Below are positions 1 through 64,000 of a stretch of 64,000 bases of DNA, piece after piece (position 1 is the stretch's first letter; each line of letters opens with the position of its first letter). Source of the stretch: Longimicrobiales bacterium. GTDB lineage: Bacteria > Gemmatimonadota > Gemmatimonadetes > Longimicrobiales > Gaopeijiaceae. The position numbers were made by a program, and so were the translations under genes. The notes under the pieces were generated by a model. It was not told the origin of the DNA. It ran no database searches and saw nothing but the letters and a program-made list of their open reading frames with translations. The stretch spans positions 3,040,001-3,104,000 of the forward strand of contig OZ242008.1 in the NCBI GenBank assembly GCA_965204735.1, written 5' to 3'.

Positions 1-1
1 G

Positions 2-1393
2 ACCAGCTTCGACTGGAGCCCCGACGGGACCCGCCTCGTCTTCGCGCATCAGGCCGATCCCCGCATCAACACGGGACGACTCTCGGGCGACATCTCCGTC
101 GTGGACGCCGCCGGAGGCGAAGCGCGGCCTCTGGTGGACGGAGCCGGCGTCGAGTCCTCGCCCCGCTGGTCGCCCGACGGGTCGCTGGTCGCCTACGTCT
201 CCACCGGCAACCAGCCCGAGCCGATCGGCTTGGGGGACGTGTACGTGGTGGAGACGGAGACGGGCGACTCCCGCCGGCTGGCCGACACGCCGAACCGGAG
301 CGCCTCGATCTTGGGCTGGTCGGCCGACTCGCGGGAGGTGTTCCTGAACGAGCTCCTGGGGACGACCCGTCACGTGGTCGGGCTGCCCGTCGACGGGGGC
401 GGTCCCCGGCAGGCGACCCGCGGCGACGGCGTGGCGGGGGCCACGGCGCTGGCGGCCGAAGCGGGAGCGCTGGCGTTGACGTGGGAGACCACCGACGAAC
501 CCGCCGAAGTCCACGTGACGTCGCTGGCGGAGTTCGATCCTGCGCCGATCAGCCGGGTGAACCGGGACGCGCCCGCTCCTCCGATGGGCCGCACCGAGCT
601 CCTCTCGTGGACCGCCCCCGACGGCACGCCCGTGGAAGGTCTGCTCACCTACCCCGTCGGCTACGAAGCCGGGACCCGGACGCCGCTGATCCTCAACGTC
701 CACGGCGGTCCTGCCGGCGTCTTCAGCCAGTCCTTCACCGGGCGGCCCGGCATCTACATGATCCAGTACTTCGCCCAGGAGGGCTTTGCGGTCCTGCGGC
801 CCAACCCTCGCGGCAGCACCGGGTACGGCAAGGAGTTCCGCTACGCCAACTTCATGGACTGGGGCTACGGCGACCTCTCGGACCTGCTGGCCGGCGTGGA
901 CCACGTGATCGAGATGGGCGTCGCGCACCCGGACAGCCTCCTGCTGATGGGGTGGAGCTACGGCGGCTACATGACGTCGTTCGCGGTGACCCAGACCGAC
1001 CGGTTCAAGGCCGCGTCGATGGGCGCCGGGCTGCCGAACCTGATCAGCATGGTGAGCACCACCGACATCGGCGACTACTTGGCGGGCCACATGGGCGGCG
1101 AGTACTTCGACGACTACGAAACGTACGAGAGGCACTCCGCCGTCTACCACATCAAGAACGTGACGACGCCCACCCAGGTGATCCACGGGGCCGAGGACCT
1201 GCGGGTCCCCTTCACCCAGGGCCAGGAGTTCTACAACTCCCTCGTCCGCATGGGCGCCGACACGGAGATGATCGTCTACCCGCGCACGCCCCACGGTCCC
1301 CGGGAGCCCAAGTTCCTGATGGACGTGTCCGAACGGATCATGACCTGGTTCGAGACGCACCTGCGCAAGGAGCGGCCCAAGGCGGACCGGTGA
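2..1393 (+). CDS. S9 family serine peptidase with PD40/TolB-like propeller (5' end outside window)
   Basis: Frame open from position 2 (TSFDWSPDG...); PD40-like WSPDG repeats, VHGGP, NPRGS, nucleophile GWSYGG, DLRVP Asp, C-terminal His (PHGPRE). Confidence 0.93.
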   Translation, partial: TSFDWSPDGTRLVFAHQADPRINTGRLSGDISVVDAAGGEARPLVDGAGVESSPRWSPDGSLVAYVSTGNQPEPIGLGDVYVVETETGDSRRLADTPNRSASILGWSADSREVFLNELLGTTRHVVGLPVDGGGPRQATRGDGVAGATALAAEAGALALTWETTDEPAEVHVTSLAEFDPAPISRVNRDAPAPPMGRTELLSWTAPDGTPVEGLLTYPVGYEAGTRTPLILNVHGGPAGVFSQSFTGRPGIYMIQYFAQEGFAVLRPNPRGSTGYGKEFRYANFMDWGYGDLSDLLAGVDHVIEMGVAHPDSLLLMGWSYGGYMTSFAVTQTDRFKAASMGAGLPNLISMVSTTDIGDYLAGHMGGEYFDDYETYERHSAVYHIKNVTTPTQVIHGAEDLRVPFTQGQEFYNSLVRMGADTEMIVYPRTPHGPREPKFLMDVSERIMTWFETHLRKERPKADR

Positions 1394-1435
1394 GCGCTGG
1401 CGCCGAGCCCGGCGCGACGAACTCGAGATCGGACG

Positions 1436-1852
1436 TCAGCAAGGGGCGGAGGTCGCTGGCGGAATGCCCTTCCGTCGTTGCCGGTCGCGGAAGGTGAGGG
1501 AGGCCGAGAGCGCCAGCGCGGTCGTCGTGGACACGATCACCAGGGCGTCCACGACGGCCGGGTCCCACGCGAAGCCGGCAAGCCGGTCCAGGTAGTATTT
1601 GACCCACGACGCGGGCAGCTCCGTCGCGCCCAGCGCGCGCTTCACTCGCCAGTGCCACTCGGTGAGGGGACAGTACCCCCACCCGTAGACGAAGCCGAGG
1701 CCGAACCACGAGCCCAACGTCGCGAGGATCGTCCATAGGTGAAGGCGTCTCGTCCTTCGCCAGGCCCAGCCGAGTACGTTGAAGACGACCAGCGAGCCGT
1801 GGAGGACGAGCATCAGCACGTCGGCAAGCCGGTAAAGAACGGTGTCGGTCAC
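1436..1852 (-). CDS. DUF2784-like membrane protein
   Basis: Hydrophobic helices; LADV..LHG, LHL, WGYCPLTEWHW pattern. Confidence 0.75.
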   Translation of the reverse strand: MTDTVLYRLADVLMLVLHGSLVVFNVLGWAWRRTRRLHLWTILATLGSWFGLGFVYGWGYCPLTEWHWRVKRALGATELPASWVKYYLDRLAGFAWDPAVVDALVIVSTTTALALSASLTFRDRQRRKGIPPATSAPC

Positions 1853-2006
1853 CCCTCGTTCCCTTTTTCGGTGCGGACCGGTAGCCGCCCACCGGCCTCC
1901 CGCCGATATTGTCGCCGGATTCCCGCGCCCGCCAAGGGGGTCGCGTCCGGCCGTCCGACCGTCCGGCTGCCGGCCGCCCGACCGCCCCCAAAGGAGACGC
2001 CGCCAG

Positions 2007-3941
2007 GTGCCCGTCCGTCCGTTGCGAGAGCCGCTCCACTCCCTCGCCCGCCACGCGTCGGTTGTCGCCCGCCGCGCGTCGGTTGCGTCGGCCAGGACGG
2101 CTTGGGCCGGCCTTCTCGCCCTCGGCGGCGGCGCGGGCTGCGATTCGGCGGCCGAGCCCGACGCATCGGGAGGGCCTGTTGCGATCTCGCTACACGCCGG
2201 CGACGGGCAGGTCGCCCGTGCCGGGTCGGCGGTCGAAGTGGCGCCCCAAGTGCGGGTGGTGGACGAGACGGGGAGCGGGGCGGCGGGCGTGGCAGTGACC
2301 TTTCGGGTCGTGGAGGGCGGAGGCAGCGTGGAAGTTCCGTCGGCCGTCAGCGACGCCGCCGGGGTGGCCTCCGCCGGCGGGTGGACCTTGGGGCCCCCGG
2401 GCCGTCAGCGGATGGAGGCGGCGGCCGGCCCGGGCGTCGTGGTCTTCAGCGCCGGCGCGTCGGGAGTTCCGGCCGCCGTCCGGATCGCGGCGGGGAACGG
2501 GGGCAGCGTCGAAGTCGCCTCGGAAGCGCCCGTGGCGCCGGCGGTGCTGGTGCTGAACGAAGCCGGCGCTCCGGCGCCGTACGTGCCCGTGACCTTCGCG
2601 GCCCAGCACGGGAGCGTCGCAGTGCCGCGCGCCTTCACCGACGAAGGCGGGCGGGCCTCTGCTGGCAGCTGGACGCTGGGACCCAAGGCCGGACCCCAGC
2701 GGGTGGTGGCGGCGGTGGCCGGAAGCGGCGTCGAGGGCAACCCGGCCGTCTTCGAGGTGACCGCCACGCCGGCCCAGCCCGGCGAGATCCGTCTCCTGCG
2801 CGGCGCCGAGCCGCCGGAGCTCGGCCGCCCCTACCTGCCGCCGCCCACCGCGAGGGTGACCGACGTCCACGGCAACGGCGTGCCCCACGTGGCCGTCGGG
2901 TTCCAGGTGCTGGCAGGCGGCGGCAGCGCGCCCGCCGGCGTCGCCTACACAGACCGCAACGGGGTCGCGCCGGCGTCGCTGTGGACGATGGGACGCGAGG
3001 CCGGCGCTCCCAACACCCTGGCTGCCACGGTGCTGTCGGTCGGGTACGACCTGACGGGCGCCGCGGCGACCCTCACCGTCGTCCCCGAGGCGGCCGACTT
3101 CGACATTTGGGTGGTGCCCCAGTCGTCTCCGCCGATCGACCCGGCCGTGCTGGCGGCGCTGGAGTCCGCCAAGAACCGCTGGGAGCGGGCCGTCGTCGGG
3201 GATCTGCCGCCCTTCGCCACCAGCTTGAACAACGTGGAGTTCTGCAACCCGGACCGGGAAGCGGTGCGCTTCGACTTCCCGAACACGATCCCCTACGACG
3301 ACCTCCTGGTCCTGGCCGTCGTGGCCGCGATCGACGGGCCCGGCGGCGCCGCCGTCCAGTCGGGCTGGTGCTGGGGCGCCGTCAGGGGCGGCGCCGCGCT
3401 CCCCACCGTGTCGGTCATTCACCTCGACGCCCACGACGTGGCCGCCCTCTCGCGCAGCGGCCTCCTGGAGAGCCTCGCCGCGCGAGAGATGGGCCACGCC
3501 CTGGGCTTCGGCGCTTCACGGCTGTGGGACGGCGCCGGCTTGCTGGGCGCGGACGGGTCCGGTCCCTACTTCCGAGGCGCCGCCGCGCGGGCCGCCTTCG
3601 CCGCCGCGGGCGGCGCAGCCCACCCCGGTCCGGCAGTGCCCCTGGACTCCGCCGCCGGCCCCGCCGCGTGGCGCTGGCGCGAGGGAGCGCTCGGCCCCGA
3701 GCTCATGACGGCGGCGCTCCTCCCCGACGCCCTCAACCCCCTCAGCGCCGTCACCTTGGGCGCGCTGGCGGACATGGGCTACCCGGGCGTGAACGTCGCG
3801 GCCGCCGACCGCTACGTCGTGCCCCGTCCCGGCGCCGCGCAGGGGGTCCGCATTCCGGGGCGCCGCCCCGGCTGGACGCGCCGGATCGTGGACGCCCACG
3901 GCGCGGTGGTGGCCGTCTTCGAGCCGGAGGCGCCGCCGTGA
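2007..3941 (+). CDS. Ig-like (Big_1-type) repeat protein with degenerate leishmanolysin/M8-like peptidase domain
   Basis: GTG start 10 nt after AAGGAG; repeated GDGQ..PxVxV..GxPV.GV.V.F..TD..G.A..WTLG units; C-terminal RWERAV, IDGPGG, REMGHALGFG, ELMT, NPLSAVTLGALADMGY. Confidence 0.8.
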   Translation: MPVRPLREPLHSLARHASVVARRASVASARTAWAGLLALGGGAGCDSAAEPDASGGPVAISLHAGDGQVARAGSAVEVAPQVRVVDETGSGAAGVAVTFRVVEGGGSVEVPSAVSDAAGVASAGGWTLGPPGRQRMEAAAGPGVVVFSAGASGVPAAVRIAAGNGGSVEVASEAPVAPAVLVLNEAGAPAPYVPVTFAAQHGSVAVPRAFTDEGGRASAGSWTLGPKAGPQRVVAAVAGSGVEGNPAVFEVTATPAQPGEIRLLRGAEPPELGRPYLPPPTARVTDVHGNGVPHVAVGFQVLAGGGSAPAGVAYTDRNGVAPASLWTMGREAGAPNTLAATVLSVGYDLTGAAATLTVVPEAADFDIWVVPQSSPPIDPAVLAALESAKNRWERAVVGDLPPFATSLNNVEFCNPDREAVRFDFPNTIPYDDLLVLAVVAAIDGPGGAAVQSGWCWGAVRGGAALPTVSVIHLDAHDVAALSRSGLLESLAAREMGHALGFGASRLWDGAGLLGADGSGPYFRGAAARAAFAAAGGAAHPGPAVPLDSAAGPAAWRWREGALGPELMTAALLPDALNPLSAVTLGALADMGYPGVNVAAADRYVVPRPGAAQGVRIPGRRPGWTRRIVDAHGAVVAVFEPEAPP

Positions 3942-5947
3942 GCCGCGCCGACGCGCCGGCGCCGAATCCGGCCGTCCCGGCGCTCCTTGCCGACCGATCG
4001 CGCCTTGCCGAGCCGGCTCTGCGCCGAACCGCGCGCCGGGTCGCGGCTTCGGCCCTCCCCGCCCTCCTGGCCCTTTCGGGCTGCGAACGCGACCCCGCCG
4101 GACCCGACCCCACCGCCCCCGCCGTCGTCGTGATCGAGTCCGGCCACCACCAGCAGGGCTGGGTCGGCGCGCAGCTGCCCGTCGAGCTCCAGGTGCGGGT
4201 AGTGGGCCGGACCGGCCTCCCGGTGGCCGACGCGACGGTCGAGTTCCGCGCGGGCGCCGGCCACGGCTCGGTCGCCGTCCCAAGCGCCGCCACCGACGCT
4301 CGGGGGGTTGCGTCGGCAGGCGTCTGGACCCTGGGCGCCCGGGTGGGGGAGCAACGGGTGGAGGCCGTCGTGCCGGCGGCGCCGACCGCGGGCTCCGCCG
4401 TCTTCGCGGCCACCGCTACCGACGTGCCGGCCGAGGTGCGGATCGTGGCCGGCCAGGGCCAGCGCGCCCAGGTGGGCGCTCGGCTCCCCGCGGCGCCGGA
4501 GGTGCAGGTGCTCAACGCCCGGGGCGCGCCCGTCGCCGGCGTGCACGTGGCCTTCGCCGCGGCAATGGGAACGGTCGCGGGCGCCGAAGCCGTCACGGGT
4601 CCCCAGGGCCGAGCGGCCGCCGCCGCGTGGACGCTGGGAACGGTTGCGGGAGTCCAGGAACTGGCAGCGGCGGTGGCCGGGCCGAGCGTTCGGGGCAACC
4701 CGGCCGTGTTCCGAGCCGTCGCCGAACCGGGCCCCCCGCTCCGGATGCGGGCCGTCCAGGGCGGCGACCAGCGGATCGAAGCCGGCTTCCCCGCTCTCGT
4801 CCCTCCGCAGGTGCGGGTCGAAGACCGGCACGGAAACGGCGTCCCCGGCGTCGACCTCGTCTTCCGGGCCGCAGGCGGCGGCTCGCTGGCGGGCGGCGGC
4901 GGCGCGGAGACGACCGGTCCCGACGGCACGGCCGCGGCCCCGGCATGGATCGGCGCGTCCGCCGCCGGCGCCGCTCAGACGCTGACCGCCACGGCAGAGA
5001 GTCCCCCCGAGTTCGCCGGCGCGACCGTGTCGTTCTCCGCCGTCACCTTCGCCCCCTTCTTCGACATCCGCATCCTCCACGTGCAGGCGGCCCGGATCGC
5101 CCCGGCCGCCGAGAAGTTCCTGGCCCGGGCCGAAGCGCGCTGGGAGGCGGCGGTCGGCGCCAACCTTGCGCCCGTGCCCGTCACCGGCAAGGCGATGAGG
5201 GCGTGCGCCCCCGAAGCCGACCACCCACCCGTCCGCCTGGTGGACGATCTGGACATCTACGTCTCGGCCGAGGAGATCGACGGGCCCGGCAGCGTCCTGG
5301 CCTTCGCCGGGCCGTGCCACGTGCGCAGCAGCGACGGGCTTCCGCTCACCGGGGTCATGGTCTTCGACGTCGCCGACGTCGCCGAGCTGGTGGCGGCGGA
5401 AGGCTTCGAGGCCACGGTCCTCCACGAGATGGGACACGTCCTGGGCTTCGGGACCGTGTGGGAGCCCAAGCAGCTCCTGCGGAACCCGGCGAACGTCTCG
5501 TCGGCACGGATCGACACCCACTTCGTCGGCGAACGGGCGGTCGCCAGCTTCGACCGGGCGGGCGGCGCGGAGTACGCGGCAGGGAAGGTTCCCGTCGAGC
5601 ACCTGGGCGGCGTCGGCGCCCGAAACGCGCACTGGCGCGAGTCGGTGTTCGGACCGGAGCTTCTGACGGGCGTCTTCGACGCCGGCGTGCCCAATCCGCT
5701 GAGCGAAGTTACCATCGCTTCGCTGGAGGACATCGGCTACCGTGGAGTCGACTACGGCGCCGCGGACCGCTTCCGCCTCCGCCTCCGCTCGCAGCCGACC
5801 GCTCCACGCCGGCCGAACGCCCCGGGCGGGACGGGCGGCCGCCGCTTCGAGCTGGTGGACGACCTTCGCCCAGGGCCGATCGGCGTGGTGGACTCGCAAG
5901 GACGAATCGTACGCTACATCCAACCCACAGGAGCCGGATCGAGATGA
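3938..5947 (+). CDS. Ig-like repeat lipoprotein with leishmanolysin/M8-like zinc metallopeptidase domain
   Basis: GTGA overlap with previous stop, GGAGG RBS; lipobox LSGC; three Ig-like repeats; HEMGHVLGFG, AHWRESVFGPELLTG, PLSEVTIASLEDIGY. Confidence 0.88.
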   Translation: MSRADAPAPNPAVPALLADRSRLAEPALRRTARRVAASALPALLALSGCERDPAGPDPTAPAVVVIESGHHQQGWVGAQLPVELQVRVVGRTGLPVADATVEFRAGAGHGSVAVPSAATDARGVASAGVWTLGARVGEQRVEAVVPAAPTAGSAVFAATATDVPAEVRIVAGQGQRAQVGARLPAAPEVQVLNARGAPVAGVHVAFAAAMGTVAGAEAVTGPQGRAAAAAWTLGTVAGVQELAAAVAGPSVRGNPAVFRAVAEPGPPLRMRAVQGGDQRIEAGFPALVPPQVRVEDRHGNGVPGVDLVFRAAGGGSLAGGGGAETTGPDGTAAAPAWIGASAAGAAQTLTATAESPPEFAGATVSFSAVTFAPFFDIRILHVQAARIAPAAEKFLARAEARWEAAVGANLAPVPVTGKAMRACAPEADHPPVRLVDDLDIYVSAEEIDGPGSVLAFAGPCHVRSSDGLPLTGVMVFDVADVAELVAAEGFEATVLHEMGHVLGFGTVWEPKQLLRNPANVSSARIDTHFVGERAVASFDRAGGAEYAAGKVPVEHLGGVGARNAHWRESVFGPELLTGVFDAGVPNPLSEVTIASLEDIGYRGVDYGAADRFRLRLRSQPTAPRRPNAPGGTGGRRFELVDDLRPGPIGVVDSQGRIVRYIQPTGAGSR

Positions 5948-7143
5948 ACGCCCCCGGAACCGCCGCGACTGCCCTCTTGGCGTCGCTCGCCCTCGCCTCG
6001 GCGAGCTGCGTGCCGGTCGACAACCAGGACGTTCCCGCCCCCGAGACCGAAGAGGAGCTCGTGGAGCGGGCCATGGGCATCCACGAACGGGTGCTCACCC
6101 TGGACACTCACGACGACATCAGCACGGACAACTTCACGGCGGAGCGCAACTACGCGTCCGACCTGCCGACCCAGCTCACCCTGCCCAAGATGGAGGCGGG
6201 GGGGCTGGACGTGGCGTGGCTCGTCGTCTACACCAGGCAGGGCCCCCTCGACGCCGAGGGCTACGCCGCCGCCTACGCCAACGCCCTGGACAAGTTCGAC
6301 GCGATCCACCGACTGGTGAACGAGTACGCGCCGGATCGGGCCGAACTCGCCCTGACTTCGGACGACGCGCGCCGAATCGTCGCATCGGGCAAGAAGGCGA
6401 TCATGATCGGGGTCGAGAACGCCTACTCCATCGGCGAGGACCTTTCGCGGATCGAGGAGTTCCACTCCCGCGGCGCCCGCTACATGTCGCTGGCCCACAC
6501 CGGTCCCAGCCAGCTCTCCGACGCCCACAGCGGGGAGCAGGACGGGAACTGGCTCCACGACGGCCTGAGCGAGATGGGCCGCCAAGCGATCGCCGAGATG
6601 AACCGGCTGGGAATCATGGTGGACATCTCCCATCCGTCGAAGGCGTCGATCATGCAGACGCTGGAGATCGCCCAGGCGCCCGTGATCGCGTCCCACTCCG
6701 CGGCGAGGGGCATCAGCGACGTGAGCCGAAACTTGGACGACGAGCAGCTTCGGGCCGTGGCCGAGAACGGGGGCGTGGTGCAGACCGTGGCGCTGCGGCG
6801 GTTCGTGAACGCCGAGAAGGCGGCGGCGCGCCAGCAGGCCGCCGAGGCCGCGGCCGAGGGGGAAGAGGTCGAAGCGCCCGACGTGGACGTGGCGGACTTC
6901 GTGGACCAGATCGACTACATGGTGAACCTGATCGGGCTGAACCACGTGGGGATCAGCTCCGACTTCGACGGCGGGGGCGGCGTGGCCGGATGGGACGACG
7001 CCTCCGAGACCTTCAACGTGACCCTCGAGCTGGTGCGGCGAGGCTACACCGAGGAGGAGATCGAGAAGTTGTGGAGCGGCAACTTGCTGCGGGTGCTGGA
7101 CGAAGTGCAGGCCGTCGCGGCCCGCATCCAGGCGGAGGGCTGA
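5944..7143 (+). CDS. Membrane dipeptidase (peptidase M19), lipoprotein
   Basis: ATGA overlap; lipobox ASASC; DTHDD, GVENA, RYMSLAH, DISH, ASHS, NLDD, SSDFDGGG, WSGNLLRV. Confidence 0.93.
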   Translation: MNAPGTAATALLASLALASASCVPVDNQDVPAPETEEELVERAMGIHERVLTLDTHDDISTDNFTAERNYASDLPTQLTLPKMEAGGLDVAWLVVYTRQGPLDAEGYAAAYANALDKFDAIHRLVNEYAPDRAELALTSDDARRIVASGKKAIMIGVENAYSIGEDLSRIEEFHSRGARYMSLAHTGPSQLSDAHSGEQDGNWLHDGLSEMGRQAIAEMNRLGIMVDISHPSKASIMQTLEIAQAPVIASHSAARGISDVSRNLDDEQLRAVAENGGVVQTVALRRFVNAEKAAARQQAAEAAAEGEEVEAPDVDVADFVDQIDYMVNLIGLNHVGISSDFDGGGGVAGWDDASETFNVTLELVRRGYTEEEIEKLWSGNLLRVLDEVQAVAARIQAEG

Positions 7144-7145
7144 CC

Positions 7146-8234
7146 TTGAGCATCAAGGCAGGCGCGACCGCGGGCGTCGCGGGCGCGTGCGTCTTCGCGG
7201 CGGGAACCCTTCTCCTGGCCTGGAGCGCCGCGCCCGAGAGCGCTTCCGGCGACCCGCGACCCGACGCCGACGCTGTGGGCGCCGTCGCCAACGACCCCGC
7301 CGCCACCGCCGCCGACTTCCTTGCCCTCCTCGACGGCCCGGCTCGCGAGCAAGCCGTCTACCCCCTGGACGACGGCGAGCGCTTCGACTGGAAGTTCGTG
7401 CCCCGGAGCCGCAACGGCCTGCCCCTCAAGGAGATGACCTTGGAGCAGCGAACCGCCGCCCACCGGCTCCTGCAGGCGACGACGAGCAGCCAGGGCTACC
7501 TGAAGGCCAACGCCGTCATCGAGCTGGAGAGGATCCTGGGGCTGCTCGAAGGCCGACCCGATCGCCGCGACCCGGAGGACTACTACGTCACCGTCTTCGG
7601 CACGCCCTCGTCGAGCGGTCCGTGGGCGTGGCGGTTCGAGGGCCATCACCTTTCCCTCAACTTCTCGTTTCCGGTCGAGCGCCTCGTGGTGACCGGACCG
7701 GCGTTCATCGGCGCCAACCCGGCACGGGTGCCGTCGGGTCCCAAGGCGGGCTGGCGACCGATGGGTCCGGAGGAGGACTTGGCCCGATCCCTGGTGGCAA
7801 GCCTCTCGCCCGAGCAGCGGGCGGTCGCGGTGATCTCGTCGGAAGCGCCCAGGGACATCCTTACCGGCGACGACCGGGAGGCGCGCCTGGAGTCGTTCGA
7901 GGGACTGGCGGCGGGCGAGATGACGGAGGAGCAGCAGGAGATGCTCTTCGGCCTCCTCGCCGAGTACGTCGGCAACATGGCGGCCGACGCCGCGCGCGCC
8001 TGGACCGCCCGCATCCGCCAAGCCGCCGCCCTGGACGAGACGTACTTCGCATGGGCCGGCCCGACCGAGCCCGGCGCAGGCCACTACTACCGGATTCACT
8101 CGCCGGCGTTCCTGGTCGAGTACGACAACACGCAGGACGACGCCAACCACGTGCACTCGGTGTGGCGCGACCTGGAAAACGACTTCGGCGGCGACGCCCT
8201 GGCCCGCCACTACCGGGAGGGCCACCCGCACTGA
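7146..8234 (+). CDS. DUF3500 domain protein (secreted)
   Basis: Signal peptide; RFDWKFVP, WAWRFEGHHLSLN, FIGANP, YYRIH..LVEYDN, ANHVHSVWRD..NDFG; start (TTG) approximate. Confidence 0.85.
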   Translation: MSIKAGATAGVAGACVFAAGTLLLAWSAAPESASGDPRPDADAVGAVANDPAATAADFLALLDGPAREQAVYPLDDGERFDWKFVPRSRNGLPLKEMTLEQRTAAHRLLQATTSSQGYLKANAVIELERILGLLEGRPDRRDPEDYYVTVFGTPSSSGPWAWRFEGHHLSLNFSFPVERLVVTGPAFIGANPARVPSGPKAGWRPMGPEEDLARSLVASLSPEQRAVAVISSEAPRDILTGDDREARLESFEGLAAGEMTEEQQEMLFGLLAEYVGNMAADAARAWTARIRQAAALDETYFAWAGPTEPGAGHYYRIHSPAFLVEYDNTQDDANHVHSVWRDLENDFGGDALARHYREGHPH

Positions 8235-8271
8235 GCCGGCTCGGTCGGCGGGCCGACGGGGACGCCCGCGG

Positions 8272-9306
8272 TCAGCTGTCCGGCGACCACTCCCTCGCGC
8301 GCCTCAGGAACACCATGGGGTCCGCTTGCCACTCGGGGAAGCCGATCTGCCGCCCGTCGGTCAGCCAGTCGAGGAAGTCGTCGAGGCAGCCCAGCAGCTC
8401 GGTGTCGTCTGCGTCCACGGTGAAGCCGCCGTACTCGACCAGCGAGTCGAGGACCGAGATCGCGAACGCTTCGGCGGAAGTGTAGGCGGCCTGGCTGTTT
8501 CCGATCTCGCCCCGCGCAACCGCGTCCACCGCGCCGTTTCGCAGGGCGTCGAGCAGCTCCGCCTCGCCCCGCTCGTAGCCCAGGTAGACGACCCGCGGCC
8601 GCGCGTCGTCGGGCGGCAGCAGGAGCGTCCGACCCTCCAGTGCCGGCGAGGCGTCGGAGGCGGTGACGACGTAGGCGTCCGTCCCGTCCGCCGTGACCGT
8701 CCCGCCGGGAGTTTCGACGCGGACCCCTCGGGCCAGCACGCCGTTCTCGTCCGTCAGCTCCACGAGCTGCAGGAGCCGCGCCTCGCCGGTCGTGCCCGCC
8801 AGGGCGCCGACCCTCGCGTCGCTGGTCAGCTTGTCGTAGCTGTCGAAGCGCGCCACTTCGCCTTTCCGCACCAGGAGGGACTGGCGGAACGCCACGTGGC
8901 CCCGAGTGAAGGCGACGGCCGGCTGGCCCTGGGCGTCCTTCGTCCGCTCGTCGAGGATCGTGATTCCGCCGCTCACCACGTCGTAGCCGGGTTGCGAGGA
9001 GAGCAGCCAGATCCCGGGCCAGTCGCGGATCCCCCTGCGGTTGAAGGAGAGCTTGGCGCCTTCGACGGCCTCGAGCGCCGTGATCAGGTCGGCCTCGTAG
9101 CCCCCTTGGTCGTTGAACGCCATCGACTCCGGGTCTTCTTGCAAGCTGTAGCTGATGGGCTCGAAGTACGCGTAGAAGCCCAGCGTCAGCGGTGCGCCGT
9201 TGGTGCAGGCGTAGGACGTCTTGACCACGTCCGAGCACGCCGACAGGCCAAGCGCCGCGACGCCGGCGGACGCCGTTCGGATCGCGAGCGAACGACTCGC
9301 AAGCAT
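8272..9306 (-). CDS. Solute-binding lipoprotein, family 3-like (amino acid/polar type), no adjacent permease
   Basis: AGGAGG RBS, lipobox LSAC, FEPISY, GYEADL, DVVSGGITI..ER, VGALAGTTGE, ALRNGAVDAV. Confidence 0.8.
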   Translation of the reverse strand: MLASRSLAIRTASAGVAALGLSACSDVVKTSYACTNGAPLTLGFYAYFEPISYSLQEDPESMAFNDQGGYEADLITALEAVEGAKLSFNRRGIRDWPGIWLLSSQPGYDVVSGGITILDERTKDAQGQPAVAFTRGHVAFRQSLLVRKGEVARFDSYDKLTSDARVGALAGTTGEARLLQLVELTDENGVLARGVRVETPGGTVTADGTDAYVVTASDASPALEGRTLLLPPDDARPRVVYLGYERGEAELLDALRNGAVDAVARGEIGNSQAAYTSAEAFAISVLDSLVEYGGFTVDADDTELLGCLDDFLDWLTDGRQIGFPEWQADPMVFLRRAREWSPDS

Positions 9307-9540
9307 TCGATCTGCCCCTCCTGCGGGCGACAGCGGAAAGCCGCGCGGCACCACGCCGCACACACCTGGGAATATAGCCCGCGCCCGCCGCGCGTGAACA
9401 ATCGCGCGCTCGGCGACGTACATTCCAATCTGAGCCCACGCGCCCCGCGAACCCGCTCCGGCGGGGGCGACGGAGCGCGGCCGGCCGGCACGGGTTCACA
9501 CGCCCACGAACCGTTCCCCTTCGCGGAGAAGACGCTTCCG

Positions 9541-10539
9541 TTGTACACCGCATGCATGTTCTGCAACAAGCCTCTGGGCGCCAACGAGGTCGTCGAGACG
9601 TTCCCCGTCGGACGGCGCCTGGCCTTCGACGCCGCGCGAGGGCGGCTGTGGGTCGTGTGCCGCAAGTGCGAGCGGTGGAACCTCTCGCCTCTGGAAGAGC
9701 GCTGGGAGGCCGTGGAGACCTGCGAGAAGCTCTTCCGGGACACGCGGGTGAGGGTCTCCAGCGAGAACATCGGCCTGGCGCGCCACCCCGAGGGACTGGA
9801 GCTGGTGAGGATCGGCAAGCCCCTGCGTCCCGAGTTCGCTGCGTGGCGCTACGGCGACCAGTTCGGTCGGCGCCGGCGGCGCTACATCGCCTTCGCGGTG
9901 GGCGGCGGCCTGGTGATCGGCGCCGTCGCCGTGGGAGGCGCGGTGACGGGCGTGGTCAGCGGGGCCGTGCTGGGCCAAGTGGGCAACTTGTGGAACGTGG
10001 TGGTGAACGGCCGCACGCTGGTGAAGCTGCGCACCGACGAGGGCGACCGGATCAAGCTCAAGCGTCCCGACCTTCTGGGCACCCGCATCCGGCCCGCCGA
10101 GGGCGAGCCCGGATTCAAGCTCCAGGTGCGCAAGAGGAAGCGGAAGCGATGGTTCGAAGGCGAGGAGGCCCAGCGATTCGCGGGAGCGATCCTCCCCCGC
10201 ATGAACGCGGGCGGCGGCAAGCAGCAGACGGTGCGGCAGGCAGTCTCCCAGATCGAGGACCAGGGCCACCCGGAGCGCTTCTTGCTGGACGTGGCCCAGG
10301 GAGACCGGTGGCAGGACAAGCGGGGCGTCCCGGGCTACGTGAACAAGATGCCCGTGCCCACGAAGCTGGCCTTGGAAATGGCGCTTCACGAAGAGCAGGA
10401 GCGCCGGGCGCTGGAGGGCGAGCTCTGGCTGCTGGAGCAGGCCTGGAAGGACGCCGAAGAGATCGCCGCCATCTCCGACGACCTCCTCCTTCCCGAGGGC
10501 GCGAGGGAGTTCGTCCGCGAGCGGCGGCCGGCCGACTAG
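9541..10539 (+). CDS. Hypothetical protein with N-terminal zinc ribbon (CxxC...CxxC) and a transmembrane segment
   Basis: TTG start; CMFC...CRKC; hydrophobic stretch; C-terminal LALEMALHEEQERRALEGEL..AEEIAAISD; good codon bias. Confidence 0.8.
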   Translation: MYTACMFCNKPLGANEVVETFPVGRRLAFDAARGRLWVVCRKCERWNLSPLEERWEAVETCEKLFRDTRVRVSSENIGLARHPEGLELVRIGKPLRPEFAAWRYGDQFGRRRRRYIAFAVGGGLVIGAVAVGGAVTGVVSGAVLGQVGNLWNVVVNGRTLVKLRTDEGDRIKLKRPDLLGTRIRPAEGEPGFKLQVRKRKRKRWFEGEEAQRFAGAILPRMNAGGGKQQTVRQAVSQIEDQGHPERFLLDVAQGDRWQDKRGVPGYVNKMPVPTKLALEMALHEEQERRALEGELWLLEQAWKDAEEIAAISDDLLLPEGAREFVRERRPAD

Positions 10540-11225
10540 GCGCGCTTCTCGCCGGGACGGACGCTTTCCGCCGCCGAGCGGATCGCGCGGACGCCGGCGG
10601 CGGCCCCGTCCGGGTGGCCGAAGACCGCCGAGCCCGCCACGAGCACCGTCGCCCCCGCCTTCACCAGGTCCGGCGCCGTCCTGGCGCTGACGCCTCCGTC
10701 CACCTGCACTTCGACCCGGCCCGGTCTGCGGGCGTCCACCAGAGCCCGGGCGCGAGCCACCTTGTCGCAGGAGGCCGGGATGAACGCTTGGCCGCCGAAG
10801 CCCGGGTTCACCGACATGATCACCAGCAGGTCCACCAGGTCCAGCACTTCCTCGACGGCGGAGAGGGGCGTGGAGGGGTTGAGGGCCACGCCGGCGCCCA
10901 CGCCCAGTCCGCGGACCAGGGAAAGGGTGCGGTGGAGGTGGGGCGACGCCTCGGCGTGGACCGACACGAAGTCCGCCCCGGCCTTGGCGAAGTCGGGCAC
11001 GTACCGGTCCGGGTCCTCGATCATCAGGTGCACGTCCACCGTCCGGGTCGCGACCCCCCGCACCGCCTCGGTCACCGCTGGCCCGACCGTGATGTTGGGC
11101 ACGAAGCGGCCGTCCATCACGTCCACGTGAATCCACTCGGCCCCGGCCTCCTCCACCGCCCTCACCTCCCGGCCCAGCTCGGCGAAGCGGCAGCTCAGGA
11201 TCGACGGGGCGATCTTCGCCCTCAC
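10536..11225 (-). CDS. rpe: Ribulose-phosphate 3-epimerase
   Basis: IAPSILS, HVDVMDGRFVPNIT, DVHLMI, MSVNPGFGGQ, VDGGV, VAGSAVF; GTG overlaps rpiA stop. Confidence 0.97.
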   Translation of the reverse strand: MRAKIAPSILSCRFAELGREVRAVEEAGAEWIHVDVMDGRFVPNITVGPAVTEAVRGVATRTVDVHLMIEDPDRYVPDFAKAGADFVSVHAEASPHLHRTLSLVRGLGVGAGVALNPSTPLSAVEEVLDLVDLLVIMSVNPGFGGQAFIPASCDKVARARALVDARRPGRVEVQVDGGVSARTAPDLVKAGATVLVAGSAVFGHPDGAAAGVRAIRSAAESVRPGEKRA

Positions 11226-11935
11226 GACGCCCCTCCGCCCCTGCGGATTCGGCGGACCCCGCCCGCCCCCGCGATCACGGCCTCGTCGGCCAGCCCCAGG
11301 AAGAGCCCGGACTCGACCACGCCGGCCCGGCGCGCCAGCCGCTCCTCCAGCCCGGCCGCGTCGTCGATCCCCCCGGGAAAGCGGCAGTCGATCACCACGT
11401 TCCCGTTGTCGGTGCGGCGGGGCCGGCCGTCGTCGCCCGTCCGCACCACCGGTTCGGCGCCGATCCGCCGGAGCCACGCCAGGTGCCACCCGAAGCCGAA
11501 CGGCGCCACCTCGACAGGCAGCGGCGCCCGCTCGCCCAGCCGCGCCACCAGCTTCTCCTCGCCGCCGATCACGATCATCCGGCGCGACGCCTGGGCCACC
11601 ATCTTCTCCCGCAGCAGCGCGCCCCCCAGTCCCTTCGTCAACTCCAGGCGCGGATCGATCTCGTCGGCGCCGTCCACCGTCAGGTCCAGCGTTCCCGCCT
11701 CTTCCAGCCCCGTCAGCGGAATGCCCAGGCCGCGGGCCGCTTCCTCCGTGGCCACCGACGTGGGCACGCCCGCCACGCCCGTCACCTCGCCGGCGGCGAT
11801 CCGCCGGGCCAGCGCGTCCAGGAAGCGGGCAGCCGTCGAGCCCGTCCCCAGTCCCAGGCGCATTCCCGATCGAACGCTTCGGGCCGCCTCCTCGCCCGCC
11901 GTTCGCTTGATTTCGTCGGCAGAGGGCTCGGGCAA
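11222..11935 (-). CDS. rpiA: Ribose-5-phosphate isomerase A
   Basis: LGLGTGST, VPTS, DGADEID, KGLGGALLREK, LPVEV, TDNGN, GVVESGLF. Confidence 0.97.
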   Translation of the reverse strand: MPEPSADEIKRTAGEEAARSVRSGMRLGLGTGSTAARFLDALARRIAAGEVTGVAGVPTSVATEEAARGLGIPLTGLEEAGTLDLTVDGADEIDPRLELTKGLGGALLREKMVAQASRRMIVIGGEEKLVARLGERAPLPVEVAPFGFGWHLAWLRRIGAEPVVRTGDDGRPRRTDNGNVVIDCRFPGGIDDAAGLEERLARRAGVVESGLFLGLADEAVIAGAGGVRRIRRGGGAS

Positions 11936-12235
11936 TGTCGCCTCTCGGCGGCGGGGGCAGTCGTCGGACTCGGGCGCGGACCTTCGGGGGCCGATCGTCG
12001 GGAATTCTACCTCCGCGCCGACGCGTCCGCCAACCCGGGGGACCCGCGCCGGCCAGAGACCCGGCGCCTTTACCTTCGCGGCGAAATCGCCATCTTCCGT
12101 TCCCTCGCTGGACCGCTCCTGCACGCCGGGCCGCGCCTGCCCGCTGGACTGCGCTCGCCCGCCATGCCCCGCCCTTCCCGCCCACAGGCTTCGCCGCCCG
12201 CGCCGCGCTCCTCGGACGCGACCAGGACCCTCGCC

Positions 12236-13294
12236 GTGATCATCGTCGCCAAGAAGGACGTCACCGCCGACCAGCTCGACCACATACGCGAGCGCGTGGA
12301 GGCGACCGGCCTTCGCACCCACGTCTCCAAGGGCGAAAGCCGCACGATCATCGGCTGCATCGGCGACGAGGCCCGGCTTTCGCACGTCCCGCTGCTCTCG
12401 ATCCCCGGCGTGCGCTCCGTGCATCCGGTGATGCGCCCCTACAAGCTGGCGGCCCGGGCGTTCTCCGCCGACCGAACGACCAAGGTGCGGGTGGGCGAGT
12501 GCGCTTTCGGCGGCAGCGCGTGTCTCGTGGCGGCGGGCCCCTGCTCGGTGGAAGACGAGGAGATGATGCGCCGGACTGGGCGCGCCGTGGCCGGCTCCGG
12601 AGCCGCGCTGCTCCGTGGCGGCGCCTTCAAGCCCCGGACGTCGCCCTACTCCTTCCACGGCCTCAAGGAAGAGGGGCTGCGCATCCTGGCCCGCGCCAGA
12701 GACGAGACGGGTCTGCCGGTGGTCACCGAGGTGCTGGACCCGCGCCACGCCGAAGTGGTGGCCGGCTACGTGGACATGCTTCAGATCGGAACCCGCAACA
12801 TGCAGAACTTCGCCCTCCTGCAAGAGGTGGGGCAGCTCCAGCGACCGGTTCTCCTGAAGCGCGGCATGGCCGCATCGCTGAAGGACCTTCTGCTGGCCGC
12901 GGAGTACGTCATGAGCCGGGGCAACATGCAGGTCGTCCTCTGCGAACGCGGCATCCGCACCTTCGGCGCCGAGACCCGCAACACCTTCGACTTGGCCGCC
13001 ATCCCCTGGCTCAAGCTGGAGACGCACTTGCCGGTCGTCGCGGACCCCTCCCACGCCGGCGGGCGGCGGGACCTGGTGGCGCCCCTGAGCTTCGCGGCCG
13101 TGGCGGCAGGGGCGGACGGGCTGGTCGTCGAGGTCCACCCGGACCCGGAAACGGCCCTCTCCGACGGAGAGCAGTCGCTGACGTTCGCCGAGTTCGACGG
13201 GATGATGGGCGACCTGGAGGCGTTCGCCCACGCGGCCGGGCGAACCCTGTCGCGACGGGACGGCGCCAGGCAGGACGAGGCTTCCCGGCAGTGA
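12236..13294 (+). CDS. aroF: DAHP synthase type I-beta with N-terminal regulatory domain
   Basis: AGPCSVE, RGGAFKPRTSPYSF, QIGTRNMQNF, LLKRG, LCERGIRTF, ADPSH, EVHPDP..ALSDG. Confidence 0.95.
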   Translation: MIIVAKKDVTADQLDHIRERVEATGLRTHVSKGESRTIIGCIGDEARLSHVPLLSIPGVRSVHPVMRPYKLAARAFSADRTTKVRVGECAFGGSACLVAAGPCSVEDEEMMRRTGRAVAGSGAALLRGGAFKPRTSPYSFHGLKEEGLRILARARDETGLPVVTEVLDPRHAEVVAGYVDMLQIGTRNMQNFALLQEVGQLQRPVLLKRGMAASLKDLLLAAEYVMSRGNMQVVLCERGIRTFGAETRNTFDLAAIPWLKLETHLPVVADPSHAGGRRDLVAPLSFAAVAAGADGLVVEVHPDPETALSDGEQSLTFAEFDGMMGDLEAFAHAAGRTLSRRDGARQDEASRQ

Positions 13295-14412
13295 ACGTGC
13301 CCCTGCTGGACCTGAAGCCCCAATACGCGGCCGTCAAGGACGAGATCGACGCCGCAATCGCCGGCGTGGTCGACTCCCAGCGCTTCGTCCTGGGTCCCGT
13401 CGTGGAAGCTTGCGAGGAAGCCGTCGCCGCGTACTGCGGCTGCGACCACGGCGTCGGCGTCTCCTCGGGCACCGACGCCCTTCTCCTGGCCCTCATGGCG
13501 GAAGGGATCGGACCCGGCGACGAGGTGGTCGTCACGCCGTTCACCTTCTTCGCCACCGCGGGCGCCGTCGCCCGCGTGGGGGCCAGGCCCGTCTTCGCGG
13601 ACATCGACCCGTCCACCTTCAACATCGACCCCTCGCAGATCGAGGCGAAGGTCACGCGCCGGACCCGGGCGGTGATCCCCGTCCACCTCTTCGGCCAGAT
13701 GGCGGAGATGGGCCCGATCATGGAGGTCGCCGAGCGTCGCGGTCTCGTCGTCGTCGAAGACGCGACCCAGGCGATCGGCGCGGAGCGGAACGGACGGCGC
13801 GCGGGATCGGTCGGCCACTACGGCTGCTTCTCGTTCTTCCCGACCAAGAACCTGGGCGCCTTCGGCGACGGAGGCATGATCACGACCAGCGACCCGGCCC
13901 GGCGCTCGGCGCTCAAGGCTCTCCGAGTCCACGGCGAGCACCGCAGGTACCACCACAGGACCGTCGGCGGGAACTTTCGGCTGGACGCCCTGCAGGCGGC
14001 GGTCGTCTTGGCCAAGCTGCCGCACCTGGACGGCTGGACCGAGGCCCGAAGGCGCAACGCCGCCCTCTATCGCCGCTTGGTGGGCGAGGCTCCCGAAGAG
14101 GCCCGCGCCCGCATTGCGCTGCCCCGCGAGGCGCCCGGCCGGCACGTCTACAACCAGTTCGTGGTGCAGGTGCCCCGCCGCGACCTGGTGAAGGAGCGGC
14201 TCGCCGTCGCGGGCGTGGGCTCGGGCGTGTACTACCCCGTTCCCCTTCACCTGCAGGAGTGCTTCGCCGACCTGGGCCACGAGCCGGGAGACCTGCCCGC
14301 CAGCGAGAGGGCGGCCGCGGAAGTTCTCGCGCTGCCCGTCTTCCCCGAGCTGTCGGACGCCGCGGTCGCCCACGTCGCCGACGCCCTGGCCGACGCCGTG
14401 TTGACTTCCTGA
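13291..14412 (+). CDS. DegT/DnrJ/EryC1/StrS family PLP-dependent aminotransferase
   Basis: GTGA overlap; VPLLDL, SSGTDAL, PVHLFGQ, EDATQAIGA, FSFFPTKNLG (PLP Lys), NFRLDALQA, VYYPVPLH. Confidence 0.95.
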   Translation: MNVPLLDLKPQYAAVKDEIDAAIAGVVDSQRFVLGPVVEACEEAVAAYCGCDHGVGVSSGTDALLLALMAEGIGPGDEVVVTPFTFFATAGAVARVGARPVFADIDPSTFNIDPSQIEAKVTRRTRAVIPVHLFGQMAEMGPIMEVAERRGLVVVEDATQAIGAERNGRRAGSVGHYGCFSFFPTKNLGAFGDGGMITTSDPARRSALKALRVHGEHRRYHHRTVGGNFRLDALQAAVVLAKLPHLDGWTEARRRNAALYRRLVGEAPEEARARIALPREAPGRHVYNQFVVQVPRRDLVKERLAVAGVGSGVYYPVPLHLQECFADLGHEPGDLPASERAAAEVLALPVFPELSDAAVAHVADALADAVLTS

Positions 14413-14497
14413 CCGGGCCCGGCTCAACTTCGGGGACTGCGGTCCAGCGCATGGTCCAGCCCGGCGCGCGTGCAGACAAAGGCAAGGGAAGAGCCAA

Positions 14498-14884
14498 GTG
14501 AAGGGACAGAGCAGAAAGCAGCTGATCGTGGTGGGCGACCGGGTGCTGATCGAACCCGAGGAGGGCGAGGAACGGACCAAGGTCGGCCTCTACCTTCCGG
14601 CGTCGGCAGTGGACAAGCAGTCGGTTCAAGGGGGACGGGTCCTGGCCACGGGTCCGGGAACGCCGATCGGGGCGCCCGCCGACCTGGACGACGAGCCGTG
14701 GAAGATCGGCTCCGGCGAAGCCCGGTACCTGCCGGTGCAGGCCCAGGCCGGCGACTTTGCGATCTTCTTCCGGAAGGCCGCGGTCGAGATCAGCTTCGAG
14801 GGAACGCGGTACTTGGTGGTTCCCCAGGCCGCGATCCTGACCCTGGTGCGGGAGACGGAGACCGGCCCCGAGCCGCTCTTCTAG
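14498..14884 (+). CDS. Stand-alone GroES/Cpn10 family co-chaperone
   Basis: GDRVLI, RTKVGLYLP, GRVLATGPG, GD.AIF, YLVV..AIL; no groEL adjacent. Confidence 0.85.
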   Translation: MKGQSRKQLIVVGDRVLIEPEEGEERTKVGLYLPASAVDKQSVQGGRVLATGPGTPIGAPADLDDEPWKIGSGEARYLPVQAQAGDFAIFFRKAAVEISFEGTRYLVVPQAAILTLVRETETGPEPLF

Positions 14885-15077
14885 CCGACGGACACTCCGC
14901 AACCGGGGGGCGCCGCATCTGGCGGAGAGCGATCCGGCGGCGGGTCCCTTGGCGAGCTGCTTCGCCGGAAACGCCCCTTTGCGAGGTTGTGCGGCCGCCG
15001 CCGAATTCGTAGTATTCTTGGTCCAAAATGTCACTTGCCCTTACTGACACTGACCAGCCAGCTAGGAGAGCGACTCC

Positions 15078-16172
15078 ATGCGGCCCATGTTGAAGCGGCT
15101 GACGATCAACGGCTTCCGCTCCATTCGCCAGACTGCCTTGGACCTGCGCGACCTCAACGTCCTGGTCGGTCCCAACGGCGTCGGCAAGAGCAGCCTCGTC
15201 GCTTGCTTCCGGCTCCTGAACGAGATGATGGGTCGGCGTCTTCAGCAATACCTGCACGCGACCGGTCGCGCCGGGACCAACCTCCACTACGGCCCGGAGC
15301 AAGTCCCCCAGATGGAGCTGGAGCTGCACTTCGAGGTGGAGAACGGCACCGACACCTACGTCTTGAAGCTGGCGCGCGTCGCCGGAGACACGATGATGTT
15401 CTCCGAGGAGACGCTGATCTTCCATCAGACGGGCTACCCCAGCCCGAAGGTGGTGGAGCTGGGCGGAGGCCACCCCGAGACGCGGGTCGGACAAAAGGCC
15501 GAAGAAGGCGACATCACCGCCAAGACGATCCGCTACCTGCTCAACCGATGCCGGGTCTTCAACTTTCACGACATGTCCCCAGGGGCCCGCGTTCGCCAGC
15601 GATGCTTCGCGGGCGACAACCGCTGGATCATGCCGGACGCCGCGAATCTGCCGGCCGTCCTCTACCGGCTGAAGCAGGAGCGGTTGCCCGTCTACGAGCG
15701 GATCGTGGCGCAGACGCGCCGGCTCGCGCCCTTCTTCGACGACTTCGAGCTGGCGCCCAGCGAGTCCCGGGACATCCACCTCAACTGGCGGCACCGCGAC
15801 TCGGGAACGCTCTTCGGCCCGCAGCAGTTCTCCGACGGCACGCTGCGGGCGATCTGCCTGGTGAGCCTGCTCCTCCAGCCGCGCGATTCGATGCCGCTCC
15901 TCATGGTGCTGGACGAGCCCGAGATGGGACTGCACCCCCAGGCGCTGGACGTGGTGGCGTCCCTCTTCCGGCAAGCTCGGCAGCACGCCCAGATCATCGC
16001 GACCACGCACTCCTCGACGTTTCTGGACTCGTTCGAACCGGAGGACGTGCTGATCGTGGAGCGACGAAACGGCGCGACCAGCTTCCACCGCCACGGCGGC
16101 CCCGCCCTCGACGCCTGGGTGGACGAGTACTCCATGGGCGAAGACGCGGACGCGGACGACGACGGGCCGTAG
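15078..16172 (+). CDS. AAA_21/ABC-type ATPase (RecF/SMC/AbiEii-like)
   Basis: LTINGFRSI, Walker A GPNGVGKS, signature FSDGT, Walker B LMVLDEPEMGLHP, TTHS. Confidence 0.9.
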   Translation: MRPMLKRLTINGFRSIRQTALDLRDLNVLVGPNGVGKSSLVACFRLLNEMMGRRLQQYLHATGRAGTNLHYGPEQVPQMELELHFEVENGTDTYVLKLARVAGDTMMFSEETLIFHQTGYPSPKVVELGGGHPETRVGQKAEEGDITAKTIRYLLNRCRVFNFHDMSPGARVRQRCFAGDNRWIMPDAANLPAVLYRLKQERLPVYERIVAQTRRLAPFFDDFELAPSESRDIHLNWRHRDSGTLFGPQQFSDGTLRAICLVSLLLQPRDSMPLLMVLDEPEMGLHPQALDVVASLFRQARQHAQIIATTHSSTFLDSFEPEDVLIVERRNGATSFHRHGGPALDAWVDEYSMGEDADADDDGP

Positions 16173-16296
16173 CCGCTCCCGCCGGGCAGATCCTCCGGGC
16201 CGCCCGCCTGCGAACCGAGGCGCCCGCGCGCTTCGAGAACGCCGCCCAGACGTCGCGCGCTCCCCCTTCGGACCGTTCCTGGCGGCCCAGGGCTTC

Positions 16297-17358
16297 GTGG
16301 CGCTGGACGGAGGGCTTGCGAGCGAGCTGGAGCGCGCCGGCCACGACCTGAACGATCCTCTCTGGTCCGCCAAGGTCCTGCTGGAGGCGCCGGAGGCGGT
16401 GCTGGCCGTGCACCGGGCGTTCTTGGAGGCGGGGGCCGACTGCATCGTGACGGCCACCTACCAAGCCACCTTCCAGGGCTTCGCCGAACGGGGCCTTGGA
16501 GAGGCCGATGCGGAAGCCGCGTTCGGGCGCGGGGTGGAGTTGGCCGTTCGCGCGCGGGACCACTTCTGGGCGCGGGCCCGCCGTCGGTCGCGGCTGCGGC
16601 GGTTGCGGCCCTTGGTCGCAGCGGGAGTGGGACCCTACGGCGCCTCCTTGGCCGACGGCAGCGAGTATCGGGGCGACTACGGGATCGGCGCGGAGGCGCT
16701 GGAGTCCTTTCATCGGCGGCGTTGGCGAACGCTGGCTCGCAGCGCGGCGGACCTGATCGCGTGCGAGACGATCCCCACCTTGGCCGAGGTGCGGGCGCTG
16801 GCCCGCTTGGCCGACGAGTTCCGGAAGCCGGCGTGGATCAGCTTCAGCTGCCCGGACCGCGGCCGGCTGGCGGACGGCACGGAGCTGGAGGAAGCGGTCG
16901 CGGTCGCGGCCGCGGCGCCGGGTGTGTTCGCGATGGGGGTCAACTGCACCGCGCCGGGCAATGCGACCGAGCTGGTGGCCGCGATCGCGGCGGGGACGGA
17001 GAAGGCCGTGGTCGCATACCCCAACGCCGGGGGCAAGTGGGACCCGAAGGCGAAGCGGTGGGGCGCCGCCGAAGTGGGCGCGGGCGAGCCGGAGACGGGC
17101 GCGGAGGGCGGGGAGGCGGGCACAGGCGAACCGGCGGGCGCCGGCGCGTCGGGGGGTACGGGCGAGTCGGCAGGCGCCGGCGCGTCGGCAGGCACGGACG
17201 AGTCGGCGGATCAAGCTCGCGGCCGCTTGGACTGGGCGACGGCGTGCCTGGAGTGGCGTGCCGCCGGCGCCGACGCCGTGGGGGGCTGCTGTCGGGTGGG
17301 CCCGGCCGCGATCCGTCGGATGCGAAGGGCGTTGGAGGCCCGGCGCCGCGCCGAGTGA
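16297..17358 (+). CDS. mmuM: Homocysteine S-methyltransferase
   Basis: LDGGLASEL, PLWSA, TATYQA, GPYGASLADGSEY.GDY, ACETIP, GVNCT, YPNAG, VGGCCRVGP; start uncertain. Confidence 0.93.
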   Translation: MALDGGLASELERAGHDLNDPLWSAKVLLEAPEAVLAVHRAFLEAGADCIVTATYQATFQGFAERGLGEADAEAAFGRGVELAVRARDHFWARARRRSRLRRLRPLVAAGVGPYGASLADGSEYRGDYGIGAEALESFHRRRWRTLARSAADLIACETIPTLAEVRALARLADEFRKPAWISFSCPDRGRLADGTELEEAVAVAAAAPGVFAMGVNCTAPGNATELVAAIAAGTEKAVVAYPNAGGKWDPKAKRWGAAEVGAGEPETGAEGGEAGTGEPAGAGASGGTGESAGAGASAGTDESADQARGRLDWATACLEWRAAGADAVGGCCRVGPAAIRRMRRALEARRRAE

Positions 17359-17375
17359 CGGGTCTTGGGCCGAGT

Positions 17376-17523
17376 GACGGGCCCTGGCGCGCGCGCAAGC
17401 GGCCAAGACCTGAGCCAGCGGGCGGCTGCTGGTCCTGACGGGCCCTGGCGCGCGCAAGCGGCCAGCGAGTTGTGGCCCGGCGGCTCCGCGAACCGGACGG
17501 GCCCTGGCGCGCGCGCAAGCGGC
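17376..17523. repeat. Three direct repeats GACGGGCCCTGGCGCGC(GC)GCAAGCGGC separated by two unique 33-nt spacers
   Basis: Copies at 17376-17403, 17437-17462 (one GC shorter) and 17496-17523. Confidence 0.85.
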
Positions 17524-17607
17524 GGTTGCGGCGGTGGCCTTCGTCGGCCGGCCGGCGGCTCCTCCACTTCCCGTTTCGGCGCCCGGGGGATACCTTCCAA
17601 CGCCACT

Positions 17608-17681
17608 CGGGACGTGGCGCAGTCCGGTAGCGCACCTGAATGGGGTTCAGGGGGTCGCCGGTTCGAATCCGGCCGTCCCGA
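17608..17681 (+). tRNA. tRNA-Pro (GGG)
   Basis: CGGGACG/CGTCCCG acceptor stem, TGGCGCAGTCCGGTAGCGC D arm, CCTGA-ATGGGGT-TCAGG anticodon arm, GGTTCGAATCC T loop; CCA not encoded. Confidence 0.96.
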
Positions 17682-17716
17682 CTATGGCGTCCCCGACGCC
17701 TCCGGTCCTTCCGTTC

Positions 17717-19021
17717 CTACCGCAGCTCCTCCGGAATCCGCTTCACCACGACGGTAGGCACGTCGAACGCGTCGATCTCGACGAACGCGGCCAGACCGTC
17801 CGGTCCCAGGGCAAGGGGCATGTCCATGGCGTCCTGGGCGAACGTTCCCAGGTACTCGCCGGCGGTCGTCAGCACGTCTATGGGTCCCGGGGCGTCGTCT
17901 TCCCACGGCTCGTCGCCCGAGCGCGCGACCCAGATCGAGCGCTCCCACCCGGCCTTGAGCTCGGTCACGACCGGCGCTTCGTGATAGAAGCGCATCTGCG
18001 CAAGCTGCTGCTCCATGAACGGTCCCAGCATCGCCTGCATCTCGGCCAGGTCCTCGTTTTCCTCGATCTGACGGCGGAACGCTTCCTTCGCGGAAGCGCG
18101 CATCTCGCTGGTGACTTGGCGGGGCGCGAAAGGGCGACGCAGCACCCGCGCGATCCGGCCGGCGCCGTCGGCAACCTTGATCGCGTAGGCCGACGAATCC
18201 GAGACGGCGAAGATGCCGCCGGGCAGCGCGTCGTAGTGGACCTCGGGCTCGAACGCCCGCACTCCGCCGCCGAAGGCCATGGTGAACCCCCCGACGTTCA
18301 TCTCGGCGTCCTCGTCCGGCTCGGGCGCCCAGGCGACGAGCAAGGTGTCGATCTCCACCTCGTCGCCTTCGAGGCCGATGCGCTCGATCGCTCGTCCGCG
18401 CAGCTCGGCGGTCGCTTGCCCCGATTCGATTTCGGACACGTCCAAGCTCATCACGTTCAGCGAGATCAAGACGGGCTCGGTTCGGTCTCCTCGGGCGCTC
18501 CGCCCCATGTTCGCCATGGCGGCCATGACGCCGCTCCCGCCGCCCAGCCTCACCATCCCTTCGAACGCTCCTTCGGCGCTGAAGAGTTGGTAGGCGTTGT
18601 GCTGGCCGTCGAAGGCTGCGACTCGCCCGTCCGCAAGGACTGCAAAGTGGGTGAGCATCGTGAACTCGCCAGGTCCTTCGCCCTGTCCCCCGACCTCGCG
18701 CACGGACCCGCCGCCGGCCTCGACGGCCAGGAGCCTTGTCGTCTCGGCGATGTCCAGCAAGTACAGCACGCCGTCGCGATCGAACTCGCCTCTCACGATC
18801 CTGCTGAACAGGGTGCCCGAGTCCACGCGGTACGCCTCCTCGAAGGAGTCGGGCGACAGCAGGCGGTCCTCCGCCGGAAGGTCGACGATCTCCTGGGCCT
18901 CGAGGACGCCGGTCCAGGCCCAGGGGAGCGACGGCGGGGCAACGGGGCTCGCCAGGACGCAGGCGCAGGCGCAGGCGAGAACGAAGGCGACGGAAGGCGG
19001 CTTGGGAGAGGGGAAAGTCAT
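17717..19021 (-). CDS. Secreted 6-bladed beta-propeller (NHL-like) protein
   Basis: Signal peptide; GGQGEGPGEF, DGRVAAFD, AVSDSSAYAIKV, IWV, IDVLTTAGEYLGT. Confidence 0.8.
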   Translation of the reverse strand: MTFPSPKPPSVAFVLACACACVLASPVAPPSLPWAWTGVLEAQEIVDLPAEDRLLSPDSFEEAYRVDSGTLFSRIVRGEFDRDGVLYLLDIAETTRLLAVEAGGGSVREVGGQGEGPGEFTMLTHFAVLADGRVAAFDGQHNAYQLFSAEGAFEGMVRLGGGSGVMAAMANMGRSARGDRTEPVLISLNVMSLDVSEIESGQATAELRGRAIERIGLEGDEVEIDTLLVAWAPEPDEDAEMNVGGFTMAFGGGVRAFEPEVHYDALPGGIFAVSDSSAYAIKVADGAGRIARVLRRPFAPRQVTSEMRASAKEAFRRQIEENEDLAEMQAMLGPFMEQQLAQMRFYHEAPVVTELKAGWERSIWVARSGDEPWEDDAPGPIDVLTTAGEYLGTFAQDAMDMPLALGPDGLAAFVEIDAFDVPTVVVKRIPEELR

Positions 19022-19262
19022 CGGCGTGTTCCTTGGTGGGGCGTGGTCGGGGGAAGAAGCCGGCTGGAGCGGAAGCGAGGGCAGGCGCCCTAGTCGGCTT
19101 CGCGAACGGCGGCATCCTAACACCAAGGGCATCAAGGTGCGATCATCGCGGTGGGCGGCAAACGCAACCTCCCCGACCCCGACCGGCAGCGCCGGCGACA
19201 AGCACTTGTACAGGCGATCGGACGCACTGGCGCGACCGCGGTGCGCGATCCATAATGCGCTT

Positions 19263-19364
19263 GGCCAGGGGGTCCGGTCCGGCGAGGTCAGGGCCGTCCG
19301 GTTCCGCCAAGCCCGGGGCCGTCCGGTTCCGGCGAGGCCAGGGCCGTCCGGTCCCGCCAAGGGG
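19263..19364. repeat. Imperfect intergenic tandem repeat (~24-25 nt x4, alternating variants)
   Basis: Units like GGGCCGTCCGGTTCCGGCGAGG / GGGCCGTCCGGTTCCGCCAAG between divergent genes. Confidence 0.7.
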
Positions 19365-19429
19365 TCGGTTCAGGGAACTTGCGCCCTTTGGGCCGCTTGG
19401 CCGCGGATTCGTCAACGAGAGAAGGAGCC

Positions 19430-20920
19430 ATGGCAACGCACACGACCAAGAAAACCCGCGGAGCAGCTTCGGCTGCGGTCCTCTCCGTCCTGCCGACCGT
19501 CCTGGCGGCCGGGCTCGCCGGCATCGGCGCGTCCGCCTCGGCCTCCGTCCCCACGTCCGCTTCTGCTCAGCGGCCCGTCCCCGGCTCCCAGGCCGCGTCC
19601 TACGTGGCCGTGAACGCCGAGACCGTGGCGCTGCGGGGCGTCACCGTGCTGGACGGCACGGGCGGGCCGGCGCTGCGCAACCGGACGGTCGTGATCACGG
19701 GGAACCGGATCGCCGCCGTCGGAGACGCCGAGCAGATCGACGTCCCGGAGGGCGCGGAGGTGCTGGAGCTGCCCGGCCACACGCTCGTTCCGGGGATGGT
19801 GGGGCTGCACAACCACCTGTACTACACGGCCGCCGGGGGCCGGGCCGCCCAGCTCACCTACAGCGCGCCGAGGCTCTACCTGGGAAGCGGGGTGACGACG
19901 GTGCGCACGACGGGCAGCCGCCAGCCCTTCGCCGAGATCAACCTGCGGGAGGAGATCGAGAAGGGGAACGTGCCGGGTCCGCGCATCCACATCACCGCGC
20001 CCTACATCACGGCCGGGGGCGGCGTGTCCACCATGACGATGCTGGAGTCGCCCGAGCAGGCCCGGCGCTTCGTCCGCTACTGGGCCGCCGAAGGCGCCAC
20101 GTGGCTGAAGGCGTACACCAACATCCGCTCCGACGAGCTGGGCGCCGCAATAGACGAAGCGCACCAGCAGGGGATCAAGGTGACGGGCCACTTGTGCTCG
20201 ATCAGCTTCACCGAGGCCGTAGCTCTGGGAATCGACAACATCGAGCACGGCCTGCCCACCAACAGCGACTACTCGCCGGACCGCGCGAAGGACGAGTGCC
20301 CGTCGGGACTGCTGGCGTCCGCAACCCAGGTGGACATTGCGAGTCCCGAAGTCGCCGAGACGTTCGGAGCGATGATCGAGGCCGGCGTGCCGATGACATC
20401 CACGCTGGCCGTGTACGAGCTCTTCTTCCAGGGTCGGCCCGTGCAGGACCAGCGCACCTTGGACGCCATGGCGCCCGCCGTCCGCGAGGACTACCTGGCC
20501 AGCAAGGCCCAGATCGACGAGACCGGCTACCCGGTCGAGTGGCTGAAGAACGCCATGGCCTACGAGAAAGCCTTCCACGACGCCGGCGGCGTCCTGGCGG
20601 CCGGCGTGGACCCCACAGGCAACGGCGGCGCGCTGCCCGGCTACGGCGACCAGCGCAACTACGAGCTGCTGATCGAGGCCGGCTTCTCGCCTGCCGACGC
20701 CGTGAAGGTCCTCAGCGCGAACGGCGCCCGCGTGCTGGACGTCTTCGACGACTTGGGCACGGTCGAGGTCGGCAAGATCGCCGACCTGGTCGTCCTGAGC
20801 GGCGACCTGACCGCCGCCCCGTCGGTCGTCCGCAACGTCGTGCTGGTCTTCAAGGACGGCGTGGGCTACGACTCGCCCAAGATGCTGGAGGACGTGCGGG
20901 GAAGGGTGGGGATCAGCTGA
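19430..20920 (+). CDS. Secreted amidohydrolase (imidazolonepropionase-like)
   Basis: AAGGAG RBS; PGMVGLHNH, GVTTVRT, KVTGH, IEHG, AGVD, GKIADLVVL. Confidence 0.92.
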   Translation: MATHTTKKTRGAASAAVLSVLPTVLAAGLAGIGASASASVPTSASAQRPVPGSQAASYVAVNAETVALRGVTVLDGTGGPALRNRTVVITGNRIAAVGDAEQIDVPEGAEVLELPGHTLVPGMVGLHNHLYYTAAGGRAAQLTYSAPRLYLGSGVTTVRTTGSRQPFAEINLREEIEKGNVPGPRIHITAPYITAGGGVSTMTMLESPEQARRFVRYWAAEGATWLKAYTNIRSDELGAAIDEAHQQGIKVTGHLCSISFTEAVALGIDNIEHGLPTNSDYSPDRAKDECPSGLLASATQVDIASPEVAETFGAMIEAGVPMTSTLAVYELFFQGRPVQDQRTLDAMAPAVREDYLASKAQIDETGYPVEWLKNAMAYEKAFHDAGGVLAAGVDPTGNGGALPGYGDQRNYELLIEAGFSPADAVKVLSANGARVLDVFDDLGTVEVGKIADLVVLSGDLTAAPSVVRNVVLVFKDGVGYDSPKMLEDVRGRVGIS

Positions 20921-20996
20921 CTGCCGCGGAGCGCGGCAACTGCTTCGGACCGATCGGCCGCCGCCGTGTGGGAGCGCGAGCCCTCAGCCCGAGCCC

Positions 20997-22337
20997 TCAG
21001 CCGCTGATGTTCTCGTTGCCCTTGACCTCGATCTCGGGGAGCTGGAAGCAGGTGAGGTTGCCGTACTCGGCGCCCGTCTGGTCGCGGCCGTCGGGGTGGA
21101 TCGAGCCGGGGTCGCCCAGGAAGGGGATGTCGAAGCGCAGCATGTCGTGCAGGCGGTGGCCGCCCAGCACGAAGAGCTGGCGACGCCGCTCCTCCTTCAC
21201 CAACTCCATGATCCCGTCGGCGGGGACCGCCGCGGCGTCCACCTCCGGCAACATGGCGTCCGTCCGGAGCACGTTGATCTTGGCCACCGCACCCGCCACG
21301 TCACCCTTCATCGCCAGCGCCTCCGCCTCGTAGATGCGGGCTTCGTGCCAGTGGACCAGCGGCAGCGGGTCGGCGCGAGAGTTGTACTTGTCGTGGTACC
21401 AGAGGATCGTGGCGAAGTCGGCCGCCTGGGTGTTGTCGGTCTTGACGTTGACCCGGACGTCCTTCGTCTCGCCGCCCTCGGTCGGCATCCCGCCGTCGCC
21501 GATCGACAGGTCCTGGTAGTCGTCGGCCACCGAGCCGTGGGCGCGGAAGCCGTCGGGGGCGTTCAGGCGCTCGTAGTAGTAGTTGTAGCGTCGAGCCTCG
21601 GCCGCGTCGCGGGTCACCATCACCACGAAGTCGTCGGGAATCGCGCTGGCGTCGGCCAGGACGCCGTCCCAGTTGCCCATCGCCAAGCGCACCCGGGCCC
21701 GGCCCAGCTTGGCCTGCATCGCCAGGTTCATGTCCCCGGCCGCCTCGGCCAGGGAGATCGCCTGGGTGAAGCGGCTCTCGGCCTCGGTCCGGACCTGGGC
21801 CGGCGTCAGCTCGGAACCGCCGTCGATGGCCATGGAGCAGAACCCTTCGCCCATCGCCACGAGCGGGAAGGCGCCCCACACTGCGACGGTCGCCTGCAAC
21901 TGCCCCAAGGCGGCCACGTCTTCCGCCGAGAACTCCGAGAGTCTCGCCATCACGTCCTGCGACTGGAAGCGGGCGGTGTGGAGGGGCGTGAACATGGGGT
22001 ATCCCCATCCGCCGCAGGTCCCCTTCGAGTAGCCCGCGTCGCTGGCGTATATCTTGCGCTGCCCCCAGTTCCTCATAGTGAGGTTCCCGGAGGTGGGCAC
22101 GTACTCGTCGGAGTGGTGCGCGGCGCCGGCCACGTACTGGTTCCAGCTGCACTCCACCTCGGCCACGACGCCCGTGGCGAGCACCTCCGCCAAGGCCGGG
22201 CGCGACAGGTCCTCTTCCAGCACCTTGCCGGGCACGTGGACCGACAGGATCTCGTCCAGGCTGCACGCGGAGACGAGAGGCGCCGCCGCCAAGCAAGCGA
22301 CCGCCGCCGACCTTTTGATTCTCGATTGCGTAGTCAT
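20997..22337 (-). CDS. RagB/SusD family outer-membrane lipoprotein
   Basis: Lipobox VSAC; HHSDEY, GEGFC, GRARVRL, AEALA..INVLR, ERRRQLFVLGGHRLHDMLR, CFQLPEIE. Confidence 0.88.
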   Translation of the reverse strand: MTTQSRIKRSAAVACLAAAPLVSACSLDEILSVHVPGKVLEEDLSRPALAEVLATGVVAEVECSWNQYVAGAAHHSDEYVPTSGNLTMRNWGQRKIYASDAGYSKGTCGGWGYPMFTPLHTARFQSQDVMARLSEFSAEDVAALGQLQATVAVWGAFPLVAMGEGFCSMAIDGGSELTPAQVRTEAESRFTQAISLAEAAGDMNLAMQAKLGRARVRLAMGNWDGVLADASAIPDDFVVMVTRDAAEARRYNYYYERLNAPDGFRAHGSVADDYQDLSIGDGGMPTEGGETKDVRVNVKTDNTQAADFATILWYHDKYNSRADPLPLVHWHEARIYEAEALAMKGDVAGAVAKINVLRTDAMLPEVDAAAVPADGIMELVKEERRRQLFVLGGHRLHDMLRFDIPFLGDPGSIHPDGRDQTGAEYGNLTCFQLPEIEVKGNENISG

Positions 22338-22357
22338 CCTTGCGTCTCCTCGTCTCG

Positions 22358-25300
22358 CTAGAAGGTGAACCGGAACGTGGTCAGGAACCGGGTGAGCTGG
22401 GGCCAGCCCTCCTGCAGGTAGCCGTTGAGCCCGAACTGTCCCGTGCCCTGGTGGTTGCGCTCGATGTCCATGATCGGGTGTCCGAAGGAGTGCTTGGCCT
22501 TCTGCCAGATCGTCCACACGTTCTCCACCGAGGACGTCACCATGATCCGGCTCGCCCGCATCCGGGCCGCCAGCGAAGAAGGCAGCGTGTACGACGCCGA
22601 CACGGTGCGCAGCTTCAGGAAGTCCCCCGGCACGACGCCGGACTGGGCCAGGCCGTTGGAGCCCAGCGCCTCGTACCCCAGCAGGATCGGGTCCGTCCGC
22701 TCCAGGATGGCCCTCGAGTTGAGGAAGAAGCGGTGCTGGGCGCTCACGTCCCCCAGGCTCATGTGGTGGCCGCCCATGTAGTCCACCAAGGCGTAGAGGG
22801 AGAGGTCTCCGATCCTCATGTCGGCGTAGAAGCCGGCCTCGCGGGTCGGGATCGGCTGTCCCCAGTACACTTCCGGCGCGTCCGCGCAGGGCACCGGAGC
22901 GCCGCCGCCCCACGAGAAGTTGGAGTTGGGTTCCGTGACGCCGCCTTCGCACATCAAGTTGACGGCCACGTTGCGGCCGCTGCTGCCGTCCAGATCGGCG
23001 CTCAGGACGCGCCGGTAGAACATCGACCCCAGGGGGAAGCCCTCCACGTGATACTGGCGGTTGAGGCTCGACGAGCTCTGGGTGATGCTCGCTTCGCCGC
23101 CCAGGGACGTGACCTCGTTCGAGAGGGTGGAGAAGGTGGCGCCCAGGCCGACGCTCATCCTGTCGGACTGGTAGACGGTCCCGTTGATCCCCAGCTCGAT
23201 CCCCCGGTTGACGACTTGCCCGATGTTGCGGAGCTGGACGCCGGGGAAGCCGATCGAAGGGATCACGGGCACTCGCACCAGCGCGTCGTTGGTGGTCTGG
23301 TCGAACCAAGTGAACTCCAAGGCGACCTGATCGTCGAGCAGGCCCATGTCGAAGCCGATCTCGGTCTCGCTGCCGACCTCGGGCTTGAGCTGGGGGTTGC
23401 CGATGTTCTCCGGCGTCAGCACCGAAGCCGCCTCGGGACCCACCGTGGGCTCGTAGGTCCGAATGGCGTCGAAGACGTCCGGCTGCTTGCCCGCCTTCCC
23501 CCAGGCGAAGCGCAGCTTCAGCGTGTTGACGAAGTCCATCGAGTTCCGGAAGAAGTCTTCGTCGCTGATCACGTAGGACGCCGAGAACTTGGGGTAGACG
23601 ACGAAGTCGAAGTCCTTCCCGAAGGCGCTGTTGTCGTCGCCCCGGACGGCGCCCGTGAGGAAGAGCTTGTCGTCCCAGCCGACCTGCTGCTGCACGAAGG
23701 CGCCGAAGGTCTTGTTCTCCAGGAAGTCCTCGTCCGCCTGCTTCTCCGAGCCGGAGGTGACCGTCTCCAACGCCTCGACGGGGAAGCGCTCGCCGTGGGC
23801 CCGGGTCGACTCCTCGCGACGCGAGTAGTACTGAACGCCGCCGGAGGTGGTCAGGTCCATTCCGGCGAAGGGGTTCCACGTCGCGTTGGCCTGGTAGTCC
23901 AGCGAGTAGTAGGCGGTGCCCAGGCTGATGATCGTCTTGCGGCCCCAGGGGGTGAACTGGCCGATGTTGCCCGTCGCCCGGTACAGCTCGGAGTTGCTGA
24001 CTTCGGAGAAGTCGCCGCCGGTGATGACCCGGTGGTTGAGCCAATCGAAGGGCGCATGGTTGAACTCCAGGGAGAACGTGGTGCGGTCCACGTTCTGGAA
24101 GCCTTCGATCTCGTTCTCGTAGGCCTCGGGCAAGTAGGCGATGTAGCCCCGGTACGGCCCGTCCAGGCGGCTGGGCGCGTTGGTGTCGCCAGCCTCGCAA
24201 CCGGGGGACGGACACGCCCAGATGATCGCCGTCGGCAACGGCTGCTGGGCCGACGCGGACTGGGCTCGGCTGCGAATCGCCCCTAGCCCGAACTTGGCCT
24301 GGATCGTCTCGTTCGGCGTGTAGGTGACGTTGGCGCGTCCGCTCATCCGGTTCCGCCAGTTGTACACGACAGGGCCCTCGTCCCTGTCCCAGTCCGCGGA
24401 GACGAAGTAGGCGATCTGCTGGCTGCCGCCGTTCACGTCGGCCCCGTAGGACTGGGAGTGGCCTCTTCTGAACCATTCGTTGCCGTAGATGTCCCGGTCG
24501 ATCTCGAGGATGTTGACCGGGGTGACCTCGCCCGGCGTGCACTTCAGCCGGGGGTCCACGTCCACGTCGGCGGAGACGCCGTTGCACATGTACCAGGCCT
24601 CGGGGAAGAGGTTGTACACGTCCGGGTAGAAGTTGGCGCCCTGCTTGATGGTGACGTTGATCCTCGGCGACCCGATGCGCCCCTTCTTGGTGATGATGTT
24701 GATCACGCCGTTGGACGCTTCCGTGCCGTAGAGGGTCGCCGCGGCCGGTCCCTTGATGATCTGGATGTCCTCGATCTCGTCGGGGTTGAAGTCCGAAATG
24801 CGGCTCGGTTGGCTGCTGCCTCGGAAGCCGGTGGAGCCGAAGGCCGAGTTGGCTTCTTGGCCGTTGACCCGCACGCCGTCCACGTACAGGAGCGGCTCCG
24901 CGCCCAGGGAGAGGCTTGCGACGCCCCGGATGCGGGTGGTGCCGCCCGTGCCGATCTCGCCGCTGCTGAGGGAGACGCGCACGCCGGGGACCGTGGCGCT
25001 GATCATCCGCTGCACGTCCATGGCGGGCGCCAGCTCCTCCAGCTTGGCCACGTCCACTTGGCCAAGGGAGTTGCCGATCGCCCGGGCCTGCTGCTCGCCG
25101 GCGACGCCCGTCACCACGATCTCGTCCAGGGAGATCGCCGTCTCCGTGAGCTCGACGGTGACGGCCTCGCCCGCCGTGGCAGCGGCCGTGGCTTCGCGGT
25201 AGCCGATCATCACCACCCGAAGCGTGACCGTCGCCGACGGCGCGTTCAGGATGAGGAAGCGGCCCCGGTTGTCGGTGAGGGCGCCCTGCTCCGTGCCCTC

Positions 25301-25522
25301 GATCACGACCTGGGCGCCGGAGAGGGGCTGCTGGGTGGCGCCGTCCACCACGGTTCCCGTGACCGGGTTCTGGGCCGAGATCGACGCAGGGAGCGTTGCC
25401 GCCGCTCCTGCCGCCACCGCCGCGAGAAGCGCCCGTCGGGCTCGGAAGCGGGCGACCCGCCTCGGTGCAGCGACATCGCCCCTTGGGTGCTGGGCGACTT
25501 CGGAAGCTGGCGTGCGTCTCAT
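22358..25522 (-). CDS. SusC/RagA family TonB-dependent outer-membrane transporter
   Basis: CarboxypepD_reg-like N-terminus, LDEIVVTG, IRGVASL..EPLLYVDGV, IKGPAAATLYGTEASNGVINIITKKG, GNPQLKPE, terminal Phe. Confidence 0.95.
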   Translation of the reverse strand: MRRTPASEVAQHPRGDVAAPRRVARFRARRALLAAVAAGAAATLPASISAQNPVTGTVVDGATQQPLSGAQVVIEGTEQGALTDNRGRFLILNAPSATVTLRVVMIGYREATAAATAGEAVTVELTETAISLDEIVVTGVAGEQQARAIGNSLGQVDVAKLEELAPAMDVQRMISATVPGVRVSLSSGEIGTGGTTRIRGVASLSLGAEPLLYVDGVRVNGQEANSAFGSTGFRGSSQPSRISDFNPDEIEDIQIIKGPAAATLYGTEASNGVINIITKKGRIGSPRINVTIKQGANFYPDVYNLFPEAWYMCNGVSADVDVDPRLKCTPGEVTPVNILEIDRDIYGNEWFRRGHSQSYGADVNGGSQQIAYFVSADWDRDEGPVVYNWRNRMSGRANVTYTPNETIQAKFGLGAIRSRAQSASAQQPLPTAIIWACPSPGCEAGDTNAPSRLDGPYRGYIAYLPEAYENEIEGFQNVDRTTFSLEFNHAPFDWLNHRVITGGDFSEVSNSELYRATGNIGQFTPWGRKTIISLGTAYYSLDYQANATWNPFAGMDLTTSGGVQYYSRREESTRAHGERFPVEALETVTSGSEKQADEDFLENKTFGAFVQQQVGWDDKLFLTGAVRGDDNSAFGKDFDFVVYPKFSASYVISDEDFFRNSMDFVNTLKLRFAWGKAGKQPDVFDAIRTYEPTVGPEAASVLTPENIGNPQLKPEVGSETEIGFDMGLLDDQVALEFTWFDQTTNDALVRVPVIPSIGFPGVQLRNIGQVVNRGIELGINGTVYQSDRMSVGLGATFSTLSNEVTSLGGEASITQSSSSLNRQYHVEGFPLGSMFYRRVLSADLDGSSGRNVAVNLMCEGGVTEPNSNFSWGGGAPVPCADAPEVYWGQPIPTREAGFYADMRIGDLSLYALVDYMGGHHMSLGDVSAQHRFFLNSRAILERTDPILLGYEALGSNGLAQSGVVPGDFLKLRTVSASYTLPSSLAARMRASRIMVTSSVENVWTIWQKAKHSFGHPIMDIERNHQGTGQFGLNGYLQEGWPQLTRFLTTFRFTF

Positions 25523-25755
25523 TGCGATCGATCTCCTGTCTGGGAAGTGGCGGGAACGATCCGTCCTGCCAGGACGGCCGCAACATTAGTAGGCGACACG
25601 AGCGGGGTGCGCAAGCAGGACGGTCTGCGACAAAGCAAGTCGGCATGCCGACGGCCGAAGCGCACTGCGACTGGACGGCCTTTGGGCGACGGCGTGAAGC
25701 GAGTAGGGGAAACGTCGTTTTTGGAGGCGGTCGTTTGGGAGGCGGAGTCCGTCGC

Positions 25756-26124
25756 CTACCCGCCCTTGGCAGCCATGAATCGACGGTTCATCTCGGCCTT
25801 GATCTCCTGACGCTCCGCCTTCGCCTCCGCCCTGATCTCGTTGCGGTCCTCCCTCGCCGCCCTCTCGATCCGCCAGCGATCCTCTCTCGCCGCCCTCTCG
25901 ATCCGCTGGCGCTCCTCCCGCGCCTCTCTCGCGATCCGCCAGCGGTCTTCCCTCGCCGCCCTCTCGATCCGCCGGCGGTCCTCCTTCGCCTCTTCGAACC
26001 CACGGCTCACGATCTTGGCGAGAGCGGCCAACCCCTTCTCAATGAAAGCCCTCAGCCTCCAGGCTGCCCCTGCGACGGCAACCACGCCCATCAAGACGAA
26101 AGTGAACTCGCGCGTCCATTCCAT
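25756..26124 (-). CDS. Small membrane-anchored coiled-coil protein with 11-aa repeats
   Basis: N-terminal TM segment, then ~6 copies of (A)REDRxRIE(R)A encoded by a 33-nt tandem repeat; AAGGAGG RBS. Confidence 0.7.
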   Translation of the reverse strand: MEWTREFTFVLMGVVAVAGAAWRLRAFIEKGLAALAKIVSRGFEEAKEDRRRIERAAREDRWRIAREAREERQRIERAAREDRWRIERAAREDRNEIRAEAKAERQEIKAEMNRRFMAAKGG

Positions 26125-26310
26125 CGGTCGATCCTCCTTGTCGGCGACTTGGGCTGGACGCTAACCACCCGTGGACCCAGAGAGAAGGGTCGCGGGCTCC
26201 CGGCGGAGGGACCTCGGCGGGAGGCTCCCGGCCGCCTTTCGCCCAGCCGGAACGGCCGTAGGTTCGGAGTGAGCCCACGAAGATCGAGACCCGCATCCCG
26301 GAGGTCCCAC

Positions 26311-28986
26311 GTGAACCGTCGCGCCTTCCGCACCCCCGTCGCCCGCGCGGCGATCGACCAGGCGGCCGGCCGCGCCGTCTGGTCGATCGCAGCCGTCGCT
26401 CTCGCCGCTGCACTCGTCCACGCGCCGCGAGCGGCATCGCAGGAGGTCCAGGCCCAGTCCCGGGCGCAGCCCCAGGCCGCCGCCCAGCCGGCCAACTACG
26501 AACTCGCCGCCCGCTTCGCCCCCTACAAGATCCGGGAGATGGTGGGCTCCACCCGCGTCCAGCCCCGCTGGATCGAGGACACCGACCGGTTCTGGTACGA
26601 ATGGGAGACTTCCGAAGGGAAGCGCTTCTTCCTCGTCGACCCGGCCCGAGGCGCCAAGACGGAGATCTTCGACAACGACCGGATCGCGGCCGAGCTGACG
26701 CGAATCACCAGAGACCCGTGGGACGGCAAGCACCTGCCCATCCGAGCCATTCGCTTCGTCGACGACAACGTTCTCCACTTCGACGTGACCTCTTCGCAGG
26801 ACGAAGAAGTCGACGAGGACGACGAGATGAACGAAGAGGACCAGGAAGAGGACCAGGACGAAGAGCGCGGGAACCGAAGCCGGCCCCGCACCCGCAAGAA
26901 GGTGCACCACTTCGAGTACGACGTGACCGCGCGCGCGCTCCGGGAGCTGGAGGACTACGAAGCGCCCGACAACCACCCCGGCTGGGCCGGCGTCTCGCCC
27001 GACACGGCGTGGGTCGTCTTCAGCCGCGAGTTCAACTTGTGGATGATGAGCTACGAGGAGTACGAGAATATCCTCGAAGCCCGCCGAGGCAAGTCCGGCG
27101 ACGAGGCCGACGAGGCGGAAGAGGAAGTCGAGGTGGAGGAAGTGCAGCTGACGACCGACGGCATCAAGGACTTCGCCTACGGCTTCCAGGGTCGGGGCGA
27201 CAACGACGAGGAGACCGAGAAGGAGTTCGAGAAGCGGCAGAGGGCAGGCGCGACGTGGTCCCACGATTCCCGCTACTTCGCCCTGACTCGTCAGGACCGG
27301 CGGGAGGTCGCCGAGCTCTGGGTCGTGCACGCGGTGGGCGCCAAGCGTCCCCAGCTCGAGTCGTACAAGTACGACATGCCGGGCGAAGAGGACGTGACTC
27401 AGACCACTCTCTGGGTCTACGACGTGGAGTCGAGGGAGATCGCGCAGATCGACGACGAGCCGTGGAAGGACCAGCGCATGGGGATCTTCAACGACCCCGC
27501 AAGCGGCGGTCGGTTCTTCTTCTTCGGTCGGAGCGGCGGCGGCGGTTCCGACGAGCCTCGGATCACGAAGTGGCTGTCGGACCGATCCGACGAGCTGTAC
27601 TTCTGGCGGCGCAGCCGAGATCAGCACCGGGTGGACGTGCTGCGAGCCGACCCGGCGACCGGCGACGTGGAGGTCGTCGTCGAGGAGCGGCTGAACACGT
27701 ACGTCGAGCACCAGTCCCCCCGTCGGCTGGCGGGAGGCGACCTGATCTGGTGGTCGGAGCGCGACGGCTGGGCGCACCTCTACCGCTACGCGCCCGACGG
27801 AAGCGTGCGCGCCAGGCTCACCGAAGGACCGTGGCACGTGGACGCGGTCTTGGGGGTCGACGAGGAACGGGGGCACGTCCTCTTCCGGGCCAACGGCCGG
27901 GAGGCGGGAGAAGACCCCTACTACATGCACGCCTACAGGGTGGGGCTGGACGGCAGCGGGCTCGCCCTGCTGAACCCGGGCGACTTCGACCATCAAGTCG
28001 TCGCGTCCGAGTCGGCGCGCTACTTCGTGGACAACTACTCGCGGGTGAACACGACGCCGGCGTCGGCGCTCTTCGACGCGACCGGACGCAGGATCATGGA
28101 CCTGGAGGTGGCCGACCTGTCGCGGCTCGAGGCGGCCGGGTACGTCTTTCCCGAGCCCTACGCGGTCAAGGCCGACGACGGCGTGACCGACCTGTACGGA
28201 GTGGTCTACAAGCCTTACGACTTCGATCCCTCGCGGAAGTACCCCATCGTCGCGTACGTCTACCCCGGGCCCCAGACCGAGTCGGTCTCCAAGTCGTTTT
28301 CGCTAAACCCCTACGAGCAGGGCTTGGCCCAGTTCGGATTCGTCGTGGTGACGGTGGGCAACCGGGGCGGCCACCCGGACCGCTCCAAGTGGTACCACAA
28401 CTACGGCTACGGCAACCTTCGGGACTACGGTCTGGCGGACAAGAAGGCGGCGATCGAGCAGCTGGCGGACCGCCACGACTTCGTCGACATCGGTCGGGTG
28501 GGGATCTACGGCCACTCGGGAGGCGGCTTCATGTCCACGGCGGCGATGCTCGTCTACCCCGACTTCTTCAAGGTCGCCGTCTCGTCGTCGGGGAACCACG
28601 ACAACGACGTGTACAACCTCAACTGGTCCGAGAAGCACGACGGGGTCAAGGAAGTGAAGGACTCGACGGGCGCGGTGACCGGCTTCGAGTACGACATCGA
28701 CAAGAACTCGGAGCTGGCCGCGAACCTCAAGGGCCGGCTGCTGCTGACGACGGGCGACGTGGACAGCAACGTTCACCACGCCGGCACCTTTCGCATGGCC
28801 GAGGCGCTGATCCGAGCCAACAAGCGCTTCGACTTCTTCGTCTTTCCAGGCCAGCGCCACGGGTACGGCGCCATGAGCGACTACTGGTTCTGGCTGCGCG
28901 CCGAGTACTTCGTGAAGCACCTGCTGGGCGACGACACGTGGAGCGCCGACGTTCTGGAGCTGCAGGTGGAACGGCCGAAGGGCTGA
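26311..28986 (+). CDS. Dipeptidyl peptidase IV-like S9 peptidase (DPP IV N-terminal domain)
   Basis: Signal peptide; WWSERDGWAHLY, YVYPGPQ, GIYGHSGGGF, SSSGNHD, GDVDSNVH, PGQRHG. Confidence 0.95.
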   Translation: MNRRAFRTPVARAAIDQAAGRAVWSIAAVALAAALVHAPRAASQEVQAQSRAQPQAAAQPANYELAARFAPYKIREMVGSTRVQPRWIEDTDRFWYEWETSEGKRFFLVDPARGAKTEIFDNDRIAAELTRITRDPWDGKHLPIRAIRFVDDNVLHFDVTSSQDEEVDEDDEMNEEDQEEDQDEERGNRSRPRTRKKVHHFEYDVTARALRELEDYEAPDNHPGWAGVSPDTAWVVFSREFNLWMMSYEEYENILEARRGKSGDEADEAEEEVEVEEVQLTTDGIKDFAYGFQGRGDNDEETEKEFEKRQRAGATWSHDSRYFALTRQDRREVAELWVVHAVGAKRPQLESYKYDMPGEEDVTQTTLWVYDVESREIAQIDDEPWKDQRMGIFNDPASGGRFFFFGRSGGGGSDEPRITKWLSDRSDELYFWRRSRDQHRVDVLRADPATGDVEVVVEERLNTYVEHQSPRRLAGGDLIWWSERDGWAHLYRYAPDGSVRARLTEGPWHVDAVLGVDEERGHVLFRANGREAGEDPYYMHAYRVGLDGSGLALLNPGDFDHQVVASESARYFVDNYSRVNTTPASALFDATGRRIMDLEVADLSRLEAAGYVFPEPYAVKADDGVTDLYGVVYKPYDFDPSRKYPIVAYVYPGPQTESVSKSFSLNPYEQGLAQFGFVVVTVGNRGGHPDRSKWYHNYGYGNLRDYGLADKKAAIEQLADRHDFVDIGRVGIYGHSGGGFMSTAAMLVYPDFFKVAVSSSGNHDNDVYNLNWSEKHDGVKEVKDSTGAVTGFEYDIDKNSELAANLKGRLLLTTGDVDSNVHHAGTFRMAEALIRANKRFDFFVFPGQRHGYGAMSDYWFWLRAEYFVKHLLGDDTWSADVLELQVERPKG

Positions 28987-29005
28987 GGATCAGGAGGAAG
29001 CCGGC

Positions 29006-30736
29006 CTACTGCCACGGCGCCAGCTCGAGCCTCGCGTCCAGCCGCGCCTTGCGGCCTTGGCCGTCTTCCTCCTTCACCGGTCGCCCTCGCCTGTCGTAGA
29101 CCCGCACCCGAAGCTCCGCCGACTCCCGGTCCACGGTCAGGTGCGAGAAGTTGTCCTCCTGGGAGAAGTTCCAGGCCCGGTAGTCCATCGACACGGCGCG
29201 GCCCTGGGAGTCCTCGAAGCCGAAGGTGTCTTCCTGGCCCTCGGCCCGTGAGTCGTGCACGAAGTCCGAGGGCTCGCCGTCGGCGAAGGGGAACGGCCAG
29301 TAGAACGCCGACGAGGTCACGGAGAACGCCTTGATCCGCTCCGCCTCGGGCGTGCCCGTCAGGAAGAGCTCGGCCACGTTGCAGCAGTGGATGTCGCCCG
29401 AGAGGAAGACGACGTTCTGGATGCCGGCGTCCACCACCCGACGCAGGATCGCAGCCCGGGTGGCGGGAAACGCGGGCCAGCCGTCGCTCTCCTCCAGCGC
29501 CTCCGGCCAACTCTCGGCCATGGCCGTGCGGGCCGACATGGGGTTGGGCGCGAAGACGCCGGAGGTCACGACGAACTTGGGCACGTTCCCCCTTTCGCCC
29601 TGCTGCTCGTCCAGCCAGTCGAGGAGCCGCTTGAGCTGGCCGGGAGGCGCGCCGGGCAAGGTCGGGCGGCCCAGCAGGTTGTTCCGAGCCAGGTCGCCCT
29701 TGGGACCCTCGACGAAGCGCTGGGTGCGGGTGTCGAGAACGAAGAACGGGAAGCCGCCGCAGTCGAAGCGGTAGTAGAGCCGGCGTCCCCACGTCCGCGG
29801 CCCGTGGCTCCACTGATAGCTGAGGTAGGCGTCCACGGCGATGGTGAAGAGCTGGTACTTGGCCGAGCGGCGGAGCCTGTCCTGGGACCAGTTGTCCTCG
29901 ATCTCGTGGTCGTCGAGGATCATGTAGGTGGGGAGCCGCTGCATGAGGCGGCGGACGTTGGGCGACGCGAAGGCGGTCAGGTAGCGGTCCCGAAACTCCC
30001 GGTAGGTGTCGGCCCGGCCGAAGGGAATGACCTTGTTGAAGAGGTCGGCGTAGATCTGGTCGCCCACCATGAGGACGAAGCGCGGCCGGTCCTCGGGGGC
30101 GTCGGCGGGAGCGAGGGCGTCGGCGTCGGAGGCAACGGCGTCGGAGGCGGCGCGGTCGACGCGGCAGGGCAGCCCTTCGGCCAGGCGGGCCATGGGGGCG
30201 AAGATGCGGTCCGAGTGGCGCACCTTCCACAGCAGGCCCGGGTAGCGGCACGAGCCCAGAAGGAAGCTGACGCGGCCGCACTCTCGGCCCTCGGCGGGGA
30301 ACGTCCGCACGACGGCGCCGGCCTTGGCCGGGTCGAGTCGGGCCAGGTCTTCGCGCCACGCGCTGGAGTGCGGGAGCCTTCGCAGGAGCTCGTCGCTCTC
30401 GAACTCGTCGTCGTCGTCCAAGGCGTCGTCGAGGACCAGGCAGCCGACTCGGACCTCGTACTCGGCGTCGGGCTCCAGGGCGAGGTCCGTGTCCGCGCCC
30501 AAGTTGATGCTGCCGCTGCGGTCGAACTCCCGGCGGAGGCGGAAGTAGGCGGTGAAGACTGGGTCGAGGGGCTCGCCGTCCTTGGACAGCACGCCGACGA
30601 CGCCCATGGTGCGACGGGCGGCGCCGGGATGGTCTCCGCCGTCGGTCTCCGGGTCCGCCCGCACCCAGACGCGGCTGGTGGTGTCGGTCGTGTGCCCGAC
30701 GATGGGGCCGAGCCCGGGCAGGCGAAGTGCGGCCAT
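29006..30736 (-). CDS. Alkaline phosphatase D (PhoD) family protein
   Basis: GPIVGHT, GSCRY, VGDQIYAD, MILDDHEIEDNW, LDTRTQR, FLSGDIH; no evident signal peptide. Confidence 0.9.
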   Translation of the reverse strand: MAALRLPGLGPIVGHTTDTTSRVWVRADPETDGGDHPGAARRTMGVVGVLSKDGEPLDPVFTAYFRLRREFDRSGSINLGADTDLALEPDAEYEVRVGCLVLDDALDDDDEFESDELLRRLPHSSAWREDLARLDPAKAGAVVRTFPAEGRECGRVSFLLGSCRYPGLLWKVRHSDRIFAPMARLAEGLPCRVDRAASDAVASDADALAPADAPEDRPRFVLMVGDQIYADLFNKVIPFGRADTYREFRDRYLTAFASPNVRRLMQRLPTYMILDDHEIEDNWSQDRLRRSAKYQLFTIAVDAYLSYQWSHGPRTWGRRLYYRFDCGGFPFFVLDTRTQRFVEGPKGDLARNNLLGRPTLPGAPPGQLKRLLDWLDEQQGERGNVPKFVVTSGVFAPNPMSARTAMAESWPEALEESDGWPAFPATRAAILRRVVDAGIQNVVFLSGDIHCCNVAELFLTGTPEAERIKAFSVTSSAFYWPFPFADGEPSDFVHDSRAEGQEDTFGFEDSQGRAVSMDYRAWNFSQEDNFSHLTVDRESAELRVRVYDRRGRPVKEEDGQGRKARLDARLELAPWQ

Positions 30737-30862
30737 GGGTTCTCCGTTCGGTGCTGGCCAAGTGCGCAGTCTGCGGTTCTGGAACGATAAGCGATCCAGT
30801 GCGGGCCGGCCGATTCTCGACCACTGCAAGCCGACCGATTTCTTGAAGCGGCGATCCACCTG

Positions 30863-30910
30863 TACTGCTGGGGCACGGCTCCCGAGTACCGCCGGGGCAC
30901 GGCTCCCGAG
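30863..30910. repeat. 24-nt tandem duplication in divergent intergenic region
   Basis: TACTGCTGGGGCACGGCTCCCGAG followed by TACCGCCGGGGCACGGCTCCCGAG. Confidence 0.8.
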
Positions 30911-31114
30911 ACGGACCGTGTCCCTTGTCGAGACTGACCGCGCCCCTCGTCCGGGTCCGTCGAGGCGGCGAAGTCCATTGCGCCCCCGCCGATACGAACC
31001 GATTGTGTTTCGTTTCGCCACTCCGAAGCCGCCATGGGCCGACTCCCCGGCGCCGCCCAATCGCCTTGACGCTGGCGGACCCGCCTCTCCCCGTGCCTGC
31101 CGACCTCCACATCG

Positions 31115-31294
31115 ATGAGTCGCTACGTCCTCGCCGCCCTCCTCTGCGCCCTGTCGGCGAACGCTCCCCTGGCCGCCGGCTCCGCCCAGACCGGCACCGA
31201 CGTCGCCCGCGCATGTCGAGAGAGCCACGAAGCCGAGATCGTCGCCATCGACCTCTGCGCGGAGATGCTGACGATGGCGCCGCCGATCTCGTGA
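31115..31294 (+). pseudogene. 59-aa signal-peptide ORF, probable internally deleted remnant of a secreted enzyme (M20 peptidase-like)
   Basis: MSRYVLAALLCALSANAPLAAGSAQTGTDVARACRESHEAEIVAIDLCAEMLTMAPPIS*; stop overlaps next GTG. Confidence 0.45.
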
Positions 31295-33294
31295 GTTCGT
31301 CGGAAGCCGGCAGTTCGTCGGAAGCCGGAGGCGGCTCCCGCAGCCCCTGCTGGCGCTTCCGGGTCATGTCGCCGTCCGAAATCAACGAAAACCCCGTCCA
31401 GGGAGAGTTCTTCAGCGCCAACTTGCCCAAGCGCTTCGTCAGGGAGTCGATCCAGAACTCCTTGGACGCCGGGACCGGCGGGTCCGCTCCGGTGCGGGTC
31501 CGCTTTGCGATCAGCGGCGCCGACGGCTCGCTGGCGCCAACGCGGGCGGCGCGCTACCTGATCGGCCTTCGGCCGCACTTCGGCGCAGTGGTGGACGCCG
31601 CCGGCGCCCCGCGCAAGAACAAGCGGGAGCTGGAAGACCGAAAGGCCCTCTTCGACTGCCCCATGCCCTTCCTCGTCGTGGAGGACTTCGGCACGACGGG
31701 CCTTCGAGGCGACGTGCGCGCCAACGAACCGCAGGCCAAGGGCAACGACTTCTGGGGCTTGTTCCGAAGCGTCGGCATCTCGCCGAAGGAGCAGCACGCG
31801 GGCGGCTCGTGGGGTCTGGGCAAGTGGGTGTTTCCGGACGCCTCCAAGCTCAACGCGTTCATCGGCATCACTCGCCGGCAGGACGAGGACCAGCTGCTCC
31901 TCATGGGCCAGGCGATGCTGAAGCTGCACAAGCTGAACGGCAGGAAGTACTCGCACTACGGCTACTTCGCCGCGGCCTCGGACCAGCCCGACGAGGCGTG
32001 GCTTCCCATGCCGGTCGATTACACGGGCAGCCATGCCGCGTTCGTGCAGCAAGCGCTGGCCGACTTCGGCTTGAAGGACCGGGACCAAGCGGGAACGTCG
32101 GTGGTGGTGCCGCACCCGGAAGACGAGCTGACGGACCCGGACCGCCTCGCCTGGGCCGTGATCTCCCAGTACTTCTGGCCTGTGGTGGCGGGCGACTTGG
32201 TGGTCGAGATCGTGGCGGCGGGCGCGCGGACTCGGACGATCGACGCCGAGACGATCGGCCGGGAAGTCCACCGCTGCGGCGCCGCTTCCGCCGACTCGGG
32301 CGAAGAAGCCGCCGGACCGATGGCCAGGGCGATCGAGCTCGCCGCATGGGGCGCGGCCGCCCCGAAGGCCGGCGACGTGGAAGCTGTGGCCGCCCGCAAG
32401 AAGCCGGCGGTGCCGCCCGGCGAGGTGCACGACGTTCGCAAGCGCTACGAACGGGGAGAGCGCTTGGCCTTCAGCGTCAGGACCAAGGTCCGCGGGCTGC
32501 TGTCGCACTTCCGCGTCTTCCTGGAGAAGGACGACTCCCTCTCAAAGGGACACGACTACTACGTGCGCGGCCATCTGCACGTGCCGGGAATGGACTTCCT
32601 GCACAACTTCCAGGCCCGGGCCCTGACTCTGGTCGACAACCGATCCCTGCTGGGCCACCTATTGCGGGACTCGGAGGGCCCTGCCCACGACAAGTGGAAC
32701 GCATACGCCCGCCGTCTCAAGGACAAGGGGTGGCCGGCCGCGGCCGAGCGGGTCCGGGAAGCCCAGCGCGCGGCGGAGCGCATCCTCCTGCAGCTTGCCG
32801 CCAAGCCCGAGGAGAAGCAGCGCGACGCGCTGGCGGACTTGTTTCCGTCGAAGATCACGGGGCGCGGGGGAAGGACCAGCGGCGGCAAGGCCCTCGGCGA
32901 CGGGGACCGGTTGGATGGCGCCCAGGCGAAGCCCGTTCCCCGCGTCCGACGCGTTCAAGGCGGCATCGCGTTGACGACGGAAGCGACCGACGGCTTGGCG
33001 GGCACGACGTGGACGGTCCGGGTCGCGTACGACGTGGCCCGGGGCACTGCCCGCACTGCGTTCTCGCGCTTTGCGAGCGGCGTCAAGTCCGGTGCTCCCG
33101 ACTTCTCGTTGCGCGAAGACCGCTTGTCCGTGGAGCGCGCGGGCTGCACGGTCGAGGTGGTGACCGACAACGAGCTGCGCGTGGTCGTCACGAAGCCGGC
33201 GATCTCGTTGGCAGTGAAGGGCTTCGACGATCGGGACCTGCTGGTGGAGGTCTCGCAGGTCGAAGAGCCGACCGAGGAAGGCGGCGAGGCGTGA
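31291..33294 (+). CDS. GHKL (MutL/Hsp90/MORC-like) ATPase-domain protein
   Basis: N-box RESIQNSLDA, G1 VEDFGTTGL, G2 GGSWGLGK, G3 GTSVVV; start could instead be ATG 31366. Confidence 0.8.
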   Translation: MSSSEAGSSSEAGGGSRSPCWRFRVMSPSEINENPVQGEFFSANLPKRFVRESIQNSLDAGTGGSAPVRVRFAISGADGSLAPTRAARYLIGLRPHFGAVVDAAGAPRKNKRELEDRKALFDCPMPFLVVEDFGTTGLRGDVRANEPQAKGNDFWGLFRSVGISPKEQHAGGSWGLGKWVFPDASKLNAFIGITRRQDEDQLLLMGQAMLKLHKLNGRKYSHYGYFAAASDQPDEAWLPMPVDYTGSHAAFVQQALADFGLKDRDQAGTSVVVPHPEDELTDPDRLAWAVISQYFWPVVAGDLVVEIVAAGARTRTIDAETIGREVHRCGAASADSGEEAAGPMARAIELAAWGAAAPKAGDVEAVAARKKPAVPPGEVHDVRKRYERGERLAFSVRTKVRGLLSHFRVFLEKDDSLSKGHDYYVRGHLHVPGMDFLHNFQARALTLVDNRSLLGHLLRDSEGPAHDKWNAYARRLKDKGWPAAAERVREAQRAAERILLQLAAKPEEKQRDALADLFPSKITGRGGRTSGGKALGDGDRLDGAQAKPVPRVRRVQGGIALTTEATDGLAGTTWTVRVAYDVARGTARTAFSRFASGVKSGAPDFSLREDRLSVERAGCTVEVVTDNELRVVVTKPAISLAVKGFDDRDLLVEVSQVEEPTEEGGEA

Positions 33295-34067
33295 TCCGAC
33301 ACTTCAACAGCACGGGCCGCCGGCCGATCCAGCGTTCCCACGCCGTCGTGGCGCTTCGGCGGCTGAAGCCCGACGGTTCGCCGGAAGAGTCCGACTACTG
33401 CTTCGACTTGAAGCTGGACCTCTCGAGCTACCGCTTTCCTTCCGACGCGCGCGTCCGAGTGGAAGCTTGGCGCGGCAACGCCTTCCAGCGCTGGGAGTGG
33501 GGCACCGTCGGGCGTCCTGTTGCCCCTTCCGAAGCGGACCGGGTTCTTCGCGACGTGCCCGAGACGTGCCGATTCCGGGTCGCCGTCGTGCGGGCGGGCG
33601 ACTCCGGGCTGCTGCTGGGCTTGGCGGACAAGGTGTCGCCCCGGCGGCCCGTGGAGTCGATTCTGCCGCTGGTGCTCAAGGACATGGGAAGCGAAATCTG
33701 GAGATTGGAGTTCGGCGAAGGCGACGACCTGGTCGAGCTGTGGATCAACAATAGCGTCGCGGGGATGAGCGACGTGGTGCGCAACGACTCGACCTTTCGC
33801 GCGCTTGTGATGCCCCAGGTCCTGCGCTCGGTCCTGGAGCGCGGTCTGCTGGTGAGGAGGGAGCGACCGGACGACATGGAAGGTCCGTGGAGACCCTGGT
33901 TCGACTTGGCGGAGGACGTTCTGCCGGACCAGTCGCCGCCCGTGCTGGAGCACGACGCCCAAGACGACGAGATCGCCCGTGCCGACAGGTGGATTGACCA
34001 GGTCGTGGCGGCGTTCGCAAAGAAGCGCGTCAAGGCCGTGGAGCTGTACGGAAGGCGGAAGCGATGA
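33291..34067 (+). CDS. Hypothetical protein, second gene of GHKL operon
   Basis: GTGA overlap with GAGG RBS; MIRHFNSTGRRPI..., beta-rich N-half, helical C-half (FRALVMPQVLRSVL). Confidence 0.8.
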   Translation: MIRHFNSTGRRPIQRSHAVVALRRLKPDGSPEESDYCFDLKLDLSSYRFPSDARVRVEAWRGNAFQRWEWGTVGRPVAPSEADRVLRDVPETCRFRVAVVRAGDSGLLLGLADKVSPRRPVESILPLVLKDMGSEIWRLEFGEGDDLVELWINNSVAGMSDVVRNDSTFRALVMPQVLRSVLERGLLVRRERPDDMEGPWRPWFDLAEDVLPDQSPPVLEHDAQDDEIARADRWIDQVVAAFAKKRVKAVELYGRRKR

Positions 34068-34840
34068 CGGCGGCGCAGCCTGCCGAGGCGAATGCTCCGA
34101 AGCTGGGCGCCGTGGTGGCCCGGGAGCTGACCGCAAGCGGCATCGCCCGAGCATTGCGCTTTCTTGCGGACGTGCGCGCCGACCCGGCGGGGCCGCCAGC
34201 GCCGCCTCGCGATCTTCTCTTCCACAACCGCTACAGCCGCCCCTTCGCCAACGCCCCGACCCTGGAGCCCCGCGCGTTCGCAACCCGGCGGGAGGTGGGC
34301 GAGTACCTGTCGCCCAGGCTGGCCCCGATCAAGCGACAGATCATGGACCGCGCGTCGTTCTGGTCGTGGCTGGGCATCTTTTACTTCGAGGGCACGGTGC
34401 GGGTGGTGGACGGCGCGGCTCGGCTGTCGGCCGGCGACGAAACGGTTGTGATTGATCCTGGGGACTCCTTGGCAACGAGGAGTATCCACAGCCACTACTT
34501 GAGGTCGGCTTGGCGCGTGTTCGAGGCGTACGGCGAAGACGCGGCCTTCCTGCTGAACCAAGCGCCTGGCTCTCGAAGCAACATCGCCGACCGCATCCTC
34601 AGGTCCCAGCGAGTCTTCAACTCAACAGGACTGGTCTCGCTCATTCTCCGCCTGTACACGCATCAGGGACGCCAGAAACAGGGCTTCATGCGCCGAGCCG
34701 GTGGACTTGTTCACCTGATTCGCGTCCTCGACCAGCTCGAGCGCACCCACGACGTCTACCACATGTCCCCCGACGCGCTGATCCGCATCCTGCCGCCCGA
34801 GTTCGACCCATGGATCGAGGCCGAACAGACGGTCAAATAG
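34064..34840 (+). CDS. Hypothetical protein, third gene of GHKL operon
   Basis: ATGA overlap; FWSWLGIFYF, HYLRSAW, LDQLERTHDV, LPPEFDPW. Confidence 0.8.
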   Translation: MTAAQPAEANAPKLGAVVARELTASGIARALRFLADVRADPAGPPAPPRDLLFHNRYSRPFANAPTLEPRAFATRREVGEYLSPRLAPIKRQIMDRASFWSWLGIFYFEGTVRVVDGAARLSAGDETVVIDPGDSLATRSIHSHYLRSAWRVFEAYGEDAAFLLNQAPGSRSNIADRILRSQRVFNSTGLVSLILRLYTHQGRQKQGFMRRAGGLVHLIRVLDQLERTHDVYHMSPDALIRILPPEFDPWIEAEQTVK

Positions 34841-34843
34841 CTG

Positions 34844-34888
34844 GTCACAGTAGCACTGTTGACATGCGGAACGCGTAATGTTATCAAT
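34844..34888 (+). promoter_or_regulatory. Putative sigma70 promoter of fic with an overlapping palindromic operator
   Basis: TTGACA 34859-34864, 17 nt, TATCAA 34882-34887 preceded by TG; inverted repeat ACAGT-agc-ACTGT 34847-34859. Confidence 0.5.
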
Positions 34889-34930
34889 CATTATCCGTCG
34901 TCGAAGAAGCTGCCAAATAAGGAGTCACAG

Positions 34931-36112
34931 ATGGACTGGCGCCGCTTTCGGTTCGAGTACCGCATCGGACTTTCCCCACGGAAGCTCGCCGCGCTGCTGG
35001 TGCGGATCGACGGGTACCGGGAAGCCGCTCGCAACCTCGTCCTTCCCCCCGATTGGAAGACCAAGCTCGATCGGCTCAACCGGATTCGGGCGATCCGCGG
35101 CACTACTGGACTGGAGGGCAACCCTCTCTCCGAGGAGCAGGTGGCCGAGGTTCTGGACGACGAGACCGGGGCGGCAGCGCGCACGAGGGACGGCCGGCAG
35201 GCTCGCAACGCCGAAGCCGCCCAGAAGTGGGTCAGGAGGCGGTTCGGCAGCGACGGGCCACCGCTGACCACGGGCGACATCCTCCGCATGCATCAGCTCG
35301 TGACGGTCGGCTCCGACGAGGCGGACAACGTGCCGGGTCGGCTTCGGAGCCACAACGTCAAGGTCGGAACCGACGCGCTGGGGGGCGTCCACCGGGGCGC
35401 CCCTCATCCGTGGGTCGAGCGGCTGACGGCCGAGTTCGTCGCCTTCGTCAACTCCCGCAGGGTGCGCAACGAGCATCCTGTCGTGCGCGCCCTCCTCGCC
35501 CACTTCTTTCTTGCGACGATCCACCCGTTCGGCGACGGGAACGGCCGGGTCTCCCGCTTGGTGGAGGCCGCCGTGCTCTACGAGGGCGGCTACAACGTCC
35601 ACGGCTTCTATGGTCTCTCCAACTTCTTCTACGTCCACGGGGACAAGTACAAGCTGCTTCTGCAGAAGTGCCGCCGATTCGTGCCTTTCGAAGTAGCGCC
35701 GTTCGTGGAGTTCGGGTTGGAAGGCTTCGCCAGCGAACTTGGCGGCATCAACAACTTCATCCGGACGAAGCTGAACCGCCTGGTCTATCGCGACATGATG
35801 TCGAGGGCGCTCGGCGTCAGGGTCAGCAAGCGCCGTCGGCTTCTCAACGAGCGAGAGTACAACCTGCTTCGCTTCCTGCTTGAAGAAACCGAGCCGAACG
35901 ATCCCTTCGCCGCCGAGCCGTCCCGCCGAGTCTCGCTTGCGGAGCTCGTCGATTCGCCCTTCGTGCGGCAGGTCTACCGTGACGTGACCCGCCGCACGTT
36001 CCGGCGAGAGCTGATGCGCCTTGCCGAGCACGGCTTCATCCGCTTCGAGCGCGACGCGGAGAGCGGCGACCACGCCGTGAAGGTGGAGTTCAGCGCGATC
36101 GGTCGCTACTGA
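34931..36112 (+). CDS. Fic family protein (class II-like) with C-terminal winged HTH
   Basis: AAGGAG RBS; HPFGDGNGRVSR; N-terminal inhibitory-type motif TTGLEGN; C-terminal VTRRTFRRELMRLAEHGFI. Confidence 0.93.
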   Translation: MDWRRFRFEYRIGLSPRKLAALLVRIDGYREAARNLVLPPDWKTKLDRLNRIRAIRGTTGLEGNPLSEEQVAEVLDDETGAAARTRDGRQARNAEAAQKWVRRRFGSDGPPLTTGDILRMHQLVTVGSDEADNVPGRLRSHNVKVGTDALGGVHRGAPHPWVERLTAEFVAFVNSRRVRNEHPVVRALLAHFFLATIHPFGDGNGRVSRLVEAAVLYEGGYNVHGFYGLSNFFYVHGDKYKLLLQKCRRFVPFEVAPFVEFGLEGFASELGGINNFIRTKLNRLVYRDMMSRALGVRVSKRRRLLNEREYNLLRFLLEETEPNDPFAAEPSRRVSLAELVDSPFVRQVYRDVTRRTFRRELMRLAEHGFIRFERDAESGDHAVKVEFSAIGRY

Positions 36113-36234
36113 CCGGAGAGGCGCGCGATCCAAGGAACCATGTTGCAGAGCAACAAGCCGTTGTTCGTGTCCGTCGGCGGGCTGGTGGTTTCGCCACTGA
36201 TACTGGCGTGCGCCGACGGCCACGCATCTTGGTG

Positions 36235-37008
36235 CTACTCGCCGCTCCGGCCGCAACATTTCTTGTACTTTCGGCCGCTGCCGCAGGGACATCGCTTGTT
36301 GCGCGGCGTTCTAGTTCGCAGGACGATAGGAGCGACTTCGACACGGTATCGGGCCTCGGTCCGCTCACCGCTGCTACGAGCCGCTTCCCGACACTCCAAG
36401 CCCAGCGCTGCATAGTCGGCTGCGGCGCGGCGAAAGTGCTTGCGGGCGTCGGCGGCGCCCTCTTCCAACGACACGCCGATTTCCGACGAAAGCTTCTTGG
36501 CCACGCCAGGCGCAGCGAAGAAGCCAAGGATCCACAACAACAGGCCCATGCCGTCAAGCTTGTCGTCATGCTCGTCCCAGTCTTTCTCCAACCAATAGTA
36601 CCCTTGCGCAAAACCTTGACTCCATTGGGCGACAGGAGCGTCCGAGTCGAGGTTGTCGATCGTATCCTCGCGGAAGACAATGTCCTTGGGCAACCGACCA
36701 TTGCCTCGCATCACGTCTTCCACGATGTCGTTGTACAGTGACATAAGCGCTCTGGTGATCCGCTCGGCTTCCCGCTTCGTCGCGAAGACGGGCAACTCGC
36801 CTCCGAATACCTGGGGCAACCATTCGGCCGGCAACACAAGCTCCGGCGCCGCCACGACCGAGAAGAGGAATCCCTCGATCTTTGCGAACGAGTAAACGCC
36901 AAGTTCCTGAACGTCCGGGCGCGAGAGGTACTCCGTCAGCACGCGACGCTGTCCTGCCGTCATGGACTTGGCGAGGTTCTCTTGCCAGCGTGGTCTTCTC
37001 ATCCTCAA
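36235..37008 (-). CDS. UPF0149/YecA family protein with SEC-C motif (copy A)
   Basis: IEGFLFSV..PELVLPAEWLP, WSQGFAQG, RNKRCPCGSGRKYKKCC; start may be ATG 37002. Confidence 0.88.
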   Translation of the reverse strand: MRMRRPRWQENLAKSMTAGQRRVLTEYLSRPDVQELGVYSFAKIEGFLFSVVAAPELVLPAEWLPQVFGGELPVFATKREAERITRALMSLYNDIVEDVMRGNGRLPKDIVFREDTIDNLDSDAPVAQWSQGFAQGYYWLEKDWDEHDDKLDGMGLLLWILGFFAAPGVAKKLSSEIGVSLEEGAADARKHFRRAAADYAALGLECREAARSSGERTEARYRVEVAPIVLRTRTPRNKRCPCGSGRKYKKCCGRSGE

Positions 37009-37030
37009 GTCCGCCAGTACATCCAGCGCC

Positions 37031-38203
37031 TCAGCCTCGTTCCGCCGTAAACAACTCGGGGTCGATTCCCGGGACGATCTTCAGCGCGTTTTCGTAGTAT
37101 ATCTTTCGCAGGACCTGGTCGGGCAGGCCCAAGCCGTACATCTGCCAGAAGGCGTGGTAGCGGCGGTAGTAGTCGAAGTAGTCGTCCGTGGTCTCGAAGA
37201 CGCGGAAGTAGGTGTGGAACTCTTCCTTGTTGTACGAGTCCTTCCCCATGAGCGCTCGGTCCTGGTATCGGATCAGCCACTCGCGGGCAAAGCGGGGCTG
37301 CCGTCCGAGCTCGTACAGCACGGCGCCCAGGCCGACGTACATGTTGGGGATTTCGTCGAGCAACCGTCCAAGGCGGCCCAGGTCGTGGCCCAGCCAGCTC
37401 AGGTGGGCCGATATGAAGTTGGTGCCTGGATGGGCGCGGAAGAGGCTGTGCTGCTCTCCGATGATCTGCTCGAAGGGCGGGTAGTCGTCAGGCCGACGGA
37501 TGCGCCGAGGGCGCAGCTTGAGTTCCAGCCAGCGCTCGTTGAAGCGGTCGTGGGGCTGCCAGAACTCGGCCGGGTCCGCCGAGTGGATGAGGACGGGCAG
37601 ACCCAGCTCGCCGGCCTTGTCCCAGAGAGGCGCCAGCCGGGGGTCGTCCACGGGGATGCGCTTGCCGTCCACGTCCCGGTGGTCCATTCCCAGGCCCTTG
37701 AAGATCTTCAGTCCGACGGCGCCGTTGCGGGCATCCTCCGCCAGCTGGGCGGCGGCTCGTTCGCCCCACCCGGGCTCTCCCACGCCCCGGAAGCTCGTGT
37801 TGGCGAAGAAGACGAAGCGCCCGGGGTGACGGCCCGCCATCGCTTCCAATCCCTGCACCAGCGCCGCGCCGCTTCGTCCGGAGAGGTTCACCATCACGGC
37901 CATGTTGAGTTCGTCCATCTCGCCCACCAGCCGGTCCACGTCCTCGCTGGACATCGACGCGGCTCGCTGATGGCCGTGGACGTCGACGAACGGGAAGCGC
38001 GCCCGGGTCACCGGTTCGCCCGGCACGACCAGCGTGTTGCGCGGCTGGTACTCCTCGACCGTGACCTCCTGGGCGAGAAGGGCGCCCGGGGCCCACGCGA
38101 ACGTTCCGGCGGTCGAGCCGCCGACCAAGCCGAGAAGCAGCAGGCCGAGCTGCCCGACCGCCTTGTGCATGGTGCTGATGCGCATGAAGCGTCGCTCCGT
38201 CAT
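37031..38203 (-). CDS. Amidohydrolase_2 family protein (secreted)
   Basis: VDVHGH, GAVGLKI, PVLIHSADP, FISAH, ALMGKD, IYYENA; ATGA overlap with upstream stop. Confidence 0.9.
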   Translation of the reverse strand: MTERRFMRISTMHKAVGQLGLLLLGLVGGSTAGTFAWAPGALLAQEVTVEEYQPRNTLVVPGEPVTRARFPFVDVHGHQRAASMSSEDVDRLVGEMDELNMAVMVNLSGRSGAALVQGLEAMAGRHPGRFVFFANTSFRGVGEPGWGERAAAQLAEDARNGAVGLKIFKGLGMDHRDVDGKRIPVDDPRLAPLWDKAGELGLPVLIHSADPAEFWQPHDRFNERWLELKLRPRRIRRPDDYPPFEQIIGEQHSLFRAHPGTNFISAHLSWLGHDLGRLGRLLDEIPNMYVGLGAVLYELGRQPRFAREWLIRYQDRALMGKDSYNKEEFHTYFRVFETTDDYFDYYRRYHAFWQMYGLGLPDQVLRKIYYENALKIVPGIDPELFTAERG

Positions 38204-39297
38204 TTCCTGTGGATCGTCATCAGAAGGTAGCGCTTCAGGCGCGAGAAGCGCTTCGGGCTCAGGGCGTCCATGCTGCGCAGGAGCCGGCACCGGGTCCGGT
38301 TCGCGACCGGTTCCAGAACGTAGTGGGCGGCCGGCCGCTTCGCCCGCAGCTTCTCCGTCGCAAAGTCGAAGACGGGAAGGCCGATCCGCTCCGCCAGCAG
38401 GCGCGCGAAGGCGAGCGTCGGCAGGACGTGCGGCGTCATGTCCTCCTCGCGGGCGATGCAATAGCCGGCTCGGTCGGCCCGCTCCCGAAAGGCGGCCAGC
38501 GACCAGCCGGAGCGGTCGCTCCCGGCAAGATCGGCCTTGGCCGGCTCGCTCCGGAGAGCGTTGTTCCCGGCCCGTCCCCCGCCGGGCCGGCCGCTCCCGC
38601 CGTCCAAGCTCTCGTCGCCCGAGACTGCACCGGCGCCCGTCGGCGCCCGAAAGTAGTCGGCCACGATCCACCGTCCCCCTGGGGCCAGCGCCCGGTCCAC
38701 CACGCCGAACACCCGCTCCGGGTCCATGTACTGGATCGACTCCGCGTGAAGAATGGTCCCGAAGCGGCCCTCGTGCTCTTCCACCGCCAGGTCTTCGAAC
38801 CGGCAGCGCATCACGGGAACGTCGGGGTAGGCCCGGCGGATGTGCTCGACCTGGTGGCGGTCCGGCGTCAGCCCGATCGCCTCGTGCCCCGCCGCCTTGA
38901 GCACGGCCAGCATTCCGCCCATTCCCGAGCCGGCGTCCAGGACCGGCGACCCGGGCTTCGGCGGACCAATCGCCTCCACGACCTTGCGCGCATAGCGAAG
39001 CTGCGCCCGGTAGAGGGCGTCGAAGCTGATCGCCTCCGGCGGCGTTGTCGGATCGTCGAAGTAGCCGTAGTGAAGGAAGTCGCCGGGCAACATCCGGCTG
39101 TAGAGCAGCAGCTGCGCGTTCCCCTCGACCGTCGGCGTTCGCGCATGGTTGCGGCGCAACTTGATCCGGCGCAGGGCGTGGGCGGGCAACAGAGCGCGTC
39201 CCAACAGCTGCCTGGCGACCCACGACGCCGAGAGCTTTGCCGAGTCGGCGGACGCGCTCCCGTCGCCCGACGAGTGTTCGCCTCCGCCGCCCGTCAC
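38200..39297 (-). CDS. Class I SAM-dependent methyltransferase (sterol/cyclopropane-MT-like)
   Basis: LHYGYF..AQ, VLDAGSGMGG, ESIQY, LAPGGRWIVADYF, EDMTPHVLPT. Confidence 0.88.
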   Translation of the reverse strand: MTGGGGEHSSGDGSASADSAKLSASWVARQLLGRALLPAHALRRIKLRRNHARTPTVEGNAQLLLYSRMLPGDFLHYGYFDDPTTPPEAISFDALYRAQLRYARKVVEAIGPPKPGSPVLDAGSGMGGMLAVLKAAGHEAIGLTPDRHQVEHIRRAYPDVPVMRCRFEDLAVEEHEGRFGTILHAESIQYMDPERVFGVVDRALAPGGRWIVADYFRAPTGAGAVSGDESLDGGSGRPGGGRAGNNALRSEPAKADLAGSDRSGWSLAAFRERADRAGYCIAREEDMTPHVLPTLAFARLLAERIGLPVFDFATEKLRAKRPAAHYVLEPVANRTRCRLLRSMDALSPKRFSRLKRYLLMTIHRK

Positions 39298-40067
39298 GCC
39301 TCGGCGATCCAGCCGCAGCACTTCTTGTACTTGCGGCCGCTGTCGCATGGACAAGGTTCGTTGCGGCCGATTGCGGCCGTCCGGGGGGCAGGCTTGAAGG
39401 GGTTTGCCGGGTACTGGCTGGCCGCCAGCTGGATCGGATCCCGCGCGGCGTCTCGGCACTGTGCGCCCAGAGCGGCGTAGCGGGCGGCGGCGAACCGAAA
39501 GACCGTGCAGGCCTTTTCGGCGGATTCCTCGATCGGCGCGCCGAACTCCCTCTGGAACTCCTTGGCCAAGTCCGGCGTGGAGAAGAAGCAAAGGGTCCAC
39601 ACCACGAAGGCCAGCTCGTCGGAGCCGATCCCGTGCTCTTGCCAATCCTCCTCCAGCCAATAGTGTCCCTGGATGAATCCCCGGCTCCACTGGGCCACGG
39701 GGGCGTCGTCGTCCAAGTTGTCGACGGGATCGTCCGTGAAGACGATGTCGTCGGGCAACATGCCGTCGCGTTGCGTCACGTCGCCGGCGATCTTGTTGTA
39801 GAGCGACATGACGGCCCCGGTGACCATTCTTGCCTCCACCGCCGTCGCGAAGGCCGGCACGGCGCCTCCGAAGACCATGGGCAGCCACTCGGAGGGCGGC
39901 ACGAGGTTGGGCGACGCGGCAACGGAGAAGAGGAAGCCTTCCAGTTCGTTGAACGTGTACGCCTGAAGGCCCTGAACGTCGGGGCGCGAAAGGTACTCGA
40001 TCAGCTCGGTGCGGCGGGCAGAGGTGAACGGTCGTGCGACGGCGCGCACCAGCTTCATCTCGCCCAT
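39294..40067 (-). CDS. UPF0149/YecA family protein with SEC-C motif (copy B)
   Basis: LEGFLFSV..PNLVPPSEWLP, WSRGFIQG, GRNEPCPCDSGRKYKKCC. Confidence 0.9.
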   Translation of the reverse strand: MGEMKLVRAVARPFTSARRTELIEYLSRPDVQGLQAYTFNELEGFLFSVAASPNLVPPSEWLPMVFGGAVPAFATAVEARMVTGAVMSLYNKIAGDVTQRDGMLPDDIVFTDDPVDNLDDDAPVAQWSRGFIQGHYWLEEDWQEHGIGSDELAFVVWTLCFFSTPDLAKEFQREFGAPIEESAEKACTVFRFAAARYAALGAQCRDAARDPIQLAASQYPANPFKPAPRTAAIGRNEPCPCDSGRKYKKCCGWIAEA

Positions 40068-40070
40068 CGG

Positions 40071-41141
40071 CTACCCGCGATTGAAGACGAAGTAGTCGTG
40101 CAGCGCGCGGGCGATCTGCGCCACGACGCGCTCCCGCTCCTCCACGGTGCGCTCCGACTCCTTGACGTACACTACGGCGACGACGTGGCCGGCGCCGTCG
40201 GGCAGGTCGACGATGCCCACGTCGTTGGTGGTCTGGCCGATCGTGCCCGTCTTGTGGGCGACTTGCGTGCCCGGCGGCAGCGCCCCCTTCAGCCTCGCTT
40301 CGCCCGTCCTGCACCGGTACATGATGTCCAGCAGCAGCGCCGAGCTTTCCTCCGACAGCAGCTCTCGATTCCAGATCATCCGCAGCAGGTCCGACATCGC
40401 CGCAGGCGTGGAAGTGTCGCGGGGGTCCGCGTTGAAGACGGCGTTGAGGGCCGCCGTGGCGGCGTCGTCGCGCTCCGCTTCGAGCAGCGTGCGGTACTCG
40501 GCGGGAGCGATGGGATCGGCTTCGCTCACGTCCGCCCGACCCAGCCAGTTGGCGATCAGCGCCCAAGTGGGCCGGTCCACGCGAATGCCGTCCAGCCCGG
40601 CGGCGCGCATCCTGGCCGTGACGGCGGCGGACCCGCCGGCCTCCCGCATGAGGATGTCGGTGGCGATGTTGTCGCTGATCTGCAGCATGAGCTCCAGGAG
40701 GTTGTGGACGGAGACGTGGAGGCCCGGGTCGTCCAGCAGGTCGCTGATGGCGCTGGAGGTCAGGAACACGTCGCTTTGCCGCACCTCCACCAGCTGGGAC
40801 AGGGAAAGCTCGCCGCGATCCGCCATCGACAAGATCTGCACGGCGATCGGAACCTTGTACGTGCTGGCCATGGGGAAGGGCTCGTCGCCGTTCAGCACGA
40901 CCCCGCGTCCCGTCTCCAAGTGGTACGCGGCCACGCCCACGACGCCCTCCGCCGCCTCGGCGAGCCGCTCCACCTCGGCGGCCAAGTGGACCAGGTTCGG
41001 GTCCTCTCCGAAGGTGCGGGCGTTCTGGGCGGCGGCGCCCGACGGGCCGGCGGCCGCGAGACCCGCGACTGCCCAGGCAAGGGCGACGAGGCTCGGCGCC
41101 GGGCCGGGCCGGACTATGGACGTGGGACTGGCGTTCGACAT
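40071..41141 (-). CDS. Class A beta-lactamase-like serine hydrolase
   Basis: Signal peptide; FPMASTYK (SxxK), SDN, RDTSTP, VAHKTGT, NDVGI. Confidence 0.9.
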   Translation of the reverse strand: MSNASPTSIVRPGPAPSLVALAWAVAGLAAAGPSGAAAQNARTFGEDPNLVHLAAEVERLAEAAEGVVGVAAYHLETGRGVVLNGDEPFPMASTYKVPIAVQILSMADRGELSLSQLVEVRQSDVFLTSSAISDLLDDPGLHVSVHNLLELMLQISDNIATDILMREAGGSAAVTARMRAAGLDGIRVDRPTWALIANWLGRADVSEADPIAPAEYRTLLEAERDDAATAALNAVFNADPRDTSTPAAMSDLLRMIWNRELLSEESSALLLDIMYRCRTGEARLKGALPPGTQVAHKTGTIGQTTNDVGIVDLPDGAGHVVAVVYVKESERTVEERERVVAQIARALHDYFVFNRG

Positions 41142-41407
41142 GGAAACGTTCCTCGACAAGGGATGCCTCGCATCGGCCCGAGAGAGGGCGGAGTCGGAGA
41201 CTCGCCCTGGGCTTTGAATTGGATCAGAACTAGTCTGGCTAGCGACTAGTGTCTGCCAGAAAATAGAGGGTCTGGCGCGATCTGGCGAGTCGCAGGCGCG
41301 CGGACAGTGTCGTACCAATTTAGAAATGTCCGGTCTTACCAAGATAGAAATGTCCTCTTTCGGGCGATGTTCGGCGGGAGTCGAACTCGTGCCCGGGAGA
41401 GGAGCGA

Positions 41408-42742
41408 ATGGAGTTGAGCTTGAAGGAGCGGGACCGGATCTCGGTGTTGAGGCAGGTGAGCGAAGGCGTGCTGGCGGCGGCCGACGGCGCGGCGCGCTTC
41501 GGGGTGACGGAGCGTCACTTCCGGCGCGTGCGCCGCCGGTTCGAGGCGGCGGGCGACGAGGTGGTCGTGCACGGGCTCCGGGGTCGGAGGTCGAACCGGT
41601 CGCTGCCGTCGGAGACGCGGGAGCAGGTGCTGGTCATGGCCAGGGACCCCGACTACGCCGACTTCGGCGCCACGTTTCTGGCGGAGCACGTCGAGCGGGA
41701 GCTGGGCGTGCGCGTCAGCGCGGAGACGCTGCGGGCATGGCGGAAGGGCGCGGGCTTGTGGCAGCGCAAGCGCAAGCGGGCGAAGCACCGGCGCCGACGG
41801 CCGCGTCGCGCCGCGCGGGGCGAGCTGCTCCAGTGGGACAGCTCGGTTCACGCCTGGCTTGAAGACCGGGGGCCGCCCGACCTCGTGCTGATCGCGCTGC
41901 ACGACGACGCGACGAGCGGGTTCATGCACGGTCGCTTCGTCGAGCGCGACACGGGCGCCGCGAATCGGCGAGCGATCGTCGAGTGCCTCGAACGCCACGG
42001 ACGGCCGAGGGCGGTATACGTGGACCACGCGGGCCACTTCGGGCAGCGCCTCGGCCCGGAGGGCAAGCGGACCCGGACGATCATCGGCACGGCGCTGGAG
42101 AAGCTGGGCGTCGAGGTGATCCTGGCGAACTCGCCGCAGGCGAAGGGCCGGGTCGAGCGGACGTTCGGCACGGCGCAGGACCGGCTGGTCAAAGAGATGC
42201 GCTTGGCGCGAGTCACCACGCTCGATGCGGCGAACCGCTACTTGGAGGAGCGGTGGGTTCCGTTCTGGAACGAACGCTTCACGGTGGCGCCGGCCGATCC
42301 CCTCGACGCCCATCGCCCGCTGCCTCAGGACATCGATCTGGAAGCCCTCTTCGCCGAGACGGACACGCGGGTCGTGGCCCGCGACTTCACCGTGCGCTTC
42401 GAGAACCGCTTCTGGCAGGTCACGGCCCGCGACGCCGAGGCGGCCGGCGTCGCGCCGGGCTCCCCCGTCGTCGTCGAACGGCGCCTCTCGGGCGAGCTGC
42501 GCTTCCGGCATCGCGGCTGCTACCTGACGCCCAAGGCCTTGGGGGCGGTCCGGTCGGCGACGCCCAAGCCGGCGCCCGCGCCCGCGACGGCCAAGCCCAG
42601 GCCCAAGCCGCCGAAGCCGGGAAGGGATCACCCGTGGCGCAAGCACTTCAGCGCCAGCGTGGCCCAGGCCGTGGCCAAGCGGGAACACCGCGCCGCCCAC
42701 TCCAACGGGACCGGTCCCGAGCGGTGCAGGACCTCGTCCTGA
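41408..42742 (+). CDS. DDE transposase (ISNCY/IS1202-like, rve fold)
   Basis: N-terminal HTH, HGLRGR.SN, DFGAT, LQWDSSVH (D), VYVDHAGHF (D), SPQAKGRVER (E), QDRL, PxxDHPWR tail. Confidence 0.95.
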   Translation: MELSLKERDRISVLRQVSEGVLAAADGAARFGVTERHFRRVRRRFEAAGDEVVVHGLRGRRSNRSLPSETREQVLVMARDPDYADFGATFLAEHVERELGVRVSAETLRAWRKGAGLWQRKRKRAKHRRRRPRRAARGELLQWDSSVHAWLEDRGPPDLVLIALHDDATSGFMHGRFVERDTGAANRRAIVECLERHGRPRAVYVDHAGHFGQRLGPEGKRTRTIIGTALEKLGVEVILANSPQAKGRVERTFGTAQDRLVKEMRLARVTTLDAANRYLEERWVPFWNERFTVAPADPLDAHRPLPQDIDLEALFAETDTRVVARDFTVRFENRFWQVTARDAEAAGVAPGSPVVVERRLSGELRFRHRGCYLTPKALGAVRSATPKPAPAPATAKPRPKPPKPGRDHPWRKHFSASVAQAVAKREHRAAHSNGTGPERCRTSS

Positions 42743-43085
42743 GCCCGCAGGCGGGGACGGCGGCTCGCACCCCCCTTCCCGCAAAGGTCGGACGCGACCG
42801 CAGTGTCGGCATCCGTGCCTCCGAGGCTTGCCGGCGCTGCGCAGGTCGCTCGGCGCACCACGACCGTCCGAGCTGGCAGGCTCAGTGCGAACTGCGAGCC
42901 ATCGGGGCAGCAGTGTCCGGACCCGTCCGCGTTGGCGTCCACCCGGCCAGAGCTTGGCCACGGCGACGACCTCGACTCGCCCGGCCGCCACTGGCCTTGA
43001 AGCGCCCGGAACAGGGCGCCCGGCGCCGTCCAGCCCAGGCTTGCTGGATCCGCGTGTCCTGCGCCCGACACCTGGCCCCCGGCCT
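42741..43085 (+). ncRNA. Candidate structured RNA in the IS 3' non-coding region
   Basis: Nine or more consecutive hairpins, including a 12-bp stem with two G-U pairs and a GCGA tetraloop; one compensatory change between IS copies. Confidence 0.45.
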
Positions 43086-43373
43086 CAGGAAGAACCCACC
43101 GTCCACACCATCAGGGGGGACATTTCTACTTTGGCCAACTACCGGACATTTCTACTTTGGCTTGACACGCAGGCGCGCGGACAGCGAAGAGCCAACCTTG
43201 TGCAACCATGGTGCACGGTCGCCGCACCGCCAGTCAGCCCCCGGAGATTCCACACGTCGCGAGTGCAGTTCACGCCCCACAACAAGGCGTTATTGAAGCC
43301 GGGGGCGCCCAGGTGCTGGATCGACCTCGTTTAGGCCGAGTCAAGAAAGGCGGCGCCCCGAGCCGACGGTCGC

Positions 43374-43742
43374 TCAGGCGCCGACAAGACCCCAACCCCG
43401 TCCGGAGACTCCAGAGCCTTCTTGATCGCCCCGGAAGAACAGGTCGATGTCTTCCGTTGTCATCTCTGGAAGGCGACCTTCGACATCCCACCCTTCCTGC
43501 TTCCACAGCTTCCGCTCCCGCTCCTGTATGTGCGGCGGCAGCACCTCGATCGCTCCCTCGAAGAAGCGACCCTCCTTCAGCGCCCGCTCCCACCGCTCCT
43601 GTATGTGCGGCAGCGCCTTGATCGCCGCCTTGGCCACCCCAGGCGGCAACGGCTGCATGCCGCTGGGCTCCACTTCCGGCGTGGTCGAGTCGCACGCCGA
43701 CAAGGCGGCGACGATCCCGAAGAGCTTCCACTGCTTGGACAT
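43374..43742 (-). CDS. Small lipoprotein, possibly a truncated remnant
   Basis: GGAGG RBS; MSKQWKLFGIVAALSAC lipobox; internal PHIQER duplication; RWERAL resembles the start of the M8-like domains at 3.2/5.1 kb. Confidence 0.5.
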   Translation of the reverse strand: MSKQWKLFGIVAALSACDSTTPEVEPSGMQPLPPGVAKAAIKALPHIQERWERALKEGRFFEGAIEVLPPHIQERERKLWKQEGWDVEGRLPEMTTEDIDLFFRGDQEGSGVSGRGWGLVGA

Positions 43743-43842
43743 GCGACACCTCCTCATGGAGAGAACCTGCAGCACGGGTGATTCCTCCCCGGCTTGGCGA
43801 GCCGCTCGCCCGGCCCGTCAGGCTGGTTAGATTAACCTCGCA

Positions 43843-44904
43843 ATGAACCACGTACAGACTCGCGCTCCGACGGCCCTCGCCGTGCTGGCCGTCGCGACCC
43901 TTTTCTCGGCTTGCGGAGGCGGTTCCGGCGACCCTGCGCTCCCCGTTCCCGATCCCCCGCCCGACCCTCCCGGCCCGTGCACCATCGCCGCCCGCTGCGG
44001 GGCGCGCATCGCACTGGCCTCCGGCGCCTTCCTCCCCCACTACGCCACGTACCCGCTCGACCGGGGCGCCGCCGGCAGCCCGACCCCCGTCGTCCGCGCC
44101 GTCGTGGTCGTGCACGGGAACCTCCGCAACGCCCACGCCTACTTCGAGCGGGTGGTGACGGCCGCCGAGCAGGCAGGCCGCCTCGCCGAGACGTTGATCG
44201 TCGCCCCCCGCTTCCAGACCAGCGACGACGCCCCCCGGCCCGACGAGCCGTACTGGACCAGCCCCGGCTGGAAGCGCGGTCACCCATCCGCCGGCGGCGC
44301 TGCCCCGCCGATCAGCTCGTACCAAGCTCTCGACACCCTCGTCGCTCGGCTCGCCAACCGCACCCTCTTCCCCGACTTGGCCAAGGTCGTGGTCACGGGC
44401 CACTCGGCAGGCGGCCAAGTCGCCCACCGCTACGCCGCCGGCAGCCCGGCAGAGGACCGGCACGACCGCCTCGCCTTCCGACACGTGGTCGCCAACCCCT
44501 CGACCTACCTGTACCCGACGCCCGTCCGGGAGTGGGCGGGGGAGCACGTCGTGCCCGACGCCCTCGCTTGCCCGGAGTACGACGAATGGCACTACGGCCT
44601 CCAGGCCCTGAACCCGTACATGACCCTCCAGACCGCCGACAGCGCCCTCGCCCGACTGCTGCGCCGCGACGCCGTCGTCCTCGTCGGCGACCAGGACACG
44701 GGCTCCGCGTCCCTCGACCAGTCGTGCGGCGCCAACTACCAAGGGCCGAACCGCTACCAGCGAGGGCTGGCTCTGGTCCGCACCCTCGCCCATGTCTTCC
44801 CGGGGAGTCACCGCCACCGCGCCGTCGTCGTGCCCGGCGTGGGCCATTCGAGCACTGGGATGTACCAGTCGTCGCAGGGCCGGGACGCGCTCTTCGGGTG
44901 GTGA
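43843..44904 (+). CDS. Alpha/beta hydrolase lipoprotein
   Basis: Lipobox FSAC; VVVHG, GHSAGGQ, VANPSTY, GDQD, PGVGHS. Confidence 0.88.
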   Translation: MNHVQTRAPTALAVLAVATLFSACGGGSGDPALPVPDPPPDPPGPCTIAARCGARIALASGAFLPHYATYPLDRGAAGSPTPVVRAVVVVHGNLRNAHAYFERVVTAAEQAGRLAETLIVAPRFQTSDDAPRPDEPYWTSPGWKRGHPSAGGAAPPISSYQALDTLVARLANRTLFPDLAKVVVTGHSAGGQVAHRYAAGSPAEDRHDRLAFRHVVANPSTYLYPTPVREWAGEHVVPDALACPEYDEWHYGLQALNPYMTLQTADSALARLLRRDAVVLVGDQDTGSASLDQSCGANYQGPNRYQRGLALVRTLAHVFPGSHRHRAVVVPGVGHSSTGMYQSSQGRDALFGW

Positions 44905-44919
44905 CGGCGCCGGCGAGAG

Positions 44920-44992
<73 letters not shown>

Positions 44993-45187
44993 GCCCAAAG
45001 CTAACCGAACGGAGGGCCGTGTCCACGGCGCTCTGGCCCGTCGTCGCCGCCCCCGCCGGCCCGCTGGATCGGGAACTCGCAGCAGAGGCCGGTGGCAAGC
45101 TGTTGCGGCTCGTCCCGACCGCTTACGTTCTCTCGGTTGACGACGCGCCCGGCGGAGACGGCCCCAACAAGGCAGCGCTGCGACCCC

Positions 45188-46681
45188 ATGACGGAGACGA
45201 AGCGGCGGCTCGACGCGACGGCCCCCGAGGCCCGTTCCGGGCTGCCCCCGTTCGAGAAGCGGACGCTCCCCGCCCCACCCAGGCCCAAGGGGCTGGCCTG
45301 GATCGGAGTGGTAGGACCGGGCGTCATCGTCCTGGGCGCCTCGGTGGGGAGCGGCGAGTACCTCCTGGGACCCGCCGCCTTCGTGCAGTACGGGCTCGTG
45401 CTGCTTTGGGTGACCCTGGCGGCCGCCTTCCTCCAGACGGTCTTCAACACCGAGCTGATGCGGTGGACGATCGCCACGGGCGAACCGGCCATCACGGGCT
45501 TCATGCGCACTCGGCCCTGGTCTTCTCTTTGGGCGATCTTCTACGCGTTGCTGTACTTCCTGCAGGTGGGCTGGCCGGGATGGGCCGGCACGGCGGCGGG
45601 CGCGCTCTTCTTTCTGGTCTTCCGCGACTTGGCCGGCCCGGAGCATGCGGACCTGGTCTACTTGTTCGGCGTGGGCACGTTCGCCTTGTGCGTCGCAATC
45701 CTGTTGTTCGGCAAGCGCATCGAGCGCACGCTGGAGCTCCTCAACTGGGTGCTCGTCTCGGTCGTCATCGCCGGGTTCTTGATCCTCGGGCTGATCTTCG
45801 TCCCGCTGGGCACCTGGGCCGACGCCGCCGCCGGCCTTGCTGGCTTCGACCGCAGGATCAGCGCCTTCCGCTTCTTGCCCGAGGGCGCGGACTACTTCCT
45901 GCTGGGCGCCTTCGCGGCCTACTCGGGCGCTGGCGGGGTGATCAACCTGACTCTCTCCAACTGGGCCAGGGACAAGGGCTACGGAATGGCCAAGGCGGCC
46001 GGCTACATCCCGTCGGCCCTGAGCGGGAAGAAGGTGACGCTGGCGTCGTCCGGCTACACCTTCGACGCAGGCACGCCCCAGGCCCAGGAGCGATGGCGCG
46101 GCTGGTGGCGGATCGTCCGCGCCGACCAGTGGGGCGTCTACTTCGTGGGCGCCGTGCTGGGAATGGTGCTCCCCGCCGTTCTCTACGTGACTTACCTCGA
46201 GAGCGGAGCCGACATCCGCGACCTGTCGATCGCCGCCGCCCTGGCCAACGCGATGGCCACTCGAGAAGGGGCGATCTTCGGAGGCGCGATCGCCCTGATG
46301 GGCGTATGGGTGCTCTTCAAGACCCAGCTGGACATCGTGGAGGGGATGACCAGGGCCGTCACCGACATCCTCTGGACCGGCTCGCGTCGCGTTCGCCGGG
46401 TCCGAGGCGGCGACGCTCGACGCGTCTACTACGCCGTCCTGATCGGGCTCGCCCTGTGGGGCGTGGTCGCGATGAAGATCGCCCAGCCCATCTTCTTGCT
46501 CCAATTGGGCGCGAACATGGCTGGAATCGTGTTCGTGGTCGCGTCGCTCCACTTGCTGTACATCAACACGCGCTTCCTGCCCAAGGAAGTGCGTCCGCCG
46601 CTTTGGCGTCGCGTGGCGCTCGTGGCCATGGCCGTGTTCTACGGCGCCTTTGTTGCGATGTGGCTTGGCAGCATGTTGTGA
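45188..46681 (+). CDS. Nramp-like (APC superfamily) transporter
   Basis: GPGVIVLGASVGSGE, E.MRWTIATGE, multiple TM helices, WARDKGYGM. Confidence 0.85.
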   Translation: MTETKRRLDATAPEARSGLPPFEKRTLPAPPRPKGLAWIGVVGPGVIVLGASVGSGEYLLGPAAFVQYGLVLLWVTLAAAFLQTVFNTELMRWTIATGEPAITGFMRTRPWSSLWAIFYALLYFLQVGWPGWAGTAAGALFFLVFRDLAGPEHADLVYLFGVGTFALCVAILLFGKRIERTLELLNWVLVSVVIAGFLILGLIFVPLGTWADAAAGLAGFDRRISAFRFLPEGADYFLLGAFAAYSGAGGVINLTLSNWARDKGYGMAKAAGYIPSALSGKKVTLASSGYTFDAGTPQAQERWRGWWRIVRADQWGVYFVGAVLGMVLPAVLYVTYLESGADIRDLSIAAALANAMATREGAIFGGAIALMGVWVLFKTQLDIVEGMTRAVTDILWTGSRRVRRVRGGDARRVYYAVLIGLALWGVVAMKIAQPIFLLQLGANMAGIVFVVASLHLLYINTRFLPKEVRPPLWRRVALVAMAVFYGAFVAMWLGSML

Positions 46682-46731
46682 TCCGCCCAACGAAGCACCG
46701 ACTCGTTCCCCCAAACCTGCAAGGAGGCGCC

Positions 46732-47817
46732 GTGAGCTCCGACTTCCCGAAGCGCCCAGGGCCCTCGACGAGCCCTGCGCGCCCCATCAGCAAGCGCGAC
46801 TTTCTCAAGACCGCCGGAGCGGGCGCGGCGGCCGCCGCCCTCGGAGCCTGCGGGAACGGCAACCCCATCCGCTGGAAGCTCCAGACCTACGCCGGCGCGC
46901 CGCTGGCCGAGCACGTCGTCAGGCCGATGATCGAGTCGTTCAACGCCGTCGCCAACGGCGAGATGGTGATCGAGCTGTACACGGCCGACGAGCTCGTGCC
47001 CACCGCCGAGCTGCTCCCTGCGATGCAGGAGGGCGTGCTGGACGCCGTGCAGAGCGACGACGACTCCATGCAGTCGCCTGCCGACGTGTCGATCTTCGGC
47101 GGCTACTTCCCCTTCGCGACCCGGTACAGCCTCGACGTGCCCGTGCTCTTCAACCAGTACGGGCTGCGGCGAATCTGGGAGGAATCGTACAGCTTGGTCG
47201 AGAACGTGACGTGGCTGAGCGCCGGCGCCTGGGACCCGTGCCACTTCAACACCGTCGAGCCGATCCGACGGTTGGCGGACCTGGACGGACTGCGGGTCTT
47301 CACCACGCCTACGGCGGGCGAGTTCCTGACGCGCTTCGGCGTCGTGCCAGTCACTCTCCCGTGGGACGACGTGGCGGAGGCGGTGAGCAGGGGCGACCTG
47401 GATGGCATCGCGTGGTCCGGGATCACGGAGGACTACTCGGTCGGCTGGGCGGACGTGACCAACTACTTCCTCACCAACAGCCTGTCGGGCGCGTGGTGCG
47501 GATCGTTCTTTGCCAACACCCAGTCGTGGGAGGCCGTTCCCAGCCACTTGCAGGAGCTGTTCCGCGTGTGCATGGACAGCTCGCACTACTACCGGCTCCA
47601 CTGGTACTGGGGCGGCGAGGCGCGTCTTCGCACGCAGGGCGAGAAGCTGGAGCTGACGTCGATCCCCGACGACGAGTGGCGGCGGGTGGAGGAAGAGGCG
47701 GTCAAGTTTTGGGACGAAGTCGCCGCGACCAGCCTCCGCGCCGCTCGAATCGTCGCCGTGCTCAAGGAGTACAACGAGACGATGGAGAAGGCCGGCCGTC
47801 CCTACCGCTGCTCGTGA
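46732..47817 (+). CDS. TRAP transporter substrate-binding protein (DctP family)
   Basis: AAGGAGG RBS; Tat-like SKRDFLK plus LGAC; WKLQTY, ELVPT..L..G.LD, DLDGLRVF, LDGIAWSG. Confidence 0.88.
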   Translation: MSSDFPKRPGPSTSPARPISKRDFLKTAGAGAAAAALGACGNGNPIRWKLQTYAGAPLAEHVVRPMIESFNAVANGEMVIELYTADELVPTAELLPAMQEGVLDAVQSDDDSMQSPADVSIFGGYFPFATRYSLDVPVLFNQYGLRRIWEESYSLVENVTWLSAGAWDPCHFNTVEPIRRLADLDGLRVFTTPTAGEFLTRFGVVPVTLPWDDVAEAVSRGDLDGIAWSGITEDYSVGWADVTNYFLTNSLSGAWCGSFFANTQSWEAVPSHLQELFRVCMDSSHYYRLHWYWGGEARLRTQGEKLELTSIPDDEWRRVEEEAVKFWDEVAATSLRAARIVAVLKEYNETMEKAGRPYRCS

Positions 47818-47832
47818 CGCGGTCGGCTCCGG

Positions 47833-48816
47833 TCAGCTCGGCAGCCTGAACCGCGTCAGCACCGGCAGGTGGTCGCTGGTGGTGTCCCGGTAGCGCGGCA
47901 CGTACTCGTCGACGCGGTACACCAGCGCCGAGCCGGCCTCGTACCAAGCCATCGCCTCGTCGGAGGCCAGGACGTGGTCGATCACGTCGTCGAAGCCCAG
48001 CACGGAAGTGGCGCCCCCCGCGCCCAACGTCGCCGTCGGGAAGACCCATTGGGGCGCGGCGTCGAGGAAGTTGCGGTACGGCGTGTCCCGCCCGCTGGCG
48101 ATCGATTCGTCCAGATCGTCGTTCCAGTCGCCCGGGACGAGGAGCGGCTCGGTGGGCCACGTCGCTTCCAGGTACTCCTCCAGCCCCTCGGACGCAGCGG
48201 CCCGTCGCTCCCACGAATCGGGCTCCGGGTTGGCCTTGGCGTGCAGCGCCAGCACGACCACGTCCTGGACGCCGCCGCCTGCCGAGACCCGCGCTCGCGC
48301 TTCCAGCGGAGGCCGCCCGGCGAACTCGTGGTTCAAGCCGCCTAGGACGATCCGGGCGTTCGCAAGCTCCACCACCGACCGCTTGTACACGAAGCCCACC
48401 TTGAGCTCGGAAGCGTGGTAGAAGGCGGCGCCGTCCGCCACCGCCGGGTCGTCGGCCAGCACTCCGTCGTAGCCGGGGAGCTCGGCCAGGAGGGCCGCGA
48501 AGGACTCGGCCGAGACCACTTCCTGCACCGCCCAAAGGTCGGCGTCGGCGCCGAGGATCACGTCCCGCACCCGCGCAAGCTGAAGGGGCTCGTCGATGGG
48601 CCCGGACGACATCGATCCAAAGAAGAGCAGGTTCCACGTCGCCACGTCGAAGGTGGCGTCGGTTCCCCTCGCGGGCACGGCGACGGGCGCGGGAAGTCCT
48701 GGCGGGTCCGGGGGCGGCGGGCCGGTCGGAGACGAGGGACCGCAGGCGGCCAAGGTCAGCAGCGGCGCCGCGAACGAACGCGCGGTCGGCCGAGGGCGCT
48801 CCGCCGCCTCTCTCAC
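47833..48816 (-). CDS. Endonuclease/exonuclease/phosphatase family lipoprotein
   Basis: Lipobox LAAC; ATWNL, AVQEV, LHAKA, GDWND, IDHV, SDHLPV. Confidence 0.9.
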   Translation of the reverse strand: MREAAERPRPTARSFAAPLLTLAACGPSSPTGPPPPDPPGLPAPVAVPARGTDATFDVATWNLLFFGSMSSGPIDEPLQLARVRDVILGADADLWAVQEVVSAESFAALLAELPGYDGVLADDPAVADGAAFYHASELKVGFVYKRSVVELANARIVLGGLNHEFAGRPPLEARARVSAGGGVQDVVVLALHAKANPEPDSWERRAAASEGLEEYLEATWPTEPLLVPGDWNDDLDESIASGRDTPYRNFLDAAPQWVFPTATLGAGGATSVLGFDDVIDHVLASDEAMAWYEAGSALVYRVDEYVPRYRDTTSDHLPVLTRFRLPS

Positions 48817-49259
48817 CAGGTCCCGCAGCTCGCAGCCAGCCGTTCCAAGGACAGTTTCCACCCCACCTCGTGGCCCTTTGCGGCCTCGTCCGACGGAAAC
48901 CCGCAATGGCTCAGCAGAACCTTCGTCCCGCCCTCCACCGCCCCGAACTCCACCGTGACGGTGGTGTCGACGCCCATCGCCTGGGGAGGCTCTCGCCAGT
49001 CCCACGTAAAGGCCAGCCGCAGGGGGCGAGCGATCTCCCGGTAGGCGCCGAACGCCGTGAACGCGCCGGCGCTGGTCTCCATGCGCACCGACCAGCTTCC
49101 TCCGGGCCGCAGGTCGTTGTCGGCAACGACGCGGGCCGTGGGATCGGGGCAGATCCAGCGGGCCACCTGCTCGGCGCTGCTCCAGGCGTCAAAGACGGCC
49201 TCCGGCGAAGCCGCGACGACCTGCGCCAGCTCGATCCGACGCGTCGGCTCGCCGTTCAT
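48813..49259 (-). CDS. SRPBCC/AHSA1 domain protein
   Basis: ASPEAVFDAW, DLRPGG.W, YREI..P.RL.FTW, T.VTVEF, GTKV.L.H, GW..SLERL. Confidence 0.9.
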   Translation of the reverse strand: MNGEPTRRIELAQVVAASPEAVFDAWSSAEQVARWICPDPTARVVADNDLRPGGSWSVRMETSAGAFTAFGAYREIARPLRLAFTWDWREPPQAMGVDTTVTVEFGAVEGGTKVLLSHCGFPSDEAAKGHEVGWKLSLERLAASCGTW

Positions 49260-49624
49260 GGCCCCCTGTCCTCCAGCCACTTCTTCCATGTCTCTTCGTC
49301 CACGCCGACCGTGAGCTTGTCGCCATGGCGCACCAGCGGAAGCCGCAGTATCAGCGGCTCCTCGCAGGCCACCTCCAGCCACCGCGAGTAGCCGTAGTGG
49401 ACCACATGGAGTCCGAGGGCCCGGGACCGCTTCGAGTTCCAGTCGATCATTGCATCGGCCCCGAACCTGTCGAAGAAGCGCCGCAGCTCGCCCTTCGCCG
49501 GGCCTCGCCGCCTGAAGTCCACGAAGTGAACCTGCACGCGGCGTTCCTGGAAGAAGCGCAGAGCCTTGCGCACTCCTGCGTCGCCTCGCGTGCCGAACAC
49601 TTGCACGGACGCCGGCTGGTTCAC
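49256..49624 (-). CDS. ArsC/Spx/MgsR family protein
   Basis: VQVFG..RKALRFF.ER, GELRRF, P.ILRLPLVR.G.KLTVG. Confidence 0.85.
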   Translation of the reverse strand: MNQPASVQVFGTRGDAGVRKALRFFQERRVQVHFVDFRRRGPAKGELRRFFDRFGADAMIDWNSKRSRALGLHVVHYGYSRWLEVACEEPLILRLPLVRHGDKLTVGVDEETWKKWLEDRGP

Positions 49625-50319
49625 TCGGCGAGCTTCCTGGCCAGGGCGTCCAGCACGCGGTGGAGCGACCGCCGTTGCCCGCCGAAGAGCCGCTTCCAGG
49701 GGACCAGGGCCGCCGTTGCGCCCCCGGCCAGCGCCAAGGGAACGACGACAAAGGGGGTCGCCGCCCCAATCGCCACGGCGAGCGCTCCCGTGGCGGCGGC
49801 AGAGATGGGACCCACCCCGAGCGTCATCACCATCAGCCCGTTGCGGTAGTTGCCCAGCGCCCGGAGGCGGGTCCGGTCGCCTTCCGGGCGGATCGACACG
49901 TACCGTCCGCCCAGCTCGTCGCTGGCCCGCCACTCGAAGCCCCCCAGGACCTCCTCGACAATGCCCTGCCGCGAGAACTCGGTGCGGATCACGTCAAGAA
50001 GCTCGGGGAGCCGCTCCGGATCCAGTCGCGTCTGCACGACCCGCTCCATCTGCACCGTCGGGGGCATTCCAAGGGCGGAACGGGCGGCCGCCGACAGACT
50101 CGATCGGGCGACCTTGCCTTGGTCCCCTGCCACGACGAGCGCCGCCGCCTCGTCGATCCGCGCGCCGTCGATCCCGGCCTCCGCTCCGATCTCCCGCAGC
50201 TCGGTCAGCGTCAGCCCCCTGCCTGGATCGTCCCCGACGGCGCAAGCCCTCTCGCTCGCCTCCGCCGCATGTCGCAGGATGAGACCTGCTTCCTCGTCGT
50301 CGTACCGCCGCTCGCTCAC
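49621..50319 (-). CDS. Hypothetical membrane protein
   Basis: RRYDDEEAGLILRHAAE..GLTLTELREIGAEAGID N-terminus; two C-terminal TM helices; coupled start/stop overlaps. Confidence 0.8.
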   Translation of the reverse strand: MSERRYDDEEAGLILRHAAEASERACAVGDDPGRGLTLTELREIGAEAGIDGARIDEAAALVVAGDQGKVARSSLSAAARSALGMPPTVQMERVVQTRLDPERLPELLDVIRTEFSRQGIVEEVLGGFEWRASDELGGRYVSIRPEGDRTRLRALGNYRNGLMVMTLGVGPISAAATGALAVAIGAATPFVVVPLALAGGATAALVPWKRLFGGQRRSLHRVLDALARKLAE

Positions 50320-53105
50320 TGGTTCCGCCCCGACCCCGAACGACGGGAACCACGACGGAGGCCGCCGTCGCCGCCGGCCAGCGAGCGCAGTCGCGCTTCC
50401 GCTTGGTCGAAGCGCTCCGTCAAGCGCGGGATGGGCGCGTCGCCGTAGCCGGCGACCAGTCGGGCTCGCGACGCCTGGAGGACCTCCAGCAGCTCTGCCG
50501 CCGCCTGCCGACGCGCCTCGGGGTCGGTGCTGCCGCGCTCGCCGATCCAAACCGGGGCCGTGTGGGCGAACGGGGCCGTGTCCATCGACGGCCAGCGGGT
50601 CGTGCCGCCCCTGGCCCGCGCCGCGACCCATCCGCCGGCGGGCAGCTCGACCGTTCCCGCGTACGATCGCCGCCCGGGCTGGGCGATGCCCTCCTGGGCA
50701 AAGACCACTTGGCCGTTCACCAGCACTTCCACCGTGTCCACCTCCGTCGCCGTCGCCACTTCCAGCGACCACCGCGCGGGGCCGCTCGCCACGACGCCGC
50801 CGGGACCCGCGCCGCTGCGGTCGGCGTTGCGGGAACGAGGGGCCGCCCGGTCCTCTCCGCCGACCCGAAACTCCAGGAAGGGACCGTTGGTGACGAACGA
50901 ACGGCCTTCGCGCAGCGCGTCCAAGTAGGTCGGCCAGTCGAGGGCGCCGCCGGTGTCGACATAGACCCGCGTGACGCCCACGGCCATTGTGCGGTAGAAG
51001 TTCAGCATGACGTCCGTGCCTGCCGAGGGCGCCACCGCGACTCCCAGGTTCAGGAAGCGGCGCCAGAGGGCCGCGGTCCCCTCGAAGCTGCTCCACAGGC
51101 ACATGACCTCGAGCGCGTCCACGTCGCCCAGCACTGCGTCGGCGACCAGCTCGACCGGCACCCTCGCCCTGTTCGACTCCGCAAAGGGGTCGGCGACTCC
51201 CACTGGGTGGACGTAGTAGCCGATCCCTCCATGGCGTCGCCCGAAGGCGAGCGCTTCCGCGTTGGTCCTGTCGTCGCTCCCGTAGACCTCGTACCCAGGT
51301 CCCCACACCCACGGCCAGTGGAGCTCGGGCACCCCGATCAGCCCGACGTGTCCCAGGAAGTGCGAGCGGATCTCCTGGCCGAAGCGGATCAGCGGCGGGC
51401 CGTCCGACTTCTGCCACCCCCACAGGTCCTGGTCCTCGTAGCGGTTGTGAAGGTTGGCCAGCAGGGGCGTCGCCACGTCCAGCGCCTCGCCCCGCATCTT
51501 CAGCGTCATGTCCGACGGCGCCAGGTCGTAGGGGCCGCCGTAGTTGAGGTGGAAGTGGTGGTCGCCCGACATCCACCCGGCCTCGCGCGCGTCCCACACT
51601 GGGGCCAGCTCGAGCACGACCTCGGTCGCTTCGCCCGCCCGCGCCGTCACCGTCTTCCTCGCCTCCGGCGTCGCCAAGCCCTGCACCGCCGACACCTCGA
51701 CCTCGGCAACCCCGGCGACGTCCGTGGGAACCAGGACCTCCGCCAACCCGGAAGTGTAGAAGAAGACGCGCCCGCTAGCGCCGTCGAAGTGGGCTGCGCC
51801 GTGCTCCGGGGCGAAGGAATGACCGGATGCGTCCACGACGTTGAGACGAGCCGGCGTCATGCCTTCCCGAACTCCGTCGCCCGACCGCTCTTCCGGGCCG
51901 ACGCCGCTCGTTCTCGGACCGACGGCGCCCTGGCCGTCGGGCCGCCCGGAACTCCGGGTCCGAATCCGCAGCCTCGCCACCCCCGCTCCCCACTCCCACA
52001 CGCCGACCGCCACGTCCTCCACCGCTCCGCCGACGGCGCGCACCCGCTTCAGCCCCATCGTCTCCGTCTCGTCGGCCTGCGCGAAGTACACCCACGCCGC
52101 ATCGGGACTCCAAGCGGGCGCAAGGGGCGGGCCGCCCGGCGCCGCTTCGCCGGCGTCCGGCCGACCACCGTCCCGTCCAGTCCTGGCCAGCACCACCGGC
52201 GACCAGGGCTGTTCGACGCCGTGCAACCGCAGCTCCCAGCCGTCGCCCCCGCTGGACGGCCAGCCGACCGCAACCAGATTCCCGGCGGGATCCAAGGCGG
52301 GCCGCGCCATAGACGCGATGTCGCCCACCACGAGAGCGCGGACCTCCGCGTCGCTCCGGGACCGCACTTCGACCCGGTCGCCGCCGCGCTTTGCCAGCAC
52401 CAGGAAGCGCTCTCCGTCCGGGAAGGGCTGGGACCGCATCTCGATCCCGGGGTCGGCCGTGAGCTGCACGGCGGACGCCGCCGCGTTGGGGACCGTCTCC
52501 GGGCTCGCGGGCGCCCCGCGAGGGGATGCCGCCGGCGGGGTCGCGTCGTTCGCCATCGACACGGTCCATACGTCCAAGGTGCCGCCGCTCCCCGACGTGT
52601 AGTACAGCGTCCGTCCGTCCGCCGACCACGCCGGGTCCAGGTCGAGCGCCGGGGTGTCCACGACGGCCGCTTCCCGCCCGGACTCGCCGTCCACGACCAC
52701 GATCCACGTGTCGCTCCCGTCGTCCCGCACGAAAGCGAGCCGGTCGCCCGACGGAGCCCAGGCGGGGCGAAAGTCCAGCCCGCCGCCCTTTGTGAGCCGG
52801 CGGGCCGTCCGCGATTCGAGGTCCATCACCCATATCCATCCCCGCGCCGAGAAGGCGATCCGCCGCCCGTCGGGGGCCGGCGCAGGATCCGTCGGTCCCG
52901 TGGTCAGAATCGGCAGCTCGTACCCCTCCAGGTACACGTGGTGACCGTACCCCTGCACGCGAGGGTACCGGTTCTGCCATTGCGCCGCCCCGGGCGGGGC
53001 GGCCGCGGCCACGGCGAGAGCTCCAACCAGGAAGCGCGCCCCGGCCACCGCCGTCGCGGCCGCCAAGCGTCTGGCACGCGGGACCCCACTCTCTTCAGCG
53101 CTCAT
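50316..53105 (-). CDS. PD40/TolB-repeat protein fused to CehA/McbA-like (PHP-type) metallohydrolase
   Basis: PD40 repeats (PAWAPSG, PAWSADG); GWMSGDHHFH, GQEIRS..GH, YVHP, AGTD, GRSFVTNGP, FAHTAPVW. Confidence 0.88.
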   Translation of the reverse strand: MSAEESGVPRARRLAAATAVAGARFLVGALAVAAAAPPGAAQWQNRYPRVQGYGHHVYLEGYELPILTTGPTDPAPAPDGRRIAFSARGWIWVMDLESRTARRLTKGGGLDFRPAWAPSGDRLAFVRDDGSDTWIVVVDGESGREAAVVDTPALDLDPAWSADGRTLYYTSGSGGTLDVWTVSMANDATPPAASPRGAPASPETVPNAAASAVQLTADPGIEMRSQPFPDGERFLVLAKRGGDRVEVRSRSDAEVRALVVGDIASMARPALDPAGNLVAVGWPSSGGDGWELRLHGVEQPWSPVVLARTGRDGGRPDAGEAAPGGPPLAPAWSPDAAWVYFAQADETETMGLKRVRAVGGAVEDVAVGVWEWGAGVARLRIRTRSSGRPDGQGAVGPRTSGVGPEERSGDGVREGMTPARLNVVDASGHSFAPEHGAAHFDGASGRVFFYTSGLAEVLVPTDVAGVAEVEVSAVQGLATPEARKTVTARAGEATEVVLELAPVWDAREAGWMSGDHHFHLNYGGPYDLAPSDMTLKMRGEALDVATPLLANLHNRYEDQDLWGWQKSDGPPLIRFGQEIRSHFLGHVGLIGVPELHWPWVWGPGYEVYGSDDRTNAEALAFGRRHGGIGYYVHPVGVADPFAESNRARVPVELVADAVLGDVDALEVMCLWSSFEGTAALWRRFLNLGVAVAPSAGTDVMLNFYRTMAVGVTRVYVDTGGALDWPTYLDALREGRSFVTNGPFLEFRVGGEDRAAPRSRNADRSGAGPGGVVASGPARWSLEVATATEVDTVEVLVNGQVVFAQEGIAQPGRRSYAGTVELPAGGWVAARARGGTTRWPSMDTAPFAHTAPVWIGERGSTDPEARRQAAAELLEVLQASRARLVAGYGDAPIPRLTERFDQAEARLRSLAGGDGGLRRGSRRSGSGRNQ

Positions 53106-53263
53106 GCTCCACCCTCCTTGGTCGGGCAACGCCCTTCGCCGCCGAGCCTCCGTGCAGGTTCTCTTCCTTGCCCCGCCCCGTCATCTTGACACGCGTTCTT
53201 CTAGAAAGCGACACTCTACCGAACGCATCTCGCTTTCGCACTCGACCCGCAGAGGGCCCGCCC

Positions 53264-53806
53264 ATGTCCGCCACGCGTCTTCCTGCTTGCGTCGCAGCAA
53301 CGCTTCTGGCGCTTCTTGTCGGGGCGCCGGCGAGCGCCCAAGACGCCGAAGGCGGCGCCCGCAGCCCTGCCGATCCCGACCCTCGGGGCAACGTCTTCCA
53401 CGACGGCTCCGCTCTTCCGTGGGGCGAGCCCAGCGACGGCGTCCGCTTCCTGCCGCTGTACGGAACGGACTACTCGGCGGCGGGCCGGCCCTTCGCCTTT
53501 CGCCTCCACGTGCAGCCGGGCTTCGAGCTCGGACCCCACACCCATCCGGTGACCGAGCACATCACGATCTTGTCGGGAACCCTGTTCGTCGGGTTGGGCG
53601 AAGCCATGGACAGGGAGGCCGCGACGCCCTATGGTCCAGGCAGCTACCTGGCGATCGGCGCCGACGTGCCCGCGTTCATGTGGAGCGAAGAGGCGACGAT
53701 CGTGCAGGTGCACGGAGTCGGCCCCTTCGCCACCCAGTTCGTCGAGTCTCCGGGCGAACGCGACGCGCCCGAGCCGCGGGGCCGGCCCGCCCGCCCAGGA
53801 AAGTGA
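53264..53806 (+). CDS. Secreted cupin-domain protein
   Basis: Signal peptide; PHTHPVTEHITILSGTLFVG.GE, PGSY, VQVHGVGPF. Confidence 0.85.
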   Translation: MSATRLPACVAATLLALLVGAPASAQDAEGGARSPADPDPRGNVFHDGSALPWGEPSDGVRFLPLYGTDYSAAGRPFAFRLHVQPGFELGPHTHPVTEHITILSGTLFVGLGEAMDREAATPYGPGSYLAIGADVPAFMWSEEATIVQVHGVGPFATQFVESPGERDAPEPRGRPARPGK

Positions 53807-54477
53807 ATCGACGCTCGGTGCCAACGTCGGCTTCGGGCCGGCGGCGTCCGTCGGCGCCGGTGCCCGCGTGGGCGCTCGCGCTCGCGCTCGCAACGACCGT
53901 CCTTCTGTCCCAGGCGGCCTGCGCCGTGTCCGACCCGCCGACTCTGGGGAAGGGCGACCCGGCTCCCGAGTTCTCCACCGTGTCCCTGAAGGGCGGTCGC
54001 TCGCTCTCGTTGGCCGAGTACCGGGGCGGCGCCCTCCTCGTCAACCTTTGGGCGACTTGGTGCGGCCCCTGCAAGACCGAGACGCCGTACCTGCAGTCTC
54101 TCTACGAGGAACACCAGGGCCGCGGCCTGCGCATTCTGGGCGTCTCCGTCGATCGACACGCGGACTTGCATGCGGTGGCCGACTTCGTCGAGGAAATGGG
54201 CGTCGAGTACGACATCGGCCTCGACCCGTCCGCCGTCTCCCGCGAAGCGTTTCGGGCCCCTGGCCTGCCAACGTCGGTCTTGATCGACCGCGAGGGCGTC
54301 GTCGCCTTCAGCTGGATCGGTCCGATCTCCGAAGGGGACCCCACCTTCCTGGCCGGACTGGAAGACACGTTGCGCCGCGGCCACGACGCCACCAGCGACG
54401 ACCGCCGGACCACCCCTGCGAAGCGCGCCTCCGCCTTGCCCCTTCCACGAAGTCCAACCGCAGGAACGATCCCATGA
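53803..54477 (+). CDS. TlpA/ResA family thiol-disulfide reductase
   Basis: APEF, LVNLWATWCGPC, GVSVD, GLPTSVLIDREG. Confidence 0.92.
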   Translation: MNRRSVPTSASGRRRPSAPVPAWALALALATTVLLSQAACAVSDPPTLGKGDPAPEFSTVSLKGGRSLSLAEYRGGALLVNLWATWCGPCKTETPYLQSLYEEHQGRGLRILGVSVDRHADLHAVADFVEEMGVEYDIGLDPSAVSREAFRAPGLPTSVLIDREGVVAFSWIGPISEGDPTFLAGLEDTLRRGHDATSDDRRTTPAKRASALPLPRSPTAGTIP

Positions 54478-56255
54478 CGATTACTACGGCGTCCCTCGCC
54501 CTTGCCCTTCTGCAAGTTCCCCAGCTGCCGCCCGCCGTCCACTACGGGGAGTACGCCGTGGGCACGACGACCGGCGTCGCAGTGGACGCTCGCCAGCGCT
54601 TCGACCCATGGGGCGCCGCTTACGGCCGACCCCAGTACCGCGCCATGGTGCGGCGCGTCGAGGCCAGCGGCCAAAGACGCGCGGTGGTCTTCCAGCTGTG
54701 GTATCCGGCAACGCCCGCGAGCGGCGCGATGCGGCTGGACGGTCCGCGGTCGCCCTTCCCGGCGGCCAGCGGGCGACGCGCCAACTACTACGACCTCTTC
54801 TTTCAGGAAGCGGGGATGGCGCACGAGACCCTCGTCCAGCTCGCCCCCGAGCTCGTGCACGTTCGGGGCGGAGGCACGCTGGCGGACGCCGCGACCGAGG
54901 AACGGCGGGCCGCCATGGACGAGCTGTCCGAACTCGTCGCCGGCAAGCTCCTCGGAGGGTGGCAGGACGCGCGGCCGGCGGACGGCGCGTTTCCGGTGAT
55001 CGTGCTCGCTCACGGGTTGAGCGGCCACCACGCCCTGTGGGTCTCGCTGGCCGAGTTCCTGGCGTCGCGCGGCTACGTGGTGGCGGCGCCCACGTTCGTT
55101 TCCGACGGAACCGCGGCCATGGTCTTCCACGACGAGGACTCGCCGTACGCCAGACAGGCGTCGCCCGAGGAGTTGCGACGCACCTACCGGCTCCTGGCCT
55201 TCGAGCCCAAGGTCGTTCCCTACTTCTTCCGCCTGCTCTTCGACTACGAAGGCGACGAGGTGTTTCCGTCCCCGGAGGCATACGGACCGGACGGGGAGAA
55301 GATCGCCCCCGGCGGCGTCGAGCGCGCCACCACCATGATGCGCAACCTCTTCCGCCAGCGCGTTTCCGACATGGGGCTCGTGCTCCACACGACGCGCCTG
55401 CTGGGCGCGGACCGGGAGAGTTGCGCAACGGCCCTGGCGGCGATGGGCGCCACCAGCGCCGCGCGGAACTTGTGCGGTCTTCTGACGGGGCGCATCGCCG
55501 ACGGCCCGGCCGGAGTCGGCGGGCACTCCCTGGGATCGATGACCGCCCACTTCGCCGCCGACGCCTTGCCCGACGTGGCCGCCTCCCTGGGCTTCAACAA
55601 CGGCCCGCCGTTCAAGTGGACGCCCGAAGAGATGCTGGCCGGCGAGGCCACGGAGGAAGGGCTGCCGGGGGGCGCCCGCAAGCCCCTGCTGCTGATGATC
55701 GGCGACGAGGACGCCTTCGTGCAGTCGGTGTTCATGGGCCTCTTCCAGTCCAGGGTGAGACGAGCCGGCGGAGACCCTGCGGAGGCGTTCCCCTTGGAGC
55801 CCGAGCGCGCGCTCCCCGACCGCGACAACCCGCAGCCCGTGGCCCTGAGCACGTGGCGACGCGCGCTGTCGGACCGGGTGCTGGTCACCGTCGGCGACGT
55901 GGACCACAGCGTCTTGGTGGAGGACTTGATGCGGGACGTGCCGTGGCCCGCCTTCGAACGAGGCGAACTCCCGTTCGGAATCGGTGCGGAGCGGCGGCGG
56001 AAGCCGACCGGGGGCGCGGCCATGGACGCCGACCCCGAGCCCGGCGAACGCTACGACCTGCTGGGATGGGCCTCCGTCGAGGGCCCGGGCGACGCCGGCG
56101 GCGACGGCGAAGCGTACCTTCCCCATGTGGTGCGGGACTGGTACGCCCTGACGTGGTTCGACTGGCACCTCAAGGGCGACCAGGAGGCGCGGCGCAGGCT
56201 GGCCGGCGAAGACCCCTTCGGCGCGCTGACCTCGGTTCGCCGGGAGTTTCGGTAG
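54474..56255 (+). CDS. Alpha/beta hydrolase (PAF-acetylhydrolase-like)
   Basis: G.YAVG, QLWYPA, FPVIVLAHG, LASRGYVVAAP, GHSLG, DH. Confidence 0.82.
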   Translation: MTITTASLALALLQVPQLPPAVHYGEYAVGTTTGVAVDARQRFDPWGAAYGRPQYRAMVRRVEASGQRRAVVFQLWYPATPASGAMRLDGPRSPFPAASGRRANYYDLFFQEAGMAHETLVQLAPELVHVRGGGTLADAATEERRAAMDELSELVAGKLLGGWQDARPADGAFPVIVLAHGLSGHHALWVSLAEFLASRGYVVAAPTFVSDGTAAMVFHDEDSPYARQASPEELRRTYRLLAFEPKVVPYFFRLLFDYEGDEVFPSPEAYGPDGEKIAPGGVERATTMMRNLFRQRVSDMGLVLHTTRLLGADRESCATALAAMGATSAARNLCGLLTGRIADGPAGVGGHSLGSMTAHFAADALPDVAASLGFNNGPPFKWTPEEMLAGEATEEGLPGGARKPLLLMIGDEDAFVQSVFMGLFQSRVRRAGGDPAEAFPLEPERALPDRDNPQPVALSTWRRALSDRVLVTVGDVDHSVLVEDLMRDVPWPAFERGELPFGIGAERRRKPTGGAAMDADPEPGERYDLLGWASVEGPGDAGGDGEAYLPHVVRDWYALTWFDWHLKGDQEARRRLAGEDPFGALTSVRREFR

Positions 56256-56292
56256 GGGGCAAGCCGGCGCCCCCGGCGAGGGCGGCTTCTCC

Positions 56293-56637
56293 CTACTGCT
56301 CGGGTTCTCCTGCTGCTCCTTGGGCGTCGCCCAACCCGTCCCCGTCCCCTCGCTTCTGCTGCCGCCCGGCCCGCTTCCGCAGCCACGCCCCCACCCCCGC
56401 CACCAGCCCCAGCGGCAGCAGCGTCAGCAGGCCCGTCGTGGCCAGGAAGGCGATCCGCGCCTCGTCGTCCCGGTCGAAGCACACCGGACAGGCATGAAGC
56501 GCCTCCGGCCAGAGGGCGACCATCAGTCCCGCCGAGCCGCAGCAAGCCGCAAGCGCGCCGAGGGCCGCGCGCCGACTCGAACCGCTTGGCGCCGCACTGC
56601 CCGCGCCGCCGTCCCCGAACTCCCGTCCGCCGGTCAC
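56293..56637 (-). CDS. Small membrane protein with ACPVC motif (oxidase operon accessory)
   Basis: HACPVCF between hydrophobic helices; GTG overlaps upstream stop. Confidence 0.7.
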   Translation of the reverse strand: MTGGREFGDGGAGSAAPSGSSRRAALGALAACCGSAGLMVALWPEALHACPVCFDRDDEARIAFLATTGLLTLLPLGLVAGVGAWLRKRAGRQQKRGDGDGLGDAQGAAGEPEQ

Positions 56638-57230
56638 AGGTACACCTGGACGTAGAGGACCGGCCACACTGCCACCACGAAGTACCAGAAGAGCGCCACG
56701 GTGGAGAGCGTTTCCTTGGCGAGCCGCCCGGCGCGGAGCCTTGCCGTCGCCCAGCCCAGCGCGCAGAGCGCAACCACGGCGTGGACGGCGTGGGCGCCGA
56801 TGATCGTGTAGAAGAGGCTCCCGTAGGTGGACGACGTGAGGGTGAGGCCTTCCGCCAGCAGGGCGACCCACTCGACGCCCTGAAGCGCCACGAAGGCGGC
56901 CCCCAGAAGCGTCGCGGCCAGAAGGAGTCCGCCGACTCGAGGCTTGCCCTTCTCGTGCAGTCGGTGCGCGACCAGGAGGAGGAGCCCGCTCAAGACGAGG
57001 GCGCTGGTGTTGACCGCGGTCCGCTCGAAGGGAAGGCGGGGCTGGTTCGGCGGGGGCCAGACCGAGCCCGGGGCGCGGGACTTCACGATCACGTACGCCG
57101 AGACGAACCCGGCGAAGAGCATGACCTCCACGAAGACGACGAGGATCATTCCCAGCACGCCGTTCGACACCAGCTTCTCCGGCTTGCTCGGCCGGGGCCG
57201 GAAGCGGAGGACGGTGGCGTCGGCGACCAT
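56634..57230 (-). CDS. Cytochrome c oxidase subunit III-like (second copy)
   Basis: EVMLFAG, NT..L..SG, Q.VEW, YGSLFY..GAHAVH, FWYFVV.VW. Confidence 0.9.
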   Translation of the reverse strand: MVADATVLRFRPRPSKPEKLVSNGVLGMILVVFVEVMLFAGFVSAYVIVKSRAPGSVWPPPNQPRLPFERTAVNTSALVLSGLLLLVAHRLHEKGKPRVGGLLLAATLLGAAFVALQGVEWVALLAEGLTLTSSTYGSLFYTIIGAHAVHAVVALCALGWATARLRAGRLAKETLSTVALFWYFVVAVWPVLYVQVYL

Positions 57231-57250
57231 TCGGCTTCCGGCGCGCGCGA

Positions 57251-57928
57251 CTAGGCGCGTCGCCGCTCCCGCAGTCCCTTCAGCGTCTCCAGCGCCAGCA
57301 GTCCGGCGCCGACCGACAGCATGATCGCCACGGCGTTGGTCCCGACCGCCACCAAGCCCACCACCGACCAGAACGCCACGTGGGTGAAGTTGTACCCGCC
57401 CGGCAACAGGTTGTCGTTGGACTTGGCGTCGGGCACCAGACCCGCCTCGGACGGCCGTGGGGAAGGGGCGCCGTGGCCTGCTTCCTCGGCGTGGTCTGCT
57501 TCCTCCCCGTGGCCGGCCTCTTCGACGTGGGCGACTTCCGGGATTCCCCGCTCCACGGCGGCCTGGGCCGCCACGTTCTCCCAGTTGGCGCCGGCGTGGT
57601 TCTGCACGTCGGGCGCGATCCCTCCCCAAAAGAGCGCCAAGAGGAGCACCGACGCCGCCAGGAACCACTTGGCGATCGGCCGCTCGATCGTGAGGTGCAT
57701 GAAGTGCTTGATCACCAGCCACGCCTTCACCACGGCGATGCCGAAGGCCGTGAGCAGCATGAAGAAGGTGGAGACGCGCAGGCCCAGCACGGGGACCTCG
57801 GCCTCGCCCAGCCGGGGCGCCAGGACGGGTCCCATGATGCTGACCGCCAGGAGCACCAGCAAAGTCAGGTAGACCCTGACGTAGTGGTTCGAGAGCCAGC
57901 CGGCGTTGGGGTCGGAGGGAGCGGCCAT
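57251..57928 (-). CDS. Cytochrome c oxidase subunit IV family protein with His/Glu-rich linker and extra C-terminal helices
   Basis: HYVRVYLTLLVLL, IAVVKAWLV..FMHL..E; EEAGHG repeats. Confidence 0.8.
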   Translation of the reverse strand: MAAPSDPNAGWLSNHYVRVYLTLLVLLAVSIMGPVLAPRLGEAEVPVLGLRVSTFFMLLTAFGIAVVKAWLVIKHFMHLTIERPIAKWFLAASVLLLALFWGGIAPDVQNHAGANWENVAAQAAVERGIPEVAHVEEAGHGEEADHAEEAGHGAPSPRPSEAGLVPDAKSNDNLLPGGYNFTHVAFWSVVGLVAVGTNAVAIMLSVGAGLLALETLKGLRERRRA

Positions 57929-57935
57929 GGTCCGC

Positions 57936-58505
57936 CTATTTCGCGATGTAGAGCAGTGGGAAGAGGAAGATCCAGACGATGTCGACAAAGTGCCAGTAGA
58001 TGCCGATCAGCTCCACCCGGTGGAGTTCGACGTTGCGCTTCGCGTCTCGGGCGACGAAGGCCATGATCACCGCGCCGGCGATCACGTGGAAGGCGTGGAG
58101 TCCGGCTGCGGAGTAGTAGAAAGCCCAGAAGGTGTTCGACGTGATCGTGTAGCCGTGGCTGATCTCGTACCACCACTCGTAGGACTTCACGCCGATGAAG
58201 ATGGCGGCGCCGGCGATCGTGAAGTAGAGGAACTTGGCCGCCGTCCTGCCGTCGCCCCTCTCCGCCGCCTGGTGCGCCAGCACTGCCGTGAGGCTCGACG
58301 AGAGCAGCACGAAGGTGTTGAAGGCCCCGATCGTCGGGTTCGTGTGGACGGCGGCGTCGGCCCACTCCGGGTGCCCCAGCCGGTGCATGACGTACGAAGC
58401 CAGCAGCCCGCCGAAGATCACCACCTCCGACGCCAGCACCCACCAGACGGCCAGCTTGCCCGTGGCGATTCCGGTGGCGGCTCGGGTCGTTGCGATCGGT
58501 CTCAT
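57936..58505 (-). CDS. Cytochrome c oxidase subunit III
   Basis: ASEVVIFGG, NTFVLLSSS, KSYEW, AGLHAFHV, YWHFVDIVWIFLFPLLY. Confidence 0.93.
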   Translation of the reverse strand: MRPIATTRAATGIATGKLAVWWVLASEVVIFGGLLASYVMHRLGHPEWADAAVHTNPTIGAFNTFVLLSSSLTAVLAHQAAERGDGRTAAKFLYFTIAGAAIFIGVKSYEWWYEISHGYTITSNTFWAFYYSAAGLHAFHVIAGAVIMAFVARDAKRNVELHRVELIGIYWHFVDIVWIFLFPLLYIAK

Positions 58506-58563
58506 CTGAGGTCGGTCTCGAGGCGGTCGGCTTGGGGGCTGTCGAGGCTGGGGGAGGGGCGGG

Positions 58564-60288
58564 TCAGTTGGGAACGTTCTGGGGCCAGTAGTCGTCGTCG
58601 CGGTCCGGCACGCTGTACTCGTACGGCCCCCGGTAGACGACGGGCATCTCGTCGGGGCGCCAGTTGCCGTGGGGCGGGGGCGACTCGGTGGTCCACTCCA
58701 GCGAGTTGGCCTTCCACGGGTTGCGCGACGCCTTCTTCCCGGAGCGCCACGACTTCCAGCAGTTGTAGAAGAAGACGAACTGGAAGGCGAGCATGACCAG
58801 CAACGAGACCGTGGCGATCACGCGCATGTTCTGAAAGCCCGGGCCCGCCAGTTCGGCGAAGTGCTCGTAGTTGTAGATGCGCCGGTGCTGGCCGCCCATC
58901 CCGAGCACGAAGAGGGGGATGAAGATGAAGTTGAAGGGGATGACGGTGCCCCAGAAGTGCACCTTGCCCAAGGTCTCGTTCATCATCTTCCCGAACATCT
59001 TGGGGAACCAGTAGGTGAACGCCGCGAACGTGCCGATGATGGCGATGGGGAAGAAGGTGTAGTGGAAGTGGGCCAGGACGAAGTAGGTGTCGTGGAAGTA
59101 GATGTCCGCGCCCGCCGCGCCCAGGAAGATGCCCGTGACGCCGCCGATCAGGAACTCGGCCACGAACGCCAGCGCCCAGAGCATGGGGGTCGTGAGGGTG
59201 ATCGAGCCCCGCCAGAGGGTGGCGATGTAGATGAAGCAAAGCTCGGCGATGGGCACCGAGATGAGGAGGGTCGTGATCGTGAAGAGGTTCGCCATCCGGG
59301 GATCTATTCCGGCGATGAACTGATGGTGCGCCCACACGAAGAAGCTCAGCACGCCCGTGGCGACGACGGTGAAGATCACCGTGCGGTAGGCGAAGAGCTT
59401 CTTCCTGGCGAAGGTGGTCATGATCTCCGCCACCACTCCCATGGCGGGGAGCAGCACCACGTACACCTCCGGGTGGCCGAAGAACCAGAACAGATGCTGC
59501 CAGAGCACCGGATCGCCCCCCATCCCCGGGTTGAAGAACCCCGTCCCCAGCGTCTGGTCGAAGAGCAGCATGATCGCTCCCGCCAGCAGAGGACCCACCG
59601 AGAGCATGAAGAGGATGCTGGCGATGACGATCATCCACACCACCACCGGCACGTCGAAGGCCCGCATCCCCGGCGCCCGCGAGTTCATGAGGGTGGTGAT
59701 GAAGTTGATGCCGCCCAGCAGGAAGGCGACGAACTCCAGTCCCACGCCCACGAGCCACAACGTGCTGCCCAAGGGGGTGAGGTTGTACGTCCCGTCGGCC
59801 GAGAGGGGCGGATAGGCCGTCCACGCGCCCGCGAACCCGCCTCCCTCCACGACCAGCGACGCCAGGATGACGATCGTGCTCACGAAGAAGACCTGGAACG
59901 ACAGGCGGTTGATCTTGGGGAACACCATGTCGTCCGCGCCCACCATGAGCGGGATCAGGTAGTTCCCGAAGGCGGCCAGGAGGACGGGCATGGCCACCCA
60001 GAAGATCATGATCGTGCCGTGGTTGGTGACCAGCGCGTTGTACTCGCCCGGCGAGACCAGCCCGAAGCCCGGGACCTCGAAGCCGGGGAAGGCGAGCTGC
60101 ATCCGGAAGACGTAGGCCATGAAGCCGCCCACCAGCGCCATGAACATGCCCGTGAACATGTACTGCATGGCGATGACCTTGTGGTCCGTGGACCACACGT
60201 ACTTCAGCCAGCCCTCGGGGCCGTGGTGGGCGTCGTGGGCGTCTTCGGGGGAGTGGTCGCGAACCGGTGCGACGGCGGGCTGCGTCAT
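58564..60288 (-). CDS. ctaD: Heme-copper oxidase subunit I (A family, HPEVY type)
   Basis: STDHK, NHGTIMIF, WFFGHPEVY, WAHH, HDTY, AHFHY, HRRIY. Confidence 0.96.
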   Translation of the reverse strand: MTQPAVAPVRDHSPEDAHDAHHGPEGWLKYVWSTDHKVIAMQYMFTGMFMALVGGFMAYVFRMQLAFPGFEVPGFGLVSPGEYNALVTNHGTIMIFWVAMPVLLAAFGNYLIPLMVGADDMVFPKINRLSFQVFFVSTIVILASLVVEGGGFAGAWTAYPPLSADGTYNLTPLGSTLWLVGVGLEFVAFLLGGINFITTLMNSRAPGMRAFDVPVVVWMIVIASILFMLSVGPLLAGAIMLLFDQTLGTGFFNPGMGGDPVLWQHLFWFFGHPEVYVVLLPAMGVVAEIMTTFARKKLFAYRTVIFTVVATGVLSFFVWAHHQFIAGIDPRMANLFTITTLLISVPIAELCFIYIATLWRGSITLTTPMLWALAFVAEFLIGGVTGIFLGAAGADIYFHDTYFVLAHFHYTFFPIAIIGTFAAFTYWFPKMFGKMMNETLGKVHFWGTVIPFNFIFIPLFVLGMGGQHRRIYNYEHFAELAGPGFQNMRVIATVSLLVMLAFQFVFFYNCWKSWRSGKKASRNPWKANSLEWTTESPPPHGNWRPDEMPVVYRGPYEYSVPDRDDDYWPQNVPN

Positions 60289-61046
60289 TGCAGGGGCCCT
60301 CCGGGCTGGGCGGGGGCAAGCGTGCCGGCCGACGGCGTCGCGGCGACTTGGGTCGCGCTCGGCGCGCTTGGGGCGTTGGCCGCCACCCAGGCGGCGTGTT
60401 CTTCGGCGGTCTCCACCATCACGTCGGCCGCCATTACGCCGTGACCGAATCCGCAGATCTCGGCGCACTGGACGTCGAAGACGCCAACTTCGGTGGGCTG
60501 GAACCACCCGGTGATGCTCCTTCCGGGGATGGCGTCCTGCTTGATCCGCCACACGGGCACGGAAAAGCTGTGGAGCACGTCGGTGGCTTCGAGCTTGAAG
60601 TGGTAGGTCTTCCCGACCTCCACGTGAAGCTCGTCCACCTTGAAGATGTCGTCGGGGGTGTCCAGCAGGCCGTCGGGGCCGGGGTGCTGAAAGGTCCAGG
60701 CCCACTGCTGGCCGACGATGCGGAGCTCCGCGTCCGGGTTCTCCGGAAGCTCCAGCTTGATGTGGTGCCAGACGCGGAACGAGACCACGATGATCGCCAC
60801 GTCGCACACCAGCACCAGCAGGTGGGGGATGGTGATCCAGCGCTTGTGGACCTTGTTCTTTCCGTCCACGTAGTCGGCCTTGCGTCCCGGCTTGGCCCGG
60901 TACTTCAGGATGAGCCCCAGGAACACGGCCTCTGCGATGACGAACCAGACGCCGACCAGGATCAGCACGAGAAGGATCAGGCCGTCGATCTGGGCCGCGT
61001 AGGAAGACGCGACGGCCAGCAGGTTGTCGAAGAGGGTGGTTTCCAT
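60285..61046 (-). CDS. ctaC: Cytochrome c oxidase subunit II (CuA)
   Basis: Two TM helices, GQQWAW, DVLHSF, KQDAIPG, CAEICGFGHGVM. Confidence 0.95.
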   Translation of the reverse strand: METTLFDNLLAVASSYAAQIDGLILLVLILVGVWFVIAEAVFLGLILKYRAKPGRKADYVDGKNKVHKRWITIPHLLVLVCDVAIIVVSFRVWHHIKLELPENPDAELRIVGQQWAWTFQHPGPDGLLDTPDDIFKVDELHVEVGKTYHFKLEATDVLHSFSVPVWRIKQDAIPGRSITGWFQPTEVGVFDVQCAEICGFGHGVMAADVMVETAEEHAAWVAANAPSAPSATQVAATPSAGTLAPAQPGGPLQ

Positions 61047-61228
61047 CAGAGGATCACCGCCACGACGGTGCCGACGAACCCCACCGCCAGGAGCACGGTC
61101 CAGATGAGGGTCTTCTTGGCGAACTGGATCGCCTCGTTCTCGGCGTCCGGGGGCGCCGGCGGCACCTTGGCGGCCAGCTCGGCGTGGGTCGGACGGCCTT
61201 CGGTCGGCTGTAGGTTCTCGTCGGTCAC
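61046..61228 (-). CDS. Small single-TM protein in the oxidase operon
   Basis: 60 aa; C-terminal TM (LIWTVLLAVGFVGTVVAVIL); stop overlaps subunit II ATG. Confidence 0.65.
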   Translation of the reverse strand: MTDENLQPTEGRPTHAELAAKVPPAPPDAENEAIQFAKKTLIWTVLLAVGFVGTVVAVIL

Positions 61229-61244
61229 GGCGCTCGTGGCGTTC

Positions 61245-62273
61245 TCAGCGGCTGAGGGCGAAGACGTAGGCGGCGACGGCCCGCACCTGGTCGTCGGTGA
61301 GGGGCATGCCCGCGCGCGGCTGCATCTGGCCGGGGTGCTCGACGGGCTGCGGGACCCCGGTGTTGACCAGCTCCACAATCGACTGATACTCGCCGTCGAC
61401 GTTGAGCCACGCGTCGTCGGTGAGGTCCGGGGCCAAGGGTCCGCCCCCTCCGCCCTGGGTGTGGCAGGTGTAGCAGATTCCGGCGCCGTGGAAGATCGAC
61501 TGGCCTTCCTGGACCATCTCCGTGGTGACGCCGGCGGGCAGGACCGCAGGATCGACGGCCACCGGCGGCAGCGCGGCGGGCTCGGCGCCGGCGATCGCGC
61601 GCTTCGGCGGCAGGCGGCGCATCGACACGACGTAGGCGGTGACGTCCTCGACCTGTTCCTCGGTGAAGGCGGCCACGGAGGGAGTCATGAGGGCGCCCCC
61701 CACGTCGCCCGACTCGCCCCCCCGCACGCCGTCCCGGTACTTGCGGATCGACGAGGCGACGTACCAATCGCTCAGGTGCAGCAGCGACGGCGCGAACTGG
61801 GCTTGGTTTCCCCGCCCGTCCAGGCCGTGGCAGGCCGAGCAGAGGGCGGCGTACTCGTCCTCTCCCGCCTCCGCGTCTCCCTGCACCGCGCCGGTGGGCG
61901 GCGGGTCCGCCATGGGAAGGCTGGTCACGTACGCCGTGATGGCTTCGACGTCTCCCCTGGATTCGGAGAGCGAGCGCGACATGGGGCGCATCCGCAACCC
62001 CTCGACGTCCTGGTGGTGGTACCCCCGCCGGCCCTCTCGGAAGGCTGCCAGCTGCGCCTTGAGGTACCACTCGGAGGCGCCGGCAATGGCGGGGGCGCCC
62101 AGCACCTGATTGCCGGCCCCGTCCTCGCCGTGGCAGGGCGAGCAGGTGTCGAAGAGCTTCTCGCCCCGGGCCAGCTGCGGGTCGGCCTCGCCGCACGCGG
62201 CCAAGAAGATCAAGGCGACGGCATGAAGGGTCGGGGCCTGCGTGGATACGGTAGCTCGAGGCAGCCGCGTCAT
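61245..62273 (-). CDS. Triheme c-type cytochrome lipoprotein (c4-like diheme plus one monoheme domain)
   Basis: Lipobox LAAC; CSPCH, CSACH, CYTCH, each with a candidate distal Met. Confidence 0.92.
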   Translation of the reverse strand: MTRLPRATVSTQAPTLHAVALIFLAACGEADPQLARGEKLFDTCSPCHGEDGAGNQVLGAPAIAGASEWYLKAQLAAFREGRRGYHHQDVEGLRMRPMSRSLSESRGDVEAITAYVTSLPMADPPPTGAVQGDAEAGEDEYAALCSACHGLDGRGNQAQFAPSLLHLSDWYVASSIRKYRDGVRGGESGDVGGALMTPSVAAFTEEQVEDVTAYVVSMRRLPPKRAIAGAEPAALPPVAVDPAVLPAGVTTEMVQEGQSIFHGAGICYTCHTQGGGGGPLAPDLTDDAWLNVDGEYQSIVELVNTGVPQPVEHPGQMQPRAGMPLTDDQVRAVAAYVFALSR

Positions 62274-62375
62274 TCGGTCGCGAAGTGGCTTCGGTGAAAG
62301 GCGCTCCAACGGTGGAGCGAACAACGAATTCTACTCCAACGGGTGCGCCTGGGCAATAGGTCCGGCGGCGCTGGC

Positions 62376-64000
62376 TGTCGTACCAATTTAGAAATGTCCG
62401 GTCTTACCAAGATAGAAATGTCCTCTTTCGGGCGATGTTCGGCGGGAGTCGAACTCGTGCCCGGGAGAGGAGCGAATGGAGTTGAGCTTGAAGGAGCGGG
62501 ACCGGATCTCGGTGTTGAGGCAGGTGAGCGAAGGCGTGCTGGCGGCGGCCGACGGCGCGGCGCGCTTCGGGGTGACGGAGCGTCACTTCCGGCGCGTGCG
62601 CCGCCGGTTCGAGGCGGCGGGCGACGAGGTGGTCGTGCACGGGCTCCGGGGTCGGAGGTCGAACCGGTCGCTGCCGTCGGAGACGCGGGAGCAGGTGCTG
62701 GTCATGGCCAGGGACCCCGACTACGCCGACTTCGGCGCCACGTTTCTGGCGGAGCATGTCGAGCGGGAGCTGGGCGTGCGCGTCAGCGCGGAGACGCTGC
62801 GGGCATGGCGGAAGGGCGCGGGCTTGTGGCAGCGCAAGCGCAAGCGGGCGAAGCACCGGCGCCGACGTCCGCGTCGCGCCGCGCGGGGCGAGCTGCTCCA
62901 GTGGGACAGCTCGGTTCACGCCTGGCTTGAAGACCGGGGGCCGCCCGACCTCGTGCTGATCGCGCTGCACGACGACGCGACGAGCGGGTTCATGCACGGT
63001 CGCTTCGTCGAGCGCGACACGGGCGCCGCGAATCGGCGAGCGATCGTCGAGTGCCTCGAACGCCACGGCCGTCCGAGGGCGGTGTACGTGGACCACGCGG
63101 GCCACTTCGGGCAGCGCCTCGGCCCGGAGGGCAAGCGGACCCGGACGATCATCGGCACGGCGCTGGAGAAGCTGGGCGTCGAGGTGGTCCTGGCGAACTC
63201 GCCGCAGGCGAAGGGCCGGGTCGAGCGGACGTTCGGCACGGCGCAGGACCGGCTGGTCAAAGAGATGCGCTTGGCGCGAGTCACCACGCTCGAGGCGGCG
63301 AACCGCTACTTGGAGGAGCGGTGGGTTCCGTTCTGGAACGAACGCTTCACGGTGGCGCCGGCCGATCCCCTCGACGCCCATCGCCCGCTGCCTCAGGACA
63401 TCGATCTGGAAGCCCTCTTCGCCGAGACGGACACGCGGGTCGTGGCCCGCGACTTCACCGTGCGCTTCGAGAACCGCTTCTGGCAGGTCACGGCCCGCGA
63501 CGCCGAGGCGGCCGGCGTCGCGCCGGGCTCCCCCGTCGTCGTCGAACGGCGCCTCTCGGGCGAGCTGCGCTTCCGGCATCGCGGCTGCTACCTGACGCCC
63601 AAGGCCTTGGGGGCGGTCCGGTCGGCGACGCCCAAGCCGGCGCCGGCGCCCGCGACGGCCAAGCCCAGGCCCAAGCCGCCGAAGCCGGGAAGGGATCACC
63701 CGTGGCGCAAGCACTTCAGCGCCAGCGTGGCCCAGGCCGTGGCCAAGCGGGAACACCGCGCCGCCCACTCCAACGGGACCGGTCCCGAGCGGTGCAGGAC
63801 CTCGTCCTGAGCCTGCAGGCGGGGACGGCAGCTCGCACTCCCCTTCCCGCAAAGGTCGGACGCGACCGCAGTGTCGGCATCCGTGCCTCCGAGGCTTGCC
63901 GGCGCTGCGCAGGTCGCTCGGCGCACCACGACCGTCCGAGCTGGCAGGCTCAGTGCGAACTGCGAGCCATCGGGGCAGCAGTGTCCGGACCCGTCCGCGT
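62376..64000 (+). mobile_element. Second copy of the IS1202-like element (right end beyond window)
   Basis: Identical left end TGTCGTACCAATTTAGAAATGTCC; about a dozen SNPs versus copy 1. Confidence 0.95.
62476..63810 (+). CDS. DDE transposase (copy 2)
   Basis: 444 aa; differs from copy 1 at two residues (I/V, D/E). Confidence 0.95.
   Translation: MELSLKERDRISVLRQVSEGVLAAADGAARFGVTERHFRRVRRRFEAAGDEVVVHGLRGRRSNRSLPSETREQVLVMARDPDYADFGATFLAEHVERELGVRVSAETLRAWRKGAGLWQRKRKRAKHRRRRPRRAARGELLQWDSSVHAWLEDRGPPDLVLIALHDDATSGFMHGRFVERDTGAANRRAIVECLERHGRPRAVYVDHAGHFGQRLGPEGKRTRTIIGTALEKLGVEVVLANSPQAKGRVERTFGTAQDRLVKEMRLARVTTLEAANRYLEERWVPFWNERFTVAPADPLDAHRPLPQDIDLEALFAETDTRVVARDFTVRFENRFWQVTARDAEAAGVAPGSPVVVERRLSGELRFRHRGCYLTPKALGAVRSATPKPAPAPATAKPRPKPPKPGRDHPWRKHFSASVAQAVAKREHRAAHSNGTGPERCRTSS

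Follow-up and report, generated by a model that had tools for sequence, protein, structure and literature searches.

Three overlapping genes, here called A, B and C, in the 64,000-nucleotide stretch of DNA under analysis (the window) form a conserved and mobile unit. With moderate confidence, we favour the reading that this cassette is a restriction-like defence module, with A as a predicted ATP-gated DNA clamp, B as an adaptor and C as reader or effector, and that the window's branch needs no methylase from its own locus to spot foreign DNA.

All three genes lie on the plus strand and, as first noted, are coupled by GTGA and ATGA overlaps at the 33291 and 34064 junctions: A (31291-33294) translates into a GHKL ATPase of the paraMORC2 type (667 aa) and is followed by B (33291-34067) and C (34064-34840), each encoding 258 aa. 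A contig from a second study spans positions 30121-37193 with 80 differences and zero gaps, so the locus is not an assembly artefact. The GTG start of A is favoured over an ATG at 31366, because W21 and F23 are nearly invariant in aligned homologues. This GTG is overlapped by the stop of a 59-codon plus-strand ORF (31115-31294) with a hydrophobic, signal-peptide-like start, possibly a truncated gene. Neither this ORF nor a short one starting at 36140 has a counterpart elsewhere in the same genome, and the gene remnants proposed for both flanks were not confirmed. The window's own genes around the cassette (PhoD, peptidase, YecA and an IS) are not a defence island, and a promoter scan listed zero plus-strand sites; no RNA holder was listed either. 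The reported AT-richer stretch is real (GC 0.633 between 34401 and 37000) but falls mostly outside the cassette, with A at 0.693, equal to the genome (0.693), B at 0.669 and C at 0.663; recent acquisition of the cassette is thus unsupported by composition.

Conserved linkage of the three genes was borne out beyond the window. The A-B-C set is complete in 73 of the 79 genome loci and, among 80 metagenome loci, in 53; contig ends interrupt many of the incomplete ones. Within the genome loci, B follows A in 75 and C is found in 73. Cassette loci are mainly from Chloroflexota and Gemmatimonadota, and the 79 genome loci span seven phyla that interleave on the tree (computed with FastTree, with long-branch warnings among the outgroup). 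Full-length matches were present in 3 of 201 genomes of the window's phylum, and the cassette occupies different sites in all three same-genus genomes compared. At 50% identity, the subfamily comprises 1,242 representatives (E up to 1e-30), a set that may include sister families. Phage carriage is rare, with three loci in IMG/VR (two of them with A, B and C) and one weak match among GenBank phages. Of the suggestion that the module was acquired, mobility stands, on the few genomes of the phylum with a full-length match, the varying sites and the seven phyla; composition adds no sign of a recent event. Counting against a defence role, two Chloroflexota groups have kept the cassette at one chromosomal site across 7 and ~14 genomes, whereas defence genes usually turn over faster.

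The dN/dS ratio was 0.13-0.27 in 13 of 13 comparisons between the window and its relatives, placing the cassette under purifying selection. Among 77 Dcm-free alignment rows, the N-box is kept in 75 and ExxxH in 70, and the window's clade comprises 75 rows, with members down to ~31% identity to the window's A. The selection data largely refute the reading that the cassette is what is left of a five-gene Dcm system, orphaned, passively carried and decaying. That reading draws on the missing partner methylase and on several broken copies among relatives (L007, L036, L041, L046 and L071), but is highly improbable against the low dN/dS, the motifs intact throughout a clade of such divergence and the seven phyla reached without a methylase. 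Persistence of the whole clade in this state likewise makes it unlikely that the system is incomplete, as had been considered.

The GHKL boxes of A are as first described (RESIQNSLDA at 51-60, EDFGTTG at 131-137, GGSWGLGK at 171-178 and GTSV at 268-271), and its ATP-binding motifs are conserved across 115 aligned homologues. An AF2 model (pLDDT 82.6) divides the protein into GHKL+S5 (~27-509), a flexible linker and a C-terminal beta-sandwich (545-659), so that the long C-terminal part once listed as unknown corresponds, by model fold, to an S5 transducer plus a beta-sandwich. Residues 27-513 of the model align with the entire GHKL+S5 modules of SMCHD1, MutL, MORC3 and ParE. The top fold match is the SMCHD1 ATPase (Z 14.6, rmsd 5.7, 313 aligned), with GRP94, MutL (Z 13.1), TopoVI-B (Z 12.8) and MORC3 within about 1-2 Z units and Hsp90-family proteins also among the matches; a PDB sequence search with A returned nothing significant.

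ParaMORC2 was defined by an ExxxH motif, placed in restriction-modification operons and described as mainly cyanobacterial and Gram-positive in the available text of Iyer, Abhiman and Aravind (2008, PMC2292703). Like paraMORC2, A combines GHKL+S5 and all ATP-binding boxes with ExxxH in the C-terminal S5 (E462-H466, both residues invariant in the 115 homologues), and, of 18 proteins that are sisters or more distant, a regular-expression search recovered the motif in 17; the MORC-proper S5 motif GhXhhpXXRhl is absent. On these sequence features, A is a paraMORC2-type ATPase, in keeping with the original placement of its GHKL kin in restriction-modification-like operons. The cassette also shares with paraMORC2 a sporadic, laterally mobile distribution and Dcm/Vsr-linked relatives, sometimes with Z1 and a PD-(D/E)XK gene, as beside the cassette of relative L149. 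In contrast to paraMORC2, the window locus and its clade have no adjacent SFII helicase, methylase or nuclease, in line with the earlier reading of the locus, and the phyla that carry most loci differ from the range given in the 2008 text. The paraMORC2 neighbourhood (methylase, Vsr, helicase, restriction nuclease), a family tendency outside the sequence definition, is lacking in the window's clade and found in distant relatives. B and C are absent from the text available of that study (PMC2292703), and may be among its X1-X3 domains.

B had zero matches in Pfam, NCBIfam, PADLOC or PDB sequences. Profile comparison by hhalign with 14 sister B proteins gave E 9e-5 and P 59% over 102 columns, while controls that were swapped or reversed stayed at P < 0.4%; this identifies it as a remote homologue of PDC-M33B, and it is probably an adaptor. 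The AF2 model of C (pLDDT 94.6, pTM 0.88) is mostly helical and has no match in the PDB (Foldseek; best VIA-align Z 3.9) or among viral models, which does not prove the fold new; PDB sequence searches with B and C yielded nothing significant. When aligned by hhalign with 13 proteins of the sister C set (E 5.5e-5, P 66%, 160 columns), C is a remote homologue of DUF6339 / PDC-M33C, and probably the DNA-reading or effector subunit. Its conserved residues are W100, W102, H144, Y198, G213, Q224 and D230. C is duplicated in 16 of 73 loci of the window's clade and varies at residues that are fixed in Dcm-linked relatives; in long C forms, the extension holds no Pfam family in 58 of 59 and DUF4268 in one. 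In the ESM Atlas, B falls into three unnamed clusters and C has no usable match. Only two longer B forms occur; both are A-B read-throughs with an out-of-frame-looking join and do not count as evidence for a natural fusion.

The layout recalls PDC-M33 (A, B, C), which belongs to a set of 145 untested PADLOC candidates (Payne et al., bioRxiv 10.1101/2024.01.29.577857), for which the available text of that study gives no phenotype. Both consist of three adjacent same-strand genes in the order A-B-C, of similar sizes and each homologous to its counterpart. The PDC-M33A model matches A with E 1.6e-19 (68 bits) over residues 32-309 only; at true PDC-M33 loci, A scores 1e-91 to 1e-129 (305-431 bits), B 1e-38 to 1e-53 and C 1e-29 to 1e-44. 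None of 60 close B homologues match the PDC-M33B model and none of 64 close C homologues the PDC-M33C model, DUF6339 is matched by 2 of those 64 at E 0.014 or worse, and the two models also missed each of the 19 more distant B and C homologues run against them. As judged from these profile scores, the window cassette is a subfamily separate from PDC-M33. The system, proposed to be uncharacterised, is not wholly so, given that A belongs to paraMORC2 and the layout is that of a PADLOC candidate.

The Hsp90-family proteins among the fold matches of A bring up abortive infection, in which an Hsp90-type A would sense a phage protein and free B or C as a toxin. The accessible part of a recent preprint (bioRxiv 10.64898/2026.09.30.754977) mentions putative anti-phage proteins that resemble Hsp90, and such a sensor would not require a methylase. 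We consider it very unlikely, since the family's strong Dcm/Vsr association points to DNA and neither B nor C has a toxin-like fold or motif.

That association comes from relatives. In metagenome-relative loci with at least 2.5 kb of flanks, Dcm was present in 16 of 24 and Vsr in 13 of 24, and Vsr accompanies 21 of the 29 Dcm-linked complete loci; an EcoRII-type enzyme occurs in only 3 of 80 metagenome loci, and clustering of the relatives' neighbours gave no other recurrent nuclease family. Adjacent Dcm and Vsr are found in 0 of 67 well-flanked loci of the window's clade. An adenine methylase in place of Dcm was rejected as a regular partner, since just 3 of the 67 have one no more than 1 kb away and 10 no more than 3 kb away. 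The window's genome encodes a Vsr and four Dcm-like genes, all unlinked to the cassette; the commonest partner Dcm type is absent from 13 of 15 tested genomes, two of which have no Dcm match at all. Cooperation of MutL with Vsr in E. coli, as described in the text available (PMC2292703), makes it conceivable that A is a MutL-like helper of modification or very-short-patch repair that loads Vsr or a methylase, now with unlinked enzymes. Vsr in most Dcm-linked loci and the unlinked genes in the window's genome fit such a role. It is nonetheless quite unlikely, as both enzymes are missing beside every well-flanked clade locus, most tested genomes lack the commonest partner Dcm type, and duplication of C would be unexpected.

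The partners of sister cassettes vary between Z1+DUF4420, EcoRII and a set of PAPS-reductase-like and cysteine-desulfurase-like genes, so that the marking partner is exchangeable. The Mza system comprises MzaB (GHKL), MzaC (Z1), MzaD (DUF4420) and MzaE (AIPR); a GHKL+Z1+DUF4420 neighbourhood like it occurs in sister cassettes, unlike the window locus, which has no Z1 or DUF4420. In BREX the ATPase core is fixed and the marking enzyme can be exchanged, a resemblance that is analogy only, and Mza and BREX models gave no match to A, B or C.

Enrichment of defence genes near cassettes was modest: a PADLOC match (E 1e-25) lay within 3 kb of 9 of 25 loci, hand-picked from the 79, and of 1 of 20 control regions from 7 genomes (one-sided p 0.014), and in 5 of the 9 positive loci the only match was to an adenine/N4-cytosine methylase.

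Under the restriction-like reading, A would bind ATP, dimerise through its N-terminal part and close round its substrate, by analogy with GHL ATPases as described in the available text of bioRxiv 10.64898/2026.09.30.754977. The substrate would be DNA, and A, B and C would join in one complex whose target is chosen by C; this assignment to C draws on its being the only duplicated subunit and on its variation at residues fixed in Dcm-linked relatives. In those relatives, self DNA would be marked by 5mC, with A-B-C standing in for the missing restriction enzyme. The trigger in the window's branch might be, for example, a modified base in phage DNA, a DNA end, a DNA structure or the lack of an unlinked host mark. 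The outcome would be either cleavage by a C subunit of new fold or a block of replication that involves no cutting, and we regard the two as about equally probable.

A, B and C yielded neither a motif nor a fold typical of nucleases, which weakens this preferred explanation, and none of the three yielded a DNA-binding domain of a known type. Absence of a nuclease is what a silencer would predict, i.e., a cassette that binds, compacts and represses foreign or mobile DNA like eukaryotic MORC and SMCHD1, with no restriction. The near-tied SMCHD1 match of A and survival of the cassette without a self-marking methylase accord with such silencing, which we still judge unlikely, because a shared GHKL fold proves no function, Dcm and Vsr without a restriction enzyme in relatives suit restriction better, and a known-type DNA-binding domain is lacking. 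A self-sufficient MORC-like immune machine that has lost its methylase is a tentative possibility: the clamp would load a new-fold, duplication-diversified C that directly reads foreign or modified DNA and either cuts via an undescribed active site or silences in MORC/SMCHD1 style.

Precedents for an anti-phage ATPase of this kind are VcSduA, a paraMORC3-like GHKL-Shedu fusion whose anti-phage activity requires its ATPase (PMC12137116), and Tiamat (bioRxiv 10.64898/2026.09.30.754977). Both are described, in the text available, as anti-phage and modelled as dimeric clamps, and share a GHL ATPase with the cassette; each consists of one protein with a nuclease fused at its C-terminus, whereas A has a beta-sandwich there and its two partners are separate proteins. 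A restriction-modification role of paraMORC ATPases was predicted in 2008, according to the accessible text (PMC2292703), and the literature searched contained no functional test of a paraMORC2 cassette. The natural three-gene, methylase-free version offers the simplest construct for addressing the role of the ATPase, the sparing of self, and if the DUF6339-like fold reads DNA or represents a new nuclease. This large subfamily escapes PADLOC's B and C models, and the cassette is relevant to how MORC-type silencing originated in bacteria.

The Fic-domain gene predicted downstream is present on the plus strand (34931-36112; Pfam Fic E 7e-14), with an intact HPFGDGNGRVSR motif. Its protein matches PADLOC SoFic with E 3.5e-38 and NCBIfam SoFic with 27.6 bits, far under the cut-off of 550. 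The gene was initially taken as part of the module. By tblastn, however, a Fic match occurs in 5 of 79 loci, the one close match (68%) being ~10 kb off, and in 3 of 3 same-genus genomes the Fic gene lies 0.24-1.5 Mb from the cassette. This rarity near A-B-C and the separation rule it out as a fourth cassette gene, and it belongs to the flanking block. A 90-base gap separates it from C, and it is preceded by an AGGAG of its own (34920-34924). Farther 5′ of the gene, at 34859-34887, a TTGACA-17-TATCAA stretch was spotted by eye only.

The window holds a real, conserved and mobile three-gene paraMORC2 cassette, a sister of the PADLOC candidate system PDC-M33 on a branch without a linked methylase. 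As the original prediction had it, the genes form an overlap operon: gene A (31291-33294, plus strand) overlaps gene B (33291-34067, plus) by GTGA, and B overlaps the third gene, C (34064-34840, plus), by ATGA, and the GHKL boxes quoted in that prediction were found in A. The Fic gene starts 90 bases 3′ of C with its own ribosome-binding site. The dip in GC content that had been noticed is real, but it takes in the tail of C, the intergenic spacer, the Fic gene and a YecA gene, whereas A is at the genome mean (0.693); the gene 'remnants' proposed for both flanks were not confirmed. Positions 30121-37193 are covered gap-free by a contig that another study assembled. The surroundings include two YecA-like paralogues (UPF0149 plus SEC-C; 36235-37008 and 39294-40067), the first lower in GC (0.61 vs. 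0.66), a minus-strand ORF that by eye resembles a class A beta-lactamase-family serine hydrolase (40071-41342), and an IS-type transposase-like gene with HTH domains (41408-42742), whose flank matches three further sites of the genome over short stretches. The distances from the cassette to the tRNA-Pro (17608-17682) and tRNA-Lys (44919-44992) genes are 14 kb and 10 kb, respectively.

Pfam and NCBIfam returned no family match for A, and the PADLOC model PDC-M33A aligned with residues 32-309 of A (E 1.6e-19). Comparison of the AF2 model of A (pLDDT 82.6) with whole GHKL+S5 modules retrieved SMCHD1 (Z 14.6), GRP94 (14.4), MutL (13.1), TopoVI-B (12.8) and MORC3 (12.8), with residues 545-659 giving generic beta-sandwich matches (Z about 6). 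Seven residues (E52, N56, D59, G175, G177, E462 and H466) are invariant among 115 homologues. The paraMORC2 family is defined by an ExxxH motif within the C-terminal portion of S5 and was named, in the text of the 2008 paper, without experimental test (Iyer et al. 2008, PMC2292703). Given an ExxxH at E462-H466 and the absence from A of the MORC-proper motif, which was also looked for, A is best filed as a putative paraMORC2 protein, an assignment by motif as that text describes it. Gene A has SSSEAG twice at its start, encoded by a near-perfect tandem duplication of 18 bases (31294-31329).

Neither B nor C had a convincing match among library models. The predicted fold of C is confident (pLDDT 94.6), and fold searches with this model found no structural match. 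Among more distant ExxxH ATPases, too, the ATPase gene precedes two others of comparable size; the third gene of these sister cassettes is DUF6339 in 8/12 tested and is annotated as such in four plasmid records, and four of the sister loci are true PDC-M33. In profile-profile comparison, B aligned with its sister-cassette counterparts at P 59% (E 9e-5) and C with its own at P 66% (E 5.5e-5); swapped and reversed controls stayed below 0.4%, and shallower alignments scored lower (P 45% and 7%). Because of these links, A, B and C are each, as judged from their profiles, a remote homologue of the PDC-M33 counterpart. The window's B and C nevertheless missed the PADLOC B and C models, and by sequence the cassette is a sister subfamily of PDC-M33 rather than a member. 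Small conserved domains, set off by low-complexity linkers, are added at one or the other end of many C homologues (e.g., P0274, P0279, P0280, P0285, P0288, P0291 and P0349); of these domains, only DUF4268 in P0349 had a Pfam match. PDC-M33 exists as a catalogue entry, and the main text of its source preprint (Payne et al., bioRxiv 10.1101/2024.01.29.577857) does not contain the name. The literature searched contained no paper on PDC-M33 or DUF6339, and none of the paraMORC papers listed there concerned this cassette, judging from titles and abstracts; the additional file of Iyer et al. and Tables S3-S8 of Payne et al. may list B and C.

A-B-C is complete in 73/79 genome loci (the best 79 of 164 confirmed relatives) and in 53 of 80 metagenome loci (the best 80 of 285, from a distant alignment), many incomplete ones stopping at contig edges. 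By tblastn, Fic matched in five of the best 79 of 164 genome loci, close in one. Three same-genus genomes, possibly among the 79 and therefore not independent, each carry both cassette and Fic gene, in different places, and in two of them Fic adjoins the same following block as in the window. The best 79 of 164 loci cover seven phyla (Chloroflexota 57, Gemmatimonadota 13, Pseudomonadota 3, Acidobacteriota 3, and one each of three others), and some of their record titles name what we take to be sponge-symbiont taxa. Distribution is patchy, with full-length matches in 3/201 genomes of the window's own phylum and in 2/401 and 4/120 of two others (centre genomes included). Two Chloroflexota groups hold the cassette at one site, which speaks against fast turnover.

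Window genes compared with relatives gave dN/dS of 0.13-0.27 in 13/13 comparisons, rough values since synonymous distances are large (0.45-1.4). The ATPase motifs are kept in the window's clade, and broken cassette copies exist among relatives. C is duplicated in 16 of the 73 complete genome loci (best 79 of 164; paralogues 36-82% identical) and in 0/53 complete metagenome loci (best 80 of 285). Its R143 is fixed in 51/51 metagenome sequences and present in 65/89 clade sequences, the window having Ser. Duplication and R143 variation together fit a diversifying specificity subunit.

A PADLOC match (E 1e-25) lay within 3 kb of the cassette in 9/25 hand-picked loci vs. 1/20 control regions (one-sided p 0.014), or, by gene, 11/109 vs. 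2/79 (one-sided p 0.038); since genes were picked with a simple script and truncated at 450 residues, both sets are under-counts. Neighbors in the nine loci comprised Gabija, Type I specificity with HEC-05, a Type II enzyme, PDC-S30 and five methylases. No defense island surrounds the cassette in the window, whose site also lacks a ~430-aa gene, AlbA/Schlafen-like by eye, found near the cassette in six Gemmatimonadota loci (L003:8712-10007, L004, L005, L007, L008 and L041).

Where complete metagenome loci (best 80 of 285) had flanks of 2.5 kb or more on both sides, Dcm occurs in 16/24 and Vsr in 13/24, whereas under the same flank rule Dcm and Vsr were beside 0/67 complete genome loci (best 79 of 164), a contrast to which sampling contributes because the two sets come from different searches. 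In a FastTree phylogeny of 138 A proteins rooted on eight sister sequences, the window's A belongs to a clade of 75 rows (support 98), none of them Dcm-linked; the metagenome sequences include Dcm-free rows as well, and the linkage trait needs at least five changes. The commonest partner Dcm type, the one type compared, had no full-length match in 13/15 genomes of this clade, the other two having one unlinked and one split copy. An adenine-type methylase is found no more than 1 kb away in 3/67 genome loci (best 79 of 164). A ~220-aa gene without a PADLOC match recurs in six Dcm-linked metagenome loci (L165:2770-3435, L115, L133, L144, L151 and L186).

ATP binding is described as driving GHL proteins to dimerize and close round their substrate (bioRxiv 10.64898/2026.09.30.754977). 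Most likely, A would be an ATP-driven clamp on DNA, B a bridge from A to C, and C the reader of the target. Where relatives have linked Dcm and Vsr and show no restriction enzyme, the restriction arm would be A-B-C; in the window's clade, self would be spared by some rule other than a linked methylase. No nuclease was recognized in A, B or C, and the outcome could therefore be either cutting by a new-fold C or a non-cutting block.

Partners of the sister cassettes are Dcm plus Vsr, Z1 plus DUF4420, EcoRII, or PAPS-reductase-like plus cysteine-desulfurase-like genes, the latter labels resting on a weak SspD match and reading of the sequences. Z1 and DUF4420 genes lie 5′ and Dcm 3′ of the cassette at L100, L101, L102 and L149, the last belonging to the window's own subfamily. 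The window's genome has two sister cassettes, one next to Dcm and one next to a PAPS-reductase-like gene. The former, of paraMORC2 type (L091:7612-11512; about 91.6-95.5 kb on the window's contig), has a DUF6339 third gene (E 2.5e-11), Dcm immediately 3′, and HEC-01- and HEC-03-like genes nearby. The latter, a paraMORC2-B-C set with the PAPS-reductase-like gene (L194:7553-11798; about 4.095-4.100 Mb), represents a third cassette type also seen at L094 and L110-L113, with cysteine-desulfurase-like and GmrSD-like genes also by the cassette at L110-L113. This type is possibly a GHKL-ATPase-based system of sulfur modification (phosphorothioate-like), and may merit separate study.
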